This document shows positions 1-64,000 of a stretch of DNA of 64,000 nucleotides, in pieces; position 1 is the stretch's first letter; every line of letters starts with the position of its first letter. The stretch lies in the IMG/VR virus record IMGVR_UViG_3300027779_000018, positions 1 through 64,000 of that record; one strand, written 5' to 3'. Both the position numbers and the translations under genes were made by a program. The stretch is from a virus. A model generated the notes under the pieces. That model ran no database searches. It worked only from the letters and a program-made list of their open reading frames with translations, and was not told where the DNA came from.

Positions 1-2
1 AA

Positions 3-584
3 GACATCGCAAAAGATTACCCAGTTTCACTTGCACAAGCAAAAGAATTTCTTAAAGATTACTACGGTCAGAAGAAAGGTTCTAGAAAAGAAGCTTCAGA
101 AGGTAAAATGGATGGTTCTAAATTAACAGGACAAGAGATATCCTCTTACTTCAAACGTAACAAAGTTGCAGATAAGACAACAAGAAAAGCAATTGAGATT
201 GCACTCGATCATGGTGGTGCATTGAACTTTGCAATGAAAGAAATCGAAAAACTTAAAAGAGGTCTTACCAAAAATAAAGACGTTAAGAAAGCATTGAACT
301 ATGCAAACTATGGTGAGGCTTATAGAGTAGAATCAGTAGGATTTCAATTCAAAGAAGATTCTCCAATTGCAGGTGATATCAAAGATGTAGCAATATCAGA
401 AGACCCTTACACTCCCCAAAAGAAGGGAGTTAACAAGAACATTGCAAACTACTGGAAGAAACTAGGATTTAAGAAAGATTCAGAACTAGAAAAGATTCAG
501 TCAATGTACACGATAACAGATCATAATGGTGTTGTTGCAATGTATAAAGCAGGGAAAAGAGAGTTCGAAAAGTCCGTCCGATAA
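3..584 (+). CDS. Hypothetical (probable virion/internal head) protein, 5'-truncated
   Basis: Frame of ORF 108..584 is open back to the window start; Lys/Glu-rich; lies in the late gene block. Confidence 0.6.
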   Translation, partial: DIAKDYPVSLAQAKEFLKDYYGQKKGSRKEASEGKMDGSKLTGQEISSYFKRNKVADKTTRKAIEIALDHGGALNFAMKEIEKLKRGLTKNKDVKKALNYANYGEAYRVESVGFQFKEDSPIAGDIKDVAISEDPYTPQKKGVNKNIANYWKKLGFKKDSELEKIQSMYTITDHNGVVAMYKAGKREFEKSVR

Positions 585-607
585 TAAGACCTAAATATTA
601 ACAGGAG

Positions 608-898
608 TTGATGTTGACAACTGAAGAGATTATGGAAAAGCACGGTACAGGAAGTCAGTACGTTGTTCGTACTTTCACGGATTCTGTGACCAAGGAAGAG
701 CTACAAGCTTTTCGGACAAGAAGTGAAAGTCTTGGGTATAAAGAATCTCAATCAACACATATATTAGAAGGACATGGGTGGAAGATGAAGGAACATGGTT
801 ATCTTCCAATTAATATTGAAAGAGGAAAGGACTGTATAATCAAAGGAAGCCTTATAAAAGGCCTCGATGATCTAGTAGTCAGAATTCAAATAACATAA
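608..898 (+). CDS. Hypothetical protein
   Basis: 96-aa ORF with AGGAG RBS and an upstream CTAAATA motif. Confidence 0.6.
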   Translation: MMLTTEEIMEKHGTGSQYVVRTFTDSVTKEELQAFRTRSESLGYKESQSTHILEGHGWKMKEHGYLPINIERGKDCIIKGSLIKGLDDLVVRIQIT

Positions 899-906
899 AT
901 AAAGAT

Positions 907-1227
907 ATGGTACATAAAACAGAAAATTGGCAAGAAGCTTTACTGAGAGTTCGACAAGGGTTGAATGAAAACAAAGAGCCTGTTGTTAAGACAGAGGATG
1001 AGATCATCTTGGAAGAGATTGATGCTCTGATAGGTCTTTTAGAGGAAGATAATGTTGCATCCGAAGCAATAGAAGAGTCACCAATTGTTGAAGAAGAGGT
1101 TGTAAAACCTGTTTCTAAATTACTTGAAAAGAACATGTTAGGTAGACTTGCAAAGTCTATGGAACTTACAGAAGAAAACAAAACAAAATTATTCGATTAT
1201 TTCGAATCAGGAGAGTTAGAACAATGA
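907..1227 (+). CDS. Acidic hypothetical (prohead core-like) protein
   Basis: Glu-rich ORF after a CATAAATA late-promoter-like motif. Confidence 0.6.
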   Translation: MVHKTENWQEALLRVRQGLNENKEPVVKTEDEIILEEIDALIGLLEEDNVASEAIEESPIVEEEVVKPVSKLLEKNMLGRLAKSMELTEENKTKLFDYFESGELEQ

Positions 1228-1640
1228 GTTTTACAGGATATAAATTAGGTTTAACCGATTCACTAATCGAAGCATCAAAGAAAGTTGTAGAGTCATCTGC
1301 AGCTTACAAGAAGTTTTTTGACGGTGTATTAAAGAAATTTGGTGTCACTTCCCCAGCAGAGTTATCAGGTGATAAGAAGAAGGAATTCTTTGACTACATC
1401 GATAAGAACTGGAATGGTGAAGATGAAGCTGGTAAAGACGGTGCCAAAGAAGAAGTCAAAGAAGGTGAACTTCCACCTGCGTTAAAAAAGGCTATTGCTA
1501 AGAAGAAGGGTGAAGACGAAGATTCTGAAGAAGAAGAAGTTAAAGAGGGTGAACTTCCCCCAGCCTTAAAGAAAGCAATTGCTAAGAAGAAGGGTGAAGA
1601 CGAAGATTCTGAAGAAGACGAAGACAAAAAGGAAGACTAA
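1224..1640 (+). CDS. Charged hypothetical virion protein with 28-aa tandem repeat
   Basis: ATGA overlap, GGAG RBS; EVKEGELPPALKKAIAKKKGEDEDSEE present twice. Confidence 0.7.
   Translation: MSFTGYKLGLTDSLIEASKKVVESSAAYKKFFDGVLKKFGVTSPAELSGDKKKEFFDYIDKNWNGEDEAGKDGAKEEVKEGELPPALKKAIAKKKGEDEDSEEEEVKEGELPPALKKAIAKKKGEDEDSEEDEDKKED
1449..1616 (+). repeat. Two 84-bp in-frame tandem repeats
   Basis: Copies offset by 84 nt (GTC at 1455, GTT at 1539) with synonymous differences. Confidence 0.9.
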
Positions 1641-1645
1641 TTCTC

Positions 1646-2191
1646 ATGGAACGAGTTGACGCAAGGTACAAGTCTTTTAAAGAGAAGGTTAAAAAACTTG
1701 GTTACATGAAGGGTGAGGCAAAGAAAGTTGCCGCTGTCATGGAGAAGGTTGCGGATTTTGGAATGATGTCAGATGCCGGCAATATTAAAATTGCAAGAGC
1801 AGTGGCAAAAGCCAAGAACGAAAAAGAATTAAGAACTGCATTAGATAAAATTGCCTCTATGGCAGGTGGAAAATATGCAGAGGCAGGAGAAGACGATGTA
1901 ATCCAAAGAGCAGTTTGGGCATTATCATCAACTGCAACAGGAATCCAATTACGACCCGATGCACAGGTATTAATGCAATTGAAGAAATTGATTGATACTA
2001 AAAGAGATCAAGACATCAGGACGGATGATATGAAGAAAGTGAAGGTAAAAGCAGCCGATGCAGAGAAAGTTCATGACGTATTAATGCAACTTAAGACACC
2101 TGTTCGGTCTAAATACCTTAGACTATTACAGAAAGACATAAAGTCTTTCAAAACAACATTTGCTGGTATACTAAAAGTAGCCAATAGATAA
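1646..2191 (+). CDS. Hypothetical protein
   Basis: 181-aa Lys-rich ORF, co-oriented with neighbours. Confidence 0.65.
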   Translation: MERVDARYKSFKEKVKKLGYMKGEAKKVAAVMEKVADFGMMSDAGNIKIARAVAKAKNEKELRTALDKIASMAGGKYAEAGEDDVIQRAVWALSSTATGIQLRPDAQVLMQLKKLIDTKRDQDIRTDDMKKVKVKAADAEKVHDVLMQLKTPVRSKYLRLLQKDIKSFKTTFAGILKVANR

Positions 2192-2205
2192 ACGGAGATA
2201 AGAAA

Positions 2206-2745
2206 ATGGCATTATGGGGATTAAACGACGCTGGGAAACCATCGTACTTAACACAAACAGATAAGAACAACACTGTGGCCAAACCACATGGTTGGGAATT
2301 ACAAAAAACAGTAGGTTCAAGAACTCAAACAGAAACATTGGTTTGTGTTGGAAGTTCAACTAACCTATCTACTTCTCTAGCAGAAGCAACTATTAACTCA
2401 GTACACTTTGGTGCATCTACATATGCTCAAGCCGCAGCTGGTATAGTAACAGTTGTTTACAACGAATTAGTCAATGTGACTAACGGTGCTACTCTTGCAG
2501 TAACAGGTTCAGTAACAGGTGCTGTTACAGCGACTGCAGCTGCACACACTTCAGACAACACTGTTAACTTCGCATTCACTGTTCCATCACAAACTGAAAC
2601 ACTTACAATCGGTGCTCAGACTATTAGTGGAACAATCGTTGATTCAGCAGGTGGTGCAACATCCGACAAAGTATTTGTCGCAGGTGATGTAATTGATGCT
2701 GGTGGTGCTGGAACTGGTGGAACTGCTACAATAGCAGTTGCATAA
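2206..2745 (+). CDS. Putative virion structural protein (MALWG-type)
   Basis: Thr/Ala/Gly/Val-rich; MALWG N-terminus typical of marine T4-like structural proteins; GGAG RBS. Confidence 0.6.
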   Translation: MALWGLNDAGKPSYLTQTDKNNTVAKPHGWELQKTVGSRTQTETLVCVGSSTNLSTSLAEATINSVHFGASTYAQAAAGIVTVVYNELVNVTNGATLAVTGSVTGAVTATAAAHTSDNTVNFAFTVPSQTETLTIGAQTISGTIVDSAGGATSDKVFVAGDVIDAGGAGTGGTATIAVA

Positions 2746-2760
2746 CATTAAGGTGACATT

Positions 2761-3024
2761 ATGAAATTAAATGTATTAGGAACAGAAGCTGCTTGTGGAA
2801 CATCCAGTGGAAATGGTGCAAATTTCGGAACTGCAACAGCAGTAAGAGTACATAACTCAGGAGCCTCTGCAAGATTAGTATCTGTAGAGACTGCTGCAGC
2901 TGCTCTAATCGGAACCTTTACACTAGGTGTTGGTAAGACAGAGATAATTTCAAAAGCCTCTACAGACGAAGTATTTGCAGCTCACGCTGAAGTACTTGCA
3001 GTTAAAGTAGGAATAATAGGATAA
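2761..3024 (+). CDS. Small putative structural protein
   Basis: Ala/Gly/Thr-rich 87-aa ORF, AAGG RBS. Confidence 0.6.
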   Translation: MKLNVLGTEAACGTSSGNGANFGTATAVRVHNSGASARLVSVETAAAALIGTFTLGVGKTEIISKASTDEVFAAHAEVLAVKVGIIG

Positions 3025-3028
3025 TAAT

Positions 3029-3430
3029 ATGAAAAATTTTAGAGACTTTATTACAGAATACCATGACATTGGAGCAGCAGGATTATCATCAACTCATATT
3101 CCCCATGATTTGAGTGACCCTGATGTTAAATCAAGGATTAATGCCGTCCTTGGTCATTGTGCAGTCGCTGAATTTATGAACCCAATGGCTGCAGTCGGTC
3201 AGATTGAAGCAAAACTTGCTCAATTAGGTCTACAAAAAGCAGGAGAGTTTGCAGAGGTCACTGAAAGTGGTACTTACAATATTGGATTCAAAAGATACGG
3301 TGACATTTTTGGAAAGACTGTAGATACACCACACGACCAGTTTGATAACGAGACCCAAGTTGTCGGACTTTCACTCAAAGTTGAAAAATTAGAAAGTGGT
3401 TCATTTAAAGTATACGGTTCATTAGTCTAA
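3029..3430 (+). CDS. Hypothetical protein
   Basis: MKNFRDFITE N-terminus resembles T4-like capsid-targeting leaders (MK-x-F-x-x-F-I-x-E). Confidence 0.6.
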   Translation: MKNFRDFITEYHDIGAAGLSSTHIPHDLSDPDVKSRINAVLGHCAVAEFMNPMAAVGQIEAKLAQLGLQKAGEFAEVTESGTYNIGFKRYGDIFGKTVDTPHDQFDNETQVVGLSLKVEKLESGSFKVYGSLV

Positions 3431-3466
3431 ATACTAACATTAGATTAACTACATTATGAGTATATT

Positions 3467-3838
3467 ATGGGTCTGTTTGACAAATTAACAGTTAAAAACT
3501 TTGGTGCGTTCGCACTACAACACTACGATGACCCTCAATGTTCAGACATTGAGGAATTCCAAGAAGACTTACGAAGGTTTAGATACCTAAAAAGACTTCT
3601 ACATCGTTATCATGAAGCAGGAGAATTAAGAGAAAGACTCATGCTCAACCACCTCATTACCATATTCAATGTCTTCGGATACGATGCATCAATGAGGATG
3701 TTGGACTTTAAAATCAAAGAAGATTCATACTGGCCATCCATCAAAACAATGTTACTATACCTAGGTTATATCACAGAATCGTGGAACACAGATGTTCCGA
3801 TAGACGATGAACTTGCACAAAGATTAAGAGATTTATAA
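3467..3838 (+). CDS. Conserved T4-like phage hypothetical protein
   Basis: YDDPQC..EEFQEDL.RFRYLKRLL..GELRERL.LNH motif typical of marine T4-like core genes. Confidence 0.75.
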   Translation: MGLFDKLTVKNFGAFALQHYDDPQCSDIEEFQEDLRRFRYLKRLLHRYHEAGELRERLMLNHLITIFNVFGYDASMRMLDFKIKEDSYWPSIKTMLLYLGYITESWNTDVPIDDELAQRLRDL

Positions 3839-3914
3839 GCCCGAATAGCTCAGCAGATAGAGCGCCACACTTGTAATGTGGATGTCGGGGGTTTGATTCC
3901 CTCTTCGGGCTCCA
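3839..3914 (+). tRNA. tRNA-Thr(UGU)
   Basis: Cloverleaf: acceptor GCCCGAA/TTCGGGC, anticodon arm CCACA-CTTGTAA-TGTGG, encoded CCA end. Confidence 0.92.
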
Positions 3915-3954
3915 TTTCTCCATTTTGAGGGGTTTAATTCACCTAAATAGATAT

Positions 3955-4515
3955 ATGAGAATAGTAGATACATTAATAGTGTTCCGAATTTTAAAGTTGT
4001 TAACCACACCTTGGATAAAATTTGACGCATTCAAACTTGGTCTTATTGATAAAAATGGTCATAGACTTAAGGATAAGAAGGTTGAATCTAATGACGAAAA
4101 ACAGGCATTTTCGGTATTACATAGATTAGTATTCAATCTAAAGAGAATTCTAAACAAAGTTCCTTTTGGGAAGACTGCATTTGCATCATACGCTGTTGCA
4201 CTACTATTGTTGAAAGAAGAGACAAATCTAGATGAAGAACAAATGGATGAATTATGTGAGAAATTTTATCACTATATCAAGAAGGAACACTTCCTTACCA
4301 ATGAAATGATTACTGAAACACTTGATATTCCTGAAGTGTTAGTTAATTGTGATTACCGTCTGAAAAGACCTCTTAAAGAACAAAACGATACAACATATCT
4401 TGCTAAAACCCCCATTCGTATACTAGCTGAACACAGTATGGTGTTTGGACTGAAAGTATATGTGGGTTATATTGATATGGATCGTGTACTGGTAACTGGC
4501 GATGACTTATACTAA
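3955..4515 (+). CDS. Conserved T4-like hypothetical protein
   Basis: DTLIVFRILKLLTTPW..FDAFKLGLID.NG motif; ATG 3955 follows CTAAATA. Confidence 0.7.
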   Translation: MRIVDTLIVFRILKLLTTPWIKFDAFKLGLIDKNGHRLKDKKVESNDEKQAFSVLHRLVFNLKRILNKVPFGKTAFASYAVALLLLKEETNLDEEQMDELCEKFYHYIKKEHFLTNEMITETLDIPEVLVNCDYRLKRPLKEQNDTTYLAKTPIRILAEHSMVFGLKVYVGYIDMDRVLVTGDDLY

Positions 4516-4768
4516 AGAAAGTAGAACAAGAATGGCCCTGAAACCTTCCTCATGGGAAGATCGTCAAAAAATGTCTAAAAATGTAAGAGCAGACTTTTGG
4601 AAACAATTCAAGAAAATTAAAAAAGAAGACAACAGGAAAACACTTAAGGTTTGGGAAGATGCACCGATGAATGCAACAGGTGGAGCAGTATCCACAGACC
4701 AACCAATAGTGAGAAAAAAGAAGAAAAAAGGCATGTATAATGCCGAGGTGTTAAGACGGAAACCTTAA
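4502..4768 (+). CDS. Basic hypothetical protein
   Basis: WEDAPMNATG motif, overlaps the upstream gene. Confidence 0.55.
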   Translation: MTYTKESRTRMALKPSSWEDRQKMSKNVRADFWKQFKKIKKEDNRKTLKVWEDAPMNATGGAVSTDQPIVRKKKKKGMYNAEVLRRKP

Positions 4769-4779
4769 CGGATTAAATT

Positions 4780-5958
4780 ATGAAATATTTGAATTACTTA
4801 GCCTTGCTAACAGCATTAGGGATCGCAGGAATCGCTGCATACTTTTCTGTATTGGGTCTTGCAACCATATTTGCTGGTGCATTCATGGGTATTGTTATCA
4901 TGGCAGGTGCATTAGAATTCGGTAAGATCGTTTCAGCTGCTTACCTTCATCTATTTTGGGATAGACTAACATGGACGAAGTACTTCATGACCCTTATGGT
5001 GGTCGTTCTCATGCTAATCACATCATTGGGTATATTCGGATACCTATCTAAAGCACATTCAGAACAAACTGGTGATACTGCACAAGCACAATCAGTAGTA
5101 ACTCGAATTGAGAATCAAATCCTTCGAGAAGAAAACAAAATTGAAACTTACGAAGGACGTATTGTTACACTAGGTGTATCAACTATTGATGTAAGTGCAT
5201 CAATATCCCAACAGGAAGAGATCAGAGATGGTGCATGGACACGAGTTCAAGGGGATATTGACTATGCAAAAGGTCAGATTGAATCACTGAGAGGTGAATT
5301 AAGTACACTTAATGAAACAGTGGCCACTTTAAGAAACAAAGGTATCCAAACAGTTATCCTAGATGAAGGTGGGTTATTTGCATCAGCAGATATCGAGAAG
5401 ATTGATTATGTTGCACAAGCAAACACTCTATTCACACAACAGTCACCTCAGAGAATACAAATCAGAGATGACATAGGTGAACAACAGGCTAACATTGACT
5501 CTTACAGAAGTCAAGCACAAGACACCATCAACACTGCAAACAGTGAAATCAAGGCCTTGCAAACATCCTCTACAGGAGATGTGGATGACCTTATTGCAAA
5601 GACAGAAGAATTCAACTTGTTAATAGATGCGTCTTATGATACAATAGATGAGTACAAGGATGAGATGTTTGAAAGTAAACAGATTATTCTTACATTGGAA
5701 AGAGAAGTAGGCCCGATTAAGTACATTGCAGAAGTGATGTATGGCCAAGAGGAATCTGTCAAGTACCTTGACAACGCTGTTCGGTGGGTCATTTACATGT
5801 TAATCTTTGTGTTCGACCCCCTTGCAGTGTTATTATTAATTAGTAGTGCAGGCCAAATCCACAGAAGAATTGAACAAGAAAAACCTATAATAAATGAGAC
5901 AAGATATGTACTTCAAATCCCAAAAAACCGTGTTAAGAACATGGAAAATACTAAATAA
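4780..5958 (+). CDS. Membrane-anchored coiled-coil protein
   Basis: Three N-terminal TM segments, long helical middle, C-terminal TM with EVGPIKYIAE..VFDPLAVLL. Confidence 0.75.
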   Translation: MKYLNYLALLTALGIAGIAAYFSVLGLATIFAGAFMGIVIMAGALEFGKIVSAAYLHLFWDRLTWTKYFMTLMVVVLMLITSLGIFGYLSKAHSEQTGDTAQAQSVVTRIENQILREENKIETYEGRIVTLGVSTIDVSASISQQEEIRDGAWTRVQGDIDYAKGQIESLRGELSTLNETVATLRNKGIQTVILDEGGLFASADIEKIDYVAQANTLFTQQSPQRIQIRDDIGEQQANIDSYRSQAQDTINTANSEIKALQTSSTGDVDDLIAKTEEFNLLIDASYDTIDEYKDEMFESKQIILTLEREVGPIKYIAEVMYGQEESVKYLDNAVRWVIYMLIFVFDPLAVLLLISSAGQIHRRIEQEKPIINETRYVLQIPKNRVKNMENTK

Positions 5959-5994
5959 GAGTAATTAACACTAATACCTTTAGAGGAAAATAAA

Positions 5995-6207
5995 ATGCCA
6001 TTCGTAGAAAAAACAGTAGAAGAAATCCAAGCTTTGTCTCGTGCAGATAAAAAAGCATGGTTAGAAGGTGACGGAGCTCCTGTTAAACCAACAGGATATG
6101 ATGACCTTGCAGTAGACGATGGTGCTAGACTGGCTTATGACGCCTCAGCAGCCACCACTGCAGCCCAAATCGCAGGTGTCGTTGACGCTATCGCAAACGC
6201 AGACTAG
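5995..6207 (+). CDS. Small hypothetical protein
   Basis: GAGG RBS, 70 aa. Confidence 0.65.
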   Translation: MPFVEKTVEEIQALSRADKKAWLEGDGAPVKPTGYDDLAVDDGARLAYDASAATTAAQIAGVVDAIANAD

Positions 6208-6268
6208 TACAACTATCTAACTAAAAACATCTTGTAAAAACGCATATACTATAGTATACTATGGGTAT

Positions 6269-7318
6269 ATGCTGTGGTTAGAGAAAAAATACTTATCGAT
6301 GGTCGTGTCCTCACTGGACATGGCAAAATGGAAGGGTGATACCACCCTTAACCATCGCTGTCTCTATTGTGGAGACTCATCAAAAAATACCCATAAAGCA
6401 CGAGGATATCACTTTGTCAAAGATCAAAGTTTTATCTATAAGTGTCATAATTGTGGTAAATCTACTAGTACAATTCAATTTCTGAAAGACCATTTCAGTG
6501 TCATACACAAAGAATACATGAGAGAGTGGTTGATAGAAACTGGAGTGAAAACTCGTCAACCAAAAATGCCTTCTTCTAACGAATTTAAGTTCAAACCAGC
6601 CATTCCAGTAGAAGAAGAATCCCTAAATAAAAATAATATTATGTCTGTTGAAAACCTTAAGTTTCTGATGAAACCTTGTAGTGAGGTTCATGAAGCACGA
6701 GAGTATTTACAGGATAGGTTGATACCTGAAGTCCATTATAAAGACCTATGGTTCACTAAAACCCCCCAATCTTTATCGATGTTATCACCGAAATACAAGG
6801 ACAGGGTTTTGGGTAATGACCCTAGAATAATAATACCGTTTCTAGATGAAAATGAACAGTTAATTGGGTTAAGTGGTCGTGCAATTAATGACAGTCCATT
6901 ACGATATATGACCATGAAATTTCATGAAGAAGTTCCCCTTATCTACAACCTACATAAGGTAGATAAATCAAAAACTATCTATGTAACAGAAGGCCCAATA
7001 GATAGTTTATTCCTACCTAACAGTATAGCAGTCGGTGGTAGTGACTTCACAAAGATAGACGATAGTCTCAAAGAAAACGCAGTTTTAATATATGACAACG
7101 AACCACGGAATGGTGAAATCCTTAAGAAACTCAATCATGTAATTGAGTTAGGATTTTCTGTTTGTATATGGAACGATAGACGAGTGAACGACCTAAAAGA
7201 TATTAATGAAATGATATTAAACGGATTGACGAATGATGAAGTGGTTGATATAATAGATAACTGTACTTATACTGGGTTAAGTGCAAAAGCAAAATTTATG
7301 GAGTATAAGAAAGGATGA
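6269..7318 (+). CDS. gp61: DNA primase (T4 gp61-like)
   Basis: Zn finger CLYCGDS..CHNCG; TOPRIM motifs VTEGPIDSLF, YDNEPRN, KDINEM. Confidence 0.95.
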   Translation: MLWLEKKYLSMVVSSLDMAKWKGDTTLNHRCLYCGDSSKNTHKARGYHFVKDQSFIYKCHNCGKSTSTIQFLKDHFSVIHKEYMREWLIETGVKTRQPKMPSSNEFKFKPAIPVEEESLNKNNIMSVENLKFLMKPCSEVHEAREYLQDRLIPEVHYKDLWFTKTPQSLSMLSPKYKDRVLGNDPRIIIPFLDENEQLIGLSGRAINDSPLRYMTMKFHEEVPLIYNLHKVDKSKTIYVTEGPIDSLFLPNSIAVGGSDFTKIDDSLKENAVLIYDNEPRNGEILKKLNHVIELGFSVCIWNDRRVNDLKDINEMILNGLTNDEVVDIIDNCTYTGLSAKAKFMEYKKG

Positions 7319-9615
7319 GTCCAATGATGTTAGTTATAAAGTCAGATGGTTCTAAGGTCGGGATTGATCTAGATAAGATTCATAAGATGGTTCATAAAGC
7401 ATGTAAGAGGGTAGCAGGTGTATCCGAATCCCTAGTAGAAATGAACAGTGGTTTACAATTCTATGATGGAATAACCACTATAGACATTCAGAAGATTTTA
7501 GTTAAATCTGCATCAGACCTCATCAGTTTAGAAAACCCAAATTACCAATATGTGGCAGCCAGACTGCTGTTATTTGGAATGCAAAAACAAGTGTTTAACA
7601 CTAAGTGGAAGGACACAACCATCTATCCACCCCTTTACGACATGATTGAAAGGAACATAGGTCAAGGTGTTTATGACCCATCTATAATTACTGTCTACAC
7701 GAAGGAAGAGATAGAGAAGTGTGATACCTACATCAAACATAGTCGTGACTTAACATTTACCTATGCAGGGTTACAACAGATTGTAGACAAGTACCTAGTA
7801 CAAGATAGAAGTAATGGTCAGGTGTTTGAGACACCTCAGTTCATGTACATGTTAATTGCAATGACTCTATTTCAAAATTATGACGAAGACAGGAGATTAG
7901 ATTATGTCAAAAGATATTACGATGCAATATCCCAGTTTAAAATCAACATTCCAACACCCATTATGGCAGGGGTGCGTACACCCTTACGGCAGTTCGCATC
8001 ATGTGTACTCGTTGATTCAGATGATTCCCTCGATTCAATCTTTACGAGTGACATGGCAATCGGAAGATATGTTGCCCAAAGAGCTGGTATTGGAATTAAC
8101 GCAGGAAGAATTAGAGGACTTGGGTCAAAGATACGAGGTGGAGAAGTACAGCACACAGGTGTAATACCTTTCCTAAAGAAATTCGAGGCAACCGTAAGAA
8201 GTTGTACTCAAAATGGAGTTAGAGGTGGAAGTGCAACAGTGCATTTTCCTATCTGGCATCAAGAGATTGAGGACATACTTGTTCTCAAGAATAATAAAGG
8301 AACTGAAGATAATAGAGTCAGAAAATTAGATTACTCTATACAGATATCTAAACTGTTTTACGAGAGGTTCCTAACGAATGGGGAGATAACTTTGTTTTCT
8401 CCACATACTGTACCTAATCTTTATGAGGCATTTGGAACGGATGAGTTTGATGAATTGTATGAAAGATACGAAAGAGCAACATCTATACCAAAGACCAAAG
8501 TTAGTGCAAGAGAATTGTTTACTGATCTATTAAAAGAAAGAGCTGAGACAGGCAGAATCTATATCATGAACATAGACCATTGCAATTCTCATAGTAGTTT
8601 TCTTGACAAGATTTCGATGTCAAATCTTTGTCAGGAGATTACACTACCAACAAAACCTTTAACACATATTGATGGAGAGGGGGAAATTGCATTATGTATA
8701 TTAAGTGCAATCAATATTGGTATTATGAAACAGGACGAGCTACCCAACCTATGTGATCTAGCAGTACGAGGACTTGAGGAATTAATTGATTTCCAAGAAT
8801 ACCCTGTAGAAGCTGCTAAGAGATCAACTCTTGCAAGAAGATCACTAGGTATTGGGTACATCGGTCTTGCACATTTCCTTGCAAAAAACAAGGTCAAGTA
8901 TGATGACCCTGAAGCACACAGATTAGTCCATGAACTTACGGAGTCATTCCAGTATCATTTACTATCTGCATCAAATCAGATTGCATCAGAGAAGGGCCCA
9001 TGTGATGGGTATGAATCAACTAAGTATTCAATAGGAATCCTTCCTATAGACACATACAAGAAGGAAGTGGATGAGATTACTCCACATGTATTAAAGGAAG
9101 ATTGGGATAAATTACGAACTCGTATAAAGGTTCATGGGTTACGACACTCTACCCTCACTGCACAAATGCCCTCTGAGAGCTCCTCAGTGGTCTCTAATGC
9201 CACTAATGGAGTAGAACCACCAAGAGATTACCTGAGTGTCAAGAAGAGTAAAAAGGGAACATTGAAACAAGTGGTTCCACAATATTCAATATACAAGAAT
9301 TTTTACACTTTATTATGGGACATGAAAGACAACGATGGGTACATAAAAACGATTGCAGTTATGCAGAAGTTCTTTGACCAAGCAATCAGTGGAAACTGGT
9401 CGTATAATCCTGAGAACTACCCAAACAATGAAGTACCAGTATCAGTCCTTGCAAAGGATATGTTAACTACTTATAAATATGGATGGAAAACATCTTATTA
9501 CCAAAACACTATGGATGGTAAGACAGAAGATGTAGTAAAAGATGCAGAGCCAGTGCAATTGCAGCTTGACCCTTTTACGGACAATGAGAGTGATTGTGAT
9601 GCCTGTGCGATATAA
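7315..9615 (+). CDS. nrdA: Class Ia ribonucleotide reductase alpha subunit
   Basis: N-terminal ATP cone, PTPIMAG, SCVL, SNLCQEI, C-terminal CDACAI. Confidence 0.97.
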   Translation: MSPMMLVIKSDGSKVGIDLDKIHKMVHKACKRVAGVSESLVEMNSGLQFYDGITTIDIQKILVKSASDLISLENPNYQYVAARLLLFGMQKQVFNTKWKDTTIYPPLYDMIERNIGQGVYDPSIITVYTKEEIEKCDTYIKHSRDLTFTYAGLQQIVDKYLVQDRSNGQVFETPQFMYMLIAMTLFQNYDEDRRLDYVKRYYDAISQFKINIPTPIMAGVRTPLRQFASCVLVDSDDSLDSIFTSDMAIGRYVAQRAGIGINAGRIRGLGSKIRGGEVQHTGVIPFLKKFEATVRSCTQNGVRGGSATVHFPIWHQEIEDILVLKNNKGTEDNRVRKLDYSIQISKLFYERFLTNGEITLFSPHTVPNLYEAFGTDEFDELYERYERATSIPKTKVSARELFTDLLKERAETGRIYIMNIDHCNSHSSFLDKISMSNLCQEITLPTKPLTHIDGEGEIALCILSAINIGIMKQDELPNLCDLAVRGLEELIDFQEYPVEAAKRSTLARRSLGIGYIGLAHFLAKNKVKYDDPEAHRLVHELTESFQYHLLSASNQIASEKGPCDGYESTKYSIGILPIDTYKKEVDEITPHVLKEDWDKLRTRIKVHGLRHSTLTAQMPSESSSVVSNATNGVEPPRDYLSVKKSKKGTLKQVVPQYSIYKNFYTLLWDMKDNDGYIKTIAVMQKFFDQAISGNWSYNPENYPNNEVPVSVLAKDMLTTYKYGWKTSYYQNTMDGKTEDVVKDAEPVQLQLDPFTDNESDCDACAI

Positions 9616-10606
9616 TAAAAAGGAAATAAAAATACAAGTATTAGATTCAGTTGAAACAGGAACAGGCAGTAATGATGGAGAAGTAGCAGTTTCGGGTTAT
9701 ACTAATCAGGAGACCTTAGATTTTCAACAGAAGGGATACCTAATCTTAAGAAATTTCATCCCCAAAGACATTATTGATATGACCTTGGATGCATGGAAGA
9801 GTATTGAGAATAAACCTGAATGGAACGATACCTTCTTTGCAAGAGAAGAGGACATAATCAATGATTCCCCTAAATCATCCTTGCGTAAATCTCAAGGATG
9901 TTATTCATTTCCGCCAGCAGTTTCATTACACAGATGGTTGAAGGATAATTTGCACAGCGTCCTCGATATGCAATTAGTGGAAACTTATGCATACACAAGA
10001 AAATATGACAGGGGTGCATACCTCAAAGCACACTCAGATAGACCATCATGTGAAGTGAGTGCAACGATATGTTTGAATTATAAAACAGATGATAATTCCC
10101 CTTGGAAGATATGGGTACAGAAAGATCAAAACTATGTTGACCTAGGAAAAGATCAACAGGCCTTGTTTGAAAGATCACAAGGTATGTCACATCGTGACAG
10201 AATTGGAACACCTATCTCACTGGAAGTGGGTGATGTGTTACTATATCAAGGCCCGAATGCAATCCACTGGAGAGATGAATTCTTAGGTGACTTCTCATAT
10301 CATATGTTCTTGCATTTTATTAACCATGGTGGATCAATCAACCGATTCGCACCGTTCCATAAGAGGGACATACATCAATCATCGGATGGTAGACCCCATA
10401 GTGTATTTGCATATGATGGGAGAAAGAGTAGGTACGACCACGAACAATCAAAAGAGTTTCAGGATGCAATGGAAATTTGGAATGACTGGGCCAAGGGAGA
10501 ACTAAAGGATTTTGAAGACTTTAAACCATCGGATTATATAAATCATTACGACAATGTAGTAGAAGTAGAAGAAACGGAAAATGATAAAAAAAGAAGAAGA
10601 AAATGA
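9599..10606 (+). CDS. 2OG-Fe(II) oxygenase family protein
   Basis: LKAHSDRPSCEVSAT (HxD) and GDVLLYQG...HWR (distal His); start uncertain. Confidence 0.75.
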   Translation: MPVRYNKKEIKIQVLDSVETGTGSNDGEVAVSGYTNQETLDFQQKGYLILRNFIPKDIIDMTLDAWKSIENKPEWNDTFFAREEDIINDSPKSSLRKSQGCYSFPPAVSLHRWLKDNLHSVLDMQLVETYAYTRKYDRGAYLKAHSDRPSCEVSATICLNYKTDDNSPWKIWVQKDQNYVDLGKDQQALFERSQGMSHRDRIGTPISLEVGDVLLYQGPNAIHWRDEFLGDFSYHMFLHFINHGGSINRFAPFHKRDIHQSSDGRPHSVFAYDGRKSRYDHEQSKEFQDAMEIWNDWAKGELKDFEDFKPSDYINHYDNVVEVEETENDKKRRRK

Positions 10607-11700
10607 CAGTATTTAATAGGAAGAAAGTAGACTTCACCAAGCAGAAAATTTTCTTTGGTGAACCACTTAACACACAACGATTTGATGAGTTTAAATACCC
10701 AGTATTTGATAAACTCACTCAAACACAATTGGGGTTCTTTTGGAGACCCGAAGAAGTGTCTCTACAGAAGGACAGATCAGATTATCAACGATTGACGGAT
10801 GCACAGAAACATATTTTCACCTCTAATCTGAAATACCAAACACTACTGGATAGTGTTCAAGGTAGAGCCCCTGCAATTGCATTTCTACCTTTCATTACAT
10901 TACCTGAGTTGGAATCTTGTGTTATCACATGGGATTTCATGGAGACAATACACTCAAGAAGTTACACTCATATCATTAAGAACATTTATAGTAACCCTAG
11001 TGATGTGTTCGATACCATCTTAGATACCCCAGCCATTGTCACACGAGCAGAAGCAGTAACCGAAAAGTATGATGAGTTCATTGATATAGGTAGACGTAAG
11101 TTGATAGGCCAAGACATTAAAGATTATGATCTATATAAGGCATTGTACCTTGCATTAATATCAGTTAACATCTTGGAAGGTATACGTTTTTTTGTTTCCT
11201 TTGCATGTTCATTTGCATTCGGTGAGTTGAAGATGATGGAAGGAAGTGCAAAGATTATATCCCTTATTGCAAGAGATGAATCACAACACTTAGCCATTAC
11301 ACAACACATCCTGAAGTGTTACAAAAATTCAGAGAACGATAAGGTCATGAACAAGGTCATGAAGGATTGTGAAGATGAAGTGTATATCATGTATCGTAAT
11401 GCAGTAGATCAGGAGAAGGATTGGGCAGAGTTCTTATTCCAACATGGTTCAATGATTGGTCTGTCTACACAACTATTAGGTAATTATGTTGAATATACTG
11501 CAAATAAAAGGCTCAGAGCATTGGGTCTGCAACCTATATATGAGGTCAGTTCTACCAACAACCCATTACCATGGACGGAACATTGGTTCAACAGTAGAGG
11601 ATTACAGAACGCACCCCAAGAGACAGAAATCGAATCATATGTGATTGGTGGTATTAAACAAGATGTTGATGATGATTCATTTAAAGGATTTAAACTATGA
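10603..11700 (+). CDS. nrdB: Class Ia ribonucleotide reductase beta subunit
   Basis: FFWRPEEV, ETIHSRSY, LEGIRFFVSF, RDESQH, APQETEIESY. Confidence 0.97.
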   Translation: MTVFNRKKVDFTKQKIFFGEPLNTQRFDEFKYPVFDKLTQTQLGFFWRPEEVSLQKDRSDYQRLTDAQKHIFTSNLKYQTLLDSVQGRAPAIAFLPFITLPELESCVITWDFMETIHSRSYTHIIKNIYSNPSDVFDTILDTPAIVTRAEAVTEKYDEFIDIGRRKLIGQDIKDYDLYKALYLALISVNILEGIRFFVSFACSFAFGELKMMEGSAKIISLIARDESQHLAITQHILKCYKNSENDKVMNKVMKDCEDEVYIMYRNAVDQEKDWAEFLFQHGSMIGLSTQLLGNYVEYTANKRLRALGLQPIYEVSSTNNPLPWTEHWFNSRGLQNAPQETEIESYVIGGIKQDVDDDSFKGFKL

Positions 11701-11915
11701 TTGAAATATATGGAAAACCCCAGTGTCCTTTTTGTGACATGGCCAAAGCACTATGTGAAAATAAAGGTATTACTTATACCTATAAACAACTCGGAGAAGA
11801 TTTCACTAGGGATGACCTAATGGTTCGATTCCCAAACGCAAGAACCTTCCCTCAGATTATACTGGACGGAGAGGCAATTGGTGGATTTGATAACCTTAAG
11901 GATATGATAGCATGA
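11697..11915 (+). CDS. nrdC: Glutaredoxin
   Basis: CPFC active site, TFPQI, IGGF; adjacent to nrdB. Confidence 0.92.
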   Translation: MIEIYGKPQCPFCDMAKALCENKGITYTYKQLGEDFTRDDLMVRFPNARTFPQIILDGEAIGGFDNLKDMIA

Positions 11916-12127
11916 AGAAATGGTATCATATCTTATGGGGTAGTAAAGAAGAAGACGAAGCTGTCGAGACATTGGCAGTAGAAAAAGACATTGACCCTGC
12001 AGATTTAAGTATTGAGAATGCATATAAGACAAGATGGATATGGTATCACACGATCCTTGCTGGTCTGATGTTTATCATGGTTATTATCATGTTAGGAATA
12101 TTTACACTCTTGGCCGTTAAGCTTTGA
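11912..12127 (+). CDS. Small membrane protein
   Basis: C-terminal TM helix; ATGA overlap. Confidence 0.65.
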   Translation: MKKWYHILWGSKEEDEAVETLAVEKDIDPADLSIENAYKTRWIWYHTILAGLMFIMVIIMLGIFTLLAVKL

Positions 12128-12141
12128 GTAGAGGTAAAAGT

Positions 12142-12300
12142 ATGTGGCAAGTATGGAAACACGCTTTAGGAGCGTTTGACGAAGAAGATGGGTACGACCC
12201 AGCTAGTGAAAATAAGATCGCGTATATACGCACATTTATTGTCGTATCTAATTTGCTGTGTGCATATGTATTCATGTTTAAGATGGTAGGGTTCTTCTAA
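12142..12300 (+). CDS. Small conserved membrane protein (MWQVWKHALGAF...)
   Basis: 52-aa ORF read by hand, GAGG RBS; below the ORF-track cutoff. Confidence 0.65.
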   Translation: MWQVWKHALGAFDEEDGYDPASENKIAYIRTFIVVSNLLCAYVFMFKMVGFF

Positions 12301-12548
12301 TGGATCAATTCTTAGCATATCTATTGCCCGAGGATCAGCAAGGTGTAGAGGACATGAGGATTAAACACTTGTTAAGTACACTAGACGTAAAAGAGGTTGA
12401 ATTACGGTACTATATACAGGGATTAGATTTTAGAAAAAACGAATTAGAACACAATGTTCCATTTGTAATGATGAACGGTAAAAAGAAATCGTTTGATAAC
12501 CTATGGAAAGAAGTAATTGGAGAGAAAGAACTTGATACAGATATATAA
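12300..12548 (+). CDS. Hypothetical protein
   Basis: TAATG overlap, 82 aa. Confidence 0.55.
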   Translation: MDQFLAYLLPEDQQGVEDMRIKHLLSTLDVKEVELRYYIQGLDFRKNELEHNVPFVMMNGKKKSFDNLWKEVIGEKELDTDI

Positions 12549-12693
12549 AGTGCATTGTTCAATATGCAAAAGTGAGTCAAACATTAATCATGAGATGGAA
12601 TCATATCAGTATGATATTGAATTTTGTCCCTTTTGTGGTGAAGAAATAGATGAGGATGAGAGAGAACTAATTGATGAGATCGAGACTGAATAA
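12532..12693 (+). CDS. Small zinc-ribbon protein
   Basis: TTG start after GGAG; CSIC...CPFCG followed by an acidic tail. Confidence 0.6.
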   Translation: MIQIYKVHCSICKSESNINHEMESYQYDIEFCPFCGEEIDEDERELIDEIETE

Positions 12694-12712
12694 AGAGTTT
12701 TGAGAAAAGGGG

Positions 12713-12742
12713 TTGACAGAATACCCTATGTAATGATATACT
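12713..12742 (+). promoter_or_regulatory. Sigma70-type early promoter
   Basis: TTGACA-18bp-TATACT with extended -10 TG. Confidence 0.8.
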
Positions 12743-12754
12743 GAATGTATATTA

Positions 12755-13219
12755 ATGAATCCACAAGTGAAAATCTATATGATTAATGTTGATATAACAG
12801 GTCAAATAGCACGGAAGAACGACATAATCAATTACATTGGTGATGTTATATACCACCTACACCCCAAGCTTAAGAACAATGTTGATCTTGATTTATCAAT
12901 AGTTACAGATCAATATGAAGAGGGGAATTATACCTATGCTACCTGTTCAGGTAGTAGACGACAAATTGATATCATACTCAATAGAGTAGATGAAACTTCC
13001 AAGAAATTCACCCATGACCAAATGATGCTTAACTTAGCACATGAATTGGTACATGCAAAACAGTTCCTTAAAGGTGAATTATCCCCCAAATTAGCCTCAT
13101 GGAAGAAGAAAAACCACCGAAAAACACCCTATTCAAGGCAACCATGGGAAAAAGAGGCATATAAGTTAGAAGAACAGCTGTTTAACATGTTTTGGGTAGG
13201 AAGAGACCAGTTTATATGA
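12755..13219 (+). CDS. Putative zinc metallopeptidase-like protein
   Basis: LAHELVHAKQ (HExxH) and PWEKEA. Confidence 0.75.
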   Translation: MNPQVKIYMINVDITGQIARKNDIINYIGDVIYHLHPKLKNNVDLDLSIVTDQYEEGNYTYATCSGSRRQIDIILNRVDETSKKFTHDQMMLNLAHELVHAKQFLKGELSPKLASWKKKNHRKTPYSRQPWEKEAYKLEEQLFNMFWVGRDQFI

Positions 13220-13227
13220 GATTTCAC

Positions 13228-13257
13228 TTGACAATGCCCTCACTTTTTTGTTATACT
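13228..13257 (+). promoter_or_regulatory. Sigma70-type early promoter
   Basis: TTGACAATGCCCTCACTTTTTTGTTATACT; identical copy at 38302. Confidence 0.88.
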
Positions 13258-13288
13258 ATGTATATAGAATGAAAAATAGAGGAAACAA

Positions 13289-13510
13289 ATGACAGAAATG
13301 AGAATGACATATGAAGGATTAGCACAGGCAATAGCCGATGAAGTTAATGAGGACATCAGGTTTAATAACAATTTATCTGATGGTGATGTATATAACGATA
13401 CAGTTTTAGACAGGGTGATAATGGACAGAGCAAGTTCAGTGTGTCCTGATTACCTAGATCACTACGATGTTGCTGATCTTGCAAGAGGAATGGTAGAGAT
13501 AACATGGTAG
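13289..13510 (+). CDS. Early hypothetical protein
   Basis: GAGG RBS directly after the promoter. Confidence 0.65.
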   Translation: MTEMRMTYEGLAQAIADEVNEDIRFNNNLSDGDVYNDTVLDRVIMDRASSVCPDYLDHYDVADLARGMVEITW

Positions 13511-13713
13511 ATATAGCTAGTAAAATATCGACAAAATTACACTTTTACCAAGATGAACTGGACAAACAGTGGTTTGCAGTTTTAGATGATCTTCGGGAAG
13601 GTGGTACAATCAACATGTTTGGGGCTCCTAGACACCTAGTTGAGACCTACGATGTCCCTCAAGAATTCGCAGATGCAATATGCATAAAGTGGATGGAGCA
13701 GTTCGGATCATGA
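13504..13713 (+). CDS. Early hypothetical protein
   Basis: LDDLREGGTINMFGA motif common in phage early proteins. Confidence 0.65.
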   Translation: MVDIASKISTKLHFYQDELDKQWFAVLDDLREGGTINMFGAPRHLVETYDVPQEFADAICIKWMEQFGS

Positions 13714-13898
13714 ATTTTGAACAATACTGTCAACACATGTATGCAGAGAATTGTCATGAACGTAGAGAATATGGACAAATAGAATATGCGTCCGTTGAAG
13801 AATATATGAATAATGGAAGAAACTTAATCTTTTTAAATGACTCCTTTATCAATAAATCCACCGAAGAATTACACGAATTCTTAGAATCCCTAAAGTAA
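13710..13898 (+). CDS. Early hypothetical protein
   Basis: ATGA overlap start at 13710. Confidence 0.6.
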   Translation: MNFEQYCQHMYAENCHERREYGQIEYASVEEYMNNGRNLIFLNDSFINKSTEELHEFLESLK

Positions 13899-13902
13899 CC
13901 CC

Positions 13903-13932
13903 TTGACAGTGCATAGCACTTTATGTTATACT
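13903..13932 (+). promoter_or_regulatory. Sigma70-type early promoter
   Basis: TTGACA-18bp-TATACT. Confidence 0.8.
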
Positions 13933-13964
13933 AGGTGTATAGAATGGAGAATGAGCAGTAAATT

Positions 13965-14507
13965 ATGAATATTAAAAGAATTTTTATCGACATGGACGGA
14001 GTCCTTGCCGATTTTAATGTTGGAGTGGAAACCCTAACAGGAAATCCTTTTCCAAATACAGATAAGGGTCATAACGATTATGACGAAAGAAAAGAAGAAC
14101 TTACGAACAAAAGATTGTTCAGAAACCTACCCCCAATGCCTGATATGTACGAGTTGATTGGATATGTCAGACACACATTACTTCCATGGGAAATCCTCAC
14201 TGCAGCTGGTGTTATCAACAGAGAATTAGTAGTGTTCGACAAGAACGAATGGATCAAAGAACATGTCAGTCCTACAGTGGTAGTGACTTGCACAATGAGT
14301 GGTAGTCAAAAAGGTATGTTTGCATACAAAGGAAGTGTCCTTATTGATGACAGACAAAAGAATATAGATGCGTGGGAAGCACACGGTGGTACAGGAATAC
14401 TACACACGAGTGCAGAAGATACCATCAACCAGTTAAAAAAATTAAGAAGCGAACCATTGAAAGATCATGCTGGGAGTTATTACTCAGACATCGCCGATGA
14501 CGCTTAA
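13965..14507 (+). CDS. HAD-superfamily 5'(3')-deoxyribonucleotidase
   Basis: FIDMDGVLADF motif I, ILT, K, LIDD motif IV. Confidence 0.85.
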   Translation: MNIKRIFIDMDGVLADFNVGVETLTGNPFPNTDKGHNDYDERKEELTNKRLFRNLPPMPDMYELIGYVRHTLLPWEILTAAGVINRELVVFDKNEWIKEHVSPTVVVTCTMSGSQKGMFAYKGSVLIDDRQKNIDAWEAHGGTGILHTSAEDTINQLKKLRSEPLKDHAGSYYSDIADDA

Positions 14508-14579
14508 ACGAATTCAACAATTAAGTTGAATAATGGTGAGTATGGGAATGCTCATCGCTTATATTAGGAGAAATATATA

Positions 14580-14837
14580 ATGGCTTTATCCAAAACGCAA
14601 AAAGTGTTAAACCTACTTTCAAAAGGTAAAAATGTAAAATGGACTACAATTAGAAACCGTTTTGACTTAACTTCACCAGCTAGAACAATTGGTAAGTTGC
14701 AGTCTCAAGGACATGTAATCTATACTAACCGAAATACTTCAGGTGTTTCTTTTAGAATGGGAACCCCTTCTCTTGCAATCTTAGCCGCAGGGCAAGCAGC
14801 AGTTAATGGTGGTTCACTATTTACATACGACAGCTAA
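14580..14837 (+). CDS. Winged-helix-like small DNA-binding protein
   Basis: SKTQKVLNLL..RF.LTSP...I..L...GH.IYTN pattern; AGGAG RBS. Confidence 0.65.
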   Translation: MALSKTQKVLNLLSKGKNVKWTTIRNRFDLTSPARTIGKLQSQGHVIYTNRNTSGVSFRMGTPSLAILAAGQAAVNGGSLFTYDS

Positions 14838-14861
14838 GAGTAACTTTTTAGTTGACTAAAT

Positions 14862-14887
14862 AATAGACACACTTCGGTGTGTCTATT
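14862..14887 (+). terminator. Stable C(UUCG)G hairpin (terminator or 5' stabiliser)
   Basis: AATAGACACAC-TTCG-GTGTGTCTATT perfect 11-bp stem. Confidence 0.65.
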
Positions 14888-14903
14888 TGTAATAGAGGAC
14901 AAT

Positions 14904-15146
14904 ATGATGAAGAAAATAGGTATCTTTAGACGATTTTGGGACTGGATAAAACATTGGTTTTCTCCACGGTATAAGATCACAGTTTTTAGAACGAATGAGT
15001 TCACTGAAAACGTGTACAAAGAATCGTATATATCTAGACGGATTCTCATCCAAAAAATTAATCATCTTAAATTCAAAGATGAACATAAAAAGATAGTTGA
15101 ACTTCGAGCAGCGAAAGGTTTAGACTATCGTATAGTGGAGTTATAA
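14904..15146 (+). CDS. Hypothetical protein
   Basis: GAGGA RBS before ATG 14904. Confidence 0.6.
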   Translation: MMKKIGIFRRFWDWIKHWFSPRYKITVFRTNEFTENVYKESYISRRILIQKINHLKFKDEHKKIVELRAAKGLDYRIVEL

Positions 15147-15147
15147 C

Positions 15148-15531
15148 ATGAATCAGATTCTAATAGGAGTAATACTAATCTTAGGGTTGGGATCGTATTA
15201 TCTCTACAACCAAAACATCACCCTACAATCCAACAATGCAAAATTGGAATATGCAGTAGAAGAACAACAACAGGCCATGGCGGCAATCCAAGAGAGTTTT
15301 GAGAAGCAGACAAAAGCATTGACGAATATGTCAAGAAAAAATGCAGAGATCGAAGCTGACAAAGAACGATACCTATCAATCCTTTCAAAACATAATTTTG
15401 AACAACTCGCAACTGCAAAGCCGGGATTGATGGAAAAGAGATTTAACAAAGGCACAGTTGAAGTAATTGAGGGAATAGAAGATGACACTAAGAATATTAG
15501 CGATCTTGAGTCTACTGATAACAACGACTAG
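15148..15531 (+). CDS. Inner-membrane spanin (Rz/i-spanin-like)
   Basis: N-terminal TM helix plus coiled coil, KPGL motif; overlaps a lipoprotein gene. Confidence 0.75.
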   Translation: MNQILIGVILILGLGSYYLYNQNITLQSNNAKLEYAVEEQQQAMAAIQESFEKQTKALTNMSRKNAEIEADKERYLSILSKHNFEQLATAKPGLMEKRFNKGTVEVIEGIEDDTKNISDLESTDNND

Positions 15532-15979
15532 TTGTTCATTGTGGCCTGCAAAGGAAATACAGATTATATCCAAACCAGTAGAGATTGAGATCATTCAACC
15601 TACACTACCTAGACCCCTTGATTTACAACCACCTAAGTGGTATGTCGTATCAGAGGCACGAATTGCAAATCCATGTAACAAGGTAACCCAAGAAGACGGT
15701 ACAGAGAAACGACCTAAAGCATGTGACCAAGTAGACAGACAGAATCCTGAATGGAAAGAAGGATACACTTATCTAGATAGATTTCTAGATGATATGAAGG
15801 ATCAGAACAGTGGTGATGTAGTATTCGTTGCAACTACTGTTGGTGATTACAAGGTTATGATTAAGAATAACCAAGAGATTAAGAGATACATCAAACAGCT
15901 TGGTGAAGTGATTGTAGTGTATCGTAACGTGACAATGAGTGACGGACAGAAAGGAATAGTTGCCGAAGTTAAGAAATGA
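15482..15979 (+). CDS. Outer-membrane lipoprotein spanin (Rz1/o-spanin-like)
   Basis: Signal peptide with lipobox-like TTSC, Pro-rich segment; overlaps the 3' end of the i-spanin. Confidence 0.72.
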   Translation: MTLRILAILSLLITTTSCSLWPAKEIQIISKPVEIEIIQPTLPRPLDLQPPKWYVVSEARIANPCNKVTQEDGTEKRPKACDQVDRQNPEWKEGYTYLDRFLDDMKDQNSGDVVFVATTVGDYKVMIKNNQEIKRYIKQLGEVIVVYRNVTMSDGQKGIVAEVKK

Positions 15980-16176
15980 TACCACAGGCATTCAATGAAG
16001 TACTAACACTTGAATTCAAATCATTTACATCGAGGATGTGGTTAGATTATTGTGACGAGAATAGTGCATTCGGTTCTCATTACGAGGACTACCCTACATA
16101 CTTAGTAACAAATTTTAAGTATTTAATAAGACGATTTAATGCAAATAATAATCATGAAGATTGGAATGTAAAATAG
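15976..16176 (+). CDS. Hypothetical protein
   Basis: ATGA overlap, 66 aa. Confidence 0.55.
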   Translation: MIPQAFNEVLTLEFKSFTSRMWLDYCDENSAFGSHYEDYPTYLVTNFKYLIRRFNANNNHEDWNVK

Positions 16177-16190
16177 GAAACACTTATATT

Positions 16191-17126
16191 ATGAAACCCC
16201 CAGTAATGGAAGATTCACCCACTATGGTGGAACTACCCAATCCCTCACAACCGAAGGGAACATTCACAGGTAAACCACCAACTGCACAATTTGGAGTAGG
16301 TGATCGTGTAAAACCACATACAACTGTATCTGCAGTAGTAGAACCTGAACCTGAACATGGATATGCCCCTGCCGCGGGTGAAATCCTATCTCTATTCTCA
16401 ACACCATTTCTTAGAGGTGTTATAGACCTCGATACAGAGGTTATTGCACAAGACTGTCGGTTACTATGCGATCAGGTTGCAGAGAGAACAGGTTACAACC
16501 CTCAACATGAATACACTACCTATTTCGATGACGATATAAGGACATCCATGCATGATATGGGGTGGTTCAAAGACTTCTCAAACATCATTAAAGATTCCTA
16601 TGTAACATTTGTTACAAACATGTTTCAACACCCAGTGAGTCACCTAGAAAGAGATGACATACACTTGTTTGCATGGGTAAGTCGTTACACTGGGGCCCAT
16701 CAACATGAAGCACACAACCATGTAAACTGTTTAATATCAGGAACCTACTATATTAAGAACACGGATGAGGTAACTCAACCGATCAAATTTTGGAGTCCTA
16801 ACCATGGGGTTATTTCCAATCACCAGTCAGTAGAGAGACCTCAAGAAAGAGATAACATGCCTAATATGGTATTTGATGGTGTCCATGGGAGTGACTCAAC
16901 CATGTCATATTACCCACAAGAGGGACAGTTCCTTCTATGGCCATCATATATACTACACTCAGTTCCACCAGTGATGGGTGATGTGCCTGAAGACTATGAA
17001 CGAATTAGTATATCATTTAACCTCAAACACAGGGTAGAGACTGACAGTAACACTACAGGAGACAATATGAGTTATAGTTTTTTTGAAGAGGAAGTAACAA
17101 ATGAGGGAGAAGCACATGTTAAATAA
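16191..17126 (+). CDS. Putative 2OG-Fe(II) oxygenase (TIGR02466-like)
   Basis: HEAHNH..ISGTYY...LLWPSYILHSV...RISISFN. Confidence 0.8.
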   Translation: MKPPVMEDSPTMVELPNPSQPKGTFTGKPPTAQFGVGDRVKPHTTVSAVVEPEPEHGYAPAAGEILSLFSTPFLRGVIDLDTEVIAQDCRLLCDQVAERTGYNPQHEYTTYFDDDIRTSMHDMGWFKDFSNIIKDSYVTFVTNMFQHPVSHLERDDIHLFAWVSRYTGAHQHEAHNHVNCLISGTYYIKNTDEVTQPIKFWSPNHGVISNHQSVERPQERDNMPNMVFDGVHGSDSTMSYYPQEGQFLLWPSYILHSVPPVMGDVPEDYERISISFNLKHRVETDSNTTGDNMSYSFFEEEVTNEGEAHVK

Positions 17127-17826
17127 AACCTTCTCGATGGATGAGTTATTTCAGATCAGTCCACAATTGGATGCCCACTTCGATGGGACGGTACTCACCA
17201 TAGACAACTTCTATGAGAACCCTGAGATACTCCATGACTTCATTTCAACTCGTAGTTATCCTCTATGGAAATACAGTACAGAACGAGAGAGTAGAAATGG
17301 GGTAGACTACAACGATTGTAGGATAACCGATAAGGTAGCTCACCCAACAAGAATGTATTTCAATGAGATGGATAGAATTGTATCTCTTTGTCGGCAACAT
17401 TGGCATAAGGGAAAATACGAATGGGATTTAATTCAGGAGTTTAACTGTTTTCAAACCATTACACAATTTGACCCCGAATTACAACACTACCCACACACAG
17501 ATTCAACACTGGATACCCCTGATGAAGAAGCAACACTGAATATGATTGTCTACATGGACAAGGTAGAAGACGGTGGAACTGCATTATATGGTGGTACATG
17601 GTTAAGTAATGATGAGGATAGGAACCTTTTATATCCAGTAAAAAAGAGGTTTGATGTAGATCAACTCATCCCTGCAAAATTCAATCGATGTGTCATATTT
17701 CCTGGCAATAGAATCCACGGAGCCTATATTGATGACTACACTAAATACTCAGGTGAAAGTTGGAGATACACTCAAGTGCAATTTCTAACTCCAGTAAGAA
17801 ATGTAAGAGACGAAAGGAATAACTAA
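17116..17826 (+). CDS. DUF6445-like / 2OG-Fe(II) oxygenase-fold protein
   Basis: IDNFYENPE, PHTD, GGTALY, KFNRCVIF...HGA. Confidence 0.72.
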   Translation: MLNKTFSMDELFQISPQLDAHFDGTVLTIDNFYENPEILHDFISTRSYPLWKYSTERESRNGVDYNDCRITDKVAHPTRMYFNEMDRIVSLCRQHWHKGKYEWDLIQEFNCFQTITQFDPELQHYPHTDSTLDTPDEEATLNMIVYMDKVEDGGTALYGGTWLSNDEDRNLLYPVKKRFDVDQLIPAKFNRCVIFPGNRIHGAYIDDYTKYSGESWRYTQVQFLTPVRNVRDERNN

Positions 17827-17829
17827 ATT

Positions 17830-18477
17830 ATGAAAAACCCACCCATATTAATCGTAGGACATGCGGCACTAGATGAAGAGTGTTGTGAAGCAATAATCCA
17901 ACTCCATGAAAAAGCACCGATGACTGAGGTCGTTGAAGGTGACAGACATAACGGTCACTTCATAGCTGTCAACGAAGAAGACGGTAACAGGATGAAGTAT
18001 CTAGACCCCATGGGAAGAATTTCTTATAATGTAGGATTTGATAACGCTGATTTTGAGAAGATCATGTCATGGATAGAGGATGTCATACCATGGAATGAAG
18101 ATTTCCAAAATGTATCATTCATGCAAATAATCCAGTATCCAATGGACTCTGCTATGCCTTTTCACCAAGATCAAGCAGATAGTAATGATACAGGTACTAT
18201 TATATTCAACTTAAATGACGATTTTAAGGGTGGACGGCACATGGTTGACGGTCACCAACTGATTCCTTTTACAGGAACAATGATAGCATTTAATAACTCC
18301 ACTGAACGATGGCATGGAGTTGACCCAATTCTCGTAGGGGAACGATGGGTACTCGCACTATGGTTTGACCGAGGCGATGATAACGATGATAATGAAGTTC
18401 TCGGTGCGATGGAAGCCGCTAACGATGAACAGAACGAAGAAATTAAAGTATTCCCAAAGGCTATACTTAAACAATAA
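17830..18477 (+). CDS. 2OG-Fe(II) oxygenase (prolyl-hydroxylase-like)
   Basis: FHQD, LNDDFKGG, WHGV.PI..GERWVLALW. Confidence 0.82.
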   Translation: MKNPPILIVGHAALDEECCEAIIQLHEKAPMTEVVEGDRHNGHFIAVNEEDGNRMKYLDPMGRISYNVGFDNADFEKIMSWIEDVIPWNEDFQNVSFMQIIQYPMDSAMPFHQDQADSNDTGTIIFNLNDDFKGGRHMVDGHQLIPFTGTMIAFNNSTERWHGVDPILVGERWVLALWFDRGDDNDDNEVLGAMEAANDEQNEEIKVFPKAILKQ

Positions 18478-18482
18478 ACAAT

Positions 18483-18695
18483 ATGCAACACCAAGCGACC
18501 ATGAAATGTGCAGTATGTTTAGATGATGTCCGAATAGAAGACATCAAATATCATACCCCCGATGGGGACAAAATATTTTGTGGGCCAAGTTGCAGCCTTA
18601 AATATCACCAAGGAAAGGAAAATGAGAAAACAAATAACAATATTAAAGATTTTAACAACACTAACAGCAATAGCACTGACACTACAAGTGGTTGA
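18483..18695 (+). CDS. Small Cys-rich (TRASH/zinc-finger-like) protein
   Basis: CAVC...FCGPSC. Confidence 0.55.
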   Translation: MQHQATMKCAVCLDDVRIEDIKYHTPDGDKIFCGPSCSLKYHQGKENEKTNNNIKDFNNTNSNSTDTTSG

Positions 18696-18711
18696 ACTGT
18701 TTATACTATAG
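18622..18711 (+). CDS. Putative 29-aa membrane peptide
   Basis: AAGGA RBS; MRKQITILKILTTLTAIALTLQVVELFIL. Confidence 0.4.
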   Translation: MRKQITILKILTTLTAIALTLQVVELFIL

Positions 18712-18723
18712 GAGAAAGACCCG

Positions 18724-18978
18724 ATGCCCATCAAATTAAGACAATCACAAACACAGAGGATTGATAGGCGATCAGAGAAAACAACCACAACACATTACTG
18801 GATGAAGGGTCAAACAGTAGATGTGTTAATAGAGGAATTGGTCAAATGTTATGAAACAGATGACCATGGAAGAGAGGTTACCAAGAAGGGTAAGGGAAAA
18901 CTGAAAATGAAGATACTAAACGAGTTAGTACGAAGAGAAGTTAAACCTTACAAAACACACTTTAAGGTAAGTAAATAA
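18724..18978 (+). CDS. Basic hypothetical protein
   Basis: AGGAG RBS, 84 aa. Confidence 0.6.
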   Translation: MPIKLRQSQTQRIDRRSEKTTTTHYWMKGQTVDVLIEELVKCYETDDHGREVTKKGKGKLKMKILNELVRREVKPYKTHFKVSK

Positions 18979-18988
18979 ACAATATATT

Positions 18989-19675
18989 ATGAAGGAGAAC
19001 AACGTGAAATATATATTAACTGGCCTATTAGCTTTAGGCCTATCAACACACGCACTAACAGATCATCTAAGTTTTGATGAGACTAGTTTTAGTGGTGATA
19101 TCAACTATGCATCAGATTACATCTTTAGGGGTGTATCTCAAGCAGGTAAACCAGTCGTATCAGTAAGTGCAGTCGTATCAGACTTGCCCGCTGGTGCATA
19201 TGTCGGAGTATGGAGTAGTGATGTAGACTTCTCTAGAGACGGCGACAGTGAAACCACAAGAGAAGTAGATTTCTTTGGTGGATTCGTAACACAGATAGCA
19301 GACAACCTTACGGTTGACTTAGGATACATAAGATATCAGTACGATGGAATCGTAGACGATATTGAAGAGGTGTATGCAGTAGTCAATTGGGGTAACCTGA
19401 CACTATCGAACTATACAGATACAAACACCCATGACAACTACGCAGAAGTAGGATACTCATTCGGGTGGTTATTTGGTGATGCATTTGATGTATCATTTAT
19501 CTATGGTCTCTATGATGAGGATGACACATTTACTATGTTATCGGCGTCAAAGAATTTTGGTTCATCTGACCAGTGGACATTTGGGGTATTGATTGGTGAA
19601 GATGTGCTTGACGGACAAGCATCTAATTCAATCCATGCAAGTATAAATTATAACTTCGGATTTACGAGGGGGTAA
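18989..19675 (+). CDS. TorF/TIGR02001-family putative outer-membrane porin
   Basis: Signal peptide; SDYIFRGVSQ, GAYVGVWSSDVDF, EVDFFGG, DLGYIRYQY; beta-strand pattern. Confidence 0.8.
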   Translation: MKENNVKYILTGLLALGLSTHALTDHLSFDETSFSGDINYASDYIFRGVSQAGKPVVSVSAVVSDLPAGAYVGVWSSDVDFSRDGDSETTREVDFFGGFVTQIADNLTVDLGYIRYQYDGIVDDIEEVYAVVNWGNLTLSNYTDTNTHDNYAEVGYSFGWLFGDAFDVSFIYGLYDEDDTFTMLSASKNFGSSDQWTFGVLIGEDVLDGQASNSIHASINYNFGFTRG

Positions 19676-19679
19676 CACC

Positions 19680-19892
19680 ATGAGTTGGTGGAATACAGTA
19701 ACAGACTTCTTTGGGTTTGAATGGGTCAGAGCAAGAGACGAGAAAGGTCGTTTCGTTGCAGATGATAAATCAACACCTGATGTAGACGAGTCTAAAAAGA
19801 AGGTCTACAAGAAGAGAGTACCTAGAACAGGGTATGCAAAACCCAAAAAAGCATCATCTAAGAAGGAGATGTTGAAGGGTGACTCTAAGTAG
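19680..19892 (+). CDS. Small basic hypothetical protein
   Basis: RARDEKGRFVADD motif; GAGGGGG RBS. Confidence 0.65.
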   Translation: MSWWNTVTDFFGFEWVRARDEKGRFVADDKSTPDVDESKKKVYKKRVPRTGYAKPKKASSKKEMLKGDSK

Positions 19893-19901
19893 AATCTAGA
19901 A

Positions 19902-19978
19902 TAGTCGGTTCGGGTTCCGACTGCAGTTGTCAGATGATCGATCATTATCAGTAATGACTGTAGTACAAAAACCCACCA
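19902..19978 (+). ncRNA. Candidate pseudoknotted small RNA ending in CCA
   Basis: Stem TAGTCGG/CCGACTG, loop GGGTT complementary to the 3' AACCC, internal stem, ends ACCA 8 nt before tRNA-Ala. Confidence 0.45.
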
Positions 19979-19986
19979 TTTTTTAT

Positions 19987-20062
19987 GGGGCTGTAGCTCA
20001 GTTGGGAGAGCGCTTCCCTTGCACGGAAGAGGTCGTAGGTTCGATCCCTATCAGCTCCACCA
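19987..20062 (+). tRNA. tRNA-Ala(UGC)
   Basis: GGGGCTG acceptor with G3:U70, anticodon arm CTTCC-CTTGCAC-GGAAG, GTTCGATC T-loop, CCA end. Confidence 0.96.
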
Positions 20063-20088
20063 TTATGCTAAACCAAGAGGAAAACATT

Positions 20089-20277
20089 ATGGACGAAATG
20101 ACATTCGTGGACTACAAGTTCTATCTGAATGGTCAAGGTGACATAGCATTTGATGAAGGTCTCGATACCCATCAATTGCGTGTAAGACAAGGTGATCTAC
20201 TCAGAGTGAGTAGAGACGTTGAAGGACGAATATGTCTACAACGGTATGGTCATGTCTCACCACACGAAAATGACTAA
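20089..20277 (+). CDS. Small hypothetical protein
   Basis: GAGG RBS before ATG 20089; the longer track ORF overlaps the tRNA. Confidence 0.6.
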   Translation: MDEMTFVDYKFYLNGQGDIAFDEGLDTHQLRVRQGDLLRVSRDVEGRICLQRYGHVSPHEND

Positions 20278-20359
20278 ATACATTTGAACGAGTAATAACC
20301 TGTCGAGACGATCAAAAGTCCAAAGGTTATGAAAGTACATACATAATAAGGAGATATAA

Positions 20360-20506
20360 ATGCAATATATAGCATCAATGTCTGCCTCGATACATGACAA
20401 TTACGCCATCTTATCCCGCAGACATCTAAAACCCACATGGAAAAAATTCAATAAGTTATTGAAATCTGGCCGGTTCGACAAGGTAGTTAAGACGTTTATC
20501 TTATAA
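20360..20506 (+). CDS. Small basic protein (48 aa)
   Basis: Strong AAGGAG RBS; MQYIASMSASIHDNY...GRFDKVVKTFIL. Confidence 0.6.
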   Translation: MQYIASMSASIHDNYAILSRRHLKPTWKKFNKLLKSGRFDKVVKTFIL

Positions 20507-20606
20507 ACCCCCTTGTCAAAGATGAGTTGGGGTAGTATAATAGACTAATGGTGGAGTACTAAATACCTCTACAAACAACAACTGAATATATTATTAAGGA
20601 ACAAGA

Positions 20607-21518
20607 ATGGCGACTAACATTATAATGCATCAGAAGTCTAACATGACTGCTGAAACAATCAACACCTCATTTGTACGACTCAAGAAACTTAGAGTTCAAA
20701 TGATTCAAGCAGGACACAATGAAGTATCGTTTTTCTGCCTCAAAGATAGAGCGTGTCAAACTGGTGGACTACTGGATTGGATTACCCCAATTCTTTACGA
20801 TGCTGACCCTCTCATTACTGATGAGTCCTATTACCAATTAACGGTCTTAGCCGATCACCCCCAACTTGCAATAGACCATTGTAAGAATATCTTGTGGAAC
20901 CCTGCATTAATTCCCCTAGACCTATGTCAAACTGCTATCCTCGCCAACCTACCATCAAAAGGGGACATCAAGAATATACCCGATAGCGTAGAGTTAGACG
21001 CTGCCACCCTAGTCACCATTAAAGAGAATGCACTACCCTTCATAGAGATGCCGATGAAATGGTGGGACTTTGAAGATGATGATGACATAGACACTGAATT
21101 CAAGGGACAATGGTATTTTGCCTTTGTCAGTGAAGAACTCAAGGACATAAAAACCACCTTCATGGCTGATATCACAAACACTATAGACACCTATAGTGCA
21201 ATAGGTGGTGTTCAAGGATTTATAGAATCCCAATACAAGGGAGTTGTCCTACCCACCAAATGTGGTCAGTTCACCCCTTACTATATCAACAACGAAGAGA
21301 AGAATTTAGAACTTAACGAACAATGGGAAACGAAGATCAGACATTATTTCCCTACTGAGTGGTATCCACCCGATCAGTCAGAAATGGATGCACCCCTGTT
21401 TTCCTATGACCACGAATGGAGAGACGTGTCAAAACAAGTACGATTCTTGTTCATGGATGACAACAACGGTGAACACGATCAGAAATCTGATTTGTATGCA
21501 CGACTATGGTTCCTATAA
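20607..21518 (+). CDS. Hypothetical protein
   Basis: 303-aa ORF, AAGGA RBS; no motif recognised. Confidence 0.7.
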   Translation: MATNIIMHQKSNMTAETINTSFVRLKKLRVQMIQAGHNEVSFFCLKDRACQTGGLLDWITPILYDADPLITDESYYQLTVLADHPQLAIDHCKNILWNPALIPLDLCQTAILANLPSKGDIKNIPDSVELDAATLVTIKENALPFIEMPMKWWDFEDDDDIDTEFKGQWYFAFVSEELKDIKTTFMADITNTIDTYSAIGGVQGFIESQYKGVVLPTKCGQFTPYYINNEEKNLELNEQWETKIRHYFPTEWYPPDQSEMDAPLFSYDHEWRDVSKQVRFLFMDDNNGEHDQKSDLYARLWFL

Positions 21519-22798
21519 CGCCCTTAAAGTTGCGCCTACCCTCGGGCGAAGCGCTCGTTAACGGCGTTATAGGAAATAAGGAACATCTAATTTTCGATCA
21601 ATTCCTCACGGACGAGGAATGCAATCACATTGCTACCATACTCAAACGAGACGAACATAAGATTTTGCGTATACCGAATCACGAGGATACTGGTTACACA
21701 GGAACCACTTCTAAATATTCGGTATACAATCTGTTAAATCATGGTGATATTCGCCCCCTGAAACTACCCGATAGACTATTCAACTTATCCCTATTTTCAC
21801 ATTGCACTGAACTATGGGTGCAATGTTGGGGTAACGTATTGCATCAAGGACAAGAATTGTCCACTCACATGCATAGCTCCGTAGAACAACCATTGAATTT
21901 GTGTGCCACGTCCATATACCTAGAAGGCCCCGAACCTTCTTATACACATTGGGAAGACACTGGCCAGACCCAAAACATTCAGGGACAACTCAACGTGGTC
22001 GGACAACACCACGAACACTCAGTCAAACCCAATATACACACACAACCACGGATTTCTATGGCATTGGATATTCATTGGGAGTATAGTCCTCTCATGATCG
22101 AAAACAACACCAAACGATTCATGCACATTCAGAGAAAGGAGAAGGTACTGTACGAATCAGACTATGAGGGTATGCCCATAATCGTTAAAGAAACTAACGA
22201 CACCACCAAATTATACTTCGGTCACCAGTCGAAAATAGTCCAAACGATAATCTCAAAGAAGAATCCTCTCACACTATGGCACACCTATAGTAAGCAGTTA
22301 TGTGAAGTGACCAAACGAGTGAAAGACCCAAAAAATGCATTGGTACTTGGATTGGGGGGTGGAATCATACCCTCATGGTTACTTGCAAACACTAAGTGTA
22401 AGGTTGATGCGGTTGAGATCATACCCGAACTCGAACACATAGCACAAAAATACTTCCACATGCCCAAGAGTATCAATGTCATTATAGACGATGCATTTAA
22501 ATTCGTGCAGGACACTTCAAACACCTATGATATTATCGTTGTCGATCTATGGGAACCCACAGGGGACTTTATGGAGAAGTTTGATGATGCATTCTATAAT
22601 GGATTAAAACAGATTCTCAGAAACCCTAACGGCTGTATTGCAATCAACACCTTATTTCGTATGGATAGGGAACGCCATGACGAGTACCTACTACGACTTA
22701 AAAAGGAATTCACATCCGTAACAGAATGCCTCAACCCTTACCCCAAGAGCAACAATTGTGTCATCTACTGCAGTAATAACACCATAAATAACACATAA
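21506..22798 (+). CDS. Fusion: 2OG-Fe(II) oxygenase-like + spermidine synthase-like SAM-binding domain
   Basis: N-part WGNV..THMH..HEHSV..PRISMA; C-part LVLGLGGG, DAVEI, IIDDA, YDIIVVD. Confidence 0.78.
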   Translation: MVPITPLKLRLPSGEALVNGVIGNKEHLIFDQFLTDEECNHIATILKRDEHKILRIPNHEDTGYTGTTSKYSVYNLLNHGDIRPLKLPDRLFNLSLFSHCTELWVQCWGNVLHQGQELSTHMHSSVEQPLNLCATSIYLEGPEPSYTHWEDTGQTQNIQGQLNVVGQHHEHSVKPNIHTQPRISMALDIHWEYSPLMIENNTKRFMHIQRKEKVLYESDYEGMPIIVKETNDTTKLYFGHQSKIVQTIISKKNPLTLWHTYSKQLCEVTKRVKDPKNALVLGLGGGIIPSWLLANTKCKVDAVEIIPELEHIAQKYFHMPKSINVIIDDAFKFVQDTSNTYDIIVVDLWEPTGDFMEKFDDAFYNGLKQILRNPNGCIAINTLFRMDRERHDEYLLRLKKEFTSVTECLNPYPKSNNCVIYCSNNTINNT

Positions 22799-22813
22799 AG
22801 GAAACAATTAAAC

Positions 22814-23182
22814 ATGAAATTTGACAGTAACAACCCCAAAGTATTGGTACACTACGAAACGAGCAACCCCTTAGCCTCTGAGATGTTCGAATACCTAACC
22901 GACAAAGTCCCCTTCATGGATGAGGTAGGAGATTCAAACACTTACGGAAGTTGGGTACACCACACGGACGAGCATGGACTCTTTGACATCTACTTCCACC
23001 TGATAGACAATCCTACCCTCACAGAACCATGGTTAGAATTAGGAGAGGCCATCAGCCACAAAACCTATTTCGTAGACACCACAGGAACGCTGGAGAATAT
23101 ACCCACGAATGCGTCCGTCATCGTAGAAACCACACCCGCGGAGCTATGGGAACGAGTCAAACGAGAGTATCTTGAACGGTGA
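22814..23182 (+). CDS. Hypothetical protein
   Basis: AAGGA RBS after CATAAATA. Confidence 0.6.
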   Translation: MKFDSNNPKVLVHYETSNPLASEMFEYLTDKVPFMDEVGDSNTYGSWVHHTDEHGLFDIYFHLIDNPTLTEPWLELGEAISHKTYFVDTTGTLENIPTNASVIVETTPAELWERVKREYLER

Positions 23183-23541
23183 CCTACAACAATAACTACA
23201 CCGAACCCAACATAGACAACGGAATAACGGTCAGTAGAAAGAATTCAGAGGTCATCGGTAATACCTTTACCCCTGATTGGAGTAAAAACACTCACCTTTG
23301 CTATGGGGGTGGAGATCACTTCCATGAGGGAACCACAAGAACAAGACGTAGTACCGTAGAACACTTCAACATCCCCCTAAACTATAAGGAACTCCAACAC
23401 CTTACCACAGGGGATCATTCCACACTTCACCACCAACTCAAAGAACGTCTAGGAATAGACCTACACACGGTGTACGATATCGATAGAGTATGGATAGCTC
23501 CTCATAACACATGGGAACCAATAGGAAAGGGGTCTTATTAA
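23179..23541 (+). CDS. Hypothetical protein
   Basis: GTGA overlap, 120 aa. Confidence 0.5.
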   Translation: MTYNNNYTEPNIDNGITVSRKNSEVIGNTFTPDWSKNTHLCYGGGDHFHEGTTRTRRSTVEHFNIPLNYKELQHLTTGDHSTLHHQLKERLGIDLHTVYDIDRVWIAPHNTWEPIGKGSY

Positions 23542-23759
23542 CCCAACTGAGAGAAGTATCGTCTAATCATATAGACCCGACAATAGGCAACCACGGTCAT
23601 GATTGCCGTCACCGTAGTACCAATGTAAAATGCACTGTCCCATTCGAGGATATTCATGAAGAGAAACAGCAGAGAAAGATTCAGAGGGTAGTTAATTAAC
23701 AACCCAGTACCTACTGCTGTCATTGTTTCTTTGTGTATTTTACGAGACTTCTTAGACAT
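23538..23759 (-). CDS. Small two-TM membrane protein
   Basis: ETMTAVGTGLLINYPL...YCRVYMIRRYF; ATG starts 7 nt after TATACT. Confidence 0.65.
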   Translation of the reverse strand: MSKKSRKIHKETMTAVGTGLLINYPLNLSLLFLFMNILEWDSAFYIGTTVTAIMTVVAYCRVYMIRRYFSQLG

Positions 23760-24031
23760 ACCTATAGTATAACACACTGAGAGGCCTATGTATAGGGGGT
23801 TTTAATATAATTCTGAGAGTCTTATGGTGAGAGTGATTAAAAGTGGGGAGAAGTGTGTCAAAGTGGGGGAATAATAATGGAATGTAAGGGGTGATACTGA
23901 GAGTATTACTTTTTGGGTATCGGTGATGTTGTTAAGGGGTACAAACACGAGATTTAGTCGGGAGTCAAGTCGGAGCGTTGCCTAAATGGTGCCGCTGAGA
24001 CCCTTATCCCATAGGTATCTCAGAGCGCCTG

Positions 24032-24211
24032 CTAGAGGACAGTGCATTTGGTGATGTGAATGCACTTAGTGTCATCTATGTGCAGGGCATTCAGCTCCTC
24101 TTGAGAGATAAACGTAGCGTCTTCCGTCCATTCTTTGTCCGTCCAGTTCTCTAGTGTCTCTCCTAGACGGTGGGTTTGTGCAATCCAGTTGTTATATCCT
24201 TCTAGTGACAT
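24032..24211 (-). CDS. Small early hypothetical protein (59 aa)
   Basis: Read by hand: MSLEGYNNWIAQTHRLGETLENW...; GAGG upstream. Confidence 0.5.
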   Translation of the reverse strand: MSLEGYNNWIAQTHRLGETLENWTDKEWTEDATFISQEELNALHIDDTKCIHITKCTVL

Positions 24212-24369
24212 GATACATAGGCCTCGTCTGAACTCATGGGGGATCGATTGAGTGCAATTTGTATGTTGACCTTCTCTGCGTACTCATGAGCGGCCATCTT
24301 TGTCTTGAATATCTTTGCACATAGGGGTCGGTGAGTGTGTAAGCAGCTGATTCGGTAGTAGAAAAACAT
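24202..24369 (-). CDS. Small early hypothetical protein (55 aa)
   Basis: Read by hand: MFFYYRISCLHTHRPLC...; TAATG overlap with the upstream ORF. Confidence 0.5.
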   Translation of the reverse strand: MFFYYRISCLHTHRPLCAKIFKTKMAAHEYAEKVNIQIALNRSPMSSDEAYVSCH

Positions 24370-24554
24370 TATACACTCTCCATTTTCAGTTTTGTGATTG
24401 CACTTCGTAGTTTTGCTTCCTTACGAGGACTAGCCGGCAGTGATATCCCTCTATTTTGTCCTATTAGAGGGATGCGATCATCCTCTATAGCCCATATCTC
24501 TGAAACCATCTCAGTCCGTTCTTCTTTTGTCATCTCATTCCACTCTTTCATCAT
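24369..24554 (-). CDS. Small early hypothetical protein
   Basis: Directly downstream of the minus-strand sigma70 promoter. Confidence 0.6.
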   Translation of the reverse strand: MMKEWNEMTKEERTEMVSEIWAIEDDRIPLIGQNRGISLPASPRKEAKLRSAITKLKMESV

Positions 24555-24581
24555 CTTTCTCTCATTATTTAATATACAAGT

Positions 24582-24611
24582 ATTATATCAGAAATGTGGG
24601 GTCATTGTCAA
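24582..24611 (-). promoter_or_regulatory. Sigma70-type early promoter (leftward)
   Basis: Reverse complement TTGACAATGACCCCACATTTCTGATATAAT. Confidence 0.85.
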
Positions 24612-24749
24612 CACTTTTCTGCACCTATATTCGTTTTCTTTGCACACTTATCTGCACCACGCAGCGCTTTGAGTTTCCCACGGAGAATGTATGCTTCATT
24701 GTCGGGTCTTTGTTCCTGAAACCCTTACCACCACTGGGTTTCAGAGCGG

Positions 24750-24779
24750 TTGACAATGGGTCACACTTTATGTTATACT
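24750..24779 (+). promoter_or_regulatory. Sigma70-type early promoter (rightward)
   Basis: TTGACAATGGGTCACACTTTATGTTATACT. Confidence 0.85.
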
Positions 24780-24916
24780 ATGTATATAATGGAGATTAAG
24801 CGAATGATATAGAGTGACGGCGGTGCGAGGCAATGTCGATACCTCACTGTATAGACTGCAAGAGTCTGAATTTTTGGAAACACTACTAGTGTCTCTGAGA
24901 TTTCTTTGAGCTAAAG

Positions 24917-24963
24917 TTATCCACAGAGTTATCCACAAAAAGTTATCCACAGAGTTATCCACA
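24917..24963 (+). promoter_or_regulatory. Four tandem consensus DnaA boxes (TTATCCACA)
   Basis: Exact 9-mers at 24917, 24929, 24943 and 24955. Confidence 0.85.
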
Positions 24964-25094
24964 GGCGCCCCTCGGTTGGCGTATCACCTGTGGCCACAGC
25001 TTAAACTGAGTCGGCCTGGTATGAAAATCGAATGAGCGCTCCCTTGATACACCTAGTGTACAGGGTACGTCAAACGGTGTCGCAGAAATAACAC

Positions 25095-25124
25095 TTGACA
25101 ATGCCTCCGATAAACTGTTATACT
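25095..25124 (+). promoter_or_regulatory. Sigma70-type early promoter
   Basis: TTGACA-18bp-TATACT. Confidence 0.82.
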
Positions 25125-25130
25125 ATAGGT

Positions 25131-25364
25131 ATGATAAAGAATCAAGAAAATAAATTGATCGCGACCCACCTTGCCACAGGTCAGTCTGTAGAGATAGACC
25201 TCACTGACAAAGAGATGGTGTATGCAACCTGTAAGGACGTGTGCATCAACGAGTGCTGGGACTTCTTAGACAGCCTAGTGGACAACAGGACAGGGATTAA
25301 GATCATCGATGAATTGCAGATAGACTTCATCGTGGTTAACGGAATTAAAAAGGTTTTCCACTAG
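25131..25364 (+). CDS. Early hypothetical protein (probably leaderless)
   Basis: ATG starts 7 nt after the -10 box; no SD. Confidence 0.6.
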   Translation: MIKNQENKLIATHLATGQSVEIDLTDKEMVYATCKDVCINECWDFLDSLVDNRTGIKIIDELQIDFIVVNGIKKVFH

Positions 25365-25541
25365 ACACACAGACCTCACCATGGTATAATAACTGTATGG
25401 TTTAAAGAAATGAATCAAAGGCAATACTAGAGTGCCTATGAAAGTCTAGTAGGGTGACGGCCGAACGTCATTAAGTTCTGATAGAGCAGAGGGGTTATGA
25501 GAGTGACCCCCCTTTACTGTTAGATAAGGATATGATATAAT

Positions 25542-25739
25542 ATGAAGACAAACGTAATTGGAGCAGAACGGTGGACTACTGTAGATGTATACAGTATACC
25601 AAAGGACTCTACGCGTATGGCAGGAGCATCGATGCTAGAGCGTCGCACTAAGACCCCTGTAAGCCTCTCTGAGGGACTTGCAGTGTGTCAAGAGTACGAG
25701 GGTCAGGGTCATGTCGTAGAGCTCCGTAGAGTGACGTAG
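25542..25739 (+). CDS. Early hypothetical protein
   Basis: AAGGA upstream; 65 aa. Confidence 0.55.
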   Translation: MKTNVIGAERWTTVDVYSIPKDSTRMAGASMLERRTKTPVSLSEGLAVCQEYEGQGHVVELRRVT

Positions 25740-25880
25740 AGAGAGAGCGTCTTAAAACAGTGCTGTGGGACTCCTAGACTCTTTTAGAAGCGACCTAGAC
25801 CCCCACCCTAATTGTATTCAAAGATTATTCTAAGTGATATCAAAAAATTTCTCAGGTAAAAATTATGACTAAAAACAAAA

Positions 25881-26036
25881 ATGAATAATTCAGAGCAATG
25901 GAAAAAGAACTCCGATGAATGGGTCAAGACCATGGAAGCATCAAGAATTAAAAAAGAAGAATACAACAAGTATCGTATCACCACGAAGAACCCATTATCC
26001 TACAGAGATTGGTTGGCCATGGGAGAAATATCATGA
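25881..26036 (+). CDS. Small hypothetical protein (51 aa)
   Basis: Read by hand: MNNSEQWKKNSDEWVKTME...; ATGA overlap with the next gene. Confidence 0.5.
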   Translation: MNNSEQWKKNSDEWVKTMEASRIKKEEYNKYRITTKNPLSYRDWLAMGEIS

Positions 26037-26308
26037 GTCACAGTGCAATGTTTAAAGCAATGAATCGAGAGAAGTCTGCATGGATTCTTAAATGGGTCGC
26101 AAGTGTATGTCTAGTGATAGGAATGAGTGTTCGTGCAAGTGGTATACCCGAACTCGCTATATTTGATTTAACATTTTCCTTCGTGGGTATATGTGGTTGG
26201 TTGACGGTGAGTATTATATGGAATGACCGTGCATTGATATTATTAAATGCAACTGGGTTTCTGATTTTATTGACTGGTTTAATTAAATACTTTTTCGTGG
26301 GAGTCTAA
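26033..26308 (+). CDS. Small three-TM membrane protein (DUF6552-like)
   Basis: WILKWVAS...GWLTVSIIWNDRALILLN. Confidence 0.7.
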   Translation: MSHSAMFKAMNREKSAWILKWVASVCLVIGMSVRASGIPELAIFDLTFSFVGICGWLTVSIIWNDRALILLNATGFLILLTGLIKYFFVGV

Positions 26309-26316
26309 ATAATATC

Positions 26317-26595
26317 ATGATAGATTTTTTATTAAGTATACTGACCTTTCCTTTTTGGTTAGTGTCTACCTTTTTCATTTACGCTTTTGGAATTGTGTTT
26401 TACTATGGCATCTATGTGTTGTGTCGTGTGTACATCTACGAGGCACATTGGGATACCATTAAAGACAAGGTCTTTACAAGAACAGAAATGAAAACCCATA
26501 GGGAGCCCTCTCGTGTCTACACCAAGGCAGAAGATTATAAGACACCAAAGGACTACTCACCGAAACACGATGATATAGAGGATTATATAAATTAA
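26317..26595 (+). CDS. Membrane hypothetical protein
   Basis: Hydrophobic N-terminus. Confidence 0.6.
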   Translation: MIDFLLSILTFPFWLVSTFFIYAFGIVFYYGIYVLCRVYIYEAHWDTIKDKVFTRTEMKTHREPSRVYTKAEDYKTPKDYSPKHDDIEDYIN

Positions 26596-26596
26596 T

Positions 26597-26800
26597 ATGC
26601 AAGACGCAAATATTTTAATACACATAGGATACGTTGTCGCACTCGTGTGGTTTGTATTCCGTAACGGCCGTAAGAGTGGTCGTAAAGAACTTTGTGAGGA
26701 ATTCATGGAGAAGGGACTCATTACAGAAGCTAAACTCATGAAACACTACCCACCACCCCCTGAAATTAAAGACGATTTGAAAAACCCCCCGAAAGAATAG
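26597..26800 (+). CDS. Small membrane hypothetical protein
   Basis: N-terminal TM helix; GAGG RBS. Confidence 0.6.
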   Translation: MQDANILIHIGYVVALVWFVFRNGRKSGRKELCEEFMEKGLITEAKLMKHYPPPPEIKDDLKNPPKE

Positions 26801-26809
26801 GACAGTATA

Positions 26810-28120
26810 ATGAATGAAACAAAGAAAGACAGTGAGAAAGTCATTTCGGATGAGACTCAGCAGAACATAAGAATCCTAGGGATTAATATTTCACATGACG
26901 CGTCTATTGCAGTCATCGATAACGGTGTCGTAACCAGTGTCTACGAAGAGGAACGCTGTCGCAGGACGAAGTACTGGGCTCCCCATGGGGATAAGGAAAC
27001 ACTCTACCAGTGTATCGAGCAGAAGAACCTAGAAGAGATTGATGAGGTGGTCTTCACTTCATTTGATCGCAGGCAGTTTAATGTTGTGGTCTCACCCACG
27101 ATCAGTCTCGACAGAATGAAGTCTCGTGAGTTTATTAGAAAATTAGAAACACAACAATTGTCTCGAGCTCGGTTAGAAGAGTTGGTAGAAGAATACCCCG
27201 ATGATTTCTCTATTGAGAAAATCTATGAGAACGATGAAGACCAAAGAATCATGGATGACATCGCAACCAATCAGTTAGGATTATCTTCAGAGGAATACCT
27301 CTACAATGTAGATCACCATGTCCACCATGCCTATTGTGGATTCGTTCAGTCAGAGATGGAGAATGCATTGGTCATTGTCATGGACGGTGGTGGCTGTCAG
27401 AAATATTACGACACACATCCTGCTTACCAAGAAATTGAATCCATTTATTATGCTACCAAAGGTGGGATGGAACCCTGTTGGAGTCGATTGTCGAACAGTC
27501 GTTTCATCGGGGACTTCGATGAGTTCTTCCCCAACGAATGTCACGCAGCTGGTCTCTGTTACTTAGATGAAGAGGAACATAGGGATGGGGTTGATCTTTG
27601 TTTTACTTCTCGTCCTAGCGCTGGTATGAACTTCAGTAACATGTCTCTAGCACTAGGGACGGATGACCAAGGTCGAGCAGCTGGAAAAGTGATGGGTATG
27701 GCATCCTACGGAAAACCTTCTCAGAATATATTCAACAAGTATAATGTCAGTCAACAATTGGAACTCGATTCCTACGACCATACGGTGGAGATCATCAAAC
27801 GTGCTATTGACTATGCACCTGATTGTAGGAACATTGTTCTCAGTGGTGGGTACTCTTTAAACTGTACCAACAACTACAAGTACTTAGAGGCCTTCCCTGA
27901 TTATCAAATCTTCGTTGACCCTATTCCCCATGATGGTGGAACGGCAGTCGGAGCTGCATTGCAGATGTGGGAAAATATTAATAGTAATAATGTTTCTAAT
28001 AATGTACAAAGTACATTTAATGAAACAAATGAAGAGGATAACGACACTTTACCCGACTGGCCAGAGATAAAAGATGATGAACCACAGATCACCCCTTTAG
28101 AGTGGAGTGCAGATAAATGA
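26810..28120 (+). CDS. Carbamoyltransferase (NodU/CmcH) N-terminal Kae1-like domain
   Basis: ILGINISHDASIA, EEER..R.K, HHVHHA, VMDGGG, AGKVMGMASYG, SGGYSLNC, HDGGTAVGAA. Confidence 0.9.
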   Translation: MNETKKDSEKVISDETQQNIRILGINISHDASIAVIDNGVVTSVYEEERCRRTKYWAPHGDKETLYQCIEQKNLEEIDEVVFTSFDRRQFNVVVSPTISLDRMKSREFIRKLETQQLSRARLEELVEEYPDDFSIEKIYENDEDQRIMDDIATNQLGLSSEEYLYNVDHHVHHAYCGFVQSEMENALVIVMDGGGCQKYYDTHPAYQEIESIYYATKGGMEPCWSRLSNSRFIGDFDEFFPNECHAAGLCYLDEEEHRDGVDLCFTSRPSAGMNFSNMSLALGTDDQGRAAGKVMGMASYGKPSQNIFNKYNVSQQLELDSYDHTVEIIKRAIDYAPDCRNIVLSGGYSLNCTNNYKYLEAFPDYQIFVDPIPHDGGTAVGAALQMWENINSNNVSNNVQSTFNETNEEDNDTLPDWPEIKDDEPQITPLEWSADK

Positions 28121-28737
28121 TTACAAGAATAGTAAGAGACTTAGATGACATCGTTGATTTAATTATTGATGAGAAACAAATCGTTGCGATCTTTCAAGGT
28201 GAAGGTGAGTGGGGCCCTAGAGCGCTAGGTAACCGTTCTATTCTATTTGACCCTAGACATAAGGAAGCTAAACAAATCGTCAACAGTGTGAAGAAGAGAG
28301 AGTCCTACAGACCTTTTGCAGGGAGTGTCATGGCAGAACATGCTCATGAGTATTTTCACATGTTGCAATTAAAAGAATCCCCATGGATGTCCTTTGCGAT
28401 TCAAGCAAAAGATATTGCCTACGAAAAAGTACCGACACTGGTACACGCAGATGGGACTTGCAGAATTCAAACGGTCACAAGAGAACAGAATAAAAACTAT
28501 TACGAATTAATTGAAGCCTTCTATGAGAAGACTGGTGTCCCGATGATTTTTAATACTTCGTTTAACTTGGGTGGTGAAGCACTGGTTGAAACAATTCAAG
28601 ATGCTATTGACACTTGCAACCGTTCTGAAATTAATTACCTCTATATTCCTGAAGACCAAGACTTTGATATCCCCTTTGAACAATTGAAATATAAATCATT
28701 GGAAGAGATAAACAAAAATAAAGGGGACATGGAATAG
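28117..28737 (+). CDS. Carbamoyltransferase C-terminal YrdC-like domain
   Basis: EWGPRALGNRSIL, VKKRESYRPFA, HADGTCRIQTV, NTSFNLGGE. Confidence 0.92.
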   Translation: MITRIVRDLDDIVDLIIDEKQIVAIFQGEGEWGPRALGNRSILFDPRHKEAKQIVNSVKKRESYRPFAGSVMAEHAHEYFHMLQLKESPWMSFAIQAKDIAYEKVPTLVHADGTCRIQTVTREQNKNYYELIEAFYEKTGVPMIFNTSFNLGGEALVETIQDAIDTCNRSEINYLYIPEDQDFDIPFEQLKYKSLEEINKNKGDME

Positions 28738-28777
28738 ATGATTTCAATTCGTTTGGTTTTAAATACTAAATAGTAAG

Positions 28778-29113
28778 ATGATAGAAGTTACAGACATTGC
28801 AATTGCAAAACTCATAGAGAAGAAAGTAGACTCAGTTAGAATGGGTGTTACTGGTGGTGGGTGTAGTGGTTACGAATACGTTTTTGTCGAAGACGAATTT
28901 AAAGACGGAGACGAAGTAATTGATTACGGTAAGTTTAAATTTCTGATAGATAGAATGAGTCAACCCTTTTTAAGAGGGGTGACATTAGATTATATTAAAG
29001 AAGGATTGAATGAAACATTTACGTTTCAGAATCCAAATGAAGAAGCCAGTTGTGGCTGTGGAGTGAGTATTACATTTAATGAAGACATCGTCAGCGAAAG
29101 CCAAAGGGCGTAA
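28778..29113 (+). CDS. iscA: A-type Fe-S cluster carrier (IscA/HesB family)
   Basis: GGGCSGYEY and NPN...CGCG.S motifs. Confidence 0.9.
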   Translation: MIEVTDIAIAKLIEKKVDSVRMGVTGGGCSGYEYVFVEDEFKDGDEVIDYGKFKFLIDRMSQPFLRGVTLDYIKEGLNETFTFQNPNEEASCGCGVSITFNEDIVSESQRA

Positions 29114-29429
29114 ACTACAACAGTGGTTTGCCCAAGTAATGGTTAATACACTTAACCTACATGAGGAAGATTTAGAATCTAGACCGATGGGGTCACAGGG
29201 TGAGGATATTATTATGGGTCGAGAGTCAAGGGAACAGTTTCCGTACTCAATCGAATGTAAAAACCAAGAAGCTGTTAACGTATGGAAAGCTTACGAACAA
29301 GCTGAAACAAATTGTAAGGGGTACGAACCCCTAGTAGTGATTAAACGAAACCGAAGTAAACCACTAGTGTTAGTGGATGCTGAACACTTCGTTGCACTAC
29401 ACAAAAGAGAAACGAATGAAATCATTTAA
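29079..29429 (+). CDS. PD-(D/E)XK nuclease / Holliday-junction resolvase-like protein
   Basis: SAKAKGRKLQ, GEDI, SIECKNQE, PLVVIKRNR. Confidence 0.75.
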   Translation: MKTSSAKAKGRKLQQWFAQVMVNTLNLHEEDLESRPMGSQGEDIIMGRESREQFPYSIECKNQEAVNVWKAYEQAETNCKGYEPLVVIKRNRSKPLVLVDAEHFVALHKRETNEII

Positions 29430-30459
29430 CGAGTCAAGAATAGTCCAAGAGGCACCTGAGAAGAACTACAAGTTAGTTCTCATTTCTCATGATGATCCTA
29501 ATGACACTAATGATACTGGTGTCCTGATTAGAGACACCGCTAAGAAGATGGGCATTGAAGTACACCTATGTGAATTCATGGGAGCTTACCTTACTAGGAA
29601 GGGGAAGAAGACATTCCTCAATTCATTTAAAGTCAACAAGGAAGGTGATATAGAAACATTAGGTGGTGATAAAGGTATCACCGATGGTAAAGATCACATG
29701 CAAGAACCTATCGAACTGGATGACAACACTCTCATCATGGTCAGAGGTATCGGAACAAGTGGTATCAGTGGTAACGCATCGTGGAAGAACTTAGCATTTC
29801 AACTTGAACAAGAAGGACATTCAGTCGTTAACTCTACCCAGTGTCATTGGTATTGTGCAGACAAAGACCTCAATCAATATATGTTTGAGAAAGAACACTT
29901 CACCACCCCCATTACTACAAGGATGACTCATTCAGAAGATGGTGTTGAAGCCATGAAACGAATTGGTGATGAGTTCCCTGTAATATTAAAAACAGGAACA
30001 GGAAGTCGTGGTATAGGTGTAGTGTACATTGAGTCTCATAAAACCCTTAGAGCAATCGCACAATTATTATATCGTGAGTCAGAGTGGACAGATATTCTTT
30101 TACAAGAGTTTGTAAAATGTAAATACGATGTTCGTGCAATTGTTTGTTGTGGTGAAGTGATCGGTGCAATGAAACGTCCAATCGTGGATGGAGATTTCAG
30201 AAGTAATGTTTCACAAGGTTCAAAAGCAGAAGCAATGGAGTTGACCGAAAAAGAAATTGCAGAATGTATCAGAGCTGCAGATTGTGTCGAAGCAAAAATA
30301 TCAGGAGTGGATTTTATTCCTGCGACAGACAGAGAGAAAGGTGAACCAATATTCATTGAAGTAAATTCAACGCCAGGCTTAAAAGGAATTGCAGAAGTCA
30401 TTCCAAACATAGTGAAGGATGTCCTGAAGTGTTTTTATAATAGAGAGTTTTGGAAATAG
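29416..30459 (+). CDS. RimK-like ATP-grasp ligase
   Basis: FPVILKT..GSRGIGV, LLQEFV, DVRAIV, DFRSNVSQG, GVDFI, IEVNSTPG. Confidence 0.88.
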   Translation: MKSFNESRIVQEAPEKNYKLVLISHDDPNDTNDTGVLIRDTAKKMGIEVHLCEFMGAYLTRKGKKTFLNSFKVNKEGDIETLGGDKGITDGKDHMQEPIELDDNTLIMVRGIGTSGISGNASWKNLAFQLEQEGHSVVNSTQCHWYCADKDLNQYMFEKEHFTTPITTRMTHSEDGVEAMKRIGDEFPVILKTGTGSRGIGVVYIESHKTLRAIAQLLYRESEWTDILLQEFVKCKYDVRAIVCCGEVIGAMKRPIVDGDFRSNVSQGSKAEAMELTEKEIAECIRAADCVEAKISGVDFIPATDREKGEPIFIEVNSTPGLKGIAEVIPNIVKDVLKCFYNREFWK

Positions 30460-30461
30460 AC

Positions 30462-30491
30462 TTGACAATGGGTTGAACATTTTGATATACT
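30462..30491 (+). promoter_or_regulatory. Sigma70-type promoter
   Basis: TTGACA-18bp-TATACT. Confidence 0.8.
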
Positions 30492-30523
30492 AGATACAAT
30501 AAAACTTCAACTAGAAAATATAT

Positions 30524-31225
30524 ATGATGACAAACACAATATCAATACAAGACCGATGTGCAAATAAAGCCTTAGATGCTTTCGGTGAAATAGAATACCA
30601 AATAGACGAATACCTTGCACGACCCTTTGGAAGTGACTGGGAGTGCATTAGGTATTTAAATAAACTTGCATATTCCCCCATGGTAATAAAATACATGAGG
30701 GGTCAATTATCTGACATGGTCACCGAAGTAAAAAATAAAGAAGGGTGTGAACAGTTAGAGGAAGCCTACAGCTTCCTAAACAAATCAGAAAAGAAAAAAT
30801 TCCTAACATTCCTAGATTCAATCGAAAGTGATATTGCACGATACCTTGTAACTAATAAAACAAGACGTAAAGCAAAAATTAAAACCCCTGCACAGATGGT
30901 TGCTAAACTCCCTTACCTTAAACAAGACCACGAGCTGGTGTCGATTAATCCTGAAGAGATTATTCGTGCAAGGATGTTATACACTTATAATATTAAGACA
31001 AGGAGACTAGCATCTTACACTGGACATTTATCTGTCAAAGCAACCAGTATTATAGGATTTGATAAGAGTGAAGAAAAGACCTTGACAGATCGTAGGCTTC
31101 TTGATAGAATGGTACAAGGTGGTAATATAATTGCATCGGGTTTCATGGACGAATTAAAAACCAAGTCATATGAACCCAGTAAGATAATTACCAAAAATAC
31201 AATATTATTAAAAGTGATTAAATAA
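30524..31225 (+). CDS. Conserved hypothetical protein
   Basis: 233-aa ORF translationally coupled to RNase H. Confidence 0.7.
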   Translation: MMTNTISIQDRCANKALDAFGEIEYQIDEYLARPFGSDWECIRYLNKLAYSPMVIKYMRGQLSDMVTEVKNKEGCEQLEEAYSFLNKSEKKKFLTFLDSIESDIARYLVTNKTRRKAKIKTPAQMVAKLPYLKQDHELVSINPEEIIRARMLYTYNIKTRRLASYTGHLSVKATSIIGFDKSEEKTLTDRRLLDRMVQGGNIIASGFMDELKTKSYEPSKIITKNTILLKVIK

Positions 31226-32061
31226 TGATTCTAATAGATTTTACCCAAACCATAATAGCAGGTTTGATGGCACAGCTCAAGATGAACAATGGTGAGGTGT
31301 CAGAAGATATGTTACGACATATGATATTGAACTCTGTTCGTGTTTATCAGAAACGATACTCTAATGAATATGGTGAGATCACTTTATGTACGGATGCACC
31401 CAATACATGGAGAAAAGAATTCATGCCATTGTATAAAGCAAACCGTAAGAAGACTAGAGATAAATCAGACCTAGACTGGGGTATGTTATTCGAAACACTT
31501 AATAAAGTTAAACAGGAAATCAAAGAGAACTTCCCATACCGATATATGTATGTTGAACGTGCAGAGGCAGATGACATCATCGCCATCCTAGTTAAACATG
31601 CAAAAGAACCAGTGATGATAGTCAGTGGAGATAAAGACTTCCAACAGTTACACAAGTATGACTATGTGAAACAATGGAGTCCCAACCTAAATAAACTAAT
31701 AGATTGTCCCAACCCTGAATTGTTTCTTAGGGAACATATTCTAACTGGGGACAAATCAGATGGCATTCCAAATATATTATCTAATGATGATTGTTTTGCA
31801 GAAGGTATCAGACAGACACCTTTAAGAAAAGGTATAAAAGATAGTTACCTCAGAATGACCATTGAAAAAGACGATAAATACTATCGGAACTATTTAAGAA
31901 ACCAAACTCTTATTGACCTAGAGTTCATTCCTCAAGATTTAGAGGATTGTATCTTAGACGAGTTTTCAAAGACTGCACCTGTAAGAGGGAAAGTATTTGA
32001 TTACCTAAGAACACATAGGTTGAATGAGTTATTAAATCATGTAGAGGACTTTACGTTATGA
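31225..32061 (+). CDS. rnh: T4 RNase H (5'-3' exonuclease/flap endonuclease)
   Basis: MILIDF, WRK...YKANR, EADDII, SGDKDFQQL, GDKSDGIPN. Confidence 0.93.
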   Translation: MILIDFTQTIIAGLMAQLKMNNGEVSEDMLRHMILNSVRVYQKRYSNEYGEITLCTDAPNTWRKEFMPLYKANRKKTRDKSDLDWGMLFETLNKVKQEIKENFPYRYMYVERAEADDIIAILVKHAKEPVMIVSGDKDFQQLHKYDYVKQWSPNLNKLIDCPNPELFLREHILTGDKSDGIPNILSNDDCFAEGIRQTPLRKGIKDSYLRMTIEKDDKYYRNYLRNQTLIDLEFIPQDLEDCILDEFSKTAPVRGKVFDYLRTHRLNELLNHVEDFTL

Positions 32062-32570
32062 CAGAAAAGAAAGGAAGAGGGCGTCCCAAGGGAGCTCCAA
32101 ATAAACCGTTAATGGAAATTGATACAAAAAGAAATACACTTCTAAACAATGCAGATGTTGTTGAAATTTTGAGTCAAGCAAACCTAGTTGCACCTGAGAA
32201 CGAAACCCATGCAGTCAATGGACTTATGGTATTCGGTAAAAAGAATGGTGCAATCAAACCAATCCTACAGTGGGTCTTCTCTTCGAAGATCAACTCAACC
32301 TTGCCTGAAGGCAAGACTCCGTACAAAAGTAATGATGCACCAGCAACAGACTTAGCTGAAACCAGTCTAAGGTTTGAACACAGGTTATTCAAGTATTTTG
32401 TAACAGAGCAGATTCCTATGACAAAGCGTGAAGCTATGTGGATAGGTATGTTGGAAGGAATACCTACTAGGGAAGCAGAATTGATGGACTTAGTAAAAGA
32501 CGGTAAGTGGCCGTTTAAAAATATCACTGGTGAGATCGCGAAGAAAGCTTTCTCTGACATTAACATTTAA
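32058..32570 (+). CDS. Conserved T4-like hypothetical protein
   Basis: AT-hook-like KKGRGRPKG; LPEG.TPY, KRE.M.I..LEG..EAEL. Confidence 0.7.
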   Translation: MTEKKGRGRPKGAPNKPLMEIDTKRNTLLNNADVVEILSQANLVAPENETHAVNGLMVFGKKNGAIKPILQWVFSSKINSTLPEGKTPYKSNDAPATDLAETSLRFEHRLFKYFVTEQIPMTKREAMWIGMLEGIPTREAELMDLVKDGKWPFKNITGEIAKKAFSDINI

Positions 32571-32680
32571 TAAATATAAGAGTAGTTCGAGACTATAGAT
32601 ATAATTAGGACTGGATTGAACGAGTCAATAAAAACTTTTTTAGTCGTATACTGCTCCATGGGAATTGAGGAAATTTAATA

Positions 32681-34174
32681 ATGAATGACATGGATAAAAA
32701 TCAAACAATGTTCGCTCAAGAGCAGGTTGTTTCTGAACCTACAGAAATAGAAAAAATACAAAACAGAGTAGCTAACTTTGCTGTCAGGGTAAAACCTAAT
32801 ACGGCCGAAGCAATTAGTGCTACTCTACAAATGTGTTTATCTAAAGGTATGTTTGGAATAGACGATCTAGATGCAGTGGTTACAATTCGTGAAGAGATCA
32901 CAAAGGGGTTAATTGAGTACCGTAGTACAGTTGAAAATGCACAGAAACAATTAGACAGTGCAGTAGAAGAACAACAAAAAGTATTACAGGCAGAAGCAGA
33001 AGCTAGAGTTGAAGCAGATAGACAAAGGTTAATTGACGAAAGACTTCTAAGAAAAAGAACTGAAGATCGTGTAGCACAAATGGAAGCAGCCCTTGCGAAA
33101 GCAGGATTGCACATAGACTTAAATGGTGACGGCATTGTTGGATTACAACAAGGACAACCTGAAGATACTCTAACTGCAAACGAACAATCACAAGTTGCTG
33201 AAATGTTAGCACAGTCTAAAGAAGCTGTTCATGCACCAGTTGATTCTTCTCCATATAAACACACTATGCCTGTACCACCAGTTGCACCAGTAGAACCAAC
33301 CAAACCTCATCAAACTAGTAATGCATTTAAATTAGCACGGATGTTAAATCCTGTTAGTGAAGTTCCTGAACCTAGTGAATCAGAGATTATGCAATCGGAG
33401 CTAGAACCGATCTACCACCCAACCGAACATGACGAGTCTGATGATCTAGAAGATGCCAAACAAATTGAAGCAGAACTAGATGCAGTCCTTTCAGGAGAAA
33501 GAGTAATATCTGAAGACCCTGAATTTGTGGAACGAATAGAAAAGGCAACCAAGTCCTTTAAAGATTTTGTTCCCTCTGATGTAGTAGCAGGTGGTGTAGA
33601 TACTGAATCCTTTATGGAAGAAGTTGCAAGTGTTGATCCTGATGTTGATCCCGATTCAGACTTCGAAGACTCTGCAGAATTTTATAATGGTGAAGAAGAA
33701 ACTACCAAGACACCTATTGCAGCTGGAGTCTATGTTGAACATACAGAAACCCCTGATGAAGAACCTACCTTAGACATTGGGTATTCATCAAGTAACCCAA
33801 TGGTCACAGCTGGTAATGCACCCAACATAACAGGTGTTGAAATTGGTGAGAATGATGTAGTCATTCGATCAGATGCAATTAAAATTATGGATGAAATTCC
33901 TACCCCTTCAGTTCAAGAAGAGGATGAGTTTGAAGAAGTTGTAATTCCTAATCGTGCAGAACTAAATGCAATGACTAAGAAACAACTTTCCAATTCAGCT
34001 GAGAAGTTGAGTTTCACTATAGACAAAAAATTAACTAAAGCGAAAATGGTTGACTCTTTTGAAGAACAATCCAATGTGTTGATTGAAGAATTAACAGCTG
34101 GTGAAGAATTCGTGAGTGCAACTGAGGAAGATGTCGATGGTGATGAGGATAGGAGAGACGGCGGATACTTTTAA
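32681..34174 (+). CDS. Large acidic, partly disordered protein
   Basis: Coiled coil, DLNGDG motif, Pro/Glu-rich linker, C-terminal Rho_N/HeH-like segment; GAGG RBS. Confidence 0.7.
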   Translation: MNDMDKNQTMFAQEQVVSEPTEIEKIQNRVANFAVRVKPNTAEAISATLQMCLSKGMFGIDDLDAVVTIREEITKGLIEYRSTVENAQKQLDSAVEEQQKVLQAEAEARVEADRQRLIDERLLRKRTEDRVAQMEAALAKAGLHIDLNGDGIVGLQQGQPEDTLTANEQSQVAEMLAQSKEAVHAPVDSSPYKHTMPVPPVAPVEPTKPHQTSNAFKLARMLNPVSEVPEPSESEIMQSELEPIYHPTEHDESDDLEDAKQIEAELDAVLSGERVISEDPEFVERIEKATKSFKDFVPSDVVAGGVDTESFMEEVASVDPDVDPDSDFEDSAEFYNGEEETTKTPIAAGVYVEHTETPDEEPTLDIGYSSSNPMVTAGNAPNITGVEIGENDVVIRSDAIKIMDEIPTPSVQEEDEFEEVVIPNRAELNAMTKKQLSNSAEKLSFTIDKKLTKAKMVDSFEEQSNVLIEELTAGEEFVSATEEDVDGDEDRRDGGYF

Positions 34175-34595
34175 TTCTGTTGTTCGTGGTTTACATTTAA
34201 ATGAAGTAAGTCCTCTCCATGAGGATAAACTTCGTGGTATCGAAGAGGATGTATTGAGATTCGATTTACCACACGATCATTCTATAAGGTTAGGAACTCT
34301 TCACAATGGAGAGTATATATTTGTTGTGCAAGAAGGAAGTCACATTCTTTTCTCAGCACACCAGTTAAATAAAAACCCCCTTAGATCAGGAGTTCTAAAA
34401 ACCTTCTTACACAAAGAAAGGGGATTCCCTCGATCTGTAGAATTAGATGTCAATGAAGACGCACAGTTTGTTTGTATTCCTAAAGACCTAGCAGAAGGAT
34501 TTGTTGTGGACAATAAAATTAATTATGAACTTATTAAAGAAACACCTGAAGTGGAACGACACATAAGATGCACAAGGATTACTAGTGTCGAATAA
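34143..34595 (+). CDS. Hypothetical protein
   Basis: Overlaps both neighbours; start uncertain. Confidence 0.55.
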   Translation: MRIGETADTFNSVVRGLHLNEVSPLHEDKLRGIEEDVLRFDLPHDHSIRLGTLHNGEYIFVVQEGSHILFSAHQLNKNPLRSGVLKTFLHKERGFPRSVELDVNEDAQFVCIPKDLAEGFVVDNKINYELIKETPEVERHIRCTRITSVE

Positions 34596-35514
34596 CATCC
34601 CAACAACTGCAGTTGACCAACATGACTTTCTTGCTCACAGAAGAGAACAGGAAAAGAAACATTGGGCGAAAAAAACTGGAGAGTTAAATGAATTGGATTC
34701 AATCCTTACTGTTGAAGTTAACACTACTGAGTTGTGCAATCGTACCTGCGTATTTTGTCCAAGACACGACCCTAAAGTTTTCCCCAACAGGAATCTTCAT
34801 CTTACGGTTAAAGGTGCTTGCACCATTGCGACAGAGTTAGGACGAAATAACTTTAGTGGTAAAATATCCTTTAGTGGATTCGGAGAGAATTTACTTAACC
34901 CAAACTTCCAAACAATCGTGAGAGAGTTCAGAACACATTTACCAAATGCAACACTAGAGTGTAACACTAACGGTGACAAACTTACTGTTGAATATGCAAG
35001 AGAATTAATTAACAACGGACTAGACTTGTTGTACATTAATCTATACGATGGGATTGAACAGATGACTCCCTTCGAAGATATGATGAACCTCGCAGGACTC
35101 AATGAGACACAATATAAATTTAGAATGCACTGGGGAGACTTTGATACCCATGGATTGATTCTAAACAACAGGAGTGGAACGGTTGACTGGGTTGGAATAG
35201 AAGAATCTAGTATAACCAGTCTAAAAGGAAAGCCCTGTCACTACCCTTTCTACAAAATGTTTGTGGACTGGAATGGAGATGTACTTTTCTGTTCTAACGA
35301 TTGGGGAAGAGAACATGTTGTGGGTAACTTATTACAATCTACCCTACATGAAGTGTGGTTCAGTAAACCCATGAACAAGATCAGAAAGAGATTGATGAGG
35401 GGAGATAGATCACACTCACCCTGTAACAAGTGTAGTGTAGATGGTTCACTATTCGGCAAACAATCTTTTGAGATCGTCAAGGAGTATTATGAAAGTTCTA
35501 ATAACAGGAAGTAG
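34585..35514 (+). CDS. Radical SAM protein with SPASM/twitch domain
   Basis: CNRTCVFC; SGFGE; C-terminal CHYPF..DWNGDV.FC..D...GNL..C.KC. Confidence 0.9.
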   Translation: MSNNIPTTAVDQHDFLAHRREQEKKHWAKKTGELNELDSILTVEVNTTELCNRTCVFCPRHDPKVFPNRNLHLTVKGACTIATELGRNNFSGKISFSGFGENLLNPNFQTIVREFRTHLPNATLECNTNGDKLTVEYARELINNGLDLLYINLYDGIEQMTPFEDMMNLAGLNETQYKFRMHWGDFDTHGLILNNRSGTVDWVGIEESSITSLKGKPCHYPFYKMFVDWNGDVLFCSNDWGREHVVGNLLQSTLHEVWFSKPMNKIRKRLMRGDRSHSPCNKCSVDGSLFGKQSFEIVKEYYESSNNRK

Positions 35515-36061
35515 TGGACTAGCAAAAGTTATCGGGGATATGATAGCCGCAACTCCCTATGTTGGTTCTATACACATAATCAACCATGCTCGTATCGAAG
35601 ATTTATTAATGTGGACTCCACCTGAGTGGAACGAGTATGATGCATTTATTAATTGTGCTCATTTAGACTTTCAGCAATGCAATCTACTAATGTTGGCCTA
35701 CGAAGCATACAAAGAAGATGATAGTAAAACAATAATCAACATCTCATCTCGTGCAAGTCAGCCTAACATATCTAAGGGATACCTCTATGCGGCTCAGAAA
35801 GCCGCTCTACTGCATTTAAATAACAACCTAGTGTACAACTCAGACAAGAGATGTCGTATCACTACGATGAACCTAGGACTCTTAAATCACACTGACCTTC
35901 CTAGTATCTCACACAATGAGGTTGCAAGTTGGATATACAGTCACCTCACTACATCTAAACATGTAGACATACCTGAGATCACCCTTCAGAATAGGGCAAA
36001 CTACATGACCATTCAACGTGATAAAGAAACACTTAGAGAACTAGAGAGATATACTAAATAA
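35489..36061 (+). CDS. Short-chain dehydrogenase/reductase-like protein
   Basis: KVLITGSSGL, FINCA, IINISS, YAAQK (YxxxK). Confidence 0.8.
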   Translation: MKVLITGSSGLAKVIGDMIAATPYVGSIHIINHARIEDLLMWTPPEWNEYDAFINCAHLDFQQCNLLMLAYEAYKEDDSKTIINISSRASQPNISKGYLYAAQKAALLHLNNNLVYNSDKRCRITTMNLGLLNHTDLPSISHNEVASWIYSHLTTSKHVDIPEITLQNRANYMTIQRDKETLRELERYTK

Positions 36062-36065
36062 TATT

Positions 36066-36314
36066 ATGACTACAGAATATAACGACTTTGGTTTTACCGC
36101 TATGGATGCAGATGAACTTGCGTCCATTGATTCTAAGATTATCGAGAAGACTACTACTGCAACGGAAGTAATCAACAAACTCGATGATTTCGTAAGACCC
36201 CTACTTGAGAATCTTGCAAAGGATTCAGACAAGGACTATATCTATTGGCCCAATCGAGTAGAGATCATAAACAAGAAATTAAAAGAATTAGACGAAATTC
36301 AAAAAACCCTCTAG
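36066..36314 (+). CDS. Conserved T4-like hypothetical protein
   Basis: DFGFTA..PLL.NL.KD..KDYIYWPNR motif. Confidence 0.75.
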   Translation: MTTEYNDFGFTAMDADELASIDSKIIEKTTTATEVINKLDDFVRPLLENLAKDSDKDYIYWPNRVEIINKKLKELDEIQKTL

Positions 36315-36340
36315 ACAGAGAGTTGGGTTTATGTTATACT
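36312..36340 (+). promoter_or_regulatory. Sigma70-type promoter
   Basis: TAGACA-17bp-TATACT with TG. Confidence 0.6.
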
Positions 36341-36479
36341 AAATACATATGATGATTAAAGGGGATTAGCTCCTTTAGCTTCAAAGCAGACAAACCTATT
36401 TCGAAAGATACCATGGTGAGTCGATACAAAGAACGACTTAATTGTCAATGTTCCGAGTATTTAAAAAGAGGAAAAACCC

Positions 36480-37697
36480 ATGAGAGCAACAATCAACGCT
36501 TTTAAAACAGTCGTACCGTTTCAACAACCGACATTCAATAACAACCCACACTATCAACTAGACTTAACAATGAGTCTCGCGGAGAGTGGCTATCCAATTT
36601 ATAAGACCAAAGAGTTCCTTCTTAAGGTACTAGCTGGTGCAATAAAAACAGGACAAGTTAATAAAGATTATGATATCTTAAGTAAACTTCGTGCAAGAAA
36701 GTTTAATTTAATGAAAATGATCTCTGCAGCAGCCGAGAAGGATTTACAAACCAAAGGTTATTCTTCAGGTAACCAAGATGTAAAAATATTGCAAGAGGTT
36801 CTCGGAGAAGGTGGTACATTTTTATATAGTTCACCATGTCCTATGGTGGTAACTAATCCAACATCCTCAAAAGATGTGTTAGCAATTGGTGACAATAGAT
36901 TTGCAGCCAAAGGAAAACTTGGATGGAAGTATGATATCACTGATGTTATAGAATTGGATTTAACAAACACAGAAGATTTTGCAATCTATAAGATGATTTC
37001 GTCTAACAGTAACAACCATCCACATCAAACTTCAATGAAAACTAAAGAAGTGACTGCATTGGTCTATGAGATGGTTTGTAGGGATACTCAATTAATTGAT
37101 ATGTTCAATCCAAAGAAAAATACATTTGATAAAAACAAATGTTTTGATTTCATTAAATCATACAAAGAACCTATTACCTCAACTTCACTAAAAACAGTTC
37201 TAAAAAATGTACAAATAAAATTGAGTGAAGGAAGTCAGATTCGAGGAATGTTTAAAACCATGACATCTGATGGAGAGACTTTAAAACAAGCAACTGCTCT
37301 AGGTACAGACAAGAGAGACGATATCATAACTGTAGAAAAGGGTATGATTGATAGGTATCTATATGACAACATCGTTAAATTAGCTGGGACTTTTAATAAA
37401 CTATATGTCATTATGAAAGTAAACACTTCCGATTTTAGTATATCAGTAGATAAGTTAAATCAGAGCAGACGTGATGCCGCACATTCTCTAAAAATAATCT
37501 CGTCAGCTGCAAGTGCAATAGCTGGATTTAAAAAAGTGGGAATCAAACAAGCATACATAGACAATGTAGTAATCTTAGGTTACTGGTCACAACACTCATC
37601 AGAGTCAGCAGAACTTCTTCAAAGAGTGGATGTTAATGGTACGATTACAAGTGTGAGTCTTGATGAAGCATTGAACCTACCATCAATGGTTGTTTAA
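36480..37697 (+). CDS. Hypothetical protein (405 aa)
   Basis: GAGG RBS, long structured leader; no motif recognised. Confidence 0.7.
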   Translation: MRATINAFKTVVPFQQPTFNNNPHYQLDLTMSLAESGYPIYKTKEFLLKVLAGAIKTGQVNKDYDILSKLRARKFNLMKMISAAAEKDLQTKGYSSGNQDVKILQEVLGEGGTFLYSSPCPMVVTNPTSSKDVLAIGDNRFAAKGKLGWKYDITDVIELDLTNTEDFAIYKMISSNSNNHPHQTSMKTKEVTALVYEMVCRDTQLIDMFNPKKNTFDKNKCFDFIKSYKEPITSTSLKTVLKNVQIKLSEGSQIRGMFKTMTSDGETLKQATALGTDKRDDIITVEKGMIDRYLYDNIVKLAGTFNKLYVIMKVNTSDFSISVDKLNQSRRDAAHSLKIISSAASAIAGFKKVGIKQAYIDNVVILGYWSQHSSESAELLQRVDVNGTITSVSLDEALNLPSMVV

Positions 37698-37712
37698 TTC
37701 AAAATAAAGTTT

Positions 37713-37751
37713 AAAAAGGGGTTTACAATGACCCCTTTTTTTTCGTATAAT
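37713..37751 (+). terminator. Terminator-like hairpin overlapping an early promoter
   Basis: AAAAAGGGGT..ACCCCTTTTT with U-tract; contains TTTACA-18bp-TATAAT. Confidence 0.7.
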
Positions 37752-37787
37752 GGTATCTACTATGAAACAATACAATAAGGAAAAAAT

Positions 37788-38060
37788 ATGAATAAAGCAG
37801 GAGAATATTACGCAGAAGACCCAAAGGTCATGCAAGTCGTAAAGTTAGGTCAGGAACTAATAGCAAAAGCAGAAGATGGAACACTATTCAATGGTAATGA
37901 CGATGAGTCATATAAACTATGGAATGCAGCCGTCACAGCAGGAAATCGAATGACTACATTCGGTATGGTTTGGAGCAACTTCAAATCAATGTCACAGTTA
38001 ACTAAGATCGAAGCATCAGCAGTGTTACAATATTTAGATATTAAGAGAAAGGATAAATGA
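37788..38060 (+). CDS. Early hypothetical protein
   Basis: AAGGA RBS. Confidence 0.65.
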   Translation: MNKAGEYYAEDPKVMQVVKLGQELIAKAEDGTLFNGNDDESYKLWNAAVTAGNRMTTFGMVWSNFKSMSQLTKIEASAVLQYLDIKRKDK

Positions 38061-38230
38061 GGCTGATATTAGAAAACTATGGAGATGCAAGAATATTCTC
38101 AGAACGGCCCTATGGTTACAAGCGATATATCGTGGAATACAAGGATGGACGAACTGTAATGTACAGTAGTCTTTGGTATTCTCTAGAGAAAGTTAAAAAA
38201 TTTGTGGAGAAAGACTTAAATGGAACCTGA
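38057..38230 (+). CDS. Small hypothetical protein (57 aa)
   Basis: Read by hand: MRLILENYGDARIFSERPYGYKRY...; ATGA overlap. Confidence 0.55.
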   Translation: MRLILENYGDARIFSERPYGYKRYIVEYKDGRTVMYSSLWYSLEKVKKFVEKDLNGT

Positions 38231-38297
38231 AGACCATAGACCACTACTCTTATTAGGGTTAGCTTTAGTCATAATTTATGTAGTTATTTACCTCTAA
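38220..38297 (+). CDS. Putative 25-aa membrane peptide
   Basis: GGAG RBS; MEPEDHRPLLLLGLALVIIYVVIYL. Confidence 0.4.
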   Translation: MEPEDHRPLLLLGLALVIIYVVIYL

Positions 38298-38301
38298 ACA
38301 C

Positions 38302-38331
38302 TTGACAATGCCCTCACTTTTTTGTTATACT
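38302..38331 (+). promoter_or_regulatory. Sigma70-type early promoter
   Basis: Identical to the promoter at 13228. Confidence 0.88.
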
Positions 38332-38364
38332 ATGTATATAATGAAAAATCAAGAGGAAACAAAT

Positions 38365-38769
38365 ATGAAATTATCAGAACTAGTTGAAGAAGTCAACTCA
38401 GAACAGAACCTATTAGAAAAAGTCCAACTATTATGTGATGGACTAACAGCACAGATACATGCCGCGTATAAACATACTGCGAATAACTACTACGGCTATA
38501 CAGTCGGTAAAAAATACATCAAGGTCATCTCTTATGGAAATCAGACTTCTGTTTGGGGTTTTATCAACATCAATGAATTCACTAAAGTCAGGAAAATGGA
38601 AAGAGTGAATGGTATTGTCAACAAAGAAATTACTTTCAAAGAAGGTGATGTGTTAATGTCAGCAGGTTGGAACACTCCAGCACTGAATATGGCAAGAGGA
38701 AACCTTTTAACCACCGCAGGATATCCTGTTCATCAAGGTAACCAACACGGCCCTAGTTACCTAATATAA
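38365..38769 (+). CDS. Early conserved hypothetical protein
   Basis: GKKYIKV..SVWGFI..GDVL.SAGWNTPA..ARGN; GAGG RBS before 38365. Confidence 0.7.
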   Translation: MKLSELVEEVNSEQNLLEKVQLLCDGLTAQIHAAYKHTANNYYGYTVGKKYIKVISYGNQTSVWGFININEFTKVRKMERVNGIVNKEITFKEGDVLMSAGWNTPALNMARGNLLTTAGYPVHQGNQHGPSYLI

Positions 38770-38771
38770 AC

Positions 38772-38801
38772 TTGACAATGGGTGTCACTTTTTGGTATAC
38801 T
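38772..38801 (+). promoter_or_regulatory. Sigma70-type early promoter
   Basis: TTGACA-18bp-TATACT. Confidence 0.82.
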
Positions 38802-38834
38802 AGTAGAGTAGAGAAATAAAGAGATAAACAAATT

Positions 38835-39062
38835 ATGATAACATTAGAAAGACAATCCATGTTAACAGGTAACACCAGTTCAATGGAATTAAACACAACA
38901 CAGGAGAAGATCGATATCTTCTTTGATGAATCTCAGAGACAAACAAGACCCTTTATTCAAGACTTGTTCTCAGAGTTGACTCAAGATGAACGAGAGTTTA
39001 TTCAAACAGGAGCAACTCCGAAAGAGTGGTCAGATTTAGAGCAAACAGTGAGAGCAATATGA
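38835..39062 (+). CDS. Early hypothetical protein
   Basis: IQDLF..LT.DEREFI.TG.TP.EW motif. Confidence 0.65.
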   Translation: MITLERQSMLTGNTSSMELNTTQEKIDIFFDESQRQTRPFIQDLFSELTQDEREFIQTGATPKEWSDLEQTVRAI

Positions 39063-39403
39063 ATATAGAAAATGCAAATAAAGAAATAAATAAATTAGAA
39101 GACAAGTCTTGGGACTTGGAGTTATTGATATCACAAGTGAACGATAAGACTAAGGAAATCAAATACAATGATGTTCCTAGTGATATCTATCTTTCGATTA
39201 TGACTCTCGCAGAAGAGGGTGGTATTGACGAATCAGAACTTGAGTACAAGATTGACGAAGTCAGAAAAAAAGTCAATGCACTTGAGTCTGCAATTTACGA
39301 TTTAGTCGAACCCTTTGACGATAAGAAAAGAGAGATCGATAATGCAAAAGATGAAATCGAGTGTGACATCTCAGATTACGAATACGAGAAGAAGCATTGT
39401 TAA
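39059..39403 (+). CDS. Acidic coiled-coil hypothetical protein
   Basis: ATGA overlap; heptad pattern. Confidence 0.6.
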   Translation: MNIENANKEINKLEDKSWDLELLISQVNDKTKEIKYNDVPSDIYLSIMTLAEEGGIDESELEYKIDEVRKKVNALESAIYDLVEPFDDKKREIDNAKDEIECDISDYEYEKKHC

Positions 39404-39433
39404 ATACAACTGGAATAGTTAGAGGATAGAGTT

Positions 39434-39802
39434 ATGAGTCATATACCAAGTAGCAAAGTTTTTGTCTTAGGTGGGGTACAGAAAACCTACCACTTCTCAA
39501 ATGGATACGGTGCAAGTGTAGTGTGTCATAATGGTTCTTATGGGGGCCCTTACATTCAGAATTCAGATAAAAACTTATGGGAACTTGCAGTACTAGATGG
39601 GGATGATATCACATATCACACACCTATAACACAAGATGTTGTTGGTCACCAATCTGAATCTGAAGTTGAAATTTTACTCAAAGAGATATCAGAGTTAACA
39701 CGAGAAATAGTTGAGAAAGAAGAACAGGAATATCAGTTCGCAGCTCAACACGCAGAACAAGATTACATTGATGAATATGGAGAAGACGATGTCAACCGAT
39801 GA
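39434..39802 (+). CDS. Conserved phage hypothetical protein
   Basis: FSNGYGASVV..SYGG..LWELAVL..YHTPITQDV.G. Confidence 0.72.
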   Translation: MSHIPSSKVFVLGGVQKTYHFSNGYGASVVCHNGSYGGPYIQNSDKNLWELAVLDGDDITYHTPITQDVVGHQSESEVEILLKEISELTREIVEKEEQEYQFAAQHAEQDYIDEYGEDDVNR

Positions 39803-39980
39803 TAAAAAAGTAGAAGCATTTAAAAAACAGCAGGTTGATGATGCAATTAACCGATTGCTTTATGGAACAGCCAATGCACAAGACATGGCACCTGAAGTTT
39901 CAGACGTTCCTAATAGTAATTGTCTATGTGGACACTTTAATTGTCCTGATGAATATGCACATACAACGAGTGGGTATTAA
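39789..39980 (+). CDS. Small hypothetical protein
   Basis: C.CG..NCPDEYAHTTSGY; GGAG RBS. Confidence 0.55.
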   Translation: MSTDDKKVEAFKKQQVDDAINRLLYGTANAQDMAPEVSDVPNSNCLCGHFNCPDEYAHTTSGY

Positions 39981-39981
39981 T

Positions 39982-40497
39982 ATGTATTGCTTTAACAACA
40001 TGCAGAAGTACAAATACCTAAGTCTTTTTATACTGGGTTTTGGTTTTGGATTTTTCACAGGGAATGCTCAAGCATCTGATGAAAACGGTGATGCATTTTG
40101 TCTTGCACAAAACATCTATTTTGAAAGTGGTAATCAACCTCTTGCAGGGAAGATCGCAGTTGCACAGGTAGTGCAAAACAGGATGAATGACTTTCAGTTT
40201 CCTGATACAATATGTGATGTAGTGTATCAATCCTACACTAGGGTTAACTGGAAAGGTAACGTAGTTCCACAACGTGGAAGGTGTCAGTTTAGTTGGTATT
40301 GTGACGGCAAGTCAGATGAACCAGTTGACTCAGTTACTTGGATTGAATCCATGGGAATTGCACGAAGGGTTCTAGCTGGTGAATGGGGTGACATCACAGA
40401 AGGTGGCCTTTACTATCACGCAGATTACATCTATCCTTACTGGGCATCCTCTTTAAATGAAACCGTAATTATTAACAACCACATATTTTACAAATGA
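39982..40497 (+). CDS. Cell wall hydrolase (SleB/Hydrolase_2 family) with signal peptide
   Basis: CLAQNIYFES, AVAQVV.NR, FPDTICDVVYQ, CQFSWYCDG, YYHA, HIFY. Confidence 0.88.
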   Translation: MYCFNNMQKYKYLSLFILGFGFGFFTGNAQASDENGDAFCLAQNIYFESGNQPLAGKIAVAQVVQNRMNDFQFPDTICDVVYQSYTRVNWKGNVVPQRGRCQFSWYCDGKSDEPVDSVTWIESMGIARRVLAGEWGDITEGGLYYHADYIYPYWASSLNETVIINNHIFYK

Positions 40498-40793
40498 AAC
40501 AATTAGATTTATTAGACTCACTTAAACCACCAAGGGGTGGCATAGACAAACAAGAATTTGCACTGATATTAGATGCCGAAGGTAACTTCAAACAGTATGC
40601 ACATGGAACCTATGAAGAGATTGAGTATTATTGTGAACAGAATAACTGTTGGGTAGATAAGTATCTTAATTATGTTGCACCACATGTAGTGAGGCAAGGA
40701 TTTGATTATATCGGTAGTGGGCCAGGCCATTATGAACTACAAAGAGGATTTAATTACGATACTTCCGAAAAGGTAGTTGACGATAGCTTCTAA
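40494..40793 (+). CDS. Hypothetical protein
   Basis: ATGA overlap, 99 aa. Confidence 0.6.
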   Translation: MKQLDLLDSLKPPRGGIDKQEFALILDAEGNFKQYAHGTYEEIEYYCEQNNCWVDKYLNYVAPHVVRQGFDYIGSGPGHYELQRGFNYDTSEKVVDDSF

Positions 40794-40829
40794 GTATGTT
40801 ATACTTGATGTAACAAAAGGAAACAACCC

Positions 40830-41138
40830 ATGCCAATTTATGAATTTGAGAATCTAGAGACTAATGAATGTTTTGAACTTCTCTTATCCTTTTCAGGAAA
40901 AGATGAATACCTGAAAGACAACCCCAATATTGCACAACGACATTTTAAAGCACCTAATATTGTAGGTGGTCATGGTGATCGTGTAAAGGTAGATGATGGG
41001 TTTAAAGCAGTTCTATCAAAAGTTGGTGAAGCATATCCCGGCTCAAATTTAGATAAACAAGTAAACAAACAAACAGCCAAGTCCATAAAGACACGAGGTA
41101 TTGTCGAAAAACATATGGACATACAGGGTAAAAAGTAG
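40830..41138 (+). CDS. FmdB-like small regulatory protein
   Basis: MPIYEF N-terminus, DGFK.VL.K motif of T4-like homologues. Confidence 0.65.
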   Translation: MPIYEFENLETNECFELLLSFSGKDEYLKDNPNIAQRHFKAPNIVGGHGDRVKVDDGFKAVLSKVGEAYPGSNLDKQVNKQTAKSIKTRGIVEKHMDIQGKK

Positions 41139-41150
41139 TAAAATATAACT

Positions 41151-41813
41151 ATGGAAAATTTAATAGCATTAGGTGATTTAGAATCACTACCAATGAATCG
41201 AATATCAGAGAACGGTAAGAGATTTTATCTTACACCTGAAGGTCAGAAATATCCAAGTGTCACAACTGTCACTGGATTACTTTCAGGAGATCATATCAAG
41301 TTGTGGAGAGAACGAGTCGGTGAAGAAGAAGCCAACCGTATCTCAAATGCAGCTACAAAACGAGGGACAAGAATGCACTCGTTGTTTGAACAGTATCTTC
41401 GTGCAGAAGAAGATGTTACATTTGATAACATTATGGAATCATCTATGTTCGAAGCTGTCCAACCTATGTTGGATGAGATTATTCCAATTGCATTGGAAGC
41501 ACCATTACACTCTAATTATTTACAGATGGCAGGACAAGTAGATTGTGTTGGTATCTTTGATAACCAGTTATGTGTAATAGATTTTAAAACCTCATCCAAG
41601 TACAAGGAAGAGTACATGGCAGAACCGTGGTTTCATCAGATGACTGCATATGCAATTATGGTAGAAGAACTTACAGGTGAAGAGGTAGCAGAAATTATAG
41701 CTATCGTTGGAGTCGATGGTGGTGGGTGTCAGGTGTTTACAGCCGACCCAAGAGAGTATGTGGACAAACTCACTGAGTTGAGAAACAGATATAGAATTTT
41801 ATATGGAGTATAA
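41151..41813 (+). CDS. PD-(D/E)XK exonuclease
   Basis: YPSVTT, RGT.MH, AGQVDC, IDFKTS, Q.TAY. Confidence 0.85.
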   Translation: MENLIALGDLESLPMNRISENGKRFYLTPEGQKYPSVTTVTGLLSGDHIKLWRERVGEEEANRISNAATKRGTRMHSLFEQYLRAEEDVTFDNIMESSMFEAVQPMLDEIIPIALEAPLHSNYLQMAGQVDCVGIFDNQLCVIDFKTSSKYKEEYMAEPWFHQMTAYAIMVEELTGEEVAEIIAIVGVDGGGCQVFTADPREYVDKLTELRNRYRILYGV

Positions 41814-41815
41814 AG

Positions 41816-42049
41816 ATGATAAGTAAAAAAGAATTCACAGAGCAGGTCGAACAGATTCTTCTCAGATCAAACACAGACGTAATGGACGCAATCATTACAG
41901 TGTGTGATAAGAATAATATGGAACCTGAATCTGCAAAGAGATTTATATCACAACCCCTGAAGGAGAAACTTGAAGCAGAAGCACAAGGTCTCAATATGGT
42001 TAATCGTGGTAAGTCAGGTCGTGGTAGTATAGTTGGTTTTTTCGAATAG
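41816..42049 (+). CDS. gp33: Late-promoter transcription coactivator (gp33)
   Basis: DAI..C...EPE...IS.PLKEKL..EA..LN; position next to gp59/gp32. Confidence 0.85.
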   Translation: MISKKEFTEQVEQILLRSNTDVMDAIITVCDKNNMEPESAKRFISQPLKEKLEAEAQGLNMVNRGKSGRGSIVGFFE

Positions 42050-42058
42050 GAGTTAATA

Positions 42059-42337
42059 ATGAAAAAAGGTGATATCGTAACAGTGGTTACAATTAGTGGA
42101 GAGTACGTTGGAAAACTAGTCTCACTTGAAGACGCAACAGTAGAGTTGAAAGACCCTAAAATGATTTTATCAAATCCAACTGATGGTAGTATGGGATTTG
42201 CAAAAGGACTAGCTGCAACAGGAATGGAAAATCCTACATCAGCAGTATTCCAACAAGTAGTATTTGTAGTTCCTACAAATGAGAAAGTAGCAGAGGCCCA
42301 CTTAACTGCAACAAGTGGATTGGTGTTAGCGAAGTAG
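42059..42337 (+). CDS. Sm-like-fold hypothetical protein
   Basis: GDIVTV...SGE.VGKL...LKDP..; C-terminal TSGLV. Confidence 0.6.
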   Translation: MKKGDIVTVVTISGEYVGKLVSLEDATVELKDPKMILSNPTDGSMGFAKGLAATGMENPTSAVFQQVVFVVPTNEKVAEAHLTATSGLVLAK

Positions 42338-42931
42338 ATGACGAGTCGTGATGGTTACGATGCATACACATTATACCTTGGTATAAAATTGCACTTCCAT
42401 TCTGAGAGTTACGATTTCGTTAAGTATAACGGAAAGGTTAAATCAGACATCAACTCATTTTTAAAAAGAAAGGACAAATACCATTTCGGTAAGTTGTTCA
42501 AAACTTATAAACAAGACCTACAAGATTTTTATATAGCAAACCTATCCTTTAAAGATTATTGGGCAGGTGACTTGTTGGATAAAGAATGTGACAAACGGTA
42601 CAAGGAATGGAAGAACCGTAATCAGAAACTTGGTTACATGTTTGAAACCGAAGTGTCCGATCTGTTGGGGAAGTTTAAAATTGAGACACAACTTAAGGTT
42701 GTCAATGGTCAACATCCTCGTCTACTCAAAGCATACATGAGTAAACAGATAAGTCTAGAAACTATTTGTATCATGGATGAGATAATAGGTTTCACTAAAG
42801 ATTGGGACACACTTATATCTGAACAGATAGTGTATCCTGATTTACGAATAAAGATAAACAAGTACAAGTCATTCCTTACATATGACCAATCCAAATACAA
42901 GACTAAACTTATAGAATTATGTACGAAGTAA
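42338..42931 (+). CDS. gp59: Helicase loader (gp59)
   Basis: YL.IKLHF...YDF.KYNGK, F.KRKDKY.F.KL, ISLET. Confidence 0.9.
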   Translation: MTSRDGYDAYTLYLGIKLHFHSESYDFVKYNGKVKSDINSFLKRKDKYHFGKLFKTYKQDLQDFYIANLSFKDYWAGDLLDKECDKRYKEWKNRNQKLGYMFETEVSDLLGKFKIETQLKVVNGQHPRLLKAYMSKQISLETICIMDEIIGFTKDWDTLISEQIVYPDLRIKINKYKSFLTYDQSKYKTKLIELCTK

Positions 42932-43641
42932 CAATTGTAGGAAACGGCCCAAGTCGATTGGGTTGTGATCTTAGTAATATAACCCATGAAGTGTGGGGGT
43001 GTAATGCAATCTTCCGTGACACTAAAGATTGTGATATAGTGTTTGCAGTTGACATGCCAATGCAGAAAGAGATAGTCGAGTCGGGTTACTATAGAGGTAA
43101 CCTAGTTGCATTCGCAGATATAGAACCATTGGATATTATGATGATGGAGTTGATGAAGCCCGGCTTTGAATATACACATAGTGTCAATGTTAGTGTCAAA
43201 GATGATGATACTCATTTTATTATTCAGGGAAATGCAACCGAAACAGATTTTTTGGGTCTTGTAAATCCCCATCTCATTGTTACATATAACGATACAATGT
43301 TAAGAAATTTATTGACTGGAATGTCTGCATTAGGATTTGCAATGTTACAGGGATATGAAAGAATCAACCTAATCGGGTTTGATGGTTTGGAACACTTAGG
43401 TGAACCAGCAAATATTTATGAAGGTAGTATTAACTATCCGACTAAATACACAACAGAGGATTCTGTACTTAGTGTACAGAGGTCTCAGTTCATAGCACTA
43501 CTAGAATGGTACTATGGAAAAGGTTCAATATACTGGCAAAACCCTCTAGACAAAGAGGACGAAATCAAGTATAATGAACTATCTTATTATGAAATAAGTG
43601 AAGAATGGATTTTAGGTCAAGGCTTGAAATCTTTAATATGA
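42919..43641 (+). CDS. DUF115/glycosyltransferase-like hypothetical protein
   Basis: IVGNGPSR, WGCNA, AVD, TG..A, I.LIGFD. Confidence 0.6.
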   Translation: MYEVTIVGNGPSRLGCDLSNITHEVWGCNAIFRDTKDCDIVFAVDMPMQKEIVESGYYRGNLVAFADIEPLDIMMMELMKPGFEYTHSVNVSVKDDDTHFIIQGNATETDFLGLVNPHLIVTYNDTMLRNLLTGMSALGFAMLQGYERINLIGFDGLEHLGEPANIYEGSINYPTKYTTEDSVLSVQRSQFIALLEWYYGKGSIYWQNPLDKEDEIKYNELSYYEISEEWILGQGLKSLI

Positions 43642-43681
43642 TAAAATTGTTAATAAAATTGTAATACAATAGGAGAATACA

Positions 43682-44581
43682 ATGTCAAGTAGTTTAGATA
43701 AACTAAGAGCAGCAATGGAAACTGCTTCCCCATCTGATGGTGGAAAACAAAAATCCTTTAATGACGAAAGAGTGTGGAAACCTGAACTGGATAAAACTGG
43801 TAATGGATATGCAGTAGTTCGTTTTTTACCAACCCCCGATGGAGAAGAGATGCCTTGGGTATCTTATTTCGATCATGGCTTTCAAGGGCCAGGTGGATGG
43901 TATATTGAGAAGTCTTTAACGACTCTTAATAAAAAAGACCCTGTAAGTGAATATAACACTTCGTTATGGAACACTGGAATTGAAGCAAACAAAGAGATTG
44001 CAAGGAAACAAAAACGCAGACTGCATTATGTTTCTAATGTCTATGTTGTTTCTGATCCTAAGAATCCTGATAACGAAGGTAAAGTGTTCATGTATAGGTT
44101 CGGAAAGAAAATCTTCGAACAGTTAAAAGAAGCAATCTCACCAGCATTTGAAGATGAGAAAGCAATCAATCCTTTTGACTTAAGAGATGAAGGTGCAAAC
44201 TTCAAAATCAAAATTAGAAAAGTTGATGGTTATTGGAACTACGACAAATCTGAGTTTGATGCAACAGCACCTTTGTTTGATGATGAGGCAAAACTAAACT
44301 CAGTGTTTAGTCAAGTGCATTCATTGTCAGGTGTAATTGCCCCAAGTGAATTCAAGTCTTATGAAGAACTCAAAGAGAAGCTTCAACGAGTACTTGGAAC
44401 TGTTGGGTCAACATCTACTGCTGAATCAGTTGCAGAAGACATGGACGAAGTTCCGTGGGCTAATGTGAATACTGAGACAGTAGCAGTTGAACCAGTAATT
44501 GAAAGTGTATCCCCTTCGGCTGGAACTAGTTCCGATGAAGTAGATGCAATGGATTACTTTAAGAAGTTAGCTCAAGACTAA
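43682..44581 (+). CDS. gp32: Single-stranded DNA-binding protein (gp32)
   Basis: DKTGNGYAVVRFLP, HGFQGPGGWYIE.SLTT, GANFK.KI, NYDKSEF; acidic tail. Confidence 0.96.
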   Translation: MSSSLDKLRAAMETASPSDGGKQKSFNDERVWKPELDKTGNGYAVVRFLPTPDGEEMPWVSYFDHGFQGPGGWYIEKSLTTLNKKDPVSEYNTSLWNTGIEANKEIARKQKRRLHYVSNVYVVSDPKNPDNEGKVFMYRFGKKIFEQLKEAISPAFEDEKAINPFDLRDEGANFKIKIRKVDGYWNYDKSEFDATAPLFDDEAKLNSVFSQVHSLSGVIAPSEFKSYEELKEKLQRVLGTVGSTSTAESVAEDMDEVPWANVNTETVAVEPVIESVSPSAGTSSDEVDAMDYFKKLAQD

Positions 44582-44777
44582 CTTCGATTGGGGTGCATAG
44601 GTTTTAATTATGAATATTTGTGATAAGTCTATGCATTCACTGAGACCGTGGATTAAGGGGGTACTCAGTAAGGGTAAGGTTGACAGCATTAAAGCGGGTC
44701 AATCGGTGTGGAGCGGGTATGCTGTAAGGCGTGGGGCGACTACACACTTTTTTAATATAGATAGAATAGGACTTTAA

Positions 44778-45020
44778 ATGCCACAAGTAACACCGAAATA
44801 CAATCCTAAGACGAGACAGTCAGAATCGTTTGATGGATTATTACGGCGTTTTAAAAAGGCATGTGACAATGCAGGGATTATTCAAGAAGTCCGTGACAGG
44901 GAATATTACGAGAAACCTAATCAGGTTAAACATAAGAAACTTCAGCAACAAAAGAGACGTAAGAAACTTGAAGCAATTAAGAAATCTAAAGAGAGTGGTC
45001 GTTCTCGACATCCTTGGTGA
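44778..45020 (+). CDS. rpsU: Ribosomal protein bS21
   Basis: [26 protein letters not shown] followed by a basic tail. Confidence 0.88.
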
Positions 45021-45026
45021 TAGATC

Positions 45027-45233
45027 ATGAATCCCATCAATGGCAAGGGGTCTAAGAGAAGACCCGAATCAGGTAATTCCTACGGTGATAATTGGGAGTT
45101 AATCTATGGAAAGACAAATCCAGTTAAAAAGAATATGGATAAATTTCATAAACCTTCAACCCATCCTGATAAAACTAAGTATAACCGAAAGGTAACTAAA
45201 GCAGATATCCTTAAAGGGCCTGACTTTAGCTAA
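45027..45233 (+). CDS. Small basic hypothetical protein
   Basis: GKGSKRRP...Y.DNW..I; NPV.K...FHKP..H.DKTKY.RK. Confidence 0.6.
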   Translation: MNPINGKGSKRRPESGNSYGDNWELIYGKTNPVKKNMDKFHKPSTHPDKTKYNRKVTKADILKGPDFS

Positions 45234-45234
45234 C

Positions 45235-47208
45235 TTAATTTGCGTATTGCAATGTATGGTCTTGGTCAGTGGTAACTTGGTGGCCAATAACTGTTTGACC
45301 CCCAGTCACAATTGAAGAATTATCAGCAATTGATGAGGTATTAATGTTGTTCATATTCAATTCTTTTCTTTCTCTTGCATCTTCGGTAGCGTTTGCTAAA
45401 TCATCTCCACCACTAACAGTTTCTTTCACTGCTTTCCAACCTTTGCTTAAGTTAGTTTCAACTTCAATGGAATTGTCCATTAGCGCTTGGTCAATAACTG
45501 CTTGAGAGTTCTCACCCCCTACAACGGCTTCCCCTAAGTCAGTAGCCATGTCATCACCTGCTTTACCACCTAGAAGACCACCTACAATTGCACCACCAAC
45601 TCCACCAAGGAAACCACCTATTGCAGTTCCTATGCCGGGCCCGAAGAAAGAACCAATAAATGCACCAGCTTTAGCACCAGCGGCTCCACCTGCGAGGGCC
45701 CCTGCGAACGCACCAGTAGCTTTACCAGTTGAACCCACTAAATTAGCTTCATGAGCAGTTTCGAGTTTTTCAAATTCATCATCAGACATGTCTCTCATCT
45801 CACCATCGGCACCTTTAATTTTGAGTGTTCCTGCTTCTCTTTGTTTCTTAAGTGCTTCAAACTTAGACATTTGTTCATCTACGTCAACGGCACCTTCTAC
45901 AACTGCACCGATGATCGGTAACTTTTTAACTATAGCACCTAAACCTTTTTTAAGACCACTCCACATTCCACCTGATTTAGCAACTTCTTTAACAACATCA
46001 TCACCGGCTTTTAAACCTTGTCCTTGTCCTTTAAATCGTTTGTCGGGTGTGCCATCTGCTTTTAATTTGACACCTTTAGGCACTTTGTCCATCTTCGGTT
46101 TTGGTGGGAAGAGTTTAGAAAATCTATTTTGTAACCCTTTCCAACCTTTAGCAACCATGTCAGCGCCTGACTGAATAACTTTACCAGCACCCTCAATAGC
46201 CTTCTTTACTGCGGTAGCTGCACCAGTAAATGCGCCTGCCTCAAACGCAGCCAAAATCAGACCAATTGCGGCCCCAATTGCTATAATGGGTAATAAAATA
46301 CCAGCAGATATCAAGAGCAATGAAGTAGTGATACCCAACAATAAGAAGCCAAGTCTTTTCGATATCTTCTCTAGTGTTCCAGTATTATCCTCTTGTTGAT
46401 CTATGCCATCCTGCTGACCTTCCAATCGTTCCTCATCCATTTCTAAACTTTTATTCATGAAACCACCCAACTTTTTAATTGGGGTAGCAAGAAAACCAAC
46501 CACATCCTTAGCTGCTGACCATTGTTTTGTAATTGCATCTAGGGGCGCAGCGATATCAACGAGACCACCAGTCATGGTTTTTATACCAGCAGTGAATTTA
46601 TCAAACCCATCACTGTTGTTGGCCTCTTCCATCTGTTTGAGTTTCTCATCGTTTATTTCTTTGGCAGCTAACTGATATTTTTCTGATTCCTTTTCTTCAA
46701 TCTCAATTCTTTTATCTACACTAGATAGAATTTGTTCTTCTGTTTTTTTTCTTTTATCTTGTAACTCTTCAATAGATTTCATCTGATTATTAAGAGCTGC
46801 CCCCTGAAGCTTCGCACTCACTTCAATTTTATCAGCAATTTTTTTATCGAGCTCACCAAGTTTATTAGTCGATTTAAGTGCAGTTTCAAGTCTGTCTGTT
46901 CTTTCTTGTTCCAAGGTCTCTCGTATTTTGAGGGAGTCCTTAACAGCTTGATTAACTTTTATGAACTCAGAGTCGTTTTTAAATTTCTCTTGAACTTTTA
47001 GAGATTTACGAGCAGCTAGTGCAGACGCGAATGTATCAGAAGAGTTGTTAGCGATGTCAGCTGCAGCTTTAGCCACATCAACATTGATATCTTTTAAGTT
47101 ATTAATAACACCTTTAAATGCAGAAGGAAGCTTGGCACTAACCTTGGTTAATTCCTTAGTGTTCTTTAATATCTCTTTATTTTGATCTGCTACTGAGTCC
47201 TTGGCCAT
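45235..47208 (-). CDS. Tape-measure-like / baseplate hub protein
   Basis: Long helical coiled coil, TM segment, Gly/Ala-rich glycine zipper; downstream of gp26/gp51-like genes. Confidence 0.6.
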   Translation of the reverse strand: MAKDSVADQNKEILKNTKELTKVSAKLPSAFKGVINNLKDINVDVAKAAADIANNSSDTFASALAARKSLKVQEKFKNDSEFIKVNQAVKDSLKIRETLEQERTDRLETALKSTNKLGELDKKIADKIEVSAKLQGAALNNQMKSIEELQDKRKKTEEQILSSVDKRIEIEEKESEKYQLAAKEINDEKLKQMEEANNSDGFDKFTAGIKTMTGGLVDIAAPLDAITKQWSAAKDVVGFLATPIKKLGGFMNKSLEMDEERLEGQQDGIDQQEDNTGTLEKISKRLGFLLLGITTSLLLISAGILLPIIAIGAAIGLILAAFEAGAFTGAATAVKKAIEGAGKVIQSGADMVAKGWKGLQNRFSKLFPPKPKMDKVPKGVKLKADGTPDKRFKGQGQGLKAGDDVVKEVAKSGGMWSGLKKGLGAIVKKLPIIGAVVEGAVDVDEQMSKFEALKKQREAGTLKIKGADGEMRDMSDDEFEKLETAHEANLVGSTGKATGAFAGALAGGAAGAKAGAFIGSFFGPGIGTAIGGFLGGVGGAIVGGLLGGKAGDDMATDLGEAVVGGENSQAVIDQALMDNSIEVETNLSKGWKAVKETVSGGDDLANATEDARERKELNMNNINTSSIADNSSIVTGGQTVIGHQVTTDQDHTLQYAN

Positions 47209-47220
47209 TTATTTTTCTCT

Positions 47221-47604
47221 TTATTTTCCGAATGCTTTTCCAGCTTCTGATATACCGAATGCACCTAGTGTAACTACAACAAATGATGTGTAGATAGTTT
47301 CAGATACTTTCAAGTCCATATCAAATGCTAATGCTGTAACTAAATCTGTTATTCCAAACACGACCATCAATGCAAATGAAGTGAATCCTATGATTGCTTT
47401 TTCATTAACATCGTTATCATCTAAGAACAACATTCCAAATGTTCTCTTAGGTGGTTCAAGTTGATTTCGTGCTTTAACAGCATCTTCCTTCATCTCCTTG
47501 ATTCGATCTTCTTGGTCATCGAGTTTTTCGATAAGTGCCATGTACTTATCTAAATCTATTTCAACTTCATTGCCACCCGATTTCTTATCGTCATCGTCGC
47601 TCAT
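47221..47604 (-). CDS. Two-TM membrane protein
   Basis: DDNDVNEK.IIGF.SF...IYTSFVVVTLG.FGI. Confidence 0.7.
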   Translation of the reverse strand: MSDDDDKKSGGNEVEIDLDKYMALIEKLDDQEDRIKEMKEDAVKARNQLEPPKRTFGMLFLDDNDVNEKAIIGFTSFALMVVFGITDLVTALAFDMDLKVSETIYTSFVVVTLGAFGISEAGKAFGK

Positions 47605-47681
47605 TTTTATTCCTCTATATTAAAAATTAAAAAATCACTTCACCGACACATAATTAATCTATTACTATCATTTGATCGTAC

Positions 47682-47813
47682 CTACTGGTTACGAGCTTGT
47701 GTTTGTCTATCCTTTTCTTCCTCTAGCCAATTCAGCAACAGAGAAATGTATATCTCTCTTTCCCATGGTATCATACTTTCTAGTTCTGTTAAACTGTACT
47801 TATGATGTTGCAT
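47682..47813 (-). CDS. gp51-like baseplate hub assembly catalyst (short form)
   Basis: MQHHKYSLTELESMIPWEREIYISLL; the frame stays open upstream to a U8 run at the gp26-like stop. Confidence 0.75.
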   Translation of the reverse strand: MQHHKYSLTELESMIPWEREIYISLLLNWLEEEKDRQTQARNQ

Positions 47814-47866
47814 CAATTGAAAGTTAGTTTTATAATAGTTTACTAAACTTTCATGAGAAAGAGATA

Positions 47867-48571
47867 TTAAAAAAAATCTGATAGACCTCTAAGTGTTGAG
47901 GTATTTTTAGTACCACAAACATTACAGTCAAATTCCACCACCTCTTCAATGGTAGGAATTTGTTCGAAGAAGTCATTCAACTTCTCCATCTGATCTATTG
48001 TTAAACTCTCAATGAATTCAACAAGTTCTGCATCCTGAATTTCATCAGCTGTATATACAGTTTCTTCATCATATATACTTTCAATTCCGTATTTTAACAA
48101 CTCAACAATTCTATCACTTGTCTCTTTCGAGTCAACCATTGCTAATTGTTTGGTTGATGGATAACGAAGAGTGACACCTAGTGTATCGGATAGTGCAATT
48201 GTTGGGTCAACAACTTGGTCAGAGAATTTAACTTTAACTTCTGATAAATCAACTTCAACTTCTCCTGAACCTACACATCCTGTTTTATTACAGTACAATG
48301 CTACCTTAGTTGTTTCTCCTATCGACTTTGCTCTAATTTGTAAAAACAAATATTCCAAGTCAAAGATAGGTAGTTTATCCGAATCAACCTTTCCATCTGT
48401 AACAGCTGTAACTAAACTTTTAACTGCACCAAGAGTTTCCATGTTGTCTTGACTTTCTTTTGCAAGTAGCAAGTACTTTTGTTCTTTCACTAGAAAAGGT
48501 CGAAACTCAACTTCCCTTCCCCCGCTTAATTGACACTTAAACTTAGGTGCCTTTTGGATTGGTAATCCCAT
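47867..48571 (-). CDS. gp26: Baseplate hub assembly protein (gp26-like)
   Basis: FRPFLVKEQK.LL, FDLEYLFLQIRAKSIGE, Cys pairs, GLSDFF C-terminus. Confidence 0.88.
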   Translation of the reverse strand: MGLPIQKAPKFKCQLSGGREVEFRPFLVKEQKYLLLAKESQDNMETLGAVKSLVTAVTDGKVDSDKLPIFDLEYLFLQIRAKSIGETTKVALYCNKTGCVGSGEVEVDLSEVKVKFSDQVVDPTIALSDTLGVTLRYPSTKQLAMVDSKETSDRIVELLKYGIESIYDEETVYTADEIQDAELVEFIESLTIDQMEKLNDFFEQIPTIEEVVEFDCNVCGTKNTSTLRGLSDFF

Positions 48572-48590
48572 AATTTACTCCATATTGTAA

Positions 48591-49385
48591 TTAACCACCA
48601 CCACCGAATAAATTATTAATCTGTGTGGTTCTCGTATCTAGATTTGATAAAGTCTTGTTAAATTTTCCACCTTTACCAAATCGGTCTAATATTTTTCCAC
48701 CCTCTAATAGTGAATCTAATATTACTCGTCCTTTATTTAGTGCAGACCGTTCAGGTGCAGCCACATATTCTGACTCCCAATTCCTAAACGCAATCGTACA
48801 TGTAAATTTCATTATTTCGTCACTAGTTCCCCGATTCAACTCTTGAGGTTCAAACTTAATAGGGTATGCTTCATATAGATTAACCTTTAAGGCCTTCTTC
48901 CCATCCAGTCTATGTTGAATGATCTCAACTTTGCCAATGTAATCATCGTACCATGACATACTTGGATTAAGTACACTACCAGTTTCATCATTTGTAGTAC
49001 CTATAACATTTCCCTCTACATCTTTTTTCATAGTGGATGGTGCAGAACTGAATACTATTTGTTGCCATGCTTCAATGATTAATCTATCTGCAAAGTGTTG
49101 GTCACATATAAAGGTAAAATCCATTGAACCACCTGAACCATCTATTGTACCAGTTGGCATTTGTCTTACTTGACCATACTCAGAAAATGATTTAACTTCA
49201 AGTTCTCTGCCTGGCAATTGACATGATTCTAATCTTACACCCATTAATTTTGATTCGGTCAACACATCATTGGAAAAACTGTTTGGTAGAAAGAAGTTTG
49301 CATCGAAACGGTTCGGCCTTGCACCCGAATCAAAATTATATTTTAGTTCGTCTATACTGGTGCCTTTTCTTGTAAAAATTGACAT
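48591..49385 (-). CDS. Tail-tube-fold protein (gp19/gp54-like)
   Basis: GARPNRF, LPGR, W...Y.DY.G, LYEAYP, F...AFR.W. Confidence 0.75.
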   Translation of the reverse strand: MSIFTRKGTSIDELKYNFDSGARPNRFDANFFLPNSFSNDVLTESKLMGVRLESCQLPGRELEVKSFSEYGQVRQMPTGTIDGSGGSMDFTFICDQHFADRLIIEAWQQIVFSSAPSTMKKDVEGNVIGTTNDETGSVLNPSMSWYDDYIGKVEIIQHRLDGKKALKVNLYEAYPIKFEPQELNRGTSDEIMKFTCTIAFRNWESEYVAAPERSALNKGRVILDSLLEGGKILDRFGKGGKFNKTLSNLDTRTTQINNLFGGGG

Positions 49386-49951
49386 TAAAATTGTTTCCTA
49401 GATTCGGCATACACCGTGTTTGCATTAGTTCCTTTAAAATTTGAGGTTGGTAACATTGCAGCTACATCCCAATAATCTAAAGATATTTTCATTGGTTTTC
49501 TTATGATATGACTGTAGAGATATTTCTTAATACAGGGTTTTGCAAAACTTAATCTACTTACCTTCTGTATGTAATGATATTCTGCAAACACACCCTCATC
49601 CTTATTCTTTATCTTATATAATTCTTCTAACAACAAAGTTCTATGTCTTGGAGCAATGTAGTGTAAGTTCAACCCATAGAAACTATCTATAGGACTAATG
49701 TCAAATGGAATTACTAGTGGAAATCTATCCCAGTATGGTAATTTCTTTTTTGTTTTTGCATCATAGAACATCATGTACATGTTACCTTCTATGAGTTGAG
49801 AGGTCTTAGTACCCTCTTGATATAGGCTATCCCTTATCATGGGTTTATAGATATTTCTAATTTGTGTTCTAAACCATTCTAAAGATTCTTGAGAATGCAC
49901 CCTGATTTCAGCGGGTTTTAGTTTTGTTAGGTTTTCGAATAAATCTGCCAT
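49385..49951 (-). CDS. gp2: DNA end protector protein (gp2)
   Basis: YDAKTK.KLPYWDRFPL, GLNLHY, CIKKYL. Confidence 0.9.
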   Translation of the reverse strand: MADLFENLTKLKPAEIRVHSQESLEWFRTQIRNIYKPMIRDSLYQEGTKTSQLIEGNMYMMFYDAKTKKKLPYWDRFPLVIPFDISPIDSFYGLNLHYIAPRHRTLLLEELYKIKNKDEGVFAEYHYIQKVSRLSFAKPCIKKYLYSHIIRKPMKISLDYWDVAAMLPTSNFKGTNANTVYAESRKQF

Positions 49952-49965
49952 ACTACTATTTATAC

Positions 49966-50397
49966 TCAGGTGAGGTGATCTTCCGTCAATATCCTGAAAA
50001 CAAATTTACGATTTTTACAATATTCTTCTGCAGCCTTGAACTTTGCTTGGTTAACAGCATAAGTTGCTACCTCATTTAGGTATCTCTTGGTTTTTCTTTG
50101 GGGTGTTTTGGGGGGTTTACATTGTCTTTTAGGTTTTACTTCAATGATTTCATGGACTGATTTACCCATAGTGTCTACTTTCTTGATATAGAAGTCAGGA
50201 AAGTAACGATGTGTTCGGTTATCTATGGGAGATATGTACGGTATTACGACTTCTTCACTGTTCCATTCAACAATACTGGGGTTCTTATCACAATATAACA
50301 TGAATCTTCTCTCCCACAGAGATCGATAGAAGACCTTTGTGGGGTCTCCTTTGTATTTTTTATAATTCTTTGGTGTAAACCTACCTTTATAAGACAT
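49966..50397 (-). CDS. gp4: Head completion nuclease (gp4)
   Basis: YKGDP...YRSLWE, W.SEE..IPY, HRYFPDF, IEVKP, NQAK. Confidence 0.92.
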   Translation of the reverse strand: MSYKGRFTPKNYKKYKGDPTKVFYRSLWERRFMLYCDKNPSIVEWNSEEVVIPYISPIDNRTHRYFPDFYIKKVDTMGKSVHEIIEVKPKRQCKPPKTPQRKTKRYLNEVATYAVNQAKFKAAEEYCKNRKFVFRILTEDHLT

Positions 50398-50441
50398 AAA
50401 TAATAAAAACTCTAATAACTTCTTTCAGGTATTTATAATCC

Positions 50442-51557
50442 ATGGGAACAATCAGTAAAATTCTAGGTAAGATCAACAAGGCAAAGTCTGCAATCAATTC
50501 GTTGAAAGGCATCGGTGCTAAACTTGAAAGTCTCAACTACACAAGTCAAGTTGACAAACTTGGAGAACAAGCAGAATATGCACAACAGATTCTAAAAGAT
50601 CGTAGAGCTTCCTTGGCGGCATCCATGGATTCTGCAAACAAAAGAAGGGACTTAGCAAAAGCCAGTCCTAAATCAGTGCAAGAAGAGTTGATATATCCAG
50701 TTAATGATTTATTACCTAACTATATTGTTTTTACTACTAGACCTAGAAAAAAAAGAGTTGGTGTAAATAATCTTTTAGCTGACTCATCTACTGAGATTAT
50801 GTTATATGTTCCCGATGGAATTACCAGTGATTCAACAGTATCATTCCAGTCACAGGGTGTTAGTAAAAGGGGCAAAAATATAATGCGTGCCATTGATGGA
50901 ATGCAGTCAGCCACTACTATAGGACAGAAGTTTGATAAAGGAAAGGATGTTGTGCTGGGGGTGGTGGAAGATCAGCTGGTTACCATGGGTAATGCCCTAA
51001 CAGATAATGTGAGTAATATCAGAGCTGGTAGAGCAGTCAACCCTATGAAAGAACAAATGTTAGATGGAGTCGATTTTAGAAGTTTTGATTTTGATTATGA
51101 GTTCTGGCCAAAGAACGAAATGGAAGCAATTATGGTCAATAAAATTATATGGACATTTAGAACTGCAATGTTACCTGATACTTTTGGTGCTACAACTGAT
51201 GGTGAGATTGAAAACTACTATAACTACCCTAACATATTTGATGTAGAATTTGAAGGAGAGTTAGCAGGAAAAATAGATGGGTTCTTACCTATGGTTTGTA
51301 CTGGATGTTCAGTTGACCATTTTAATGGTAATAAAGTTTCCACATTTGCAAATGGTCAACCAGTATCTACATCAATGAAATTAAGTTTCTCAGAAATTAA
51401 AGTTCTTTCTCAAGAATCATATCAACAGATTTCTCCATTAGGGAACAAAAATATCGGTTCGGACAGAACTAGTCTAATCAACGAAACTCAGACAGAAACG
51501 GATATTACAAGGTCGGCCGGTATAAAACCCCCCACGCAAACAGGAACAGGTGGATAA
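50442..51557 (+). CDS. gp48: Baseplate tail-tube cap (gp48-like)
   Basis: NP..E...GVDFRSF.F...F.PKN..EA...II..FR..M.P; L.FSE. Confidence 0.82.
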   Translation: MGTISKILGKINKAKSAINSLKGIGAKLESLNYTSQVDKLGEQAEYAQQILKDRRASLAASMDSANKRRDLAKASPKSVQEELIYPVNDLLPNYIVFTTRPRKKRVGVNNLLADSSTEIMLYVPDGITSDSTVSFQSQGVSKRGKNIMRAIDGMQSATTIGQKFDKGKDVVLGVVEDQLVTMGNALTDNVSNIRAGRAVNPMKEQMLDGVDFRSFDFDYEFWPKNEMEAIMVNKIIWTFRTAMLPDTFGATTDGEIENYYNYPNIFDVEFEGELAGKIDGFLPMVCTGCSVDHFNGNKVSTFANGQPVSTSMKLSFSEIKVLSQESYQQISPLGNKNIGSDRTSLINETQTETDITRSAGIKPPTQTGTGG

Positions 51558-51559
51558 CC

Positions 51560-52279
51560 ATGGCAAACGAATTATTTAAAAACTTCCCACAATTACAGTA
51601 CACTCTTAACACTGGTAAGATTGTTACTATTAAGGATTTCTTCCGTAAAGTACAGGTTGAAAAGTCTGCGCAAGATAGTCTAATTGATTATGAAAAATAT
51701 GAAATATTAGATGGAGAACGACCCGATGTAGTTGCAGCTAAACTTTATGGTAATGGTGATTTACATTGGACTATTTTTCTAGTCAATGAGTTTACAAACT
51801 ATTATGATTGGCATATGGATTTTCAAACCTTTCAAACATATATAACTGCAAAATTTCCTGGCCAAAGTCTAACTGCCTTAAACACCACTGATATAGTTTC
51901 GTCCTCAAGTAAGTTTTTAATTGGTGAGGAATGTACATCTAACCTAGGAAATACTGGAAGTGTAACACAAGTAGAACCAACATATAGTAGAATCAGTATA
52001 GAAGGTGCAGATACCTTTGCAGCTGGAGAGACGGTTACAGGTAGTAGAAGTGGTAAATCATTTGTAATACAATCTGTTACTGAACATAGAGACTCAGCTC
52101 ATCATTATAAAGATGCAGACGGTAACCGAAGGAATAACGGTGGTACTGGGTGGACTGCAGTATCTAACTTCATCGAAGAGTCAGAAGACAATGAAAGGAA
52201 AAGGAATATTAAAATTATTAGACCCAATAAAATCAAAACTGTTGTAGCAGAATTTGAACGACTGATGGCAAATGAGTAA
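51560..52279 (+). CDS. gp53: Baseplate wedge subunit (gp53-like)
   Basis: DGERPDVVA.KLYG..LHW; NE.KR.IKII. Confidence 0.87.
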   Translation: MANELFKNFPQLQYTLNTGKIVTIKDFFRKVQVEKSAQDSLIDYEKYEILDGERPDVVAAKLYGNGDLHWTIFLVNEFTNYYDWHMDFQTFQTYITAKFPGQSLTALNTTDIVSSSSKFLIGEECTSNLGNTGSVTQVEPTYSRISIEGADTFAAGETVTGSRSGKSFVIQSVTEHRDSAHHYKDADGNRRNNGGTGWTAVSNFIEESEDNERKRNIKIIRPNKIKTVVAEFERLMANE

Positions 52280-53747
52280 TTATAAAGCAGGTGAATTTCA
52301 AACTGAAGCAATCCACATAGTCAATCAAGAGGGTGATACCTTAGACATTAGTGGAAGTGTTGCAAACTTTCGTCTGTATGAAAGTATTCATAAAAAGTTT
52401 GTTACAGGAGATGTTTCGATAATTGACGGTTTGAACCTATTAAAGAACTTTAGGTTTACTGGTCAGGAATTCATCCGTATATCAATTCGTCAAAAAGAAG
52501 GTGCTGGAGATGACGGAGCTAATGAGTTTGCTATTAATAAGGACTCCATTAATAAGACATTTAGAATCTTCAAGGCTACATCTGTAGAACGAATTAAAGA
52601 TGCAGTACAAACATACCAACTCAAAATTTGTGATCCTTCCTTGTTTTCTGCAAGACGAACACGACTTAGTAAAGTCCTCACAGGTTCTTACAGTGATATG
52701 TTAGGTGAAGTGATGTTAAATCATTGTCATGTTAAAAAAGAAGAGATTGATAATTGGGAAGCTAGTGTTCCACCTAACCAACAGTTTATTGTACCTAACT
52801 GGAACATCTCTAAGTTTATTGATTATGTCTGTATGAATGCAAACATCGGGCCAACAGCATCATACAGGAATGGGATGTTTTTCTACCAAACACTAAATGG
52901 TGGATTTAGATTTAGATCAGTTGACACGATGTTTGGGGAAGAGTTCCCAATATCTTTTTCATACTTACCATTGTCATCAGAAAGTACAGAAAATATTCAT
53001 ATCAATGCACCTGGCGGATTAAACTCTCAGATTCAAGGAATTACTCGCCCTCAAATGTTTGATTCACTTAAGGGAACAATGGGTGGTGCATATGCTTCAA
53101 GTGCAAAGGTGTACGATCCAATTAGAAAACTCGAAGAAGATATCAACTACGATATGGAAGAAACCTTTGCACGAAGTAAATTGCATGTCTCAGGATATCC
53201 TATGACAAGAACAAGTAAGATGTTGCAGAATAACCAAGAAAGAATGTTATCTACTAACAATATGCAAGATAAAAATGTGAGTCCTACAGTTAATGAAATA
53301 GGTGTTGATCTTCCCCCAAACAAATCAAACACAGCTGTAGTTGTTTATGATTACACTACTAACCACGATTTTGATGATAGTAAAGACATCTCAACCAATT
53401 CACCTTTTAGTGGAACTACCTTTAAGACCAATGGACTTCTAGAGAGACGAGCATTACTTGAAATATTTCAACAACATAGAATTACAGTAACCATACCATT
53501 AAGAACAGATTTATCAGTAGGCACTGTCATAGATTTAAATATACCTGAACCTGAACTATATGATGACTCTAGTTCCCCGAAGGATAAAATTAATGACCAT
53601 AGATATCTAATTATTAATTTATGTGTTAATGCAAACCCAATTCAAAGATCGGGTACTTTAGATTTGGAGTGTGTTAAAGAAAGTTATGCGAAAGATATAT
53701 CAAAGGCAACTCCACTAGCTGATGCAAGTCGTGGGGAAGAAGTATAA
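52272..53747 (+). CDS. Baseplate hub protein (gp27-like)
   Basis: Position between gp53 and gp5; YESI, FFYQT..GF.F, VG..I.L pattern. Confidence 0.6.
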   Translation: MSNYKAGEFQTEAIHIVNQEGDTLDISGSVANFRLYESIHKKFVTGDVSIIDGLNLLKNFRFTGQEFIRISIRQKEGAGDDGANEFAINKDSINKTFRIFKATSVERIKDAVQTYQLKICDPSLFSARRTRLSKVLTGSYSDMLGEVMLNHCHVKKEEIDNWEASVPPNQQFIVPNWNISKFIDYVCMNANIGPTASYRNGMFFYQTLNGGFRFRSVDTMFGEEFPISFSYLPLSSESTENIHINAPGGLNSQIQGITRPQMFDSLKGTMGGAYASSAKVYDPIRKLEEDINYDMEETFARSKLHVSGYPMTRTSKMLQNNQERMLSTNNMQDKNVSPTVNEIGVDLPPNKSNTAVVVYDYTTNHDFDDSKDISTNSPFSGTTFKTNGLLERRALLEIFQQHRITVTIPLRTDLSVGTVIDLNIPEPELYDDSSSPKDKINDHRYLIINLCVNANPIQRSGTLDLECVKESYAKDISKATPLADASRGEEV

Positions 53748-53748
53748 C

Positions 53749-54810
53749 ATGAAAACATATTACGGAATAGTTGAAGATAGACAAGACCCACTTAAGATAG
53801 GTAGGGTTCGTGTTCGTGTGCATGGTATTCATACTGATAAGAAAGATGAAATTGCAACACCCGACCTTCCATGGGCCCAAGTGATTCTTCCTACTACCTC
53901 TGCAGGGTTGTCAGGATTTGGAACACAACACGGACTTGTGGAAGGGTCTACGGTGTTGTTATTTTTCAGAGATGGTGATCTATGTCAACAACCAGTTATT
54001 ATGGGTTCAGCTGCAGGAATACCTCAAGCTGGTTATAGGGAGACTGCAACGGATGAAATGTTGACTCGTCAAGTAGATCGAGGATTTAATGATCCTAGAC
54101 AACTTACAGTAGCAGATTACAATGACACCCCCGATGGCCCGAACCCCGATCATTTTCCACAAAGGGGACATGGTCTAACTTCTTCACTGAAAGAAGCACC
54201 TAAAATTTATGAATCTAGAGGTATTAGTTACATAGGGAAGGGGTCTTCAATTGAAGAACCTACACTTACCGAAAAACAGTTACCCTACTATCCTCTATAC
54301 ACGGATAAGTCAGATTTATCTGCACTCGCTGATACTACGGATGAAACAGGTCTTCATGCAGGAAGAGATATACCTAAAGACCTTCTTCCTAGTAAAAAGG
54401 AAATAAAATCTCCTGCTAAACCAGTCTACCCATACAACAAAGTTATACAGTCAGAGTCAGGTCATGTTATAGAGATGGATGATACACTAGGTGCTGAACG
54501 ACTTGCAATAGAACATAGGTCAGGAACTTTTCAGGAGATTCATCCTGATGGCTCTATGGTGACTAGAGTTGTAAATGATAACTATACTATTATTTGTAGG
54601 AACGAAGAAGTACTCATTGGTGGAAAGGTTAACATTAAAGTTCTAGGTGATGCGAAGGTTGAGGTCATCGGTGGACTTGAACTTAAATCTTTTAGTGATG
54701 CTAAGATTGATATTGTGGGTAAACTCGACATTGAAGCTGGTGGAAATATAACCTTAAAATCTGGCAAAGGTGTAATAGTAAAAGCACCTAAATTTAGACC
54801 GAACTCTTAA
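53749..54810 (+). CDS. gp5: Baseplate spike gp5-like (no lysozyme domain)
   Basis: OB-fold GIVEDRQDPL..GRVRVR..G.H, LPWA; YPYNKV..SESGH..E.DDT; C-terminal beta-helix repeats. Confidence 0.88.
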   Translation: MKTYYGIVEDRQDPLKIGRVRVRVHGIHTDKKDEIATPDLPWAQVILPTTSAGLSGFGTQHGLVEGSTVLLFFRDGDLCQQPVIMGSAAGIPQAGYRETATDEMLTRQVDRGFNDPRQLTVADYNDTPDGPNPDHFPQRGHGLTSSLKEAPKIYESRGISYIGKGSSIEEPTLTEKQLPYYPLYTDKSDLSALADTTDETGLHAGRDIPKDLLPSKKEIKSPAKPVYPYNKVIQSESGHVIEMDDTLGAERLAIEHRSGTFQEIHPDGSMVTRVVNDNYTIICRNEEVLIGGKVNIKVLGDAKVEVIGGLELKSFSDAKIDIVGKLDIEAGGNITLKSGKGVIVKAPKFRPNS

Positions 54811-54812
54811 TT

Positions 54813-56714
54813 ATGACTGAGACAAGTGAAGTTAAACCTTTAGAAGAAACCATATCAGATTCGTTCCCATGTCCTGAAGGGGACATATTTGACCTACCAA
54901 CAAAAGAAGAAATTGTAAACGCATTTAATGAAATAGCTGCGTTGCCTGGCAAGATGGTTGGAAAAGTCCAAGAGATGAAGGCTGAGAAGGAAAAGGAAAT
55001 TGCAGCTTTATATAAGTCTTTAGAGGATGCAGATACAGAAGAAGCTAGAGCTGCGATAAACAAACAGATTGCAGAGAAAGAAAATTACATCAAGACTCAA
55101 ATCGAGGGTGTGATACAGAAAGAGATTGATGACGTTGTAGAAACTGTTGAAGAATTTGTTGATGTACTAAGTGACATCTTATCCCCATATTGGGATAAAG
55201 AAGGTTTAAATCGTGACTGGCAAAAAGAGGCAAGAGATGCCTTTGAACAATTACTTCAAGAGTTCCATCTTTATATACCAGTAAAAATTGCTGAATTATT
55301 GTCTAAGTTAGTTCCTATTAGTTTTGCAATTAATGTTTTGGGTATTCAGATTGATGTGTTAAAACTAGTCAGCAGTCCTTCTTATCAAAAAGAATTGCAA
55401 GACCAAATTTCGGGTATCAATTTTGATTTACAAATAGTAGAGAAGTTTAAAGAACTTCAAAAGATTAATGATAAAATAACAAAACTGGTGGAAGAGTTAG
55501 CAGACCCCGACATTAGTATGGAAGACCATATAAAGAAATCGGAAGAATTGTTTGCACTAGAGGAAGAAAAGAAAACAATTCTTGGGGCGATTGATATAAT
55601 CTACGATTTAAAAGATGGGTTTATTGATAAGTTTTGGCAACTTGTTCCTGAAGAGTTTAGACAATTTGATGGTGAATTCGGAGTAGTAGACAACAAAGCA
55701 AAAGCAAAGATAATTTGGAAATGGATTAAAAAGGAAATTAAAGAGTGGTTGCAGAATTGGTATCTTAAAGCAATCCAAAAGTTACTAAGTCTCTTTGAGA
55801 CGATTTGGAACTTGTTAGGTTTACCCGAATTACCCATCCAAATATTAATAGACATTATCAATTTTGATGTAAAGGCATTTATAACAAGTGCAATCAAAGC
55901 CATGAAAGATGCATGGAAAAAGTTGAAAGAAAGTTTACAGACAGACCTACAAAAAATAGAAGGTAAGATTGCAAAGGTTAAAGAACAATTAGCAGACCCC
56001 GACATTAGTATGGAAGACCATATAAGATTATCAACAGAGTTAGATACACTAGAAAAAGAATACAAAAAGAAACAGGAAGAGATACTTTCAGCTAAAGATG
56101 CATTTGTAAAACTGATTAAAGATACTATACTAGACCTTCAAATCTTTGGTTTTAGTATAGGAAAAATTTTAGGTGCTTCAATAAAATCAACTACTGAATC
56201 AATTGAAGAAGAAATTTCTGAAATGTTATTCGCACTGGAAGAATTTAAAATAAATTTCCATAAGAAGATACTGTTTGAATGGGTAACGCTAGTTAAGAAG
56301 TTTTTCTCAGCAATAGGATTGGGTGCAATTTTTGATTTCTTAACGATCACCTTATGTGACTTCTTAAAATTAATCGGTATGCCCATGGGAATTAATTTAC
56401 AGTTACCAGCGATAGCAGGTGTTATAAGTGTGGTCACAAAAGAAACTGTTCATAAACCTCACCCACAAAAAGACTATGGTAGTGACGATGGAGTTGCATT
56501 TACTAAAGTGAAGGTAGAAGATGATATAGATAAAACAGAATTCTCAGTCACAACTGGAAGTGGAACAATTCATGCATTTGTTGATGGAGTGGAAGTTGAA
56601 GCAGGAAGTGGAATGTCAGTTTCAGGAAACACAGTGACGTTTGATACTGCACCATTGACTCAGTTGGAATATGATGCTGGAATTACAAAAGATGTTTCAT
56701 TAATTAAGATATAG
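54813..56714 (+). CDS. Large helical hypothetical baseplate-region protein
   Basis: 633 aa, coiled coils, duplicated LADPDISMEDHI, beta-rich C-terminus. Confidence 0.7.
   Translation: MTETSEVKPLEETISDSFPCPEGDIFDLPTKEEIVNAFNEIAALPGKMVGKVQEMKAEKEKEIAALYKSLEDADTEEARAAINKQIAEKENYIKTQIEGVIQKEIDDVVETVEEFVDVLSDILSPYWDKEGLNRDWQKEARDAFEQLLQEFHLYIPVKIAELLSKLVPISFAINVLGIQIDVLKLVSSPSYQKELQDQISGINFDLQIVEKFKELQKINDKITKLVEELADPDISMEDHIKKSEELFALEEEKKTILGAIDIIYDLKDGFIDKFWQLVPEEFRQFDGEFGVVDNKAKAKIIWKWIKKEIKEWLQNWYLKAIQKLLSLFETIWNLLGLPELPIQILIDIINFDVKAFITSAIKAMKDAWKKLKESLQTDLQKIEGKIAKVKEQLADPDISMEDHIRLSTELDTLEKEYKKKQEEILSAKDAFVKLIKDTILDLQIFGFSIGKILGASIKSTTESIEEEISEMLFALEEFKINFHKKILFEWVTLVKKFFSAIGLGAIFDFLTITLCDFLKLIGMPMGINLQLPAIAGVISVVTKETVHKPHPQKDYGSDDGVAFTKVKVEDDIDKTEFSVTTGSGTIHAFVDGVEVEAGSGMSVSGNTVTFDTAPLTQLEYDAGITKDVSLIKI
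55497..56025 (+). repeat. Exact 37-bp direct repeat (55497-55533 and 55989-56025)
   Basis: TTAGCAGACCCCGACATTAGTATGGAAGACCATATAA twice, 492 bp apart. Confidence 0.9.
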
Positions 56715-56738
56715 AGTTAACTAACCCCTCACTCATGG

Positions 56739-56746
56739 TATAAATA
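56739..56746 (+). promoter_or_regulatory. T4-type late promoter
   Basis: TATAAATA just upstream of gp25. Confidence 0.75.
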
Positions 56747-56751
56747 GATAT

Positions 56752-57174
56752 ATGGCAATAGATATAACCAACGAAGCAAAAACCGTAGCTACCTCTAAAG
56801 GCACATACAGGGATTTAGATTTACTTTTTCGTGCGCACCCTCAGACTGGAGATGTAGTGGTACGAACCGATGCCGAGGCAGTTAAGAGATCAGTTAGAAA
56901 TATCATATTAACCAATCATTATGAACGACCATTTAAGCCAGGCTTTGGTGGTTCTATCAGAGACCTTCTATTTGAGTTGAATACGAGCAGACAGTTAAAG
57001 AAGGTACAGAGAAGACTTAAAGATATGTTGGAAGCATTTGAACCTAGAGTTAAGGATGTAGTGGTGAGTATCTTAACTCAAGATAGTAATGAAGTTAATT
57101 TAAACATACAGTATTCGATTATAAATATAGCACGCAACCAAGCGTTAGACCTCACAGTAACAAGGGCAAGATAA
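56752..57174 (+). CDS. gp25: Baseplate wedge subunit (gp25)
   Basis: AVKRSVRN..LT..YERPF.P.FG..LLFE..FEPRV. Confidence 0.92.
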   Translation: MAIDITNEAKTVATSKGTYRDLDLLFRAHPQTGDVVVRTDAEAVKRSVRNIILTNHYERPFKPGFGGSIRDLLFELNTSRQLKKVQRRLKDMLEAFEPRVKDVVVSILTQDSNEVNLNIQYSIINIARNQALDLTVTRAR

Positions 57175-57175
57175 C

Positions 57176-59047
57176 ATGGCAATTAAAAGTTCACAAATAA
57201 ACGTAACCGATTTAGATTTTGATGATATAGCAACTAATTTAAAAGGGTTTCTACAAGGACAAACCCAGTTAAAGGATTACGATTTTGAAGGTTCAACCAT
57301 GTCAGTATTGGTTGACCTACTTGCATATGCATCACACATTAGTGCAGTCAATACTAATATCGCAGGAAGTGAATTGTTCTTGGATTCTGCTCAGATCAGA
57401 AAGAATGTAGTTTCTCGTGCAAAGGACTTGGGATTTATCCCTGCGTCTGAAACAAGTGCAACTGCAATTGTAGATATAGCCATAAAGAATGTTAGGAATG
57501 CAGATGGAACTTACCCGACAGTTAGTGAAATGTCTCTTCTAAGAGGAAGTCAATTTAGAACAATATATGATGGGAACCAATATTTCTTTGTTGTTCCCAA
57601 TACAGTAAAACCAATACAAAATGGTGGGACATATAATCTAACAAGTGTTCCATTAGTACAAGGAACATATGCTTCGGATACATTTGTTTTTGACAACCAA
57701 GTTGGTAATCCAAAATTTGTATTATCCAACGAAAGGGTTGACAGATCAAGATTAGAGATAGCCGTAAACTCAGGTGGGGTTTCAACAACTTATACACTAT
57801 CTACTGATGTGTCAATGATTAAAACCACTTCAAAGGTTTATTACGCACAAGAGAATGAAGATGGGTTTGTTGAAATTTATTTTGGAGATGGTACACTAGG
57901 TGCATCTCTAGTAGATGGTGACATTATCGAAGCCACTTATGTTATTGTAGATGATACCCATTGTAATGGAACAAAAACTTTTACACAGATAACAGCTGTT
58001 AATGGTTATACAGATTCAACAGTGACTATAAAACAAGCTGCAGAAGGTGGTATAGAGAAAGAGTCCATTGAATCAATCAAATTTAAAGCAACAAAGTTCT
58101 ATACATCTCAGAACAGACTGGTAACACTGAATGACTACAAAGCAAAGGTCAGTGAGTATTACCCGAATGCAGATGCAGTTGCAGTATGGGGTGGAGAAGA
58201 TAATGACCCACCACAATACGGAAAAGTGTTTCTTGCAATCAAACCTCTAAACTCAGATTATCTTTCAGACACAGAGAAGAAAAACATTACCTCTAAGTTA
58301 AAAAGTTTGAACATGTTAACAGTAAGGCCTGAGATAATTGATGCAGAGATAATTAAAGTTCTTATATCCTCAACTTTTAAATACAACGAAAGAGGAACAA
58401 CTTTATCAAAAGGTGAATTAGAATCATTGGTAACAACAACTATCAATAATTATGATAACCTTAAGTTAACAAACTTTGATTCAATCTTTAGACACTCAAA
58501 TTTAGTTAAAGACATTGATGAGGCTCATGGAGCAATCATGAGTAACACTACTAACATTAGATTGAAAAAGAGTTTACCTGCGAAGACAGGACAACTCTTA
58601 AGTTACACTATACTCTTTGGAAATGGATTATACAATCCTAACTCAGGGTACAATGCAACTAGTGGTGGTATAACAACCACAACAGGATTTTATGCACTTG
58701 GTGATGCAACCAATATCCATTACTTCGATGACGATGGTAATGGAAATTTGAGAAGGTATTACCTCTCAGGTGCAACAAGAATATATGTAGATAAGACAGC
58801 TGGAACAGTTGATTACACTACAGGAAAAATTTCGATTGAAAGCATCAGTTTTACTTCAACAGTAAATGCAGATGCAACAATTGACTTCACAATGATACCT
58901 CTCAGCAGTGATGTTGTTGCAACGCGAGGAATCTTAGTTGATATCTCGTCTGCTGATATAAAGGTAGCAGGTGAGATAGACACCATCGCAAGTGGTGAAT
59001 CGAGTGCTGGTGTAGGGTTTAATTCTACATCGAACTCAACATATTAA
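57176..59047 (+). CDS. gp6: Baseplate wedge subunit (gp6)
   Basis: LDFD.I..NLK, DYDFEGS, FLDSA..R..VVS.AK.LG, QNRLVT.NDY, WGGEDN.PP.YGKV. Confidence 0.94.
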   Translation: MAIKSSQINVTDLDFDDIATNLKGFLQGQTQLKDYDFEGSTMSVLVDLLAYASHISAVNTNIAGSELFLDSAQIRKNVVSRAKDLGFIPASETSATAIVDIAIKNVRNADGTYPTVSEMSLLRGSQFRTIYDGNQYFFVVPNTVKPIQNGGTYNLTSVPLVQGTYASDTFVFDNQVGNPKFVLSNERVDRSRLEIAVNSGGVSTTYTLSTDVSMIKTTSKVYYAQENEDGFVEIYFGDGTLGASLVDGDIIEATYVIVDDTHCNGTKTFTQITAVNGYTDSTVTIKQAAEGGIEKESIESIKFKATKFYTSQNRLVTLNDYKAKVSEYYPNADAVAVWGGEDNDPPQYGKVFLAIKPLNSDYLSDTEKKNITSKLKSLNMLTVRPEIIDAEIIKVLISSTFKYNERGTTLSKGELESLVTTTINNYDNLKLTNFDSIFRHSNLVKDIDEAHGAIMSNTTNIRLKKSLPAKTGQLLSYTILFGNGLYNPNSGYNATSGGITTTTGFYALGDATNIHYFDDDGNGNLRRYYLSGATRIYVDKTAGTVDYTTGKISIESISFTSTVNADATIDFTMIPLSSDVVATRGILVDISSADIKVAGEIDTIASGESSAGVGFNSTSNSTY

Positions 59048-59130
59048 TTATGTATAAAGTGGTGTGAGATGGTAGGTTCCATGCTCACAGTAGCATCCCA
59101 TTAACTTGGTTTTTATAGGAGAAAACAACA

Positions 59131-59619
59131 ATGGCAGATAAAAAAATAAGTGCATTAACACAGGTTTCTGATTCAGATATCGGTGCTGATGATTTACTAC
59201 ATATCGTAGATAATCCCGGCGGAACGCCCGTCAACAAGAAAATGACTATTGGTCAAATGTTTGAAAATATCCCTACTCACTTAGCAGTAGATGATATTAC
59301 AACTTTGACTGCAACTGCATCAAACCTTGCCTCATCATTCGCAACCGCGATTAATTTGTCAGGTGCGTCAGGAAACGTAGCATTTACATTAGACAATGGA
59401 ACAGATACAGGACAATTGAAAGTAATTTATGCTTCTCATGAACCTGCCTCTTCTTATGTCGCAAATATTACTGTAACCTCTTGGGGTTCGAGCGGAACTG
59501 GTACAAACCAAATCGTTCTTTCAACTTTAGGTGAATCAGCAGTATTAATTTGGAATGGTTCAAACTGGTTTGTAATTGCAGACTCAGGAATCACTTCATC
59601 AAGAGCAGCCATTACTTAA
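59131..59619 (+). CDS. Virion structural protein
   Basis: MADKKISAL...DL.HIVD...NKK.T N-terminus; AGGAG RBS. Confidence 0.7.
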   Translation: MADKKISALTQVSDSDIGADDLLHIVDNPGGTPVNKKMTIGQMFENIPTHLAVDDITTLTATASNLASSFATAINLSGASGNVAFTLDNGTDTGQLKVIYASHEPASSYVANITVTSWGSSGTGTNQIVLSTLGESAVLIWNGSNWFVIADSGITSSRAAIT

Positions 59620-59633
59620 TACGAGTATAATCT

Positions 59634-62600
59634 ATGTCACATGAAAAATATGTCAAGGAAAGACTCTCACACAGACTTCCCTCTTTACTCCCTGAGTATT
59701 TAAGAGAAGAATCTCCTGCGTTTGAGGCCTTTCTAAAAGCATACTTTGAATACCTTGAGGCAGAAGTATTAGTACTTAAATCTCAAAGTGATATAGATGG
59801 TTTCTTATCCGAGGACGGTACTGGTAGTCTACTCCTAGAGAAGGCCACCAGTCACCCCTCACCTGATGAAGATTCATCAAAAATTCGTCAAGAAAGAAAT
59901 GCACTAAATCCTATTCAGGATGCAGACCCTTTCAAGCTTGGTGAATACATTGTCGGAAAGACAAGTAAGTCCGTTGCAAAAATCGAGGTAATCAACGGTA
60001 ATACACTTTACCTCAAATCAATTTCAGGTAATGGTTTTGCATCAAATGAAACTGTTACAGGAAGGGTGTCTCAACAAACAGGTATAGTTAGTACATTTAA
60101 AGAGAATAACATCCTTGCCAACAATCGACTATTAGATTATTCTGATATCGATAACACGACAGAAGACTTCTTAGAGTATTTCCAAAAGGACTTCATGCCA
60201 TCATTAGATTTGGCATCTCTAAAGAACAAACGATTAACAATCAAAAATATCAAAGACCTTTATAAAAAGAAAGGTACAGCCGAGTCAATAGAATTCTTAA
60301 TGAGAATTTTGTATGCTCAAGACGCAACAATAAGATATCCAATCAATGAGACAATCCATTTAAGTGAGTCGGGATATACACAGCAAAGAAGACTAAGAGT
60401 AACAATGGATTCAGGAATTCCTGAAGCAAACGATAGAATTACTGCATACGATGGGACTGCCATTATTGCACAAGCTGTCATTGAGAATGTATGGATTGAT
60501 GATGCTGATGCTGGACTGTATGCATTTGAAATAATGAACAACCATATAGGAACCTTTACTAAGGATCAAGCAGTAACAATTTTAGATCGCGATGGTGTAA
60601 CGACACTTACTGGAAAAATCAATGGTATTATTTCAGATGTTACAACAGGTTCATCGACTTACTTCGATCATGAAGATAGTGGTGACATACTTTTAGAATC
60701 AGGTCTAGCTGCAGTCTATAGTGGAACTTATGACGGAAGTCAATTAAATACAGAAGCTACTCATGGTGGTGGTGCATTACTAGAAACTAAAACATATCCT
60801 TTTGGTTCACTGTACACCATGAACGACAAGATAAACATTGTTGGTGGTAAATCTGATACAGATACTACAGAATGTCTTGCAGTAATTAATGGATTAATTG
60901 AAGGTCAAATTTCAGAAATCTTGATTGAAACCGCAGGTATAAATTATGAAGCAGGTGACATGGTTGTATTTGAAGGTGGAGAAGGTGGCAATGCAGAAGC
61001 AGTCATTGGTTCTACTGGAGATGAGATTCTATTAGAAGGTGGTTCAACATTTGGACACTACGAGATCACCACAATTACAAACCAAACCCAAATAGGTGGA
61101 GCTGGTGTTAAAGATAACAATGGACACTTTATCATCTTCAATGATAATGCACTCGATGTATATCTTGATGGTATTCTTAAAACTCCAACCGTAGATTACA
61201 CTTGGAAAAATGACAGGGTAGTGTTTGGAAGTGCGTGTTCAGCAGGTCAATTAGTAGAACTTTATACTGAGTATAACAGAGTTGTATACGAAGATGGAAG
61301 TTCCATCGACTATGACGGTTATATGAATGGTGCAACTAGAGTTGCTGATGATGGAAGAATCAGAAGTATCCTCATTAAGGACGGTGGAAAATTTAAAGAG
61401 ATTCCTAAAATATATCCCGGCGGATACATTTATTGTGCAGACCCATCATTGTTTGAAAAAGGTGAAGTAGTCACAGGAACAACCTCAGAAGCAACTGGAA
61501 CTATTGTAAGATTAGACAGTGAAAACAAACGACTTCTTATCAAAAGACTCCCAACAGACACAGGAGTGTTTGCAGTTGCAGAATTAATAACAGGTGGAAG
61601 CTCTGAAAATACTGATACTATAGTACAAACAACTGTATCCAGTGGAACAGGTGCAAAACTTTATTGTTATTCAGATACCATTGGTGGTGTTGGATCAATA
61701 AACATTAGAAACCAAGGTAACAAGTTTGATGCTGACGGACTCGTGTCAGGAACTTCATACTTCCCTATGTTGATTAAGACACCTAGTGCAAACTTAACAA
61801 AAGGTTTAGTTCTTACTGGTACGTTATCGGGAACCACTGCTGAAGTTATCACATACAATAGTGATACACACATTCTAACTTACACAACTAATGCTGGTGG
61901 CTTCTATGATAACGAGAAAGTTACCTATAACATTTCCGATTCCTTCCAAACACTTAAATCCAATACCTTTGATGGTCGTGGTTTATTTGCAGGGGAAGGT
62001 ATCATTGAAGAACAGATGGTTGGAGATTATGGAACACTTAATGCAGAGGCATCAAGAGTTCAAGACAGTAAATTCTATCAATCACATTCATATGTAGTTA
62101 AGGTTGGAGAGTCTATTAATAAGTGGAGAGGTATTGTTAAAGACTTACTTCACCCTGCTGGCCATGTATTCTTTGGTGAGGTTGCACTTAAACAATCAAT
62201 CAACACAGTTGTAAGTGAACAGTTCAGATTTATGCCGACTATCATCATTCATGGCGACCCAACACTAGCTGTACCAACACCGTTTTCAAATTCATCTAGA
62301 AAGATAATGTTCTATACCCTTTCGGATGAGATGAATGATCCATTCACAGTTCTAAAAGAAGCAGGACAACCAGCATACAACACAGACCCTACAACTGGTG
62401 GTGCTTTATCAGCATTCGCAATGGTAGCGGGAGTACAGACAGGAGAGGGAACAGAATTCTACGACTCTATGATGAGAAGTAGACACATGAACGTCCACAG
62501 AATTAAGTCTGTTGATGTAGCAAGTGTACAAACAGGTACTTATTCACATGACGGTATTCCAACAGTTCTTTCATTAGACTGGAATGATAACGGATGGTTG

Positions 62601-63299
62601 AATGGTCGAAGTGAAATGTTATACAGGAAAGCACAAGACGGAAAAATTATACAACTGTATAATCCTAACCACGAAAGTCTAATATTAGAGGATGGTGGTT
62701 TAATAGAACAAGAATCCGTTCCAAACTATTTAAGGTTTGATGAAAGAATAGCAGGAGAAGTATACTTTCAGGGAGACTATGGAGAACGTATAGTAACAGA
62801 AGATGGTTTAGATTTGATTAACACAGAAGATGCAACGGTACTTAATGAAGTACAGCATTTTGTATCAGAAAGATCAATAGAATTAGAGTCTGGCGGAATA
62901 TATTTTGAGGACGGAGACAGAATAGCAACTGAATCAGGACAAGCATTCATCCAAGAGGACATGTCCGAAATAGGAATTACTTCGTATGTTCCATTAGGAA
63001 GTACTTTAAGGAGTCTAAATACCATTACTGGTCAAAGAATATTTGATATTTCATATTATCTAAAAGATGAAACAGATAATGATGATATTGCATTAGAAGA
63101 CGGTATACCTAATGGTGCATCGGGATACAGTAGTGCAGGTAGTTCATTCTTAATGAGTGAATTATCAAAGGCAGAGGGATTAAGGATTCAAGATTTAACA
63201 TCGTATTACCCCAACTTCTTTATACCCGAATATGAGAATCAAGAAAGAAAACGAACAAATATTACATACAGTGCATACATTAAGTCTGCAACTGCATAA
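59634..63299 (+). CDS. Baseplate wedge initiator (gp7-like)
   Basis: F..FLKAYFEYLE, IK.IKDLY.KKGT..S..FL.R.L, QDS.FYQ.HSYV, LHPAG..FGE. Confidence 0.8.
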   Translation: MSHEKYVKERLSHRLPSLLPEYLREESPAFEAFLKAYFEYLEAEVLVLKSQSDIDGFLSEDGTGSLLLEKATSHPSPDEDSSKIRQERNALNPIQDADPFKLGEYIVGKTSKSVAKIEVINGNTLYLKSISGNGFASNETVTGRVSQQTGIVSTFKENNILANNRLLDYSDIDNTTEDFLEYFQKDFMPSLDLASLKNKRLTIKNIKDLYKKKGTAESIEFLMRILYAQDATIRYPINETIHLSESGYTQQRRLRVTMDSGIPEANDRITAYDGTAIIAQAVIENVWIDDADAGLYAFEIMNNHIGTFTKDQAVTILDRDGVTTLTGKINGIISDVTTGSSTYFDHEDSGDILLESGLAAVYSGTYDGSQLNTEATHGGGALLETKTYPFGSLYTMNDKINIVGGKSDTDTTECLAVINGLIEGQISEILIETAGINYEAGDMVVFEGGEGGNAEAVIGSTGDEILLEGGSTFGHYEITTITNQTQIGGAGVKDNNGHFIIFNDNALDVYLDGILKTPTVDYTWKNDRVVFGSACSAGQLVELYTEYNRVVYEDGSSIDYDGYMNGATRVADDGRIRSILIKDGGKFKEIPKIYPGGYIYCADPSLFEKGEVVTGTTSEATGTIVRLDSENKRLLIKRLPTDTGVFAVAELITGGSSENTDTIVQTTVSSGTGAKLYCYSDTIGGVGSINIRNQGNKFDADGLVSGTSYFPMLIKTPSANLTKGLVLTGTLSGTTAEVITYNSDTHILTYTTNAGGFYDNEKVTYNISDSFQTLKSNTFDGRGLFAGEGIIEEQMVGDYGTLNAEASRVQDSKFYQSHSYVVKVGESINKWRGIVKDLLHPAGHVFFGEVALKQSINTVVSEQFRFMPTIIIHGDPTLAVPTPFSNSSRKIMFYTLSDEMNDPFTVLKEAGQPAYNTDPTTGGALSAFAMVAGVQTGEGTEFYDSMMRSRHMNVHRIKSVDVASVQTGTYSHDGIPTVLSLDWNDNGWLNGRSEMLYRKAQDGKIIQLYNPNHESLILEDGGLIEQESVPNYLRFDERIAGEVYFQGDYGERIVTEDGLDLINTEDATVLNEVQHFVSERSIELESGGIYFEDGDRIATESGQAFIQEDMSEIGITSYVPLGSTLRSLNTITGQRIFDISYYLKDETDNDDIALEDGIPNGASGYSSAGSSFLMSELSKAEGLRIQDLTSYYPNFFIPEYENQERKRTNITYSAYIKSATA

Positions 63300-63332
63300 A
63301 TAGTATTATAAATATCTAGGAGATAGAAACAA

Positions 63333-64000
63333 ATGGCAGCAATAATCACAGAAAAGTTTAGAGTGCATAACGCTAGACAATTCAAAGAAGACTTTGGAGA
63401 AAGTGCTTCTTCAACATACATATTCATAGGTCGATCAAATTCGTGGCCTATAGATACATCCCCCCCAACACCAGTAAACGGAACTTCAGAGGAAGTTGAT
63501 GCGTTTTCTGATATGATTGCACTTAAGAAAGTAGCAACTGCTGATGTGTCTCATGGATTAACAAGATACGACTGGACTACAGGAGTTACATACGATGAGT
63601 ACGCACACGATTACTCAGCAAGTAATACTTCTCCTTCAGGTGCAACAAGTTTGTTTGCATCAAAGTTCTATGTTATGACAGACGAGTATCATGTTTACAA
63701 ATGTCTCAGAACTGGAAAAGATTCAAATGGTGCTAATGTTGCTTCAACAGTTAAACCAACAGGAACTTCCGCAACGACATTAGTATCAACCTCAGATACA
63801 GGTGCAACTCGTTATGGTTACGTTTGGAAATATATGTATACTGTTACTGCCTCAGATACTATTAAATTCGTAACTAACGATTTCATCCCAGTTAAAACAT
63901 TGGGAGCTCAAACAGAAATCAATGGAGACCTAGGTGCTTACGGTTCAGCTGGAACAGATGACGGTTCATCTCAGTATGATGTCGAAGTAGCAGCAGTAGA
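63333..64000 (+). CDS. gp8: Baseplate wedge subunit (gp8-like), 3'-truncated
   Basis: MAAIITEKFR.HNA..F, YIFIGR...W, R.DWT.G..YD.Y, VYKCL, GYVWKYMY; TATAAATA and AGGAG upstream. Confidence 0.88.
   Translation, partial: MAAIITEKFRVHNARQFKEDFGESASSTYIFIGRSNSWPIDTSPPTPVNGTSEEVDAFSDMIALKKVATADVSHGLTRYDWTTGVTYDEYAHDYSASNTSPSGATSLFASKFYVMTDEYHVYKCLRTGKDSNGANVASTVKPTGTSATTLVSTSDTGATRYGYVWKYMYTVTASDTIKFVTNDFIPVKTLGAQTEINGDLGAYGSAGTDDGSSQYDVEVAAV

Follow-up and report, generated by a model that had tools for sequence, protein, structure and literature searches.

What does a cluster of four perfect DnaA boxes do in the early region of a phage that encodes T4-type replication proteins of its own? The cluster was studied in a window of 64,000 nucleotides, which is the whole stretch of DNA analysed here and belongs to a virus record of 81,951 bases, classed as linear and 45% complete. 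PHROG matches placed a T4-type primase at 6269-7318, the helicase loader gp59 at 42338-42931 and gp32 at 43682-44581, in agreement with the original prediction that the phage has its own gp61/gp59/gp32 replisome genes. Ribonucleotide reductase subunits and baseplate genes were matched as well. The baseplate wedge protein was nearest to Methylophilales phage Melnitz and to Pelagibacter phages Mosig and HTVC008M (~40% identity), and no cultured phage was close at the DNA level by BLAST. When 1.1 kb around the array was used as the BLAST query, the sole phage DNA matched was that of Berlinvirus.

The locus itself was recovered from other samples. At least 86% of the sampled words of its 1.3-kb sequence were contained in 14 DNA runs labelled as seawater, marine or, in one case, freshwater metagenome. 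Four of these runs could come from the source sample itself; the other ten belong to nine studies. The comparison at the contig level covered three DNA runs and one RNA run (X15).

The array and its early region

An exact-match scan of the window found TTATCCACA four times, all on the + strand (Table 1), and the sequence over the array reads aaAGTTATCCACAgAGTTATCCACAaaaAGTTATCCACAgAGTTATCCACAgg. The start-to-start spacing was 12, 14 and 12 bp and AG stood directly 5' of every box, so the predicted anatomy of four co-oriented, AG-preceded boxes was confirmed in full. All four units matched the DnaA-box consensus TTWTNCACA in its best form, TTATCCACA. A genome-wide count had been proposed earlier as a check. 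Dinucleotide shuffles gave a mean of 0.95 copies per window, and four copies were reached in 1 of 100 shuffles, a figure that describes the total count and takes no account of the clustering within 47 bp. Over all 81,951 bases of the record there was no fifth copy on the + strand and none on the reverse strand. Relaxed boxes (TTWTNCACA) were not in excess in the window, with 9 observed against 10.6 expected and the five outside the array dispersed. Therefore, the signal is a single cluster and not a genome-wide bias.

A two-box module (AGTTATCCACAGAGTTATCCACA), duplicated once in tandem, makes up the array. Tandem Repeats Finder reported a 26-bp unit in 2.0 copies with 100% identity, and a second repeat search found 25 identical bp. 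Doubling of the two-box unit explains the 12/14/12 spacing, and the duplication is probably recent because the copies do not differ at any position. No inverted repeat involving the array was found by the repeat search.

Table 1. Features of the array and the surrounding early region (positions in the window)
Feature	Position	Strand	Basis
Divergent predicted early promoter, 12/12, for small genes 24554..24032 (-)	24582..24611	-	consensus
9-bp perfect stem-loop (CTGAAACCC/GGGTTTCAG), just 5' of the 24750 promoter	24716..24744	+	repeat search
Predicted early promoter, TTGACA-18-TATACT, TG extended, ~130 nt upstream of array	24750..24779	+	consensus
Variable cassette carrying the array	24796..25188	.	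variant contig in X14, L133/L134
47-nt leader element, 95.7% identical in L134 (2276-2322)	24805..24851	+	alignment
Predicted hairpin just 5' of array	24868..24904	+	fold
26-bp two-box unit, two perfect copies	24913..24963	+	repeat searches
DnaA box 1, TTATCCACA, perfect R1/R4 type	24917..24925	+	sequence
DnaA box 2, 3 bp (GAG) past box 1	24929..24937	+	sequence
DnaA box 3, 5 bp (AAAAG) past box 2	24943..24951	+	sequence
DnaA box 4, 3 bp (GAG) past box 3	24955..24963	+	sequence
G+C-rich non-coding DNA 3' of array	24964..25094	+	composition
Next predicted early promoter; -10 box, 6 nt, then ATG 25131 of a 77-aa ORF	25095..25124	+	consensus

The DNA around the array is free of genes, and a predicted sigma70-type promoter stands on each side of it. 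The description of the array as non-coding DNA held: upstream of the ATG at 25131, back to the predicted start near 24786, no + strand ORF exceeds 31 aa, and the two minus-strand ORFs across the array (64 and 48 aa) begin with GTG/TTG and lack a strong promoter-like site upstream. The further claim that the array sits between early promoters was borne out to the extent that sites are predicted on both sides, as consensus predictions. The three flanking sites match the consensus at 11-12 of 12 positions and are among nine near-identical sites in the window (TTGACAATG...TG.TATACT). This family is most simply read as the early promoters of the phage, a consensus prediction rather than a set of mapped starts.

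No terminator was predicted between the 24750 promoter and the array, so transcripts from 24750 should cross it, and the early region that holds the array is probably transcribed though not translated. The hairpin just 5' of the array may be the terminator of a small RNA that ends before the boxes, although the terminator scan did not call it and its T-run falls within the stem. In the RNA library X15, a contig spans the array over 24813-25010 with 0 differences, with possible DNA carry-over and the strand not shown. Cover in this run was also present over 25182-25600, with none over 24344-24783 and 25048-25179. The left end of the array contig is a strain joint that is also present in DNA contigs, and Logan contigs give neither strand nor transcript ends. 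The RNA-library cover is thus only a hint of transcription. Runs X16-X20 held small shares and were given no weight.

No sign of a structured RNA was found around the array. The folds of 24786-24915 (z -1.27) and 24960-25095 (z -1.55) were not better than those of shuffles. In Rfam searches, the window had no match at the gathering threshold, and 24560-25560 had none at E up to 1. A family scan of seven small neighbouring ORFs returned DUF7220 only.

DnaA-box identity and recurrence in other phages

The original prediction had named TTATCCACA as the high-affinity R1/R4 box of bacterial DnaA. The comparison with E. coli agreed with this: the array 12-mer AGTTATCCACAG is identical to oriC box R4 with its flanks (NC_000913.3), and the 11-mer GTTATCCACAG is identical to R1. 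Boxes of the TTATCCACA type are described as the best DnaA binders in the consulted part of PMC5835720.

The two-box 21-mer, consisting of the boxes and the GAG linker, was found at no fewer than 120 bacterial loci from many phyla. Among the 120 bacterial matches listed, dnaA was present within the 8-kb locus in 26, at most 1 kb from the pair in 25 of those, and dnaN was present in 21. These dnaA-linked bacterial modules carry the same 21-mer, with co-oriented boxes at 11-12 bp.

The same 21-mer occurred in at least 115 IMG/VR contigs, compared with 1 for the reversed-letter control. Neither dnaA nor dnaN was found among the 115 viral loci listed, where the neighbours are phage genes such as terminases, RusA, VapE-type primases and integrases. 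The pair lay outside ORFs of at least 100 aa in 74 of the 115. Extra boxes beside the pair in the listed viral loci stood only at 11 bp (37) or 12 bp (28), and of 24 mismatches in these extra boxes 13 fell where TTWTNCACA is degenerate, at positions 3 and 5. Flank statistics of the IMG/VR boxes were left aside, since the search pattern biases them. The G+C content of the fetched loci around the pair ranged from 27 to 73%. If the repeat were recognised by a protein peculiar to one phage, a single spelling across such different genomes would not be expected.

Judged by its sequence, the array is well supported as a cis element for host DnaA, and it very probably binds this protein. The core of the original prediction, a DnaA-binding cis element, therefore stands on the R4 12-mer, the dnaA-linked 21-mer and the recurrence in phages, while its mechanism was only narrowed.

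It is highly unlikely that the repeats have a function apart from DnaA, either as operators or iterons for a phage protein or as a repeated RNA motif (4 x AGUUAUCCACAG) through which an early non-coding RNA would bind an RNA or a protein of the host. Direct repeats are present, the array is probably within a transcript, and the small ORFs nearby gave no known family apart from DUF7220; the record is 45% complete, so a binder could be encoded elsewhere. However, the 21-mer is common to dnaA-linked bacterial loci and unrelated phages over the G+C range given above, and no protein of the window matched any of the 115 listed array-bearing viral loci. The record, at its 45% completeness, held no Bac_DnaA or Bac_DnaA_C domain. 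The fold and Rfam results also speak against an RNA motif, as does the random orientation of the boxes relative to genes in the other listed phage loci. In the 115 listed viral loci, the boxes pointed in the same direction as the upstream gene in 44 and in the opposite direction in 54; for the downstream gene the counts were 47 and 41. Since there is no orientation bias, an orientation-dependent roadblock is not favoured as a general role either.

Cultured phages also carry the module. The 56-nt array was compared by BLAST with 50,697 phage records, and 360 matched at E up to 1, T5-likes included. The carriers named were T5-likes, T7-like Berlinviruses, the Lactococcus 949 group, Pseudomonas phiK7A1, Microbacterium and Streptomyces phages and the present marine T4-like phage. 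Two Berlinviruses have their boxes in the interval from the terminase gene to the early genes: P483 has five perfect boxes and degenerate units, and A7 has four perfect boxes and degenerate units at nt 22-140 of its record. Lactococcus phage 949 has one pair in a 1-kb divergent non-coding region, Pseudomonas phiK7A1 has two convergent pairs, Microbacterium phage Squash has a pair at nt 346-366, and Klebsiella T7-likes have the module at nt 1-74. Among the T4-like matches Vibrio VS1, VS2 and QD01, the one inspected, QD01, has a single perfect box inside a CDS and no array.

The Berlinvirus arrays (P483, nasanit and A7) resemble the present one in consisting of GTTATCCACA(G/A) units, 11-12 bp apart, and in lying in the non-coding DNA of virulent phages that have a replisome of their own. 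They differ in having more units, several of them degenerate, in lying near the genome ends, and in belonging to a family unrelated to the phage of the window.

DnaA boxes are usually discussed for chromosomes, plasmids and temperate replicons, and for virulent phages only the T5 hypothesis was found in the literature searched, which is where the census of viral contigs, control and cultured-phage records matters. In the freely accessible literature that this search covered, no paper treats tandem DnaA boxes as something that virulent phages have in general. The published phage cases found were the T5 preprint and an Ori-Finder figure legend for one Pseudomonas phage.

Conservation and cassette exchange

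The array was identical, with 0 differences, in contigs of two other runs, X5 (24809-25193) and X9 (24599-25600). It was also identical in L132, which matches the window at 99.3% over 1,149 aligned bases. Within the phage's own population the four-box form does not vary, being unchanged in samples of 2017 and 2024 and in L132. The flanks are as invariant as the boxes in the compared contigs; therefore, selective constraint on the boxes cannot be shown from them.

The nearest distinct syntenic relatives, L133, L134 and L135, contain no DnaA box, not even a relaxed one. Their flanking genes are 70-84% identical to the window in nucleotides, and L134 is syntenic from 22327 to 27786. The array is thus not conserved at the syntenic locus. 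The original prediction had named absence from close relatives, as expected after recent slippage, as evidence against a functional element. The results go partly against the prediction, as absence and a perfect duplication were both found; on the other side, the two-box module is not a chance occurrence and the four-box form is identical across independent samples.

At the slot of the array, L133 and L134 have ~448 nt of other DNA. The slot of L134 consists of three tandem early promoters with ~270 nt of gene-free DNA after each, and the leader is shared with L134 only over the 47 nt listed in Table 1. A candidate homology between 24964-25094 and the second non-coding unit of L134 was rejected, as its local alignment score of 18 was equalled in 59 of 300 shuffles. 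In X14, a variant contig joins 24795 to 25189 with ~454 unlike letters between them; this run left 24872-25003 without cover, and only the joining contig was used. Other strain joints also lie at promoters. The variant contig and the promoter joints show that the array lies in a cassette swapped between co-occurring lineages.

Beyond the syntenic relatives, no tandem TTWTCCACA pair was found in any of nine cultured T4-type genomes (Melnitz, Mosig, HTVC008M, P-HM1, P-SSM2, S-SRM01, S-SKS1, S-8S53 and T4). A 430-aa fusion protein used as a query gave three IMG/VR relatives (54-58% aa identity), and the array was absent from all three; L124 has one perfect and three relaxed boxes, dispersed. A carbamoyltransferase query gave no relatives in IMG/VR. 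The exact four-box 12/14/12 pattern was found in no other IMG/VR contig, and T4-type gp6 was found in none of the ten largest array-bearing IMG/VR records. The array is therefore a lineage-specific accessory, dispensable for phages of this kind, given its absence from the relatives and from the nine cultured T4-likes. This standing as a lineage-level accessory limits the weight of the array for the present phage.

These observations bear on the reading of the array as a neutral passenger, that is, a two-box fragment recombined into a shuffling-prone early region and doubled by slippage, which may bind DnaA with no gain for the phage. The perfect 26-bp duplication, the absence from L133-L135 and the cultured T4-likes, the replacement of the cassette at promoter joints in co-occurring variants and the equal invariance of the flanks all fit such a history. 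We nevertheless consider it unlikely. In viral contigs the module outnumbers its reversed control about 100-fold, most of the listed loci place it outside ORFs of at least 100 aa, and it recurs in many unrelated cultured virulent phages. The enrichment, the non-coding placement and the recurrence argue that phages keep the module for a reason. The persistence of the four-box form in the samples of both years and in L132 also stands against a passenger.

Candidate roles of the array

The locus was compared with known DnaA-dependent elements. In E. coli oriC, the R1 and R4 boxes are widely separated, point in opposite directions and frame both the low-affinity sites and the unwinding element. 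The 9-mer of R1 and R4 is the same as that of the array, whereas the array boxes are four, tandem and co-oriented and are followed by G+C-rich DNA. One property of an oriC-type origin is present, namely co-oriented boxes about one helical turn apart (12/14/12, + strand).

Other properties of such an origin were missing. No DnaA-trios were found 3' of the array: a G+C cluster (GGCGCCCC) is present, but it is followed by tcggttggcgtatcacc. Real dnaA-linked loci with the same 21-mer read box-box-gccc-CTACTACT, and gccc-CTACTACTACT follows box-box in several Firmicutes dnaA-linked loci. Origins with the order box-box-GC-cluster-CTA-trio are called basal unwinding systems. The bacterial loci (e.g. 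L157, L189, L195, L198, L214 and L218) run into trios and A+T-rich DNA, whereas the window has neither. The A+T content downstream of the array is 0.50, compared with a mean of 0.68 in the 26 dnaA-linked loci. Directly after the last box it is 0.30-0.37, and 30-bp windows 3' of the array have 30-50% A+T against a mean of 62% in the window. No A+T-rich unwinding element was found within 130 bp on either side. The G+C-richest DNA nearby is that 3' of the array, and the nearest windows with at least 80% A+T are the -10 regions of promoters.

The motif WATCARNNNNTTR, which we take to be the IHF binding motif, was absent from 24500-25400 and occurred 13 times across the window. A single GATC lies near the array. 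Because DnaA-trios, an A+T-rich element and an IHF-like site are all missing, the locus gives no support to a mechanism of the oriC, datA or DARS kind. Several options of the original prediction are affected. Its host-DnaA-assisted origin is disfavoured in the DnaA-opened form by the missing trios and the G+C-rich DNA after the array, and datA-like or DARS-like chemistry is not supported, with the IHF-type site absent from 24500-25400. From its list, this leaves as candidates a simple sink and either a roadblock or coupling to the promoter.

The datA locus and plasmid-borne boxes are further parallels, being clusters of consensus boxes outside an origin, as in the array (PMC5835720, consulted part). 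According to the same part of this source, plasmid-borne DnaA boxes raise the initiation mass in E. coli, and the strong effect of datA needs IHF and DnaA-ATP hydrolysis. A replicating phage genome would imitate such extra boxes on multicopy DNA. In the need for IHF, datA differs from the array, whose locus is without the IHF-like motif over 24500-25400.

A host-assisted early origin could also work with no DnaA-opened DNA of its own. The transcript from 24750 would form an R-loop, as at T4 oriF/oriG and in ColE1-type plasmids, and DnaA at the array would help to hold the strands apart or to bring in a helicase while phage proteins are still scarce. The locus offers a strong predicted promoter followed by ~340 nt of gene-free DNA at a point of divergent transcription. 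In the consulted parts of the sources, plasmid-type and prophage replicons use TTATCCACA boxes (PMC1950889), DnaA stimulates lambda replication via transcription (PMC8203912), and the R-loop origins of T4 offer a precedent (PMC3016281). Likeness to T4 oriE, oriF and oriG extends to even repeats of ~12 nt, dependence on an early-type promoter and transcriptional divergence (PMC3016281, consulted part). T4 oriE lies inside gene 5 according to the annotation, unlike the array, so the iteron parallel is loose. The consulted part of the T4 origin review (PMC3016281) contains 0 occurrences of "DnaA" and states that oriF and oriG need an A+T-rich unwinding element. At the present locus a promoter is predicted, but no such element follows downstream, nor are there trios. 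The phage also encodes a helicase loader, a primase and a single-stranded DNA-binding protein, and its syntenic relatives manage with no array. An early origin is thus distinctly unlikely.

T5-like phages provide the closest published phage case. Their injection-stop (iss) region contains eight DnaA boxes in pairs 3 bp apart, and a model proposed as a hypothesis holds that membrane-bound DnaA halts DNA entry (10.1101/866236, consulted part). Applied here, membrane-bound DnaA would hold incoming or replicating phage DNA. The likeness comprises a virulent phage with its own replication genes and pairs of consensus boxes 3 bp apart in untranslated DNA (10.1101/866236, consulted part), and the pair geometry is the same (boxes 1-2 and 3-4, GAG). 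The module is also often near the start of the record, as in A7, Squash and the Klebsiella T7-likes. However, half of the eight T5 boxes are degenerate and lie in inverted repeats within the terminal repeat, according to the part of the preprint consulted. The array has four perfect co-oriented boxes, no inverted repeat and a position internal to the early region. The T5 pairing in inverted repeats IRC/IRD and IRD'/IRC' is absent, and there is no reverse-strand box in the record. T4-type genomes are circularly permuted, as stated for T4 itself (PMC3016281, consulted part), so an internal site would have no fixed position at entry, and the T5 model is itself a hypothesis. A membrane tether or DNA-entry device is therefore very improbable for this phage.

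The preferred reading, with a probability of about one half, takes the array for a docking site that host DnaA would bind with high affinity and that would act as a sink, a roadblock or both. Because every DNA-melting part is missing, occupancy alone is the most likely way of working, and we put the chances that the array acts by occupancy rather than as an unwinding origin at about even. As a roadblock, the docking site would operate on the 24750 promoter, which would transcribe an untranslated stretch carrying the lineage-specific array. Bound DnaA would stand in the way of RNA polymerase arriving from 24750 and, for as long as free DnaA abounds, could reduce read-through to the next early unit. 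DnaA has reportedly been found to block transcription in earlier work.

As a sink, each copy of the phage genome would tie up at least four DnaA molecules. If at least 100 phage copies are assumed, the sink would become comparable to the ~200 DnaA monomers per origin given for E. coli in the consulted part of PMC5835720. Host initiation would then be delayed and DnaA-controlled host genes would be derepressed. Four boxes per genome are a weak sink early in infection, and it is only a tentative suggestion that the sink is the main benefit of the array.

Elements of this kind are known but poorly understood, and the present locus adds a T4-type case. More speculatively, the GAG-linked double R4-type box may be a module gained repeatedly by unrelated virulent phages, which would capture the host initiator with no phage protein. 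Here the duplicated module would trap DnaA in an amount that grows with phage copy number, would halt further rounds of host replication and would let an early transcription unit read the replication state of the host; this wider reading is doubtful. Several carriers of the module can be grown and engineered, so whether phages trap, sense or borrow the host initiator via naked DNA sites is directly testable.

Possible conserved leader element and predicted early promoters

The non-coding region around the DnaA-box array contains a 47-nt element that was 95.7% identical, by sequence comparison, to positions 2276-2322 of L134, a syntenic relative of the phage without DnaA boxes. The flanking genes shared just 70-84% identity between the two. 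The initial 12 nt of the element occurred a second time (11/12 match) at 25450-25461, downstream of the 25362 promoter. Judged from its sequence, the element may be conserved as an early non-coding RNA or as a leader element.

L134 also displayed three predicted strong promoters in tandem (2215-2842), spaced by approximately 300 bp, and the DNA downstream of the first and second contained no evident gene. This stretch would correspond to a row of putative non-coding units, each driven by its own promoter.

The window contains nine nearly identical predicted early-type promoters. In metagenome contigs, joints between strains were located at promoters of this type (24590/24599, 24795/24808, and 25367), and the early region looks like a site of promoter-mediated cassette shuffling. 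Three auxiliary genes of unusual kind were also observed in the window.

Features of the window and DnaA-box runs of two Berlinviruses
Feature	Position	Strand or context
47-nt element	24805-24851	Untranslated transcript downstream of predicted 24750 promoter
Early-type promoters, predicted	12713, 13228, 13903, 24750, 25095, 30462, 38302, 38772	+
Early-type promoter, predicted	24611	-
Stem-loop, perfect 9-bp	24716-24744	Immediately upstream of predicted early-type promoter 24750
Spermidine-synthase domain fused to 2OG-Fe(II) oxygenase match (weak, below cut-off)	21506-22798	
Carbamoyltransferase, apparently split, two overlapping ORFs	26810-28120 + 28117-28737	
Ferrochelatase-like gene	9542-10606	
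GTTATCCACA-type run, P483	L001 2440-2570	Five perfect boxes and degenerate ones
GTTATCCACA-type run, A7	L257 22-140	Four perfect boxes and degenerate ones

DnaA boxes in other phages and in bacterial dnaA loci

In the T7-like Berlinviruses P483 and A7, the DNA that separates the terminase gene from the early genes holds a series of GTTATCCACA-type units; the series apparently lies at or close to the ends of the genome. In Pseudomonas phage phiK7A1, perfect DnaA boxes were arranged as two convergent pairs approximately 40 bp apart (L129 2013-2088), inside an intergenic gap of 385 bp. The left pair was identical to the boxes of the window in spelling and in its AG/GG flanks.

In six bacterial dnaA loci (L157, L189, L195, L198, L214, and L218), the GAG-linked box pair was followed, approximately 40-50 nt in the 3' direction, by another pair of boxes together with a short G+C cluster and CTA repeats. 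By its sequence organization, this group is the signature of a DnaA unwinding module, and the GAG-linked pair is an auxiliary pair upstream of it.

What the first reader, a model, noticed from the sequence alone, without database searches (positions are those of the whole stretch)
47682..47880. Predicted -1 ribosomal frameshift fusing the gp26-like and gp51-like baseplate chaperones (G/GT-like)
Seen: on the minus strand the gp26-like ORF ends TCA GAT TTT TTT TAA, a U8 run (A8 at 47869-47876) giving a U UUU UUU slippery heptamer right at the stop. The -1 frame continues without a stop as LISLSHESLVNYYKTNFQL into MQHHKYSLTELESMIPWERE (gp51-like), and that Met has no evident SD. Established: long-tailed phages make tail-assembly chaperones G and GT by programmed frameshifting upstream of the tape-measure gene. 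Inference: this pair, two genes upstream of a tape-measure-like gene, is the T4-like equivalent, and the short 'gp51' is the C-terminal extension of a frameshift product.
Basis: partly seen in the sequence, partly recalled or inferred. Interest (0 to 1): 0.8.

Follow-up and report, generated by a model that had tools for sequence, protein, structure and literature searches.

The report
Frameshift in T4-like tail-chaperone gene
One tail-assembly gene of this uncultured marine T4-like phage very probably makes a short and a long protein because some ribosomes slip back one base on a run of U's, doing with one gene what phage T4 does with its genes 26 and 51; the signal is real and strongly conserved, but this arrangement in T4-like phages has already been published.

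Summary
The gp26-like ORF (47867-48571, minus strand) ends TCA GAT TTT TTT TAA, and the -1 frame runs open for 62 codons through the 'gp51-like' ORF.

- All 102 of 102 related loci keep an in-phase T TTT TTN heptamer at this spot, followed by a conserved -1-frame extension.
- The six T's are invariant in 93 of 93 distinct junctions, and codon periodicity switches to the -1 frame right after them.
- The residues upstream of the 'gp51' Met are conserved. The Met is not, and it has no Shine-Dalgarno.
- The short form lines up with T4 gp26 and the frameshift product with T4 gp51. Both T4 proteins are PF12322 paralogues.
- Four complete single-gene relatives have one PF12322 gene each; T4 has two.
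- The N-terminal part folds like the solved tail assembly chaperones.

It is not new. Papers citing Vladimirov, Gautam & Davidson 2022 (Virology 566:9, not readable here) credit it with the T4-like chaperone genes, their poly-T frameshift signal and T4's two-gene alternative. This scan has also noted the same thing on other DNA: 289 notes in at least 261 genomes. Interest is low.

The parts
47867..48571 (-). gp26-like ORF, the short (0-frame) form of the tail assembly chaperone; 234 aa, ends ..GLSDFF then TAA
   Evidence: PF12322 T4_baseplate 1.5e-54, profile positions 3-218 of 219; phrog_150 'baseplate hub' 1.2e-58, positions 6-232 of 282. AlphaFold2 model pLDDT 94.0. Residues 1-94 best match the solved chaperones 3fgx, 2ob9 and 3klu, Z 7.8, 6.8 and 6.5.
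47886..47890 (-). Shine-Dalgarno-like AGAGG, 9 nt upstream of the heptamer; possible stimulator (inferred)
   Evidence: Anti-SD duplex energy -6.5 kcal/mol here. Across 96 distinct relatives the mean is -5.4 against -1.2 for other windows of the same ORFs, and 66 of 96 fall in the top tenth of their own ORF. Confounded by the conserved [KRE]-Gly codons.
47870..47876 (-). Slippery heptamer T TTT TTT (U UUU UUU), in phase with the 0 frame; part of the T8 run 47869-47876
   Evidence: An in-phase TTTTTTN is present in 102 of 102 related loci. The six T's have zero entropy in 93 distinct junctions.
47867..47869 (-). 0-frame stop TAA directly after the heptamer
   Evidence: In 96 distinct relatives the 0-frame stop follows the heptamer by 0 codons (37), 1 (48), 3 (10) or 8 (1).
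47685..47870 (-). -1-frame extension, 62 codons (LISLSH...ARNQ). It is the C-terminal part of the predicted 296-aa long form and includes the ORF so far called gp51-like (TTG 47816 / ATG 47813)
   Evidence: Open frame. phrog_634 'baseplate hub assembly catalyst' 8.2e-28, positions 59-117 of 121. phrog_150 positions 236-276 of 282, 8.7e-6, directly following the end of the short form at position 232. Predicted as three helices, pLDDT 86.7.
47682..47684 (-). Stop TAG of the long form
48591..49385 (-). Upstream neighbour: tail-tube-like protein (gp54-type tube initiator), 264 aa
   Evidence: phrog_45 'tail tube' 1.4e-20. The homologue in Mosig and HTVC008M is annotated as baseplate tail tube initiator.
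47221..47604 (-). Small 127-aa ORF between the chaperone gene and the tape-measure-like gene
   Evidence: No Pfam or PHROG hit. A small ORF holds the same place in Melnitz-3, Mosig and HTVC008M.
45235..47208 (-). Tape-measure-like protein, 657 aa
   Evidence: Only weak PHROG hits, including phrog_23574 'tail length tape measure protein' 6.5e-5. The gene in the same place in HTVC008M is annotated 'putative tail tape measure'.

Best explanation
The gp26-like gene is the tail assembly chaperone gene of this T4-like phage, and it is read in two ways.

- Most ribosomes stop at the TAA and make the 234-aa short form, the counterpart of T4 gp26.
- A minority slip back one base on U UUU UUU. The Phe-tRNAs re-pair with UUU, and the shift may happen with the stop codon waiting in the A site.
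- Those ribosomes continue for 62 codons and make a 296-aa long form. Its helical C-terminal extension is what has been annotated as a separate tiny 'gp51'.
- The long form is the counterpart of T4 gp51.

By analogy with lambda G/GT, the shared N-terminal domain would coat the tape-measure protein, and the extension would link it to a tube or hub protein during hub and tube initiation.

Shown here: the signal, its conservation, the coding of the -1 frame, and the colinearity with T4 gp26 and gp51. Inferred: that the shift happens, its efficiency, and the binding partners.
For: 1. Anatomy: heptamer, stop and open -1 frame.
2. Conservation: 102 of 102 loci (window plus 101 IMG/VR loci, 28-68% identity) have an in-phase TTTTTTN heptamer and a -1-frame extension of 58-73 codons; 3 are cut by a contig end.
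3. Among 96 distinct sequences, TTTTTTT occurs 50 times, TTTTTTC 40 and TTTTTTA 6, over 27-61% G+C. The codon before always ends in T and the first Phe codon is always TTT. In the rest of the ORFs the T-ending synonym is used 72% of the time and TTT 68%.
4. Entropy is 0 at the six T's. Third-position variability follows the 0 frame upstream and the -1 frame downstream. For the first 19 codons after the slip, the -1 frame shows 52% mean pairwise identity and 0 of 93 sequences with a stop. The other two frames show 31% and 28% identity, with stops in 93 and 90 of 93.
5. Own initiation does not fit. The first ATG of the extension lies at codon 1-4 in 11, 8-14 in 18, 18-19 in 55 and 32-43 in 11 of 96, with none in the one locus cut by its contig end. 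Any start codon within the first 5 codons occurs in only 20 of 96. SRB7757 has no start codon at all in the extension. The window's Met has no SD.
6. Homology: T4 gp26 and gp51 each cover PF12322 in full, and gp51 has 48 extra C-terminal residues. Thanatos-2 gp51 covers phrog_150 positions 14-282. The window's short form covers 6-232 and its extension 236-276.
7. Gene count: one PF12322 gene in each of 4 complete single-gene genomes, two in T4. T4 genes 26 and 51 lack the T run.
8. Fold: the only four chains with Z of 5 or more are 3fgx, 2ob9 (HK97 chaperone), 3klu and 5ir0, all on residues 1-94. The first three are called phage tail assembly chaperones in PMC9603447 (passages).
9. Literature: passages in PMC12846349 and PMC10274946 attribute the poly-T frameshift and the two-gene variant to Vladimirov et al. 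2022.
Against: - No protein or RNA evidence for the long form exists here. The sequencing runs are kept as contigs, which drop rare variants and cannot show translation.
- No conserved downstream stimulatory structure was found. The RNAalifold consensus is -0.57 kcal/mol with no covariation. The window's own hairpin (-9.9 kcal/mol, z -2.75) starts 16 nt after the heptamer, further than usual.
- The FF dipeptide is conserved as protein, so part of the T-run conservation is amino-acid constraint.
- In some distant lineages (KVP40-like, RSP15, Marzo, RHph_N34) the 0-frame stop overlaps an ATG (TAATG or TGATG), so reinitiation could contribute there.
- The structural matches have Z below 8, a range in which chance resemblances occur.
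- I could not read the 2022 paper itself.
Confidence: 0.85

Rival explanations
1. Transcriptional slippage is the main mechanism. RNA polymerase adds one extra U on the T8 (A8 template) run, so a fraction of mRNAs encode the fused protein in one frame. The product is identical to that of a -1 ribosomal shift.
For: The window and 31 other distinct relatives have a T8 run, and 18 have T7. From recalled literature, homopolymer runs of this length can support some polymerase slippage. No downstream RNA structure is conserved. I could not read what the title of Vladimirov et al. [quoted passage not shown]
Against: In 46 of 96 distinct relatives the run is only T6, followed by C or A. That length is too short for efficient polymerase slippage (recalled) but is a canonical X XXY YYZ ribosomal site. 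The phase of the run relative to the reading frame is fixed in 102 of 102 loci. The RNA-library contig across the run shows T8 with no indel, but contigs cannot show minor variants. PMC10274946 explains the 'other mechanism' as T4's two separate genes.
Confidence: 0.07
2. There are two separate genes. The short gp51-like ORF is translated on its own from the TTG/ATG at 47816/47813, or by reinitiation after the gp26 stop, giving a free 44-aa peptide. The T run only encodes Phe-Phe.
For: This is how 10 of the 12 annotated single-gene records I fetched are annotated, with no joined CDS in any. 55 of 96 relatives have an ATG at codon 18 or 19 of the extension. Some distant lineages have TAATG or TGATG overlaps.
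Against: The 18 residues upstream of that ATG are conserved in the -1 frame only, with 0 of 93 sequences carrying a stop. The Met is replaced by Ile, Ala, Val or Leu in several lineages. There is no SD. The synonymous T-ending codon before the run is kept in 96 of 96. The extension follows directly, at adjacent profile positions, in T4-type gp51.
Confidence: 0.05
3. The split is an artefact or decay: a homopolymer-length error or a recent frameshift mutation has broken a single gp51-type gene.
For: One more T in the run would fuse the frames.
Against: The same frame relation holds in 102 of 102 loci from many samples and in cultured phage genomes. Contigs of two DNA runs from other studies carry T8 exactly.
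Confidence: 0.01

Closest known systems
[quoted passage not shown] The paper is not held; I know it only from passages in papers that cite it.
   Same: By those passages, T4-like phages have a short and a long chaperone form. TAC-N genes of T4-like phages carry a poly-T -1 frameshift signal. Some T4-like phages instead carry one short gene and one long fused gene. That is what I find here for this window, its relatives and T4.
   Different: Probably nothing in kind. I could not check which phages that paper covers, or whether it notes the T8-plus-stop layout, the upstream SD-like element or the lack of a downstream structure.
Phage T4 gp26 (208 aa) and gp51 (249 aa), hub assembly chaperones (Leiman et al. 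2010, PMC3004832; passages and Table 2 read)
   Same: Same Pfam family, PF12322. The short form ends at the same ..RGL.[DE]FF motif as T4 gp26. The long form is colinear with gp51, including the C-terminal ..Y/F..N..(M)IP.ER.. extension.
   Different: T4 uses two divergent genes on opposite strands and has no T run in either. Here one gene and a frameshift give both forms.
Lambda gpG/gpGT and the conserved -1 frameshift of tail assembly chaperone genes (Xu, Hendrix & Duda 2004, Mol Cell 16:11; recalled, seen only as a reference)
   Same: Two products share an N-terminus. A -1 shift on an X XXY YYZ heptamer lies a few codons before the stop of the short form. The gene lies between a tube gene and the tape-measure gene. 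The N-terminal domain has a chaperone-like fold.
   Different: There is no sequence similarity. The domain is larger (234 aa, with an extra C-terminal part). The heptamer is U UUU UUU rather than G GGA AAG (recalled). A small ORF lies between the chaperone gene and the tape-measure-like gene.
Tail assembly chaperone frameshift of Vandenendeviridae and Andersonviridae myoviruses (PMC12846349; abstract and section 3.8.3 passages read)
   Same: A conserved GTTTTT-type run lies at the 3' end of TAC-N. The -1 frame is uninterrupted across divergent genomes. The downstream ORF is routinely mis-annotated as a separate hypothetical gene.
   Different: A different protein family and phage group.
E. coli dnaX -1 frameshift signal (recalled)
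   Same: A homopolymer-type heptamer with an SD-like element about 10 nt upstream. Here AGAGG sits 9 nt upstream, and such elements are enriched in relatives.
   Different: dnaX also has a strong downstream hairpin; none is conserved here. The SD-like element here may only reflect conserved Lys/Arg/Glu-Gly codons.

Membership tests
Pfam PF12322 T4_baseplate (T4 gp26/gp51 family) | Full-length match to the family profile above the curated cut-off | tested here: met
   1.5e-54, 185.4 bits against a cut-off of 24.5, profile positions 3-218 of 219. T4 gp26 scores 8.8e-64 and T4 gp51 3.9e-52 with the same model.
T4 gp51-type long form | PF12322 domain followed directly by the roughly 50-residue C-terminal extension | tested here: met
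   This holds only through the -1 shift. The short form ends at phrog_150 position 232 and the -1 peptide covers 236-276 (8.7e-6) and phrog_634 positions 59-117 (8.2e-28). Thanatos-2 gp51 covers phrog_150 positions 14-282 in one frame.
Frameshifted tail assembly chaperone (lambda G/GT type) | [quoted passage not shown] | tested here: met
   T TTT TTT at 47870-47876. Found in 102 of 102 relatives. Frame-specific conservation shown.
Frameshifted tail assembly chaperone (lambda G/GT type) | Gene lies between the tail tube gene and the tape measure gene | tested here: inconclusive
   A tube-like gene lies directly upstream (phrog_45, 1.4e-20). Downstream a 127-aa ORF intervenes before a 657-aa protein whose tape-measure assignment is weak (phrog_23574, 6.5e-5; the HTVC008M annotation).
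Frameshifted tail assembly chaperone (lambda G/GT type) | Tail assembly chaperone fold | tested here: met
   Model pLDDT 94.0. The only chains with Z of 5 or more among 48,161 are 3fgx_B (Z 7.8, rmsd 4.1, 84 aligned), 2ob9_B, the HK97 chaperone (6.8, 4.0, 83), 3klu_A (6.5, 3.9, 83) and 5ir0_B (5.3), all on model residues 1-94. Z is below 8, so support is moderate. Foldseek found nothing.
Frameshifted tail assembly chaperone (lambda G/GT type) | Both products are made at a fixed ratio, are needed for tail assembly and are absent from virions; the short part binds the tape measure and the extension binds a tube protein | not testable with these tools
   Needs proteomics, genetics or binding assays.
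dnaX-type -1 frameshift signal | Upstream SD-like element and downstream stem-loop flanking the heptamer | tested here: inconclusive
   An SD-like element is present and enriched but is confounded by coding. No conserved downstream structure was found in 12 relatives. The window's own hairpin starts 16 nt downstream.

The most novel reading that the evidence does not exclude
In the T8-plus-stop clade, which includes this window, HTVC008M and Melnitz, the signal may be a distinct minimal type. It would have no downstream structure. The shift would happen by P-site slippage while the stop codon waits in the A site, helped by an upstream SD-like contact as in dnaX and perhaps by some polymerase slippage. 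The short-to-long ratio would then be set by competition with release factor rather than by an RNA roadblock.
Probability: 0.2. Interest if true: 0.4.

Novelty: new member of a known kind. Interest (0 to 1): 0.25.

Why it matters
This result corrects an annotation rather than making a discovery.

- The tiny 'gp51' genes of marine T4-like phages (cyanophages, pelagiphages and others) are not genes of their own. They are the C-terminal part of a frameshift product.
- None of the 12 annotated single-gene GenBank records I fetched shows the frameshift.
- It also shows neatly that the same short/long chaperone pair can come from one recoded gene or from two paralogous genes, as in T4.
- That point is credited to a 2022 paper and has been noted many times in this scan, so it adds little.

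Tried and rejected
- Complex prediction of the 62-aa extension with the neighbouring tube-like protein (alignments A4 and A5) gave no verdict, score 0.00. It says nothing either way.
- Foldseek against the PDB gave no match; best E 0.14.
- A profile search of solved structures by sequence gave only chance-level rows; best E 0.021.
- Downstream stimulatory RNA structure: no conserved structure and no covariation in 12 relatives, so I do not claim one.
- Sequencing runs: all 24 listed runs are kept as contigs, so the test for U9 transcripts (polymerase slippage) could not be made. The laid contigs only show that T8 is genuine and that an RNA-library contig bridges the junction; DNA may be present in that library.
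- Literature searches for a report of a gp26/gp51 frameshift found nothing relevant in the held library. The prior paper surfaced only as a reference. It could not be read by DOI or PubMed id.
- The own record is only about 45% complete, so its single PF12322 hit cannot exclude a second paralogue. I used complete relatives instead.

Full report
**Observation.** On the minus strand the 234-codon ORF 47867-48571 ends ...CTA TCA GAT TTT TTT TAA.
- The T8 run is 47869-47876, the in-phase heptamer T TTT TTT is 47870-47876, and the stop is 47867-47869.
- The -1 frame is closed by a stop six codons before the end of the run. From the run onward it is open for 62 codons (LISLSHESLVNYYKTNFQLMQHHKYSLTELESMIPWEREIY...), ending at TAG 47682-47684.
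- The ORF list gives the 'gp51-like' ORF as 47682-47816 with a TTG start directly before the ATG.
- That ATG has no Shine-Dalgarno. The anti-SD duplex energy is +1.6 kcal/mol against -5.9 and -6.0 for the flanking genes, and only 3 of 61 long-ORF starts in the window are as weak.
- A T8 run alone is not unusual: 4 in the window against 12.4 expected.
- The run length is genuine. Contigs of two DNA runs from other studies (47787-48581 and 47800-48581) and one RNA-library contig (47300-48264) cross it with no difference and no indel.

**What the proteins are.**
- The 234-aa protein is a full-length PF12322 'T4_baseplate' member (1.5e-54) and matches phrog_150 'baseplate hub' at positions 6-232 of 282.
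- The 62-aa -1-frame peptide matches phrog_634 'baseplate hub assembly catalyst' at positions 59-117 of 121 (8.2e-28). It also matches positions 236-276 of the same phrog_150 (8.7e-6), the stretch that directly follows where the short protein ends.
- Neighbours on the same strand are a gp2-like DNA end protector, a tail-tube-like protein (phrog_45), then this gene, a 127-aa ORF, and a 657-aa protein with weak tape-measure hits. The HTVC008M gene in the same place is annotated 'putative tail tape measure'.

**Relatives.** In Melnitz-3, Mosig and P-RSM4 (38-39% identity) I read the junctions by eye.
- Melnitz-3 has AGT TTT TTT TAA, Mosig GAT TTT TTC ..., and P-RSM4 AGT TTT TTC GGA TAG.
- Each is followed in the -1 frame by [LR]IAL[SM]H...Y[YF]..NFAL.
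- In P-RSM4 the window's Met position is Ile.

A scripted survey covered the window plus 101 IMG/VR loci: 21 from a search with the protein and 80 from a search with an alignment (the best 80 of 595 confirmed). Identity to the window was 28-68%.
- An in-phase TTTTTTN heptamer at the conserved ..[DSN]-F-F C-terminus was present in 102 of 102.
- A -1-frame extension of 58-73 codons was present in all. Three are cut by contig ends.
- My regex for the P-[WFY]-E-R motif matched at codon 34 in 97 of 102. Two of the misses are cut loci. Three carry the motif at the same place with a residue outside the regex.

Among the 96 distinct sequences:
- The heptamer is TTTTTTT in 50, TTTTTTC in 40 and TTTTTTA in 6.
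- T-run length is 6 in 46, 7 in 18 and 8 in 32.
- The 0-frame stop follows the heptamer by 0 codons in 37, 1 in 48, 3 in 10 and 8 in 1.
- G+C of the ORFs ranges from 27 to 61%.
- The codon before the run always ends in T (AGT 37, GAT 31, AAT 16, TCT 10, GCT 1, CAT 1) and the first Phe codon is always TTT. Elsewhere in these ORFs the T-ending synonym is used 72% of the time and TTT 68%.

In 93 distinct junction segments:
- The six T's have zero entropy.
- Third-position variability follows the 0 frame upstream and the -1 frame downstream.
- For the first 19 codons after the slip, mean pairwise identity is 52% in the -1 frame with 0 of 93 sequences carrying a stop. The other two frames give 31% and 28%, with stops in 93 and 90 of 93.

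**Own initiation is a poor fit**.
- The first ATG in the extension lies at codon 1-4 in 11 sequences, 8-14 in 18, 18-19 in 55 and 32-43 in 11, with none in one cut locus.
- Any ATG, GTG or TTG within the first five codons occurs in only 20 of 96, although those residues are conserved.
- The Nitratidesulfovibrio phage SRB7757 has T TTT TTC and no start codon anywhere in its extension.

**Link to T4.**
- In T4 and in Shewanella phage Thanatos-2, genes 26 and 51 are divergent genes on opposite strands.
- T4 gp26 (208 aa) and gp51 (249 aa) both match PF12322 over its full length. In gp51 the match covers residues 1-201, leaving 48 more.
- Thanatos-2 gp26 covers phrog_150 positions 31-234, and its gp51 covers 14-282.
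- T4 gp26 ends ..RGLKEFFELL, like the window's ..RGLSDFF. T4 gp51 continues in frame through ..DVF KLLVNPDEIFTFYQINH...MIPAER.., colinear with the window's -1 frame.
- Neither T4 gene has the T run.
- Complete genomes of HTVC008M, Mosig, Melnitz-3 and P-RSM4 have one PF12322 gene each. T4 has two. The window's own record has one but is only about 45% complete.
- So the single-gene phages can obtain the gp51-type long form only by recoding.

**Fold.**
- The AlphaFold2 model of the short form is confident (pLDDT 94.0, pTM 0.86).
- Foldseek found nothing.
- The alignment-free search of 48,161 chains gave only four with Z of 5 or more, all on residues 1-94: 3fgx_B (7.8), 2ob9_B 'HK97 tail assembly chaperone' (6.8), 3klu_A YqbN (6.5) and 5ir0_B (5.3). 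The next row has Z 4.6.
- PMC9603447 (passages) calls 2OB9, 3KLU and 3FGX phage tail assembly chaperones.
- Z below 8 is moderate support.
- The extension is predicted as three helices: residues 2-23, 27-31 and 35-61, pLDDT 86.7.

**Signal architecture.**
- No downstream structure is conserved. The consensus energy is -0.57 kcal/mol, with 4 pairs and none covarying, in 12 relatives.
- The window alone folds a hairpin (-9.9 kcal/mol, z -2.75) that begins 16 nt after the heptamer.
- Upstream, an SD-like AGAGG lies 9 nt before the heptamer (-6.5 kcal/mol).
- Across 96 relatives the site averages -5.4 against -1.2 kcal/mol for other windows of the same ORFs. 66 of 96 rank in the top tenth and 62 of 96 are at or below -4.
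- This overlaps conserved [KRE]-Gly codons, so it is only a lead.

**Mechanism and rivals.**
- A -1 ribosomal shift on U UUU UUN fits every lineage, including the 46 of 96 with only T6.
- Polymerase slippage would give the same protein and could contribute on T8, but it cannot be general.
- Separate initiation and sequencing error are argued against above.
- In KVP40-like phages, RSP15, Marzo and RHph_N34 the heptamer is kept, but the 0-frame stop overlaps an ATG, so reinitiation may add to it there.
- In two Ackermannviridae the run is degenerate (ATT TTC, CTT TTC), yet the extension is still in the -1 frame.

**Function.** Leiman et al. 2010 (PMC3004832; passages and Table 2) list gp26 and gp51 as hub assembly chaperones. 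They state that gp51 is required for assembly but absent from the particle. The lambda-like roles (the shared domain on the tape measure, the extension on a tube or hub protein) are inference. My single complex prediction gave no verdict.

**Novelty.**
- Searches of the held library for gp26/gp51 with frameshift or chaperone terms found nothing relevant.
- The PRFect preprint PMC10274946 (passage) cites the same paper for T4-like phages that carry a short gene plus a long fused gene instead of frameshifting.
- I could not read that paper.
- The scan's own index holds 289 notes with these words in at least 261 genomes. The eight shown reach the same reading on other DNA.
- The GenBank annotation lags. 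In 12 annotated single-gene records fetched, none has a joined CDS, 10 list the extension as a separate small gene and 2 do not annotate it.

**Verdict.** This is a real and strongly conserved recoding signal, another member of a published kind, and of low interest.

Noticed in passing
window 47886-47890 (minus strand); relatives L004-L112: An SD-like purine motif lies 7-10 nt upstream of the slippery heptamer in most relatives (mean anti-SD energy -5.4 against -1.2 kcal/mol background). The spacing resembles the dnaX stimulator, but the motif overlaps conserved [KRE]-Gly codons.
   Followed up: partly
L114 (Salmonella phage SP1) 1342-1847; L117 (Aeromonas phage phiA8-29): In these two Ackermannviridae the T run is degenerate (ATT TTC ATT TAA; CTT TTC ACT GTC TGA), yet the gp51-type extension (..MPWHLD..) still lies in the -1 frame. 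In SP1 it sits in a 500-nt stretch with no annotated gene.
   Followed up: partly
L028, L029 (KVP40-like Vibrio phages), L030 (RSP15), L115 (Marzo), L116 (RHph_N34): The heptamer is kept (T TTT TTC/T/G), but the 0-frame stop overlaps an ATG in the -1 frame (TAATG or TGATG). Termination-reinitiation could be a second route to the extension in these lineages.
   Followed up: no
window 47221-47604 (minus strand): A 127-aa ORF with an acidic N-terminal half and a hydrophobic C-terminal half sits between the chaperone gene and the tape-measure-like gene. It has no Pfam or PHROG hit, and a small ORF holds the same place in Melnitz-3, Mosig and HTVC008M.
   Followed up: no
window gp26-like residues about 97-104 and 216-219; alignment A1: Two Cys pairs (C..TGC and C.VC), also seen in T4 gp26 and gp51, look like a zinc knuckle. 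They are absent from several lineages of the same family (L015-L022).
   Followed up: no
window 49966-50397 (minus strand): The gp4-type head completion protein (phrog_218, 1.1e-59) also matches the Tn7 TnsA-like endonuclease N-terminal domain PF08722 (5.1e-24).
   Followed up: no
window 47723-47816: In two seawater DNA runs the summed contig depth rises 10- to 70-fold over this stretch, which is the conserved part of the extension. Many contigs there differ at a few places, so many related phages share this near-identical segment.
   Followed up: no
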